From positions 1 through 27,662 of IMG/VR virus record IMGVR_UViG_3300030372_005099: a stretch of 27,662 nt of DNA. The stretch is one strand, 5' to 3'. The translations under genes and the position numbers were made by a program. Positions 1 to 27,662 of this stretch are shown here, one piece after another. The notes under the pieces were generated by a model. That model was not told where the DNA came from, did not search any database, and saw only the letters and a program-made list of their open reading frames with translations. Numbering within the stretch: position 1 is the first letter of the stretch; every line of letters starts with the position of its first letter. Source of the stretch: a virus. Lineage: Duplodnaviria; Caudoviricetes.

Positions 1-298
1 CCCCCCCCTGCAAAATCTTGCACCCCTGCGCAAGATTCTGCACCCCTAATTTGTAGCGTGCATTTCCTGTTTTTGATTCATAACCGTCACGAACAATTAA
101 CCCCTTTTTCAGCAATTTACGCCGTGCATTTTGAACGCTTCTTACGCTTATGTTTAATATGTTGGATATGGTCGCCGAAGTGGGATACGCGACGCCATTT
201 TTACCCATGAAAAGCTTCATGATAAAATAAACGGCAGCTTCACTGGTCATGTCGAGCGCCTCTATTTCTTCACGTGTGATTTTAGTGTATTTGTACAT
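1..298 (-). CDS. Replication initiator, N-terminal winged-HTH part (partial, runs off window start; not in ORF track)
   Basis: Manual translation from ATG at 298: MYKYTKITREEIEALDMTSEAAVYFIMKLFMGKNGVAYPTSATISNILNISVRSVQNARRKLLKKGLIVRDGY..., a typical 'YPS..TIA..L..S.R.V.....L...GLI' HTH. In-gene iterons follow, as in lambda O-type initiators. Confidence 0.8.
   Translation of the reverse strand, partial: MYKYTKITREEIEALDMTSEAAVYFIMKLFMGKNGVAYPTSATISNILNISVRSVQNARRKLLKKGLIVRDGYESKTGNARYKLGVQNLAQGCKILQGG
9..46. repeat. Iterons of the probable replication origin
   Basis: TGCAAAATCTTGCACCCC (9-26) and GCAAGATTCTGCACCCC (30-46), with a third copy at 27632-27651. Each is quasi-palindromic and lies inside the initiator gene. 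Confidence 0.75.
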
Positions 299-626
299 TT
301 TCAAACCCTTTTGTACCTAACAAATGATGACACACAACAAAGGTGGAATAATCAGCCAGAACGGACAGCTGAACCGAAAAATCCTTGGCTATCATCATCT
401 TGATTCGGTTAAGTTCAGGGTCGTCTAAATTTGCGGCGCGTTCTTGTGCTTCTTCGAGCTTAATATGGGTTTCAATCAAAACGTCCTCCCACATTACGCT
501 GTATCGCCTCACCTCGTCTTTTGTGGTAAGCCCTAGTATGTACGGGTGAGTAGCCTGTAAAATCGATTGGAGGCGATTTTTGGGCTTGTGGCGTAAATCT
601 CTTAAAATCTCTTGTATTCGGTGCAT
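282..626 (-). CDS. Hypothetical protein
   Basis: ORF track 282..692. Start moved to ATG 626, directly after the SWIM gene stop (629-631). Its end overlaps the initiator start. Confidence 0.6.
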   Translation of the reverse strand: MHRIQEILRDLRHKPKNRLQSILQATHPYILGLTTKDEVRRYSVMWEDVLIETHIKLEEAQERAANLDDPELNRIKMMIAKDFSVQLSVLADYSTFVVCHHLLGTKGFENVQIH

Positions 627-628
627 TT

Positions 629-910
629 TTATTGCTCGCTTGGTTGATGTTTGTCTATTATGCTTTTTGAAAGGGCTAAAATATGCTTGCACGGCCTGAC
701 CCTGTCTTGACAGGTGCAGCTGACTGAATAGGGGCCGATTAAAACCGTGTGGCCTGATTTTTTTGTGACCCCTTTGACCTCTTCGGCTTGCTCGTTATAG
801 GTCCGCTCCAGCCATAAAACGCTTGAAATGTTATCAATCCTGTTCGATTGGTCCATGTGCGCCGCGCCGATTTGATGCCGCGCCAACGTGTAACAGTTTT
901 TAAAATCCAT
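629..910 (-). CDS. SWIM zinc-finger protein
   Basis: YSVSCTCQDRVRPCKHILAL matches the CxCx(n)CxH SWIM motif. ATG at 910. Confidence 0.75.
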   Translation of the reverse strand: MDFKNCYTLARHQIGAAHMDQSNRIDNISSVLWLERTYNEQAEEVKGVTKKSGHTVLIGPYSVSCTCQDRVRPCKHILALSKSIIDKHQPSEQ

Positions 911-932
911 TTGAACCCCCAAAGGGGCGGCA

Positions 933-1796
933 TTATGCCGCCGCCTTTTCTACTTTAAGGGATTTATTAACGAATTCGCAAGCCTTTGAAGCATCGCCGG
1001 CCGCCTTCCACAACATAGCTGGGTTGGCCTTCAATACTTGTGCCCAGTGTGCGCAATATGCGGCGCTCTGTTCTTTGCTTTCGTCGGTAGCCAGTCCAAG
1101 CTGCGAGCATAGAAACAAGGCACCAAGCTCGGCTATAAGCTCTTCGTATGAGTATTCGTGCTTGGCCTGTGACATGGTGCGGTCAAGTCGGCTTTTGTGG
1201 CCGGTGCTGTGAATAATTTCGTGTGCAACGGTTGACCATCCGCCAGCTTCTTGGGTGTAGCTTTTGGGTAGAATGATTCTATCAAGCTGGTAATTGTAAG
1301 CCGCGTAATTTGCGTAGCTGATTTTGATGTTTTGCGCTTCGGTGTATTGAAACAAGGCGCCCGCGTCACACTTGACGCCGTTGTCGGTTTTAGGCATTGC
1401 GACGGGTAAGCCGTCAACTTGGTCACGGTTGAACAATGAATAAGCGCGTAATGCGGCGTGGCTAAATACCTGCTCGCCTTTTTCTTCTTTAAAGATTGGC
1501 TTGTAAAACATGATTTTTGTGGCCTTCTCGCCTTTGCGCACGTTTCCGCCGGCCTTCTTCCATGCGTTGTAAGTTCCCCATTCTGAAGAGGTAAAGCCTT
1601 TCATTTGTGCGGTAGCCCACAACCAAAAGACATTTGACCCGCTGTACGCTTTGCCGGTTGATGTGCTGAAGGGTAAGCCTTGCGCCGCGCTGGCTTCCCA
1701 GCATTTTGACCAAGTCAAACCGGCCTCCAGCTGGCTGACGACGTATTCGGTTAATTCGGTTTGCATTGCTTTAAGTTGTGCATTGAGTTTAGACAT
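933..1796 (-). CDS. ardC: ArdC-like antirestriction protein (ssDNA-binding N-domain plus zincin-like metallopeptidase domain)
   Basis: N-terminal 'TGKAYSGSNVFWLW...WGTYNAWKKAGGNVRKGEKA'; C-terminal 'AHEIIHSTGH..RLDR...YSYEELIAELGA'. Start reassigned to ATG 1796 after RBS AACCAAGGA. Confidence 0.88.
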   Translation of the reverse strand: MSKLNAQLKAMQTELTEYVVSQLEAGLTWSKCWEASAAQGLPFSTSTGKAYSGSNVFWLWATAQMKGFTSSEWGTYNAWKKAGGNVRKGEKATKIMFYKPIFKEEKGEQVFSHAALRAYSLFNRDQVDGLPVAMPKTDNGVKCDAGALFQYTEAQNIKISYANYAAYNYQLDRIILPKSYTQEAGGWSTVAHEIIHSTGHKSRLDRTMSQAKHEYSYEELIAELGALFLCSQLGLATDESKEQSAAYCAHWAQVLKANPAMLWKAAGDASKACEFVNKSLKVEKAAA

Positions 1797-1804
1797 TTTG
1801 GGTT

Positions 1805-1865
1805 TCCTTGGTTGGTGTCCTTGATTGAACAATTTTAGTTTAAGTGATTGTAATACATTTGGCAA
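1805..1865 (-). promoter_or_regulatory. Early promoter P1 with spacer palindrome, 5' hairpin and RBS
   Basis: TTGCCA-17 bp (AATGTATTACAATCACT)-TAAACT, then TGTTCAATCAAGGACA-CCAACCAAGGA. Confidence 0.8.
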
Positions 1866-1892
1866 GTATTATTTTAATTTATTTTGTGCAGG

Positions 1893-1917
1893 AATAAAAG
1901 CGCCCCCTTGCGGGGGC
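1893..1917 (-). terminator. Intrinsic terminator
   Basis: GCCCCC-GCAA-GGGGGC-GCTTTTATT just after the stop at 1925. Confidence 0.7.
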
Positions 1918-1924
1918 TTTGCCG

Positions 1925-2569
1925 TTATGCGCTCAGCAGCCCTTTAAACTGGTTTAAAATGCCTTGGAGTCGCTCGTTTTCTTTTTGGTAATCATTTCTT
2001 ATTTCATTAATGATGTTTACAGCTTTTTTTGCATCAGCCAGCTTTTCTTCTAGCGCCTTGATGATTTCGTTTTGTTCGTTGATTTTATCCCAAAGCATAT
2101 CGGTTTCGTCGGTGTCGATTACTTCTGGGCTTTCTTCAAGACAGCCGTTGAATTGCAGCCACATGTCAACAACGGCGGGCATACATTCTTTAAGATATTC
2201 TAATTTATTGTAATTGGTTGGATTAGTGGCACGTTCTGACATTTCATATTTTTCAGCTATGTGTTCTTGATTAACAGGTATCAATTTACCATTGTCAAGA
2301 ACCGCAACCGGCATGCCTGATATGCTTTCAGTATCAACCCAATTTGCCTCCGGCCCATTTTGTAGATAAATATTGGTTTCGTCAATGACATAAAAAGGGC
2401 CGGTAAAATCTTTAAATCGATTTTGTGCCGCATCCATTAATTTTTGATGTTGTTCCCAGTCAAAGTGGCATGTTTTATATTCGTATCTGTAAGCCCTTGC
2501 GGTTTCGCCATTTGGCAAGGTGAATTTAACGCTTTTGCTTTTTCTAAGTGTGTATAGGTAGACTGACAT
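1925..2569 (-). CDS. Hypothetical early protein with C-terminal coiled coil
   Basis: ORF track. Start reassigned to ATG 2569 after RBS AACCAAGGA. Heptad-rich C-terminus. Confidence 0.7.
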   Translation of the reverse strand: MSVYLYTLRKSKSVKFTLPNGETARAYRYEYKTCHFDWEQHQKLMDAAQNRFKDFTGPFYVIDETNIYLQNGPEANWVDTESISGMPVAVLDNGKLIPVNQEHIAEKYEMSERATNPTNYNKLEYLKECMPAVVDMWLQFNGCLEESPEVIDTDETDMLWDKINEQNEIIKALEEKLADAKKAVNIINEIRNDYQKENERLQGILNQFKGLLSA

Positions 2570-2577
2570 TTTTGGTA

Positions 2578-2638
2578 TCCTTGGTTGGTGTTCTTGATTG
2601 AACAATTTAAAGATACCCTTTATTGTAATACAATGCAA
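2578..2638 (-). promoter_or_regulatory. Early promoter P2
   Basis: TTGCAT-17 bp (TGTATTACAATAAAGGG)-TATCTT, then TGTTCAATCAAGAACA-CCAACCAAGGA. Confidence 0.8.
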
Positions 2639-2646
2639 GTTTTATT

Positions 2647-2976
2647 TTAAAATAAATTATTTTCCACGAAATAAGTAGCCCGCGCGCGTGCATCTCTTGC
2701 CGTTGAACACTTGACAATTACGATGCCGGACTGATTGCAGAAAAAATCATGGTGGTCTTTTTCCCGTGAAAAAATCAGGCCGTTAACCTGCTCGACTCTG
2801 GCTTTGTGGCCGTGCGCCTTCTGTATGTTGTCATTACTCAAGAACAGCGCCTTAACGCCGTCAGATTCAACCAGATAACCAAATACGATATATTGGTCAG
2901 CGTTGTCTTTTAAAACCCCGTCAATAATCAATTCTATCTTGATTATTTCAGAAGCGTCTTTTTCTTCTTTATCCAT
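2647..2976 (-). CDS. Hypothetical protein
   Basis: 109-aa ORF filling the gap in the minus-strand gene run. Confidence 0.55.
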   Translation of the reverse strand: MDKEEKDASEIIKIELIIDGVLKDNADQYIVFGYLVESDGVKALFLSNDNIQKAHGHKARVEQVNGLIFSREKDHHDFFCNQSGIVIVKCSTARDARARATYFVENNLF

Positions 2977-2989
2977 TCTAAAACCCGCG

Positions 2990-3041
2990 TAAAAGTGCCC
3001 CTTTGATGAATGTTAGTTTGACGACTCGTTCATCAAAGGGG
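2990..3041 (-). terminator. Long hairpin, terminator- or attenuator-like
   Basis: CCCCTTTGATGAACG...CATTCATCAAAGGGG (14 of 15 bp) followed by CACTTTT. Confidence 0.5.
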
Positions 3042-3117
3042 GCTGGACGAAGATACAACATAATCTAAAATAAAGTTTCTTCATTAATTATTATAACACT
3101 TTTATTGGCATTGCATT

Positions 3118-3381
3118 TTATGATTTATTTTCGTCTACAATTTTCGTGACGGTCTCATGATTTAATATTTTAAATAACACTTCCAGATAGCCGCCAATCT
3201 TAACCCTGCTGGCGTTGTTAATCATTGCTGGATATTTTTGAGAATCATTATACATGTATCCGCTCAACAATCGGATTTGCTGGCTCATTTCAACGATAGC
3301 ATCAGATAGGTTTTCACAATCAGATTCGAGCTTTTGAATTGCTAGCTCTTGCTGTTTAATAATTTGTTCTTGATTAATCAT
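3118..3381 (-). CDS. Hypothetical coiled-coil protein
   Basis: 87-aa ORF with upstream RBS ACCGAGGA. Confidence 0.65.
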   Translation of the reverse strand: MINQEQIIKQQELAIQKLESDCENLSDAIVEMSQQIRLLSGYMYNDSQKYPAMINNASRVKIGGYLEVLFKILNHETVTKIVDENKS

Positions 3382-3436
3382 TTGGTTTTGTCCTCGGTGG
3401 TTTGGTTGTGCCCCCTTGCGGGGGCGGTGGGGGGGT

Positions 3437-3775
3437 TTAAAATATTTCTAGCTTTTCAATCAAAGAATCCAGCTTCATTAAGCTTGCTCGTTTTTCTTCC
3501 AACATTGGCCGGTAATCAAGCTCGTCACCTTTCATATTTCTAACCTCATCTTCTAGGAAGAAATATATCTCAAGCTCAAAACGCACATCCATATTGTTTG
3601 CAAATTTTATGACGCGCTCATCCCAATTTTTAATGGGGCCTTCTAATCCTAATATTTTACTTTTTCTAAGTAGAATAGTTATTGCCTGTTGTTCAATTTC
3701 GTTTATGTCCTCTTGGCTAAAAATTGTTTCAACGAAAATTTTGTTACCTTCTTCTTTTGTTATTGATGTAAGCAT
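3437..3775 (-). CDS. Hypothetical early protein
   Basis: ORF track. Start reassigned to ATG 3775 after RBS AACCGAGGA. Confidence 0.65.
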   Translation of the reverse strand: MLTSITKEEGNKIFVETIFSQEDINEIEQQAITILLRKSKILGLEGPIKNWDERVIKFANNMDVRFELEIYFFLEDEVRNMKGDELDYRPMLEEKRASLMKLDSLIEKLEIF

Positions 3776-3782
3776 TTTACGG

Positions 3783-3843
3783 TCCTCGGTTTGCGTTCTT
3801 GATTGAACAATTAATGAATACCATCTATTGTAATACAATGCAA
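3783..3843 (-). promoter_or_regulatory. Early promoter P3
   Basis: TTGCAT-17 bp (TGTATTACAATAGATGG)-TATTCA, then TGTTCAATCAAGAACG...AACCGAGGA. Confidence 0.75.
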
Positions 3844-3906
3844 ATTCTTTTTTTAAAAAAGGTTTTTAGGGTCAAATTCAGCAAAATATCTGAATGCTCA
3901 TAAAAC

Positions 3907-4002
3907 GCCCATAAATCGATTTTAAGCGCTTTTAGCCCTTAGCCTTATCGTAATACCTTTACAAAATAAAAACAAGAGTGCCCATCATACCTTGGTTTGC
4001 TG
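3907..4002. repeat. 96-bp dispersed non-coding repeat, copy A
   Basis: Ungapped match to 24036-24131, 79/96 identical by manual alignment. Confidence 0.9.
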
Positions 4003-4039
4003 CGGTTTTGCAATTTGCAATTATTCTGTAATTTATTAC

Positions 4040-4078
4040 AAAAAAAAAGGCCCGCGCTAATGCACAAGCGCGGGCCTT
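4040..4078 (-). terminator. Intrinsic terminator of erf
   Basis: AAGGCCCGCGCT-TGTGCATT-AGCGCGGGCC followed by T9. Confidence 0.9.
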
Positions 4079-4092
4079 AACCAAGGACGGGT

Positions 4093-4764
4093 TTAAAATG
4101 GTATATCATCGCCACCCGTTAGATTTATATCCGCTGAGTTTTCTGGTGTCAAGTCTTCAGTCACAAGCTTGACTTGGTCTTTCTTGAAATAGGTTAGCTT
4201 TTCCTTGTCTGGAAAACTGACGCCGACTTTAGCTTCATTCATCCACTTAATGACGCCGCGTTTGCCATCGCTCAAAACCTCGACTTCAGCTCCCTTCTCT
4301 AGTGTGGTGTAAACTTTCTTTTGGGCTGGCTGATTGTTGCCGCTGGATTTGCTGTAGCTCTTGTTGGAAAAGTCCGGCGTGCATGAATTGCCGTCGTCGT
4401 CCTCTTGTGTAATACCCAAAAGCGTAACGATGCCATAGCGCCGCGCGTAAGTGATTGCAGCGCCTAGCGCCTGCATGTCATCGCGGTCCATAATCAAAGG
4501 CAGCACGCAGTCGATTTGGGAGCCTGAGCCATGCATAACAACGGTTTGAAGATGTAAGCCGTTTTCTTTATCAACGATTGTTTGAGTCAGAAACAAATTG
4601 TTAGCATGCAACGCACTAAGGCACGCATTAAGAACGGAGCTTAAGTCGGCATAGCCGCCGCCTGAACCATCCTTACGGGCAAAGCGTTGATTTTTTGCAG
4701 ACTTTAAAGCGCTGTCGAATTGCGATTGCGCCGCGATTAGTGATTTTATAAATTCAGGGTTCAT
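4093..4764 (-). CDS. erf: ERF-family single-strand annealing recombinase with an SSB-like DDIPF tail
   Basis: 'GYADLSSVL' and 'ALGAAITYARRYGIVTLLGITQEDDDGN' ERF signature. Ends in GGDDIPF. Confidence 0.9.
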   Translation of the reverse strand: MNPEFIKSLIAAQSQFDSALKSAKNQRFARKDGSGGGYADLSSVLNACLSALHANNLFLTQTIVDKENGLHLQTVVMHGSGSQIDCVLPLIMDRDDMQALGAAITYARRYGIVTLLGITQEDDDGNSCTPDFSNKSYSKSSGNNQPAQKKVYTTLEKGAEVEVLSDGKRGVIKWMNEAKVGVSFPDKEKLTYFKKDQVKLVTEDLTPENSADINLTGGDDIPF

Positions 4765-4765
4765 T

Positions 4766-4900
4766 TTATTTGTCCTCGGTTAGGTCAATTGTGTAAAAGG
4801 CCCATATCAACAAAGCAAACATACACGGGCCGATTATGTACGTAGCTATTTTACAGAATGAAACAACAGCTTCACCATGTGAAATCAAAAATTCAGACAT
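4766..4900 (-). CDS. Small membrane protein, 44 aa (not in ORF track)
   Basis: MSEFLISHGEAVVSFCKIATYIIGPCMFALLIWAFYTIDLTEDK*, preceded by AACCAAGGA and promoter P4. Its stop is 1 nt before the erf ATG. Confidence 0.7.
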   Translation of the reverse strand: MSEFLISHGEAVVSFCKIATYIIGPCMFALLIWAFYTIDLTEDK

Positions 4901-4906
4901 GTTTAA

Positions 4907-4949
4907 TCCTTGGTTATGGTTATTATATCATGATTGTAATACTTTACAA
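4907..4949 (-). promoter_or_regulatory. Promoter P4 (variant without the 5' hairpin)
   Basis: TTGTAA-16 bp (AGTATTACAATCATGA)-TATAAT with extended TG; RBS AACCAAGGA. Confidence 0.7.
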
Positions 4950-4955
4950 GTATAA

Positions 4956-4995
4956 ACCACAAAGACCCGCCCCCGAAGGGGCGAGCTGCTGCGGT
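4956..4995 (-). terminator. UUCG hairpin or terminator
   Basis: CTCGCCCC-TTCG-GGGGCGGG, extendable by ACCGCAG/TTGTGGT, right after the stop at 4998. Confidence 0.6.
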
Positions 4996-4997
4996 CG

Positions 4998-5615
4998 TTA
5001 GAAGGTTCTTAATTTTCCAGACTCAAAAATTTCTTCATACAAATCATCAGTATCAAAAATATCGTGCGTCGGAATCTTTAGATAATCATACCAGTCACGG
5101 CATTGTAGCTTATAGAGGTTATTAAATTTAGTTTTGCCGTCATTTCTTATTTTTAAGCCGTACATTTTTGTTACTGTATCGCCCATTGAATGAAGGCTAT
5201 CACCGATAAAAGCTGACCATCCAGTGATTTTAAAAAGCTTTACTTCGTGACCTGAGCCATTAAATAATCCTTTCTTTATCATTAAATCAATCGTGCCCCA
5301 GTCGGCATAATTAATAGCGTTGTGTAACGCTTTGCGGATTGTATCGCTTTTTGCCCATGTGCCGCCGCATATTGTGCCGATTTTTGCAACGTATTGCACA
5401 GGTCGAAGACTACCGGCCGCCAATACTTCGGCGATTTCGTATTTTGAAACAGCTTCGATGCACACGTCCCACATTTCAGCGTCAAAATAACAGCTTTCAC
5501 CGGTCAATACATTACGGCCGGCGTAGTATCTATCATATCGAGATTCGAGCACTTCACAATAAAGCGTTTCTTGAGTCTCCTTGTTATTAATCATGATTTT
5601 AATATAATCAGTCAT
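4998..5615 (-). CDS. Hypothetical early protein
   Basis: ORF track. Start reassigned to ATG 5615 after RBS AACCAAGGA. Confidence 0.7.
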   Translation of the reverse strand: MTDYIKIMINNKETQETLYCEVLESRYDRYYAGRNVLTGESCYFDAEMWDVCIEAVSKYEIAEVLAAGSLRPVQYVAKIGTICGGTWAKSDTIRKALHNAINYADWGTIDLMIKKGLFNGSGHEVKLFKITGWSAFIGDSLHSMGDTVTKMYGLKIRNDGKTKFNNLYKLQCRDWYDYLKIPTHDIFDTDDLYEEIFESGKLRTF

Positions 5616-5622
5616 TGATTTG

Positions 5623-5684
5623 TCCTTGGTTAGGTGTTCAGAATTGAACATTTTAAGCATATCCTTTATTGTATTACAATGCAA
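5623..5684 (-). promoter_or_regulatory. Early promoter P5
   Basis: TTGCAT-17 bp (TGTAATACAATAAAGGA)-TATGCT, then TGTTCAATTCTGAACA-CCTAACCAAGGA. Confidence 0.8.
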
Positions 5685-5743
5685 ATTGTTTTTTAAAAAA
5701 GGTTAATTATTTTTTTTTGGCCGGTTGCCGTGCTATAAAAAAA

Positions 5744-5808
5744 GCGCGGTCGCATCTCCTGTTACCGTGTGAAATTGTAGGGGTGGGGCGCCCGCCCTGC
5801 CCCTCTTA
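5744..5808 (+). ncRNA. Candidate two-hairpin small RNA or leader with an anti-SD loop
   Basis: Follows TG-C-TATAAA (5731-5739). Stem GCGCGGT/ACCGTGT encloses CATCTCCTG. A second stem spans 5779-5804. G-U pairs work only on the + strand. Confidence 0.45.
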
Positions 5809-5826
5809 AAATATAAGGTGGATAGA

Positions 5827-6234
5827 ATGGCTGATAGAATGATACACTTAATTAAAAAATCCGTTGACTCGACTCAAAAAACGAGCGTCGGGACCAGTTA
5901 CGACACAGCAAAAAAGGCGACATTAGAGCTGGCAATGCCCCCTAATTTTCCTTTGAATTTTCACCTTAGCGCGGTTTATGTTCAAATGAGCAGCTTAAAC
6001 TCCAGCCCTACAAAGCTGACGGTTAAGATTACAACCGACAGCGGCGGCGACGAAGCTATATTAACAAGCACAGAAAGCACAATTGATGTCGGCGTCACAA
6101 CGGCGACAGACGGCTCAGCAATCTATAAATTAGATGTTGATTATATCTTTGAATCGTCAACAATTTATGCGTTCTTTAAAACTGACGCGGGCACTGTAAG
6201 TATTGACAAAATCGAGCTTACATACCACGAATAA
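5827..6234 (+). CDS. Hypothetical beta-rich protein, possibly virion-associated
   Basis: ORF track (GTG 5818; ATG 5827 follows AAGGTGGA). T/S/D-rich alternating beta pattern. Confidence 0.65.
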   Translation: MADRMIHLIKKSVDSTQKTSVGTSYDTAKKATLELAMPPNFPLNFHLSAVYVQMSSLNSSPTKLTVKITTDSGGDEAILTSTESTIDVGVTTATDGSAIYKLDVDYIFESSTIYAFFKTDAGTVSIDKIELTYHE

Positions 6235-6243
6235 GGGGGCTAA

Positions 6244-7098
6244 ATGTCTATATCAAATGTTTTTAATCCAACCACGGGCGGCACTGTTCCCGATGCAGCC
6301 CCAGCTGCTGCTGATGCTTGGAAAGAAATAGCTAATTCAGATGTCACATTATCACAGGGTAATTACACCGCAAGTCATGCAGCAGGACAAAACGGTTTTA
6401 CACATCGTATAACTATTGACACTGGTGCAGATTCAGCATTTTTTGAAACTGCAAAATGTGCTTACCTATATTTCGATACTGGAATTACAATGGCCACTTT
6501 ATCAGCAAATCGGGCCACAGTTATTTCTGTTCTTCTTGAATTTAACATTGCACCTGATAGCGTTCTAGGTGCTGATGCAGATGCGGAATTTCATTTTGGT
6601 CCAGTGATAAACAATAACACGACGATTAGCAGCTCAGGTATGGGCATGTTTGGAGGTTTGATTCTAAACAACAATAATCAGAATGACTTTTTTGCAATGA
6701 TAACCAGCGGTATCGGTAAGGCTGGCAACAACTCAAGCCTTAGCTCCGCTTTTTTAACGCGTGGTGCAGGTGACAACAGCTATCAGCATTCCAATGGTGA
6801 TATATTAAAAACAGTTCAACTGACTGCAACTGGTTTTGCTGCAAAAGAAGCCGGTGACAAATTTGGTGTAACTGGCGGCGACCTGTGCATTGGCCACACA
6901 AAAGGCGCATCGGGCGCAGTGGTCACAAACAGCGAAGAGATGGTTTTAAGAACTGATAGAATTGCAGGCCTTGGAAACCTCTATATCGGTGTAATGTTCG
7001 GTCAGAATACCGATGTAAACGGCAATGGAACAGCCGGCAATAGCAAGACACTTGATTTCAATATTAGATATTTGATTGAACAAATTGTGGATTCTTGA
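6244..7098 (+). CDS. Hypothetical G/N/T-rich beta protein, candidate receptor-binding or fibre protein
   Basis: 284-aa ORF with RBS AAGGGGG. Function is inferred from composition only. Confidence 0.55.
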   Translation: MSISNVFNPTTGGTVPDAAPAAADAWKEIANSDVTLSQGNYTASHAAGQNGFTHRITIDTGADSAFFETAKCAYLYFDTGITMATLSANRATVISVLLEFNIAPDSVLGADADAEFHFGPVINNNTTISSSGMGMFGGLILNNNNQNDFFAMITSGIGKAGNNSSLSSAFLTRGAGDNSYQHSNGDILKTVQLTATGFAAKEAGDKFGVTGGDLCIGHTKGASGAVVTNSEEMVLRTDRIAGLGNLYIGVMFGQNTDVNGNGTAGNSKTLDFNIRYLIEQIVDS

Positions 7099-7446
7099 TT
7101 AATCTTCTTCAGCTTCTTCTACTCTGACCGGTAAACCAAGCTTAAATTTGACCTCTTTTAAATCGTCTTGCTGATGATTTAAACGGATGTGTACACCTGC
7201 GATAGCCTTGCGCATTGCTTCGGTTTGGTTGGCGTGCTGTTGGGTCATTTGTGTGCTAAGCTCGACAAGTTTATTAACAATTTGCTGTTGGCTGTCTTGC
7301 AGCTCGTCAATCATTTGCACGTGTCGCTGAATAATCTTTGGTAAATATTTACCGGCGAGCTTGTATAGCCCCATCAAAAGACTAATAGCCAAAACCAAAG
7401 CTGAAAACGGACCCGTCAACAGCTCCATCAAAACCGAATCTTCCAT
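7099..7446 (-). CDS. Holin-like membrane protein
   Basis: N-terminal hydrophobic segment (LLTGPFSALVLAISLLMGLY) plus coiled coil, located in the lysis cluster. Confidence 0.55.
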   Translation of the reverse strand: MEDSVLMELLTGPFSALVLAISLLMGLYKLAGKYLPKIIQRHVQMIDELQDSQQQIVNKLVELSTQMTQQHANQTEAMRKAIAGVHIRLNHQQDDLKEVKFKLGLPVRVEEAEED

Positions 7447-7667
7447 TAGATTTCCTTTTTAATCAATTTTAAAATGGCGTCGTGTAGCTCAGGCACCGCC
7501 GCCAAGCTTATTTCTTCGGCGATTTCGATGGCTTCTTTTTTGGTGATTTTTTCGCCGCCGTGGCTTTGCGGGTCGCGGGCTTCTTCGACGGCTTCGAGCG
7601 TTTCTTTGATGATGGGGAGGATGACTTTAGCGATTTTGATGGCGATGACGAATCCTTTACCTGACAT
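7446..7667 (-). CDS. Small lysis-cluster protein
   Basis: 73 aa with RBS AAAGGA. Amphipathic N-terminus. Stop overlaps the next ATG. Confidence 0.6.
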   Translation of the reverse strand: MSGKGFVIAIKIAKVILPIIKETLEAVEEARDPQSHGGEKITKKEAIEIAEEISLAAVPELHDAILKLIKKEI

Positions 7668-8281
7668 TTTTTATCCTTTGGCGAGTACTCGCCCGATTCT
7701 AGTTTTTTAAGAGTTTTTTCATGTAAAAGAGTGAAGCTGAATTTGTCGCCGTGGCCGGCCCTAACCTGATAACGGCACAGATTCATAAATGCGTTAAAAT
7801 GGGTAGGGTTGGCAAAAACCATGCAACCGGCCGACCATTTATTTACAATCGTGCTGCCTCTTTCACCGGATTTGTGGCAATTTATGCCGTAGTATCCTTC
7901 AATTTCTGGGCCTTCAAAGTCAATAATCAGGTCTTTTGTATTGTCGCGCCAGACCTTAATTGGGCCGGTTTGAACCAATGCTTCATATTTGCCCCTGTGC
8001 TTTCCTATTGACCACACTGACCGGTACTGTTTATCATGAACCACAATAGCGGTGCCTTGCACCCTTGACGGGTTTAGAAGCCAATACGCGCCCGCGTCGG
8101 TTGTTATTGGAAATTCAGCTTGTTGCCACTCGCCCGCATGTCGATAAACAATGATGATTTTATCATTAAAAACATTTGTGACCTCAGAAGCGGAACGGAT
8201 GCCAATAATATTTAGGTCGTACTCACCATCAAAAGTCACAAAACCCATTGTTTCTAAATGTTGCAAAATTTTTGGTTTCAT
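7508..8281 (-). CDS. Putative endolysin (His...WSAGC, L,D-transpeptidase-like) with a Lys-rich tail
   Basis: 'GINCHKSG...VNKWSAGCMVF' catalytic-like His/Cys pair. Located between tail genes and the holin-like gene. Confidence 0.65.
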   Translation of the reverse strand: MKPKILQHLETMGFVTFDGEYDLNIIGIRSASEVTNVFNDKIIIVYRHAGEWQQAEFPITTDAGAYWLLNPSRVQGTAIVVHDKQYRSVWSIGKHRGKYEALVQTGPIKVWRDNTKDLIIDFEGPEIEGYYGINCHKSGERGSTIVNKWSAGCMVFANPTHFNAFMNLCRYQVRAGHGDKFSFTLLHEKTLKKLESGEYSPKDKKCQVKDSSSPSKSLKSSSPSSKKRSKPSKKPATRKATAAKKSPKKKPSKSPKK

Positions 8282-9891
8282 GGTCTTAGCCCCAAAGGCG
8301 GCAAAAATAGAATTGTAACAATGCAGCTGCGGTTGCCGAAATCGATGTCGACGCCGCTAATCATACCGACCCGATTATAGAAAGTTTTCTTTTCATTTCT
8401 ACCATATAATATTGACGATGTCACACTGACATTGTCACCGGCAACAAATCGCGACATGTGCAGCTGCATTTCCAAGCTGATTTTTTCCGCTACAAGCCTT
8501 TGATAGTTTTCCATTCTGGCACCGTCAGCTGTGGCCATATTGGCGCGGGTGAATTGCGGGTCATAGGTTAGCCCGTCGCCACGGTCAACCGCTTGCGCGT
8601 AGGCTGGCAATGAATCAAGGTTTGTGCCTGTCCTGACTAATGTTTTATTTCCGTCTTGGTCTCTTACAATGTTGAAGCTGCTAAAAACCGCGTTTGCGTT
8701 TGTGTCAAACAAATCATGTGAAGCTACCCTTATTATGTCGTCGTCTGTTATTTCATAGGCTATCGATTTTAAAGGGTTCGGCGTCGTTGGGCTGTAAGGG
8801 TCAGTTACCCCGCGCCAACTAACGCGGCCCTGTCTTAAAACCGGCCACTGTCCAAGGTCCGAAGCTTTGCCGCTGATGGTCCTAATAAATTCTGTTTGTG
8901 GACTGTTTAAAGCTATGCGCCATCGATAAGTAGTACTAGCTGCGACGATATAGGCTTTTTGTTGCTCTGCGTCGACATAATCATATATATCAGCGGGTAA
9001 CTCGCCAAAGCCGCTAACAGACCATTGTGAGGGCAAATCATCAAGGGCGCCCGAACCGCTGCCGCTTTGGATAATCTTACCGATAATGTGCGGTGGAAAA
9101 TCTGCTATTTGTGCGTAGTTGTAAATAACCGAATTTGAGCTTGTAATGCTTGCCGGAAAAACCGAGCTTCCTGTCAGGCTTGGATAACTAACAACTAGAG
9201 GAGAAGCTGACATTGTGAGATAACCAGCTACGCCGCTTGTTATTGTTTTGCTCGACCATTCAGCAAATAATATTTCTTGCGGGGTGTTGCTTGGGTTGAA
9301 TATACCAATCAAGCCACGCCCTGAGCTATCGCGTTGAAAAATCGTTACGTCTGTAACAGCGAGCTGGGTATCGGTTGCAATTGCGAAATTGCTGGTCATG
9401 GTTGTGCTTTGGCCTAGCGAATAAAACAAGGCTGATTTATGCAAACCCAAGCCCGAATCATAACGAACATCAAAACGATTATTGAGCGTCGATAACGCAT
9501 CATCAAAAGAGAGCTCGAATGTTTCAAAATTAATTTTGCGTATCCCGGACAACGACCCCCAAATCAACCGCTGATAATTTGCCGGCGCGTAATCCTTAAA
9601 ACCCACATATAAAATTGCGACTGAGCCCCGATTTATATTTTGGCTAATGGTTCTATAATCACCAACTAAGCGAAGCGAAAATTCACCGAATGAGGTTGAA
9701 AAGCTTTGATTTACAACGCGCGTTCCATTGATTCGCACCTGTTCAGACTGAATTTGTATTTTAGTATTTGAATTATCAATCGTGTAATCGGTGCCCACTC
9801 CAAATTTAGTGCGTATGAATTCCAACCTAAAAACAAAATCTGATGTCTGACGGTTTTTTAAATCGGTTTGGAATTGGGCGGACCATGTCAT
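8278..9891 (-). CDS. Tail tip or baseplate hub protein
   Basis: Second gene after the tape measure, 537 aa, beta-rich, with a hub-like C-terminus ('GDNVSVTS...GMISGVDIDF'). Confidence 0.6.
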   Translation of the reverse strand: MTWSAQFQTDLKNRQTSDFVFRLEFIRTKFGVGTDYTIDNSNTKIQIQSEQVRINGTRVVNQSFSTSFGEFSLRLVGDYRTISQNINRGSVAILYVGFKDYAPANYQRLIWGSLSGIRKINFETFELSFDDALSTLNNRFDVRYDSGLGLHKSALFYSLGQSTTMTSNFAIATDTQLAVTDVTIFQRDSSGRGLIGIFNPSNTPQEILFAEWSSKTITSGVAGYLTMSASPLVVSYPSLTGSSVFPASITSSNSVIYNYAQIADFPPHIIGKIIQSGSGSGALDDLPSQWSVSGFGELPADIYDYVDAEQQKAYIVAASTTYRWRIALNSPQTEFIRTISGKASDLGQWPVLRQGRVSWRGVTDPYSPTTPNPLKSIAYEITDDDIIRVASHDLFDTNANAVFSSFNIVRDQDGNKTLVRTGTNLDSLPAYAQAVDRGDGLTYDPQFTRANMATADGARMENYQRLVAEKISLEMQLHMSRFVAGDNVSVTSSILYGRNEKKTFYNRVGMISGVDIDFGNRSCIVTILFLPPLGLRP

Positions 9892-10751
9892 GTGGCTATC
9901 TTTGGCTCGATTGTGGGTTCGGTTATCAAGCTTGTGCCGATGTCGCTAGTGTTTGTTACTTCTTCCGCTGATATAAAGCCAGACGAAGCCAAGACACTAT
10001 CGGCGCCACTTGTCGCAGCGTCGCCGAATGCGTTAGTCAACTCGCCAAGCTCATTTCCAACGGGCAAAAAGTTACTGAAATATTGAAAATAATCAGGCGT
10101 TAGCATGACATCAAGTGAAAACAAAAACCCGCGCTCATTTGAAATCATATTGGCCGACAAGTTGTTAGCCGGCCGCTTGAGATTTGGCCAAAACCGATAA
10201 TATCTAACACCGATAACACCGGTATCAAAATCATATAGAATCGGATTCGTTAAGGTTATGGTCCCGTGAGCGGTGGCCGTGGCCGTAATGCTTTGGACCT
10301 TGACAAGTTGGTAAACCATAGCTGGGTTTTGTGTTTCAATCATCAAATAATCATTTGCAGCTACAATTTTGTTTCCAACGATGTTGCGTAAAATATTCGA
10401 GCTGACTCTAATAACCGTATCACCAGCTTTAGCTGGGTGTGTTAGAAATGTAGCGTATGATTTATCGGCGTCACTGCATAGGGCTGTGCTTCCGCCCCTG
10501 TCTAAATGGCTTTGTAGCGTCATCAGGTCGCGATATTTATCTTCACCGCTAATCATGCGGTCACGCTGCACCCTGACCATTTCGCTAACCCTTCCAACGG
10601 TTCTATATCTTCGGCCGGTATAGCTCACGCCGTCCTGAGCGTCAATGTCATAATCGGAATACAGCTCCGCTAAACCTTCGCCTAAATCAATCGTAGCTAA
10701 GTATGGCGTTTGACTTGGTGAAGGATAAAAATAAAACTTTGCATTTCCCAT
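9888..10751 (-). CDS. Distal-tail-like protein
   Basis: Immediately downstream of the tape measure. Called from synteny. Confidence 0.5.
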   Translation of the reverse strand: MGNAKFYFYPSPSQTPYLATIDLGEGLAELYSDYDIDAQDGVSYTGRRYRTVGRVSEMVRVQRDRMISGEDKYRDLMTLQSHLDRGGSTALCSDADKSYATFLTHPAKAGDTVIRVSSNILRNIVGNKIVAANDYLMIETQNPAMVYQLVKVQSITATATAHGTITLTNPILYDFDTGVIGVRYYRFWPNLKRPANNLSANMISNERGFLFSLDVMLTPDYFQYFSNFLPVGNELGELTNAFGDAATSGADSVLASSGFISAEEVTNTSDIGTSLITEPTIEPKIAT

Positions 10752-10754
10752 GAT

Positions 10755-12812
10755 TCACCTGTTGAAAAGAGCTGTTTTACCGACGCCAAAAGCTCCGAAT
10801 CGATGCTCAAGCCTTCTAACTAGTTCGTCAATAGCCCTATTCTCGACGACAGCCGAGTTTATCACAATATTGATACCAGAGGCGCCCGCTTGGTTAAAAG
10901 TCCGCTGTTCGGCCTGTCCTGTGCGACCTGAGGCCGGCACAATTGCCTCCCCCTCATGCAACATGGCTAAACCCCGCTTTCCTCCAGTGAATGAAATACC
11001 GCTTTGGGCCGTCATGAATCCGCCAGACATCATTGATGCCTTAACACTATCGGGAACATCCTCAAAACCTAACAAAGACGCTAAAAGCGGCCTATTTTCC
11101 ACAAAATTTGCAGCTTTGTTTTTTAATTTTTCGCCTTTGAAAAAATCAACGATTGGCTGAAACAGCCGCGCAAAAGCTTGCAAAATTAAGAGGGGCAATT
11201 TTAAAATATGCTCTCCAATTCCTTTTATCAATTGAATAACAAAAACCGGCAATATTTCAATCAATACAGCCGGCAACATTGCCAAGCCTTTTGCAACTGC
11301 TTTGGCAAAATTCTCAAATTCCTTTTTTAGTTCAGCCGGTGATTTTTCACCTAATGCCGCCAAACCTTGAATAGCGCCGGCAATGCTTGACCCTATCGGG
11401 CCAAAGGCCGCACCAATACCCCTGACAAGGCCGTCAGGGCTTGAAATCATTCTTATACTGTCTGATACCTTTTCCAGCGCTACGCCGATACGCTCTAAAT
11501 TTAAAGCGCTAAAAAAAGCTTCGTCTGCTTGTTGTGCTAATGCAAATTGATTGGCTAATGACTGGTCAAAACCGTCAATTATTGTGTGCCCGACCAATTT
11601 AAATTGAACGCCTGACGCGTTAGCGTTTGCCGCTTTCGGGTCAATAGCAACACCAGCGGCCGAGCTGGTAGCAGGACCCCCACCGCCCCCGCCCGCCGGC
11701 GCGGTTGCCTTGCTTACGTCTTCCATGGCTTTTCTAAATTCAGCCGCGTCTTTTCTTGCAAGCGCTAAATTTTCACCGAAGCTGGGCAGCTGGTGGTTTA
11801 TTAAAGCATCCATTGCAGTTCCGACTACATCAAAAGTGTCAGCCAAAAGCAAAGCATCAGAAGCAAAGCCCCCGATAATTGGTATTTGTCGAACAAGTCC
11901 AACGCCAAAAGCTTTGGTTAACTCAACACCTAAACCAAAAAACAGCTTTACCACTTCAATAACGATTTTAAAGCTATCAGTAAGCTCTTGTGTGTAGATA
12001 GAAATTAAACGGCTACCAATTGCGACCTGTTCAGCCAAGTCTAAAACAAGCGTGGCGACATCATCGCCGAAGGCTTCTACAAAAGTAGATTTTAAGCCTT
12101 TTACAACCATGTCAAGACTAGCAACATTTCTTTGAAATTTAGAAGCGGCAGCTGACGCTTTCGGGCCTGTTCTAACCCCGAATTTTTCGGTCAATCGGAC
12201 AAAACTTTCTAAACCGTCAGAGTCGCCTAACGCTTGAAGCAATGCACCAGCCTGACGCCCAAAAATATCCGAAGCAATAGCGGCGCGGGTTGTCGTGTCT
12301 TCAACACCTTGCAACGCTGCAATTGTTTCCTCTAAAACGGTGTTTGCATTTCTAAAAGAGCCGTCAGCGTTAAAAACTTCAACATCTAATTCGGCGAAGC
12401 CTTGCGCGGCGCGTGATGATTCGACTTTAGCTTGGCTTAAAACGCTTGGGAAACGGGTAAATATTGCGGTCGCTTGGCTGGCGCTTTGGCCGCTGGCTTC
12501 TAGTGCAAATTGCAGGGCTTTGATATTTTCGGCGCTGATGGCTGAGCGCGCGGATAAATCATTAATGTCATTGACCAAATCGGCGCTTTGTTGTGTAAAG
12601 TCAAATATTGCCTTAGCGCCATCTATAAAGGCTTTTGCAACCTTCACAACGCCGGTGGCGATTGCTGCCATTGCAACGCCGACACCAGCGGCCGCAGCCG
12701 TGACTTTTACTAAGCCCTTTTGCGCTGCAAAAGATTCTTTAGCGAGGCCCTTTAAATTTTGGTTACCTTGCTGGGTTGATACCTTTAAAATATAATCTAC
12801 AGTTTTTGCCAT
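10755..12812 (-). CDS. Tail tape measure protein
   Basis: 685 aa, Ala-rich and helical, with '...RAAIASDIFGR', hydrophobic segments and C-terminal 'AMLHEGEAIVP'. Confidence 0.9.
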   Translation of the reverse strand: MAKTVDYILKVSTQQGNQNLKGLAKESFAAQKGLVKVTAAAAGVGVAMAAIATGVVKVAKAFIDGAKAIFDFTQQSADLVNDINDLSARSAISAENIKALQFALEASGQSASQATAIFTRFPSVLSQAKVESSRAAQGFAELDVEVFNADGSFRNANTVLEETIAALQGVEDTTTRAAIASDIFGRQAGALLQALGDSDGLESFVRLTEKFGVRTGPKASAAASKFQRNVASLDMVVKGLKSTFVEAFGDDVATLVLDLAEQVAIGSRLISIYTQELTDSFKIVIEVVKLFFGLGVELTKAFGVGLVRQIPIIGGFASDALLLADTFDVVGTAMDALINHQLPSFGENLALARKDAAEFRKAMEDVSKATAPAGGGGGGPATSSAAGVAIDPKAANANASGVQFKLVGHTIIDGFDQSLANQFALAQQADEAFFSALNLERIGVALEKVSDSIRMISSPDGLVRGIGAAFGPIGSSIAGAIQGLAALGEKSPAELKKEFENFAKAVAKGLAMLPAVLIEILPVFVIQLIKGIGEHILKLPLLILQAFARLFQPIVDFFKGEKLKNKAANFVENRPLLASLLGFEDVPDSVKASMMSGGFMTAQSGISFTGGKRGLAMLHEGEAIVPASGRTGQAEQRTFNQAGASGINIVINSAVVENRAIDELVRRLEHRFGAFGVGKTALFNR

Positions 12813-12813
12813 T

Positions 12814-13035
12814 TCACACCATGTCGACCATTTCCATTATAGAAATAACTGGGAAAATCATGTCGCCTTTTTTGCGTTTTTGCATTGCTTCTTGTGCGCG
12901 TTTCGAACGGCTAACGACGCATTGAACACATAAGAAAAGTTCCGACCACGATAAAGATAAAATTTCGGACGGCAATTTTCCGTAGCTGCGCGCGATAATG
13001 TCGATAATGTCGATAAAGTCCGCGTCATTCTGGAA
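12814..13035 (-). CDS. Tail assembly chaperone extension (gpT-like) in the +1 frame
   Basis: Open frame FQNDADFIDIIDIIARSYGKLPSEILSLSWSELFLCVQ...DMV* ending 1 nt before the tape measure ATG. No early ATG. Confidence 0.7.
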   Translation of the reverse strand, partial: FQNDADFIDIIDIIARSYGKLPSEILSLSWSELFLCVQCVVSRSKRAQEAMQKRKKGDMIFPVISIMEMVDMV

Positions 13036-13498
13036 AGTTTTCCAGCTTTTCGCTGGCCTCCTTTACCGAAAGCATAGCCTTTTCAAATATCAGGTTTTTA
13101 TCATCTTGTGAAAGCACGCCCACCCAAAGAACATTTCTTAACGGGTTTTGCTGTGACTCATTGACGCATAAAAGCAGCTTCTCCCACGCCTCGCCATCTT
13201 GGCTTGCCTTGTCGACGACTTGGCAAATTATTCGGTCTTGCATGCTGCCGAAAGTTAATAAATCCTCCGGCGTTAGAGATTCAATTTTTGCTAATATTTT
13301 CTCTTCTTTTGTTTTCTCGTCGGCGTCCGTTTGTGGAGTCATTGCCGTCATCATTTTGCTCATCAGAGTTTTTGAAGCAATACCGGCCGCCTGAGCTTCG
13401 ATAGGGGAAAGCACGCGCCCGCTCAAATGAAGCTGGCCGTCGAAACATTCGGTCGACCATCGGGATTTGTCCGCTAGTTCTTTTAAGATTGGAATCAT
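13025..13498 (-). CDS. Tail assembly chaperone (gpG-like)
   Basis: Lies between the tail tube and tape measure genes. RBS AGGAG. Ends AAC TTT CCA GAA TGA. Confidence 0.75.
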   Translation of the reverse strand: MIPILKELADKSRWSTECFDGQLHLSGRVLSPIEAQAAGIASKTLMSKMMTAMTPQTDADEKTKEEKILAKIESLTPEDLLTFGSMQDRIICQVVDKASQDGEAWEKLLLCVNESQQNPLRNVLWVGVLSQDDKNLIFEKAMLSVKEASEKLENFPE

Positions 13499-13530
13499 TA
13501 ATTTCTTCTCCTGTTGTTGTGTGAAATTGT

Positions 13531-14505
13531 TTAGATTGGATTGGCATTGTCATTTATCATGTTTATCTTGATTGCTTCGTTGCCCGACGAATCAACAGTG
13601 CCCAAAAATGTAATTGTTCTTTCTATCCTGCCAAATGTTGTTACTGAATCGCTGTATTCTTCTATCACTGCATTGTAAATCGTAAACACCATTTGATTGT
13701 TGCCGGTTCCGGTCATGGTTAAAACTACATCGGAATCAGTCGCGGTCGGTGTGGCTATGCTGCTTGTGTAAAGGGTGTTATCATCCAAATCCATTGTAGC
13801 TGTAAATCGGACTTCGCGCACGTCGCCGGTATTCGGTTCAGAAGTCAGCTGGCTTCCAAGCAGGTTGCGGCGTTCGATTTTATTATCAATTGTGATTTCA
13901 AAGCTTCGCGCGGTGTAGGTGTTGCCATCCCATGTAATTGAGCTGCTTTGATGATGTAGAACGGGCAAGCCCGAAGCTGGAAAACTGGCGCCATGGGTGG
14001 CAGGGTTGAAGGTTGCGCGGGCTGATGCGTCTTGCGCGATTATCTCCGCGCTAAATTGAGCTTCTTCACCTGCCGCACATGATATGGTCAAAGTATTAAT
14101 AACGCAGCCTTTGAATTCTTCTTTACTTGGGTTGCCGCTTTGGGCGGCGCCACGGTGCAAAGTCATAGTCAAGCTTGGCAAGTTTTCAGCTACCGTAAAG
14201 CTGTGCGTCGTTGGGCTTGACCCAGCTGAACTTACCGCACCCAAAGCTGCTTTTAAAATGTCACCATTGCCGGCATAATGTAAAGGGCCGCTAACATTGC
14301 CGCCGGTAATGTTAAACGCGTCAAATGTGCTCCGAACAAAGCCCGCGTCACCTTGGTTTAAATGTGTCTTGCGGGCGCGTTCAATCGTCTTTTGGAGCGT
14401 GCAAGATACCAAGCGCATATCGGTATAGCCTGAACCGGCCGCAGTGCCGTAAGTTGATTCTTCTGCGACTTGTATAAACGCATTTCTGCCGAATTGAATA
14501 GCCAT
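13531..14505 (-). CDS. Major tail tube protein
   Basis: 'AEESTYGTA', 'FKGCVINTLTI', 'SFEITIDNKIERR' typical of siphophage tube proteins; synteny agrees. Confidence 0.85.
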   Translation of the reverse strand: MAIQFGRNAFIQVAEESTYGTAAGSGYTDMRLVSCTLQKTIERARKTHLNQGDAGFVRSTFDAFNITGGNVSGPLHYAGNGDILKAALGAVSSAGSSPTTHSFTVAENLPSLTMTLHRGAAQSGNPSKEEFKGCVINTLTISCAAGEEAQFSAEIIAQDASARATFNPATHGASFPASGLPVLHHQSSSITWDGNTYTARSFEITIDNKIERRNLLGSQLTSEPNTGDVREVRFTATMDLDDNTLYTSSIATPTATDSDVVLTMTGTGNNQMVFTIYNAVIEEYSDSVTTFGRIERTITFLGTVDSSGNEAIKINMINDNANPI

Positions 14506-14518
14506 TTTTTTCCCCTAA

Positions 14519-15286
14519 TTATGATGATGGTAATTTGTTTTTGATTTTTAAAAGGCACCTGACTTTATAAGTCAAATCGTTAGTCGTGTATACATCCAGA
14601 CCAACAGCATAATCGGTGTTATTGCTGCCTGATATGGCACGAATTGAAGCGTAACCATTTAAAAAATAAGTGTCATCTGACGAATAACGGCCGGTTGAAT
14701 CGTTGCCGCTTGAGTCTAAACTTTTCGGCTGAATCCTTTTAATCCCTTCGAATGATAACCGGTTATTGTACGGGTCCACATATGAAGCAAACAGCGGGCG
14801 AAGGTCGAACCAAATATCTATTTTTTCGCCTTCGTCTTTAGTGAATACAATTTCAGGTTCTGAGCGGCCCGTATCGGTTAGCGTAGGCCTTACTAATCTA
14901 ACAGGGCGCCCTAACCATATGTAACCAGTTTTAGCGCTTGAAATGCTCGGGCTGGTTGCGGGGTCACTGCCCGCGTCAGCGTCACCAAAATATACATAAA
15001 CCAAGCTGGTTGAGCTTTGGTCATCAATCGCCACGGCATCAAGCTGCAATTGAAGCGTTCGGCTAGCATGGTTTGCACCGCTGGCGCGACCGTACGCAAT
15101 AGGCGTGGACCCGTCAGCCGAATAAACCTTAATATCATAAAAATTTGCTAGCGTGTTATTCCAGAAAACATCCCAGTCCGGCGGAATTTCGACATTTACG
15201 TCAATAGTCGTGGCGCCGCCGCCAGTGTAAACCGGAATCGAAATTGGAGCTCTGTAAGTAAAAGCTGAATCAGCCCATGTAGCCAT
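14519..15286 (-). CDS. DUF2341-like virion protein
   Basis: 'W...FTYRAPISI...DIKVYSADGSTPIAY...VYVYFGD' resembles DUF2341 from memory. Confidence 0.55.
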   Translation of the reverse strand: MATWADSAFTYRAPISIPVYTGGGATTIDVNVEIPPDWDVFWNNTLANFYDIKVYSADGSTPIAYGRASGANHASRTLQLQLDAVAIDDQSSTSLVYVYFGDADAGSDPATSPSISSAKTGYIWLGRPVRLVRPTLTDTGRSEPEIVFTKDEGEKIDIWFDLRPLFASYVDPYNNRLSFEGIKRIQPKSLDSSGNDSTGRYSSDDTYFLNGYASIRAISGSNNTDYAVGLDVYTTNDLTYKVRCLLKIKNKLPSS

Positions 15287-15747
15287 TAGTCACCCCTGTC
15301 TGTTTGTCGCTTTACTCGCAGCTGAATGTATGCAATTCCAACATTTGGTATACCAAATTTATCGCCGTCACGCGCTAAAAAACTACAATTGACATCGTCA
15401 ACAATTCCATCAGTAAAACCTAAAAGCCTGTCGGCCGTTATTGCCTTGATTATGTCAGATGCCAAATTAACCGCAGCTTGACGGCGCGAATCAATGGCCG
15501 AGCTTGTGCCGCCAACATAGCAAATTATTGAGAATTCAGCTTCGCCTTGGTAACGGCCCAAAGCTTGGCCGGCTTCTTCAATAAAATCCACGAATTTTAC
15601 GGTTGCATATGGTATGTAAGGCGGTTCGGTTACCTCACCAATTACAACCCTGTTTTGAAGGTCTAAACCACTGTAGCCGCTCGAATAGTCGGCGGCGATT
15701 GTTGTTTTGATTGCATCTTCAATTTTTATAATCGGTGAATCAGCCAA
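15286..15747 (-). CDS. Tail terminator protein
   Basis: 'PPYIPYATV' motif, size and position. Confidence 0.65.
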   Translation of the reverse strand: MADSPIIKIEDAIKTTIAADYSSGYSGLDLQNRVVIGEVTEPPYIPYATVKFVDFIEEAGQALGRYQGEAEFSIICYVGGTSSAIDSRRQAAVNLASDIIKAITADRLLGFTDGIVDDVNCSFLARDGDKFGIPNVGIAYIQLRVKRQTDRGD

Positions 15748-16168
15748 AATTCTTACCCTCTAAAGCAAGGCGCGTGGCCTTGTCGATGTCTGCATTAAAA
15801 CGCGGTAAAACCTTGTCGCGCGCGCGTTGCATGTAGCGTTTTGGGCGTATGTTAAAAGGGCCGCCGCCGAATTCTTGTACGGCCGCGTAAACAACTTCAG
15901 CTGGGGGGTTAAGCCTTGGGTCGTTTCCGGCAATGCTATGCCCACCGGCGCGCAGTATGGCGGTTAATAACCCGTCTTTGACAATGGTTGTGCCGGTTAT
16001 GCTGTTTCTAAGCCGGCCCGTAACAACGCGCGGAAAAGAGGTAGCGTTTATTTTTGCGGCGCGCATTGCCCGCAAAGCGTTTTTATGTAGGGCATTTCGA
16101 ACATTTTTGGTTAAGCGCCCTTCCATTTCATTAAGAGTATTAACAAAATCATCGAAAGAGAAGCTCAT
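15740..16168 (-). CDS. HK97 gp10-like tail completion protein
   Basis: 'PRVVTGRLRNSI...YAAVQEFG...RPKRYMQRA'. Confidence 0.8.
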   Translation of the reverse strand: MSFSFDDFVNTLNEMEGRLTKNVRNALHKNALRAMRAAKINATSFPRVVTGRLRNSITGTTIVKDGLLTAILRAGGHSIAGNDPRLNPPAEVVYAAVQEFGGGPFNIRPKRYMQRARDKVLPRFNADIDKATRLALEGKNFG

Positions 16169-16782
16169 AAAACACGCCCTGAGACCCTTAAAGGATATAA
16201 AATATCTTTGACCTCTTGGGGCATAGTACGCGGCGAAAGTTTAACGCTAACTTCGCGTTGTGTGGTGCTGTCTTTGCCTTGTGTGGCCTTGCCACGCTGC
16301 AAGGCTGAAGCGTATACACATACAGCATGTGTAATGTCATCAGCCGCAGAAGTAAACCCAGCGGAGCAAACGATTTTATTAGCTCGAAAACCTGATTCAA
16401 TTGTCACGCTGGAGGTAGATTTTAAAATTAAATAACCGAGGTTTGTATCAAGCTCATATTGGTCAGCTGCTATTTCTTTGTCGCTGCCGTATTCCCTTTC
16501 GACGTCGCTGTGCCAGCTTGTAATGGCTGTTACTGGCTGCATTGGTAAAAAAATTGTGTTTGGGTAGCCGTCAGCTGGCCCGTCCACATAAAGCGTGTAG
16601 GACCTTGATGTCAATTGGGCCGACGATGAACCAGCTGGGCCGGCCGTTATTCGCTGAAAGCCAATAAAAGCAGCCACAACCGATTCAACGCGGTCTAATA
16701 GATTTTGTAGCTCCGTGTCGCTAGCTGTCCCTTGCACCTCTGGCAAGTATTCTTTGAATGTTGCTAAAGATACAAGGGACAT
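16165..16782 (-). CDS. Head-tail adaptor (gp6/gp15-like)
   Basis: 'SLATFKEYL...DTELQNLL...PVTAIT...AGF...DDITHAV...PQEVKDILYPLR'. Confidence 0.8.
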   Translation of the reverse strand: MSLVSLATFKEYLPEVQGTASDTELQNLLDRVESVVAAFIGFQRITAGPAGSSSAQLTSRSYTLYVDGPADGYPNTIFLPMQPVTAITSWHSDVEREYGSDKEIAADQYELDTNLGYLILKSTSSVTIESGFRANKIVCSAGFTSAADDITHAVCVYASALQRGKATQGKDSTTQREVSVKLSPRTMPQEVKDILYPLRVSGRVL

Positions 16783-16790
16783 TAAACGAC

Positions 16791-17165
16791 CTAGACTGAG
16801 CGAGCAGCTTCAAGTTCAAAAACCAGATTCAAATCAACGGCATTGGCAAGCGTGCCGCCAAGGGCGGTGCTAATTTTGTAAGCTTCATCAGGCGCAAGCC
16901 CTGAAGCATCAAAATTGCCAATCGTCAAGCTTTCAACAGTTCCGGCGGCAAGTGTTGAGCCACCGGATGAATTTGTCGTGCGTGAAGCCAAAACGGTTGA
17001 CCCGTTAGCCGCTGCGATTGTTATGGTTAAATGGTTTGAGGCATGAGCGGCGAGCGCTTGACCAGATACGAGCTTAATGCTGACAAGGTTGACCGCATAA
17101 GGCACAGGCGCATAAAAGACACGGGCGCCGGTTGTAGCCTGAGCTATTGGTATTGAGACTAACAT
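16791..17165 (-). CDS. Putative capsid decoration protein
   Basis: Follows the capsid gene. ATG 17165 after AGGAG. Small, A/T/S-rich and beta-like. Confidence 0.55.
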   Translation of the reverse strand: MLVSIPIAQATTGARVFYAPVPYAVNLVSIKLVSGQALAAHASNHLTITIAAANGSTVLASRTTNSSGGSTLAAGTVESLTIGNFDASGLAPDEAYKISTALGGTLANAVDLNLVFELEAARSV

Positions 17166-17173
17166 TTTAACTC

Positions 17174-18625
17174 CTAGTTGTAATTGTAGCCGAAAAAGCA
17201 ATTGTTAACGGTTGACTGGTCAGGTGACCCCATGACGGCCCTGTAAGTCGCTACCAAACGAATCGCACCCGCCGAAATATCCTTGTCCTGCTCGACAACT
17301 AAGCCGCGCCGCTCGTACAAGTACCATGAGCTTCGATTCATCAGAATAAAACCGGTTTGTGTTTTGGTTGAATTGTCATAAATACCAGACGCGTTCAAGT
17401 CTTCTGAGAGGAAGCGAGACATAACCACAGGCACGCCAAAGATAGAACCTATTTGTCCGTTGATGATAGCGGCGTTTGGACCTGCTTTATCGACGGTTAC
17501 TAGGTTAGCCATGCCCATGAGATGACGAATCATGAATTCAGGGCTCACAATCATAACCAAATCAGCGGCGCCAAGTTCGCCAAGGGTCGCGATTCCGTTA
17601 AGAATGTCGGCCGAGGTGGCCAGCGTGGCGCTACCAGCAGCTGCGGTGCTGTTCTGGTCGGCTGCGGCGGCTCTGAAGCCTAGAAAGGCGCGTCTGTGAT
17701 CGCTCGTACCGCCGAGGCCGCTAGCGCCCCACCGTCCGCGGATATTCCAGTTTGCAAGGCCAGTATCTTGATGTGTTCCGGCGGTGTCGCCATTGACCAT
17801 ACAATCTTCGAAGGCATCAGAAATGTCCGCTGAAATTTGAGCGCTAAAAAGTGGAAGAACCGCAAGGGCGCTGTCCTCAAGTGCCGAATCGTCAAGGATG
17901 TAACTGCAAGCTAGTCCTTTTATGTTAATTGTTTTGTCACCGGTGGCCGGTGTGCTGGTTGTGTATTGCGCCAAAGGTGAATCGACTGTAATTTCTCCTT
18001 TCAAATAAGGACGGCCGCCCCTATTAAGGCGGGGGATATTTATAACATTTCTATCAACTGGAACGCGGGTCAAAAGGCTTCGCAACCGTTTTGGTATTTG
18101 AAATTCTTGATACAGGTCCGTCACGAATTGGTCGGGGATAAACTCGGCCCCTGTACCAGCGACATCATTAAAAGCCCGCTGTACGGCGGGAAGAATGGCG
18201 CGTGGCGCCTTGTTTAGGTGTCTGTATAAACGAGCGTCGAGCTTCGGTGTGTATGGCTCACTCATAAGCATGCGGCAAAGGTGCCGGTCTTGAGATATTT
18301 TTTTAAGCTCTTGGTGCCAATCGCTTGTTACCTCTTCAGAATCCAAAAGGCCGGCCTCTTCAACGCTTACACGCTGGCCACGGGCGTTGGTATAGTGCTT
18401 GACTTCGGTGGTCCATTGTACGGAGCCGTCAGCCTTGATGTAATCACGCAGCTCGCTTTCGTCGGCGTAAACCGTTGCGGGAGCTTGTGTTGATTCGTCA
18501 ATTAGTCGCTGAGCTTCTTTAAGGTCAACCAATTGCTTTTCAACATTTTGCAACCGGTCGCCCGCGTTTCGTTGGGTTCGAACGAGACCGTCAATAATCT
18601 CTTTCGCTTTGTTTATATCAGACAT
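17174..18625 (-). CDS. Major capsid protein (HK97 fold, N-terminal delta domain)
   Basis: Coiled-coil N-terminus, 'GAEFIPDQF', 'FEDCMVNGD', 'GSIFGVPVVMS'. Downstream of the protease. Confidence 0.9.
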   Translation of the reverse strand: MSDINKAKEIIDGLVRTQRNAGDRLQNVEKQLVDLKEAQRLIDESTQAPATVYADESELRDYIKADGSVQWTTEVKHYTNARGQRVSVEEAGLLDSEEVTSDWHQELKKISQDRHLCRMLMSEPYTPKLDARLYRHLNKAPRAILPAVQRAFNDVAGTGAEFIPDQFVTDLYQEFQIPKRLRSLLTRVPVDRNVINIPRLNRGGRPYLKGEITVDSPLAQYTTSTPATGDKTINIKGLACSYILDDSALEDSALAVLPLFSAQISADISDAFEDCMVNGDTAGTHQDTGLANWNIRGRWGASGLGGTSDHRRAFLGFRAAAADQNSTAAAGSATLATSADILNGIATLGELGAADLVMIVSPEFMIRHLMGMANLVTVDKAGPNAAIINGQIGSIFGVPVVMSRFLSEDLNASGIYDNSTKTQTGFILMNRSSWYLYERRGLVVEQDKDISAGAIRLVATYRAVMGSPDQSTVNNCFFGYNYN

Positions 18626-18628
18626 TTT

Positions 18629-19381
18629 TTAATAGTCCCCTTCTAGTGTTAATAATGCTTTGACAAAGGCTTTGTTTTCTTCGTCGTCTTCTTCCTTTTC
18701 GGAATCTTGATAGCCTTCTTCTTCCATTTCCGCCGCTTCTTCTTCTTCTTCTGCGGCTTCGTCTGGTTTCATCTTCGCAAAAATGACGGTCACTGATTCG
18801 TCATCTTCGGTCACGGCTAAAATATGTTTTGTTAGGGTCGTCACGGGCGCCTCTTTGAGTTCTGTTAAAACTCGTTCGTGTATGTATTGTTTAAGGTCAA
18901 AGCCGAAGCTTTTAGCGGCTACGGCGTCTGCGTTTGCGGGTATCGTTACGATACTGACCTCTAATAATTCGGCCTCTTCAAAATAGCTGCCGGCTGATTT
19001 GCTAAAAGCAAAATGTGATTCGGGTAAGTCGGCACGCGCAATGGTTTTAATTGGCGCAAAACCGACGCTAACCGCGTTCATAAAACCGCGTGATACCTTG
19101 CCTTGTATCTCAGCGGCGCGCGGGTCTGCGCTGTCAAATTCAACATCGATGACCAAACCTTTTTCGCTGATGCTGACTGCGCCGCGACCGATGGGGAGGC
19201 TTTGATGGTCGTGATTCAATAACACAATAGGATTTGATTTGTAATTTTCCAGATTCCAACCAGACTGATTAACAATATCACCATACCTGTCAGCCCTATC
19301 AGTCGACGCAATGAATGACACCTTACCCGAATCATCGCCATCCTCAACAGGTGACGATTTAAAAAATTGCTTTATGAGCAT
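18629..19381 (-). CDS. HK97-family prohead protease
   Basis: 'DRYGDIV...NPIVLLNHD...PIGR...SVGF...ELLEVSIVTIPANADA' plus an acidic tail. Confidence 0.92.
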   Translation of the reverse strand: MLIKQFFKSSPVEDGDDSGKVSFIASTDRADRYGDIVNQSGWNLENYKSNPIVLLNHDHQSLPIGRGAVSISEKGLVIDVEFDSADPRAAEIQGKVSRGFMNAVSVGFAPIKTIARADLPESHFAFSKSAGSYFEEAELLEVSIVTIPANADAVAAKSFGFDLKQYIHERVLTELKEAPVTTLTKHILAVTEDDESVTVIFAKMKPDEAAEEEEEAAEMEEEGYQDSEKEEDDEENKAFVKALLTLEGDY

Positions 19382-19387
19382 AACTAG

Positions 19388-19462
19388 AACCCCGCTAGCC
19401 TATTTATAAAACAAAATTTATGATTATTCATATTTTTTTTATTTTATTTTGGTAGCGGGGTT
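19388..19462 (-). promoter_or_regulatory. 10-bp inverted repeat enclosing an AT-rich promoter-like spacer and covering the protease RBS
   Basis: AACCCCGCTA (19388-19397) and TAGCGGGGTT (19453-19462). Confidence 0.5.
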
Positions 19463-19469
19463 TAAATTG

Positions 19470-19907
19470 CTAGTCATTCGCGCGCGTGCCAAACGCTCCA
19501 GCCCTTTTAAAGCCGGCGCCTTGTCTTGATACGCCTGACTTGCCAGACGCAGCCAGAGCGGCTTCACGGGCCTTTTTTCTTTCCTTGCGTTCAGCGATTA
19601 ATTTTAGCTTTCGTTCCACTTCTGAATTAAATGTTTCGGTGAATTCATCAAGGGTCGGCAAAGTCGCGCCCGCTTGCAAAAGCATTTCAACTTTTCGACC
19701 ATAAAACGAAATTGCGCCGGCTATCCATTTTTCATTAGGAAATTCCAATTTGAAATCCAGCTTGATTTGGTGCCAGTGTTCACCAGAAACAAGCTGGCCG
19801 TAAATGGTTAACAATTCATCTTTGAAAGGCAGCTCGCTAAACATGGTTTTCAGCCAGCCTTTGATAAACCAATTTGTGTAGTATTCAGTATCAATTTGAT
19901 TGGTCAT
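19470..19907 (-). CDS. Hypothetical protein (inserted cassette)
   Basis: Start reassigned to ATG 19907 after AAAGGA. Basic C-terminus. Confidence 0.65.
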   Translation of the reverse strand: MTNQIDTEYYTNWFIKGWLKTMFSELPFKDELLTIYGQLVSGEHWHQIKLDFKLEFPNEKWIAGAISFYGRKVEMLLQAGATLPTLDEFTETFNSEVERKLKLIAERKERKKAREAALAASGKSGVSRQGAGFKRAGAFGTRAND

Positions 19908-19911
19908 TTTT

Positions 19912-20184
19912 TTATCCTTTGGCCGATGTTCTAAAATCATTATTTATTGAAAACTCTAAAAGCTTTGATTTTGTGGCTTCGATTTCTTGCAGGTTTCGAA
20001 GGTGAACAAGCAGCTCGTCTAGATTTGAATCACGATACCAGTCATTTGATTGCTTTTCTAGATAAGGAATAAATTCCAAAGCTTCGTTAAGGTGATAATC
20101 AAGCTGCTCGTTCAGGCTGTGAGAAAAATCATCAAGAGTCGGAGCGGGGTTAAGTTCTGCAATGATTACGGGTTTGTCTTTCAT
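19912..20184 (-). CDS. Hypothetical protein directly downstream of the hammerhead
   Basis: 90 aa with RBS AACCAAGG. Confidence 0.65.
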   Translation of the reverse strand: MKDKPVIIAELNPAPTLDDFSHSLNEQLDYHLNEALEFIPYLEKQSNDWYRDSNLDELLVHLRNLQEIEATKSKLLEFSINNDFRTSAKG

Positions 20185-20208
20185 GGGTTTGCCTTGGTTA
20201 GTTGGTTT

Positions 20209-20259
20209 GCTGTTTCGTTCTTTTGAACTCGTCAGGAGCGGCGCACACCGCCCGACAGC
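20209..20259 (-). ncRNA. Type III hammerhead ribozyme
   Basis: GCUG-UC^-GGGCGG-UGUGCG-CCGCUC-CUGACGA-GUUC-AAAA-GAAC-GAAA-CAGC. Full CUGANGA/GAAA/GUC core and all three stems pair. Confidence 0.92.
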
Positions 20260-20284
20260 GGCCCCCCGTAGGGGGCGGCGGGGT

Positions 20285-20527
20285 TTATGCTCTGCTTTGT
20301 AATTCAGCTTGCATCATAACTATTTTTTCATTGTTGTAAGCAATATCAGCTTCGAAACGTTCACGTCTTTTGCCAATCATTTCGAGTGCGGCTGGGCATG
20401 TTTGATTTCTGTAATTATGCTCGTCATATTTAATCCCCGTCATCATTCGGGCTGTGTGATTTTCAAGTTGTTGAATGCGGGTTTGAATTGCTTTTGTGGT
20501 CATTGTTTCAAAGTCTGAAGAGTACAT
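20285..20527 (-). CDS. Hypothetical coiled-coil protein (first gene of the inserted cassette)
   Basis: 80 aa with RBS CCCAAGGA, downstream of promoter P6. Confidence 0.7.
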   Translation of the reverse strand: MYSSDFETMTTKAIQTRIQQLENHTARMMTGIKYDEHNYRNQTCPAALEMIGKRRERFEADIAYNNEKIVMMQAELQSRA

Positions 20528-20534
20528 TTTGTTT

Positions 20535-20595
20535 TCCTTGGGTGATGTTCTTGATTGAACAATTATATTATAGGCTATTGTAATACAATAAGCAA
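20535..20595 (-). promoter_or_regulatory. Early-type promoter P6 inside the head module
   Basis: TTGCTT-17 bp (ATTGTATTACAATAGCC)-TATAAT, then TGTTCAATCAAGAACA. Confidence 0.85.
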
Positions 20596-20666
20596 GCTTT
20601 ATTTTAAAATAAATTATATATTTCTTTAAAAGGCCGTGATAGCCGGCGTAAGAAAATTAATTTTTT

Positions 20667-23495
20667 TTAATCTTCTACCACAGGCAGCATCGTACAACGA
20701 CAATTTATATCCTGCTCAGCAATGCCAAACGAAGCTGGGCTCATTGCTTCAACGGTCTTCCCGTCTTTGTCTTTGCTTGTAAAGTTTTCATTAACGCCGA
20801 CGACTTGACCATCAAGCTCGTCATGTGCGGGTCTGACTTTATCGTCACGGGCTGATAACCACTCTTTGCGCATGCGAATACCCATTGCCGTTGCTTGTGT
20901 GAAAGCGTCCTGCGTTCCAAGGTTGGCCGCGCGCGTTGCTTCGGTTTGCGCAATCAACTTGGCACGCTTGGCGCCAAACACCTTGCCGGATGACTCCAGC
21001 TCTTTTGCAATCTGTTTAATCGGCTTGCCGTCCTGTAAAGCTTGGTCAACCAAGTCTGTTATTTGTGTCGATTGTGTGCGCACGATTTGCCGCGTGAACA
21101 AATCAATGTAGCCGTCGACCTCGGTCGGGTCAATCGTTTGACCCTCATATGGTATTTTACTTTGCTTGATTATGTCCTTGATTGATGCGTCGCCGCTTTT
21201 CTGATACCAAAGCCGCCAACGGGCGCCAATGATAAAGGCCGCATTACGGCGCTCTCCCGCTTCATCAAGCAGCTCGCTGTAATCGGTTACGCCCTTGGTC
21301 ATTGACGGCGTGACATATTCTTCAACGCGGTCAGCGTAACGTTTTGCCGCGCCTCTGAGATATGCACGGGTTGCGCGCTCGATACTTCGTAAAGCGGGTT
21401 CATTGTAATTTTTAATCCACGTTTGCCAGAGGTCGGTCCGTGCTTTTTCTTTCAGGTTTTTCTTTTTCACTTCGTTTATTATTGACCGCATTTTATCAAG
21501 ACCAAGCTCGCCAACGACAAACCATTTTATTTGCGCCACGATTCCAGCTATGGTTGAAATGTTAGGGCTCGGCGGGTCTTCATCATTGAATTGCGCGCCG
21601 TCACCGAAATGACGCGCCGCCCACGCTTCGCGGTCCCGTATTGCTTTCTCTTCGGTGTTGGTGTCTGGCGATTTTTTCGAGCGGCCGACGATGTCTTTAA
21701 GCCGGTTGTATTGTGCGTTTCCTTCGATGTTACCGCCGGCCTTCCATATATCAGGATAATTTTCTTTAAGGTCTTCAGCAAAGGCCAAAGGGAAAACCTC
21801 AAAATTTGAATTGCTCAATGAAACGCTTTCGTCGTCGCCATCCTTTGGAAAATTGGTCGGGTCTTCATCGCCCACGGCGCGCGCCGTGTCCTTTTCTCGT
21901 GAGCTTAAAGGGTGGTCGGGTGGTAGCAAATCGGTGTCGTATGGCTTGCGCTTAAATTTAAGGTTTCTTAATGCAAATAACAAGCCGTTGACGCGCGCCA
22001 TTCCCCATTGCTCGGCGCTTTGCACTGAGGGCCGAACGCTTGACGGGTTTGTTTCATACGCGCCAATACCGCGCAAATATGACACGGCTAAAATTTGTTT
22101 CGTTGTGCGCTTTCGCGGGTCGGTGCCGACTTCTTCTTTGTGGTCTGCCACCTTTCTTTCTAAAGCCAGCTGCGTGCTTTCGCTTAGGCTTTCAAATGCT
22201 TCTTTTCTGTTTTCATAGGTAGATAAATCATCGTTTTTTTTTACAGCGTACAACCGCGCCAAATACCCGCGCACGTCTTCGGCCGTCTCGTCGCTGTAAT
22301 CGGCTTCTGACCCCTCTATATCTTCGGGATAATCTAAGCCCTCATACTTGTATGCGGCGCGGGTGTTGATGCCGTTTAGTATGTGCATTTGTACCCTGTT
22401 AAGCTGCTCGGTCCTTGACTCCTGCAAGGCTTCAACGCCGCTGTAATCATGTTCAAATTGCAGCTCTGTATCAAACTTTCTAGCGATGATTGTAAACAAC
22501 AAGCTTAACCGCTTGCCGCGCTTTGTTTGGACGCTCCAATAGTTGCGCGCTTGCTGGCGGCTAAGGGCATAATTTGCACTTGGCAAGCCTAAAACCGACG
22601 GCGGCACGCCGGTGACACTGCTGATGCTTTCGCGCGCCATTTCCCTTGCGCGGCTGTATTCCATTTCTCGCGGCGATAGTTGCAAAGGCGACACCTCGGC
22701 AAGTCCGCTTAATACCATGGCGCCCCCATTGGCGCTGAGCTTCCTGTACTGGCTCGCGATGTCGCGGCGCATATCGGCGCCCCAAATGTCGGCGGGGTCT
22801 TTAGGACTGATTAGCAAATCGGGCCGCGCTTGCGCGCTTGCGTTGCTCACAAGGTTTTGGCTGTTGATGTCAGCTTGTATCTCACGCGCTAGCGGTTCAA
22901 TTGCGCCGGTGCCCATGAGCTCAGACGGGCCGCTTTTCCATGATGGTAAACGGCCATGTATCACGCGTTCAGCTGGATATGTTACGGTTTGACCGCCTGA
23001 CCGGTATATGTAAGCAATAACGCCGGTTTTGTCGGTCACTGGCTGAATGTTGGAAGGGTGCAGCCTTATGATGCTTGTCGGCTGTTCAGTTTGGCCCAAT
23101 AAAAGAATGAAGCAATTACCGGTTAGTATCATGTCGGTCACGAGCTGCTCTCTAAACAAGAACCCGTCGACATTTGAGCTCGGCTGTGTCATTAAATCAA
23201 TTACTGGGTGGTCTTCAATCAAGACGCGGTCTTTACCTTTCAAGAGGCGCAAAGGCAACGCCGCCAAATCTTCCGACGCTCGACTAACGGCGGCATAGGT
23301 GTAACCGTGGCCGCTGTAAGCACTCATCGCGTCGTTGGGGCTGTAAGTCGGACGCACGCCCATTGGCTGTGCATAGGTCGCGCCGTGGTCAACCGTTACG
23401 GGCTTGGCTTGCAAATTTTGCAATGACTTTGTTTCTGTTGAATAAAAAAGGCTGGCTATTCTAAACCAGAATCCGCTTTTCGTTGTATCTGACAT
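20667..23495 (-). CDS. Portal protein fused through inserted domains to a MuF (SPP1 gp7-like) domain
   Basis: N-terminal HK97-type portal ('ASEDLAALPL', 'LTGNCF', 'ISSVTGVPPSVLG'). C-terminal MuF ('RAKLIAQTE...KEWLSARDDKVRPAH...INCRC'). Confidence 0.9.
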   Translation of the reverse strand: MSDTTKSGFWFRIASLFYSTETKSLQNLQAKPVTVDHGATYAQPMGVRPTYSPNDAMSAYSGHGYTYAAVSRASEDLAALPLRLLKGKDRVLIEDHPVIDLMTQPSSNVDGFLFREQLVTDMILTGNCFILLLGQTEQPTSIIRLHPSNIQPVTDKTGVIAYIYRSGGQTVTYPAERVIHGRLPSWKSGPSELMGTGAIEPLAREIQADINSQNLVSNASAQARPDLLISPKDPADIWGADMRRDIASQYRKLSANGGAMVLSGLAEVSPLQLSPREMEYSRAREMARESISSVTGVPPSVLGLPSANYALSRQQARNYWSVQTKRGKRLSLLFTIIARKFDTELQFEHDYSGVEALQESRTEQLNRVQMHILNGINTRAAYKYEGLDYPEDIEGSEADYSDETAEDVRGYLARLYAVKKNDDLSTYENRKEAFESLSESTQLALERKVADHKEEVGTDPRKRTTKQILAVSYLRGIGAYETNPSSVRPSVQSAEQWGMARVNGLLFALRNLKFKRKPYDTDLLPPDHPLSSREKDTARAVGDEDPTNFPKDGDDESVSLSNSNFEVFPLAFAEDLKENYPDIWKAGGNIEGNAQYNRLKDIVGRSKKSPDTNTEEKAIRDREAWAARHFGDGAQFNDEDPPSPNISTIAGIVAQIKWFVVGELGLDKMRSIINEVKKKNLKEKARTDLWQTWIKNYNEPALRSIERATRAYLRGAAKRYADRVEEYVTPSMTKGVTDYSELLDEAGERRNAAFIIGARWRLWYQKSGDASIKDIIKQSKIPYEGQTIDPTEVDGYIDLFTRQIVRTQSTQITDLVDQALQDGKPIKQIAKELESSGKVFGAKRAKLIAQTEATRAANLGTQDAFTQATAMGIRMRKEWLSARDDKVRPAHDELDGQVVGVNENFTSKDKDGKTVEAMSPASFGIAEQDINCRCTMLPVVED

Positions 23496-23932
23496 GGTGG
23501 CACCTCTATTGGATATATATCAATTTTAATCTGTTCCCGTTCAGATTTTTTTGATTCCAATTTTGCGCCGTATAGTTTTGTGGCGGTCAGCGTTACAATT
23601 TGGTCGTCGTCAACAAACACGCCAGCCTTGACCAATGAATCAATTACAGCCTTGCAAATATTATCTATGTCGGGTTTTGATGCCTTGTAAAATCTGTTCG
23701 CAGGGTCTTTTTTTCTTAGAAGCCTTTGCGGCCTTTTGAATATGGCCGTTATTGAAATCATGACGGCGCCAGAAATGCGCGGGCCTTCATACCTGTCTTT
23801 TATTTGCACGATTGCGCGGCGTGTCCATTCGTTGTAATTTTTCGGCATGTACAAACGCGCCCTACCTTTGAAGGCGGTGGCCCTTGGTCGGGGGCATGCT
23901 ATCGGCTCGATGTCTAAAGTGAACGAATACAT
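23456..23932 (-). CDS. rusA: RusA Holliday-junction resolvase
   Basis: 'PIACPRPR', 'KPDIDNICKAVIDSL', 'DDDQIV'. Confidence 0.9.
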   Translation of the reverse strand: MYSFTLDIEPIACPRPRATAFKGRARLYMPKNYNEWTRRAIVQIKDRYEGPRISGAVMISITAIFKRPQRLLRKKDPANRFYKASKPDIDNICKAVIDSLVKAGVFVDDDQIVTLTATKLYGAKLESKKSEREQIKIDIYPIEVPPCQIQRKADSGLE

Positions 23933-24035
23933 TTTATCCTTGGCAAAAAAAAGATAGCCCGCTTTGGCTGGTCAATCAAGAGTAATTTTTTTTTGATGGC
24001 CAAAAACAGCCAAATCCAACAAATCGATAGAATAG

Positions 24036-24131
24036 GCCCTAAAATCGATTTTAAGCGTTTTTAAGGCTAAGCCTTATCGTAATACCTTTAATCATTTAGG
24101 AAAAGAGTGCCGATGATACCTTGGTTTGCTG
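24036..24131. repeat. 96-bp dispersed non-coding repeat, copy B
   Basis: Matches 3907-4002 in the same orientation. Confidence 0.9.
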
Positions 24132-24165
24132 GCTTTTTCGATTTCGGAGCTTTTGCTGTATTTTT

Positions 24166-25683
24166 TCATAGCTCGCCAAGGCTGCGGCTTTTTCTGCTGG
24201 TCAAGTCGTTGCCGTCAAGCCGAGCTTGATGTCTTGTTAGCGTCATGATTACATATCTAAGAGCGTCTAAACCATGGTCGTTTTTTTTCACGGGCCTGTC
24301 TTTTTTCTGGTCAGGCATCCAACGATAGCTGCGAATCTCTTTTATCAGCTGCTTGCAATTGCTGTGAATGTAAAGAGCTGGTTTTCCTTCGGCATCAAGC
24401 TGCAACCTTTTTTTAACATGACTTATGCCAGCTACCACACCCAAATGTTTTGGGGCTGGCTTGTTTGGTATGGAACAAAATCGCGCCAAGGTTAACCGGC
24501 CGTCTTTGCTTTCACTGTCGCATGTCGTAAACTCAACAGGCGGGTCATTCTTTGAAAGAGCATAAACCATGTTGCCGTTTTCTTGGGTGGTCTTTTCGGT
24601 CTTGTAGTATTCACGATAAACATGTAGTGTGTCGGTGTCTTCATCGTGTGCAATCCAAATGCAGCTGAATGGGTTTCTAACTCCGAAATCAATCCCCCTG
24701 TATCTCTTAAAGTGAGCCGGTAGCTCGCGGGGTTTAATGACATGTACGCCCCTTTTAAACTCGGGGTAAACTAACCCTGTTTGCACGGTAAACAATCCAA
24801 AAAGCCGGCTATCCTGCGATGCTTTGGACATGTGGCCTGTCGCCTTGCGCAGTTTTACGCTTGACACGTACGGATTGTCAAGGCCGGTTATGCCAACAAA
24901 ATCAAACCCCTCCAGCTTGGATTCGATAAATTTATCATGAACCCAAGTCATCCCTTTTAGCGGGGTCATGGTCAACAACAAGCGCCCGCCGTATGGCGTA
25001 TCGGCTACCCGCAACATGAGCTCGTTGAAGATGTCCTCGGGGTGTTCTTCATCAAGCCAAGCAAGCGAGATGGCGCGCGAATCACGCCCGCCCATCCCTT
25101 GGTATTTCTCGCGGCCGGCATCGGCTGACATGGCAATAATCCGGCCCTTGTTCGGCAAGGTCACAACCGCGCGACCTGCGCCGCGCCAGTTTCTAAAGGT
25201 GCAGCCTGTCGGCAAATATTTATTAATCTTTGGCCTGATGTATTCGGCCGAATCGGCATAACTCAAACCGGAGCTGATGACCGTAGACGGCTTCGGCGGT
25301 AACAGGTCAAGCGGTATGTTATTAAGTGCGCACCATTGCTTAACCCACCATTCACGCCGCGAGGCCGCAAAGGCCACGGCCAGCTGGGCGCCTATTTCAG
25401 TTTTGCCAGCTCTGTTGCCACCCGCGACTAAATAGCACATCGGAAAAGACAAAGGAATTTCAACCTGACTTGTTCGCGGTTCCGTTATGCCGCAATGATT
25501 GCAACGCCACACGCCCGCATTAAGCCGGACCATTGGACGCCCACAGCCGCGCGCGCGCGGGCTCTTGGATGCTAGCCCGTCGAACCTGTGGCAATGCGGC
25601 ACCCATAGCCGCGAAAGCGCCAGCGGATAACTTTTTTGTATTCTGGAAAGGGTTTGAATGTTCTTTGAAATGGTTCGGGTCAT
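24166..25683 (-). CDS. terL: Terminase large subunit with an N-terminal Cys cluster
   Basis: Walker A 'AGGNRAGKT', Walker B 'AWLDEE', 'LTMTP', nuclease 'GIDFG' and 'DHGLDALRY'. ATG 25683 overlaps the upstream TGA (ATGA). Confidence 0.93.
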   Translation of the reverse strand: MTRTISKNIQTLSRIQKSYPLALSRLWVPHCHRFDGLASKSPRARGCGRPMVRLNAGVWRCNHCGITEPRTSQVEIPLSFPMCYLVAGGNRAGKTEIGAQLAVAFAASRREWWVKQWCALNNIPLDLLPPKPSTVISSGLSYADSAEYIRPKINKYLPTGCTFRNWRGAGRAVVTLPNKGRIIAMSADAGREKYQGMGGRDSRAISLAWLDEEHPEDIFNELMLRVADTPYGGRLLLTMTPLKGMTWVHDKFIESKLEGFDFVGITGLDNPYVSSVKLRKATGHMSKASQDSRLFGLFTVQTGLVYPEFKRGVHVIKPRELPAHFKRYRGIDFGVRNPFSCIWIAHDEDTDTLHVYREYYKTEKTTQENGNMVYALSKNDPPVEFTTCDSESKDGRLTLARFCSIPNKPAPKHLGVVAGISHVKKRLQLDAEGKPALYIHSNCKQLIKEIRSYRWMPDQKKDRPVKKNDHGLDALRYVIMTLTRHQARLDGNDLTSRKSRSLGEL

Positions 25684-26021
25684 TTGTTGCGCTCGTAGTT
25701 TGCAATATCTTGCAGCTCGGCCTGTAGCGGTAATCGGTAACCAGACATAACCAGACCAAAACGCCGATAACAAAAGGCTTTTGATATATCCCTGATTTCA
25801 TTATCAGTCGGGATTTTTTCACCAGTCAGCCAAAGCGAGGCGGTCAACCTTGTGACGCCGGCGCTGATAGCCAAAGCGCGCAAGGTTAAACTGTATTCGC
25901 TCGACTCCATTAATTTTTTCAAGGCCGTTTTTATCCTGCGCGGGCGGCAGCAATAATACCACGGTAAGAGCCGCCCGTGCATCGTGTCGGATAAAATACG
26001 CTGTGGTTTTTTACTCTTCAT
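25680..26021 (-). CDS. XRE/Cro-like HTH protein
   Basis: 'LTLRALAISAGVTRLTASLWLTGEKIP' HTH pattern. Overlaps both terS and terL. Confidence 0.65.
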   Translation of the reverse strand: MKSKKPQRILSDTMHGRLLPWYYCCRPRRIKTALKKLMESSEYSLTLRALAISAGVTRLTASLWLTGEKIPTDNEIRDISKAFCYRRFGLVMSGYRLPLQAELQDIANYERNK

Positions 26022-26475
26022 CTAAATCAATAACAGGCCCTTCGATAACATCCTGTAAAGCGTGCTGCCTTACTTCGTCAATGAGCGTCACAACTTCCGA
26101 CGCTTGCACATCGACGGTTATATCAATGCTCGGCCGGTCTGCGTCCTTTGTGAATTTGTGCCGCCGCTCAAGAATAAAGGCCGCCGCGCGCCAATCATCC
26201 TCACTAGCTTTAACCAAAATATCAAGGGCTCTAATAGCGCTTTGGGCTTCGGCATGTTTTACAACTCTGTAAAAGTCTTTGTATATTCCTTCGTCACCGT
26301 CGCGACCTCTCGCCAGCCAAGCGAATAAGGTTGACTCGTGAATTCCTGCAAAATTGGCCGCTATCGAATAGGTGCAACCAAGGGCCACGGCTTCGCAGAT
26401 TTTGCGCTGAATGGATGCCGTCAGCTTACTTGGTCGCCCGTGGGGCTTTTTCACTTGTTTCTTTTTTCGTCGCAT
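26011..26475 (-). CDS. terS: Terminase small subunit
   Basis: 'GRPSKLT...ICEAVALG...AANFAGIHESTLFAWL...DWRAAAFILERR', upstream of terL. Confidence 0.8.
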   Translation of the reverse strand: MRRKKKQVKKPHGRPSKLTASIQRKICEAVALGCTYSIAANFAGIHESTLFAWLARGRDGDEGIYKDFYRVVKHAEAQSAIRALDILVKASEDDWRAAAFILERRHKFTKDADRPSIDITVDVQASEVVTLIDEVRQHALQDVIEGPVIDLDEE

Positions 26476-26488
26476 CTAAAAACCTTGT

Positions 26489-26671
26489 TTATTTTTTGGT
26501 CTTCATAAACTGGTTAACGGCATGCACTATAACGCTTGAACGATTGACGCCGCTGGTCTTGGCCAAGTCGTCGAGCCTTGCCAGCATGTCGGGTTTCATT
26601 CGAACACAAACAATTTTAGTGCTGCCACCATGAGCGGCCGCGCCGCGATTCATTAATTTTATATCTGACAT
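26489..26671 (-). CDS. Ribbon-helix-helix (CopG/Arc-like) regulator
   Basis: 'KIVCVRMKPDMLARLDDLAKTSGVNRSSVIVHAVNQF'; RBS AGGAGG. Confidence 0.85.
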   Translation of the reverse strand: MSDIKLMNRGAAAHGGSTKIVCVRMKPDMLARLDDLAKTSGVNRSSVIVHAVNQFMKTKK

Positions 26672-26689
26672 TTAATAACCTCCTATGTT

Positions 26690-26721
26690 ATTATATCATT
26701 GTATGACGCTTGTGTCATACA
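26690..26721 (-). promoter_or_regulatory. RHH-gene promoter overlapped by an 8-bp inverted repeat (probable auto-operator)
   Basis: ATGACA-17 bp-TATAAT with extended TG. TGTATGAC-GCTTGT-GTCATACA at 26700-26721. Confidence 0.7.
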
Positions 26722-26760
26722 TTAAAACCATTCTCTGAGTGGTGGGTAAAAGTGGGATTT

Positions 26761-26789
26761 AATAGGGGGCTTCGGCTCCCTATTTTTTT
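26761..26789 (+). terminator. Plus-strand intrinsic terminator
   Basis: AATAGGGGGC-TTCG-GCTCCCTATT-TTTTT. Confidence 0.75.
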
Positions 26790-27546
26790 AATACTTGCCG
26801 CGTGATATGATGCTTCTGAATCGCTGCTTTTGTGCTGCAATCGCCGCCGCGCTTTTGGCTGGTGCGGTGGCCTTGTAATGGCTTTCAATCTCACCATGTG
26901 AATAACCTGCCCATTTAAACGGGTCGTACGGGTCATCGATATGATAAAGGGGTAAGCGTATCTCAGTATCAACTGAGCCTTTATAGTACGACGCCTGTTT
27001 TTCTTCACTGTAAACGGTTACGTGCACGTGTTCAATTTTGATGTCGTGCAAGTCTGAAAAGCCAAACAGGCGCGAAGCAAAACCAACATTTTTAATCTTC
27101 ATTCGCAGCTGCTCTGTATTTAAAACTGCTCGATTCATGGCGCCGACTGCGCAAGTGCAGCGACACACAAGCTCGCGGCGGTGTAGCTTTTCGTCTTCTT
27201 TGCTGAAAACGATTAACATTCTTCTGACGCCCTTGTCACACAATGCGCACTTTGTTTGCTCTATCTTGTCTTCTAGTGTCCACGCTCCGACCTTACCATC
27301 AAGGAACGATTTAAACACGCCGAAGGGCGGCGGGCGCCTGTCTGATGCGTCTTCAATGAATTGCATAGCGGCGTTGTGTACTAGATGTTCAGCACAACCG
27401 CGAAAATTATTAAAAATCATGTTCTCAAAATTTCTAAACCAAGCTTCTTGCCATTTTACGTCTAAATTCCAATTGATGCCATACGCTTGAGCTATCTCAC
27501 GCGCCATTAATCTTGTTAGTGTTTTGTCCTTGGTGTTGTTGCTCAT
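26788..27546 (-). CDS. Putative helicase-loader-like replication protein with Cys motifs
   Basis: Directly follows the initiator. Helical N-terminus ending 'RRPPPFGVF'; 'CALCDKG...CRCTC'. Confidence 0.5.
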   Translation of the reverse strand: MSNNTKDKTLTRLMAREIAQAYGINWNLDVKWQEAWFRNFENMIFNNFRGCAEHLVHNAAMQFIEDASDRRPPPFGVFKSFLDGKVGAWTLEDKIEQTKCALCDKGVRRMLIVFSKEDEKLHRRELVCRCTCAVGAMNRAVLNTEQLRMKIKNVGFASRLFGFSDLHDIKIEHVHVTVYSEEKQASYYKGSVDTEIRLPLYHIDDPYDPFKWAGYSHGEIESHYKATAPAKSAAAIAAQKQRFRSIISRGKY

Positions 27547-27650
27547 CTTCGCCTCTTATAAGATTGAATATTTAAAATGTTGGGGCTCTTTTCTTCTTCT
27601 ACTTCTTTTTCTTTTTCTTTCTTATTTATATGGGTGCAAGATTCTGCACC
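27543..27650 (-). CDS. Replication initiator, C-terminal part (partial)
   Basis: GAESCTHINKKEKEKEVEEEKSPNILNIQSYKRRR*, ending in an ATGA overlap with 27546. Confidence 0.6.
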   Translation of the reverse strand, partial: GAESCTHINKKEKEKEVEEEKSPNILNIQSYKRRR

Positions 27651-27658
27651 CCCCCCCC
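27632..27658. repeat. Third iteron plus C10 tract
   Basis: GGGTGCA-AGATTC-TGCACCC followed by a C run (27649-27658). A purine-skewed AT-rich tract lies next to it. Confidence 0.75.
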
Positions 27659-27662
27659 TGAA

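Follow-up and report, generated by a model that had tools for sequence, protein, structure and literature searches.

The early RNase III sites of phage T7 are cut just upstream of the ribosome-binding site (RBS) by a host enzyme, leaving a fixed 5′ end, and Felletti et al. reportedly found in 2017 that for twister ribozymes in bacterial 3′ UTRs the structures left after cleavage set mRNA stability, which would lessen the novelty of the mechanism put forward below. Hammerhead ribozymes that punctuate phage genes have been known since 2011. In the accessible text of Perreault et al. 2011 (PMC3088659), hammerheads flank variable genes in prophages and cleave in native transcripts, their proposed role is to cut long phage transcripts into gene-length mRNAs, and in haloviruses one hammerhead lies 13 nt before the start of an early gene. 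The available part of a 2019 review (PMC6765202) repeats the processing proposal and treats the purpose of self-cleaving ribozymes near phage genes as unsettled. In the available part of a 2026 preprint about finding ribozymes, the word phage does not occur. As outlined in the accessible sections of Arbiol et al. 2010 (PMC2839356), the PeSL cassettes of T4-like phages consist of repeated sigma70-like promoters and terminator stem-loops bounding exchangeable small genes. The engineered RiboJ is cut just upstream of the RBS and gives a fixed 5′ end regardless of upstream context (PMC8750797, accessible part).

The locus described here lies in a window that is a whole virus record of 27,662 bp, rated 93% complete. 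It shares with the clusters of Perreault et al., as the accessible text presents them, a phage genome, a position between small variable genes and the sense orientation; several ribozymes flank genes in one such cluster, whereas a single copy is present here. Like the PeSL cassettes, it has repeated promoter and stem-loop blocks at the borders of gene exchange. PeSL stem-loops are described as terminators, whereas some of those found here lack a U-tract and one is followed by a ribozyme, in a small tailed phage unrelated to T4. The likeness to RiboJ and to the T7 sites is one of description, not of sequence. What the analysis adds is a topology rule, by which an extra hairpin accompanies type III hammerheads, together with a natural empty control in the same genome. 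Neither a type III-specific upstream hairpin nor a ribozyme-free twin site is described in the accessible text of PMC3088659, whose supplementary alignment may already contain the type III subfamily. No account of such a hairpin in phages, or of filled and empty sites, was found in the literature searched, most subscription papers lying outside it.

Genome Setting and the Three-Gene Cassette

The record is that of a tailed phage, because it encodes a portal-Mu F fusion, a head protease, a major capsid protein, a tail tube and terminase subunits, along with RusA, an ERF recombinase and ArdC. Metagenome runs containing the window are labelled marine, seawater or viral metagenome; no RNA run is among those listed, which is neutral as to expression, and DNA contigs from four of the runs were compared across the region. 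The best terminase match among GenBank phages reaches 27% identity, and the ribozyme-spacer module gave no blastn match to GenBank phages. In the portal protein, the fusion to the Mu F head-morphogenesis domain includes a long unassigned middle part and totals 942 aa (20667-23495, minus strand). Three orphan ORFs of 80, 90 and 145 aa form a cassette between the portal gene and the protease gene, with the following features:

20527..20617, minus strand, repeated promoter block (repeat family D1; putative promoter function), one of five copies
20595-20590, minus strand, −35 box TTGCTT, followed by a 17-nt spacer and the −10 box TATAAT at 20572-20567
20589-20577, minus strand, palindrome within the promoter spacer, likely operator
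20560, minus strand, predicted +1, with a weak leader hairpin at 20560-20547 and a CCAAGGA RBS at 20541-20535
20285..20527, minus strand, 80-aa ORF, first gene of the cassette, no Pfam or PHROG match
19912..20184, minus strand, 90-aa ORF with ATG at 20184, no Pfam or PHROG match
19470..19907, minus strand, 145-aa ORF (156 aa from an upstream ATG at 19940), no Pfam or PHROG match
19388..19462, minus strand, long hairpin at the cassette end (inverted repeat I10), which folds in the window and in its relative L021
1797-1887, 2570-2660, 3775-3865, 5616-5706 and 20527-20617, minus strand, the five copies of the promoter block, a 91-nt repeat

The promoter block at 20527..20617, which also has an A/T-rich tract upstream of its −35 box, was missed by a consensus scan because that box matches at 3/6 positions. 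Inspected by eye, the five copies share one build: −35 and −10 boxes (the latter weak in the copy at 3808) separated by 17 nt that contain a complete or incomplete palindrome, then a short hairpin in the leader and an RBS. The other four copies lie in the region that holds ArdC and ERF, one of them ahead of ardC, and the repeated promoter and this company suggest that the cassette may be expressed early. A sixth promoter-like site with half of this palindrome is seen near 4950-4910. Candidate repressors for the palindrome are a ribbon-helix-helix protein (26489-26671) and an HTH protein encoded in the same genome.

The three small proteins belong to no Pfam or PHROG family, and the Atlas gave nothing usable on their function. 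Close matches number 3 for the 90-aa, 5 for the 80-aa and 3 for the 145-aa protein, two of these three counts including the window's own protein; the 5 homologues of the 80-aa ORF are 71-90% identical, and its Atlas matches are all below 0.9. At the cassette end, the head protease gene has its likely RBS region within the 3′ arm of the hairpin at 19388-19462, whose A/T-rich interior holds TATAAATA at 19408. The hairpin could keep this late gene silent on RNA that reads through, and an inner promoter would bypass it, an arrangement with a parallel in T4.

The Hammerhead Motif and Its Detection

The ribozyme occupies the spacer between the 80-aa and 90-aa genes, and its parts and immediate flanks are as follows:

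20261..20276, minus strand, 6-bp GC hairpin with a C(UACG)G loop and no U-tract, −13.8 kcal/mol, 1 nt before stem III
20209..20259, minus strand, type III hammerhead ribozyme, 51 nt (direct reading, Infernal, descriptor, family covariation)
20259-20256 and 20212-20209, minus strand, 5′ and 3′ arms of stem III, 4 bp, open
20255 and 20254, minus strand, cleavage triplet letters U16.1 and C17
20253-20248 with 20241-20236, minus strand, stem I, 6 bp with one G.U, closed by loop I UGUGCG
20235-20229 and 20216-20213, minus strand, core segments CUGACGA and GAAA
20228-20225 with 20220-20217, minus strand, stem II, 4 bp, closed by loop AAAA
20185..20208, minus strand, A/C-rich linker with the RBS-like AACCAAGG at 20199-20192, 24 nt to the start codon

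An earlier note, made from the letters alone, had proposed a complete type III hammerhead on the minus strand with its core and stems I-III, cleaving between 20254 and 20253, a C(UACG)G hairpin just upstream and an RBS and ATG just downstream. Every element of the ribozyme lies at the place named there, the flanking elements are likewise as described, and direct reading of the GUC triplet puts the predicted cut at the same position. The Infernal search that it had suggested matched the full Rfam Hammerhead_3 model RF00008 at 20207-20261 with 37.8 bits and E=6.4e-5, below the gathering score of 48.5 bits. Calculated for the single genome the E-value is 1.5e-8, and 0/14 control genomes were matched. 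The model under-covers the phage subfamily, judging by the other phage hammerhead members, which also score 28-44 bits on it. A descriptor for types I, II and III found one match in the 27,662 bp of both strands, the site at 20259-20209, and none in 100 dinucleotide-matched random genomes.

No second hammerhead was found by the descriptor on either strand of the record (rated, as noted, 93% complete), and Infernal matched no other ribozyme family in Rfam with an E-value of 1 or less. With no second ribozyme in the record, the idea that tandem ribozymes form circles was rejected.

With RF00008 ribozymes whose loop-loop contact is of the tobacco ringspot satellite class, the site shares the core CUGANGA and GAAA, the NUH triplet, closed stems I and II, an open stem III, a U next to position 1.6 and the final A of the stem II tetraloop. 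Loop I starts with this U and loop II ends with this A, the A being fixed by the search pattern family-wide; both are the letters of a conserved Hoogsteen contact in fast natural hammerheads, according to the accessible part of PMC2553840. In contrast to that class, loop II is AAAA rather than the usual GNRA, the setting is intergenic in a DNA phage, the score falls under the gathering score and an extra hairpin abuts stem III. By its sequence, 20209-20259 is a genuine, well-formed type III hammerhead motif of a kind already known.

Close Relatives and the Wider Family

In the relative L021, which is 92-94% identical to the window, the core and the upstream hairpin are kept, while the G.U of stem I has become G-C, a C-G of stem II has become U.G, and the variable core position and one loop letter have changed. 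Another relative, L283, keeps the promoter, the 80-aa gene, the hairpin and the ribozyme, whose stem II is mismatched at its top; directly behind the RBS, another gene takes the place of the 90-aa ORF. No conserved core letter is changed in either, and the hairpin at 20261-20276 is unchanged in L021, L283 and L284, the last of which is 99.9% identical to the window, may be the same population and is thus not independent. A fourth candidate, L282, proved to be a chance pattern match without a hammerhead and was dropped. In L021 (1735-2186), an extra unit of a promoter and a 111-aa gene stands in tandem before the 80-aa gene.

A search pattern prescribing the core, the letters of loop II, the basal pair of stem II and the stem III 3′ arm gave 123 viral loci. 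Among its distinct viral matches with enough flank, stem II was paired at each of its three free positions in 100/100, and 96/100 had a cleavage triplet together with stem I pairing over 5 bp or more. The window's geometry, a 6-bp stem I with a 6-nt loop, recurred in 90/100, and loop I began with U in 90/90. Alignment of 54 cores, 53 of them distinct, gave pairing in 98.9% of cells and two-sided changes in 11/14 pairs, including 6/6 stem I pairs; the rows of this alignment were chosen for pairing, and the count over 100 matches is the unbiased one.

The same pattern found 131 loci in prokaryote genomes (L286-L416). By a hand count, about 92/131 of their record titles name Patescibacteria groups such as Saccharibacteria and Paceibacterota, and several of these contigs hold two or three hammerhead copies. 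Among the viral contigs, L009, L011, L004, L148, L203, L223, L234 and L002 contain two to four hammerheads of mixed type within 1-3 kb, with one ribozyme at each of several gene borders, and in L002 a hammerhead is paired with a twister-P3 ribozyme.

A Hairpin That Depends on Ribozyme Type

Gene layout was compared between ribozyme types in 281 loci plus the window. Descriptor matches with at least 130 nt upstream and at least 60 nt downstream comprised 122 type III and 105 type I ribozymes, which were reduced to 71 and 101, respectively, by collapsing similar upstream sequences. A same-strand start codon lies within 45 nt downstream in 63/71 type III (0/71 on the other strand) and in 87/101 type I loci (6 on the other strand). 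Contact or overlap with the upstream stop codon is the usual arrangement in type I, whereas type III ribozymes mostly lie 21-39 nt past it, with a hairpin in the gap. At the window site the ribozyme lies 25 nt from the upstream stop codon and 24 nt from the start codon, the family median of the latter distance being 23 nt. Its layout places 20209-20259 in a widespread subfamily with the order stop codon, hairpin, ribozyme, RBS and start.

Hairpins at or below −8 kcal/mol whose end lies no more than 6 nt from the ribozyme were present in 49/71 type III loci, against 4 at a control position and 12.8 expected by shuffling, and in 7/101 type I loci, against 6 and 5.8; 22/71 type III loci had none at this cut-off. 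P-values are overstated, as the search pattern behind most of the type III loci picks out a single subfamily and clustering left related sequences in the set; a single search without fixed loop II gave hairpins in 6/13 type III against 7/78 type I loci (Fisher p=0.003). A replicate in prokaryote genomes gave 55/112 (18 at the control position; 11.5 in shuffles). Within this comparison, the abutting upstream hairpin is specific to type III. The earlier note had predicted that cleavage gives a hairpin-ended upstream mRNA and a 5′-OH downstream mRNA, and the difference between the two types lends support to these predicted products.

The gap between hairpin and ribozyme is 0 nt in 40/49 loci, and the 3′ overhang after the predicted cut is 6-7 nt in 40/49. 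A U-tract follows the hairpin in 5/49; an A-tract precedes it in 14/49 and could terminate antisense transcription. A role of the hairpin at 20261-20276 as a sense-strand terminator was rejected, given its lack of a U-tract, the rarity of U-tracts in the family and the absence of any called minus-strand terminator. The extra hairpin may be tied to type III because an upstream product made by type I cleavage would already have a closed stem III at its 3′ end, and this stem folds at −5 kcal/mol or better in 96/101 type I ribozymes; type III cleavage without the added hairpin would leave a short single strand there. The type I ribozyme L100 uses as its stem III a 26-nt hairpin that stands upstream of three type III ribozymes, and a 12-nt piece of the window's hairpin is found as stem III in L213.

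This type-dependent hairpin is comparative evidence for selection on the 3′ end of the upstream mRNA, and such selection would point to mRNA processing rather than to replication or circle formation. As a separate observation, many type III ribozymes that differ in stem I share a palindromic hairpin core upstream of them, which is also found as stem III of a type I (L023, L026, L030, L031, L037, L046, L047, L079, L081, L090, L094, L100, L101 and others), and its recurrence suggests a shared origin or a binding site.

An Empty Spacer in the Same Genome

A second spacer in the window closely resembles the ribozyme site:

3381..3439, minus strand, "empty" spacer without a ribozyme; its alignment with the ribozyme site leaves one 51-column gap that is exactly the ribozyme

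It runs from a stop codon through a C-run, a GC hairpin at 3425-3410 without a U-tract, an A/C-rich linker and a CCGAGG RBS to an ATG at 3381. The flanks of the ribozyme site have their best genome-wide match here, scoring 48, where 200 shuffles averaged 30.6 and reached at most 43. The same type of GC hairpin follows four stop codons (the ribozyme site, 4982, 3425 and 1917); U-rich tails come after those at 1917 and 4982, and at 3425 the linker follows directly. By these comparisons, one hairpin is present here in three states, with a U-tract, bare and with a ribozyme. The filled and empty sites reflect either ribozyme gain at one or loss at the other. The ribozyme is dispensable at a similar junction, because the empty site runs without one. 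In a contig from metagenome run X6, positions 3432-3772 are replaced by 303 other letters, between the promoter leader and the hairpin, so that the swap concerns the gene in front of the empty site. In the window this is a 112-aa gene, for which no viral relative was found. The filled and empty spacers of one genome provide a ready natural pair for reporter comparison.

Proposed Mechanism and Alternative Models

The reading favoured here is that the ribozyme likely cuts a three-gene transcript into two stable products, a hairpin-ended upstream mRNA and a separate downstream mRNA. The cassette would be transcribed from about 20560, and the ribozyme would cut once, after the GUC at 20254. Of the two pieces, the upstream one with the 80-aa gene would close with the GC hairpin, a 7-nt tail and a cyclic phosphate; its 3′ end would resemble that left by a terminator, with RNA polymerase reading on. 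The downstream one, carrying the 90-aa and 145-aa genes, would have a 5′-OH on the first base of stem I, which would form a 5′-terminal hairpin about 55 nt ahead of the RBS. The likely gain is that decay and translation would be separate for each piece, whatever gene is shuffled alongside, and a module of this kind would offer a compact natural insulator for multi-gene constructs. In the accessible part of PMC3997798, 3′ ends are shielded by terminator hairpins, and RppH acts preferentially on 5′ ends that are single-stranded. The same text also argues against stable products, in that five added A residues are enough to stimulate exonuclease attack on a stem-loop in E. coli and a 5′-OH end is an entry point for RNase J1 in Bacillus. 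Also weighing against the favoured reading, the active fold is not dominant in ViennaRNA, and the similar spacer at 3439-3381 runs without a ribozyme.

An extension of this model, which we put forward tentatively and hold to be possible rather than probable, treats the hairpin and the type III hammerhead as a distinct portable "read-through terminator" in which the ribozyme replaces the U-tract. Each swapped-in early gene would thereby obtain its own stable mRNA from one promoter, and stem III would do the same job in type I, so that the extra hairpin would be a matter of topology.

The same cut might instead act as a glmS-like timer, destabilising the downstream genes as a 5′ exonuclease degrades the 5′-OH product, so that genes 2 and 3 would be expressed briefly or at a lower level than gene 1. 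RNase J1 degrades the 5′-OH product of glmS cleavage, according to the accessible part of PMC3997798, and the extra hairpin stands on the upstream side only, the 40 nt downstream being unstructured (median −1.5 kcal/mol). We nevertheless consider a timer unlikely, given that the type III product begins with a paired first base in stem I and that the RBS-start spacing is tightly kept.

Gene exchange offers a further explanation of the spacer, whose main use would be to supply homology for the exchange of small genes, as in the PeSL shuffling of T4-like phages (PMC2839356, accessible sections), with the ribozyme riding along and affecting expression little. Swaps do end at these blocks: L283 diverges after the RBS, a contig from run X17 departs from the window at 20188, the replacement in X6 spans 3432-3772 and L021 carries an extra unit; the empty site, moreover, works without a ribozyme. 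Recombination, however, needs identity and not pairing, whereas the family keeps pairing while its sequence changes, L021 and L283 have lost no conserved core letter and the genome holds only one copy of the ribozyme. As the main reason for the module this seems quite unlikely, although a homology-block role can coexist with a processing role.

Folding predictions bear on two models of how the ribozyme might be controlled or assisted. In ViennaRNA, which omits the tertiary contact, the active fold makes up 1-43% of the ensemble depending on span and is level with a rival fold (−36.6 against −36.7 kcal/mol). If the rival fold with the region of the upstream stop codon blocked the ribozyme until a terminating ribosome freed it, the cut would be coupled to translation of gene 1, and the predicted share of the active fold is indeed 0.05 when 15 nt of coding sequence are included, 0.23 when the RNA begins at the stop codon and 0.43 when it begins at the hairpin. 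L021, in which stem I forms to 98%, has substitutions at the competing bases, and stem III is weakly predicted family-wide (mean 0.18), which probably reflects a limit of the energy model; such gating is accordingly judged improbable.

It is more doubtful still that the upstream hairpin is a folding aid, either an insulator or a coaxial stack on the open stem III, in place of a 3′ shield. Its direct contact with stem III in most loci would suit this role, as would the stem I pairing of 0.89 with the native against 0.79 with shuffled upstream sequence, and in silico removal of the hairpin abolished the predicted active fold at the window site. Stem III pairing, on the other hand, is not raised (0.18 against 0.24, coaxial stacking lying outside the model), type I ribozymes also have an open stem yet lack the hairpin, and at the empty site the same hairpin occurs with no ribozyme to assist.

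The suggestion of the earlier note that stem II imitates the leader hairpin of the early promoters, letting the cut product pass as a primary early 5′ end, draws on the GUUC...GAAC common to both and on a leader stem kept in 5/5 promoter copies, but it is largely refuted by comparison and has next to no credibility, since the cut product starts with stem I and stem II lies 25 nt inside it, GUUC-AAAA-GAAC is the commonest stem II in other phages (12/48 clustered type III from the 123 pattern loci) whose loci lack the leader, the leader motif occurs in only 2/281 loci (L021 and L146, both from the one close relative; loci of 0.4-7 kb), the leader hairpin is marginal (−1.1 to −2.5 kcal/mol), and stem II changes in L021 and L283 while the leader does not.

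Other Repeats in the Genome

Two intergenic regions, 3902-4009 and 24031-24138, share a 108-nt repeat that is 80% identical between them, each copy with a AACCAAGG motif and a palindromic stretch. Repeats of a 17-nt word with C-runs are found at both contig ends (1-50 and 27630-27662), beside an ORF at about 1-270 on the minus strand, and are possibly origin iterons in a replication gene broken by assembly.
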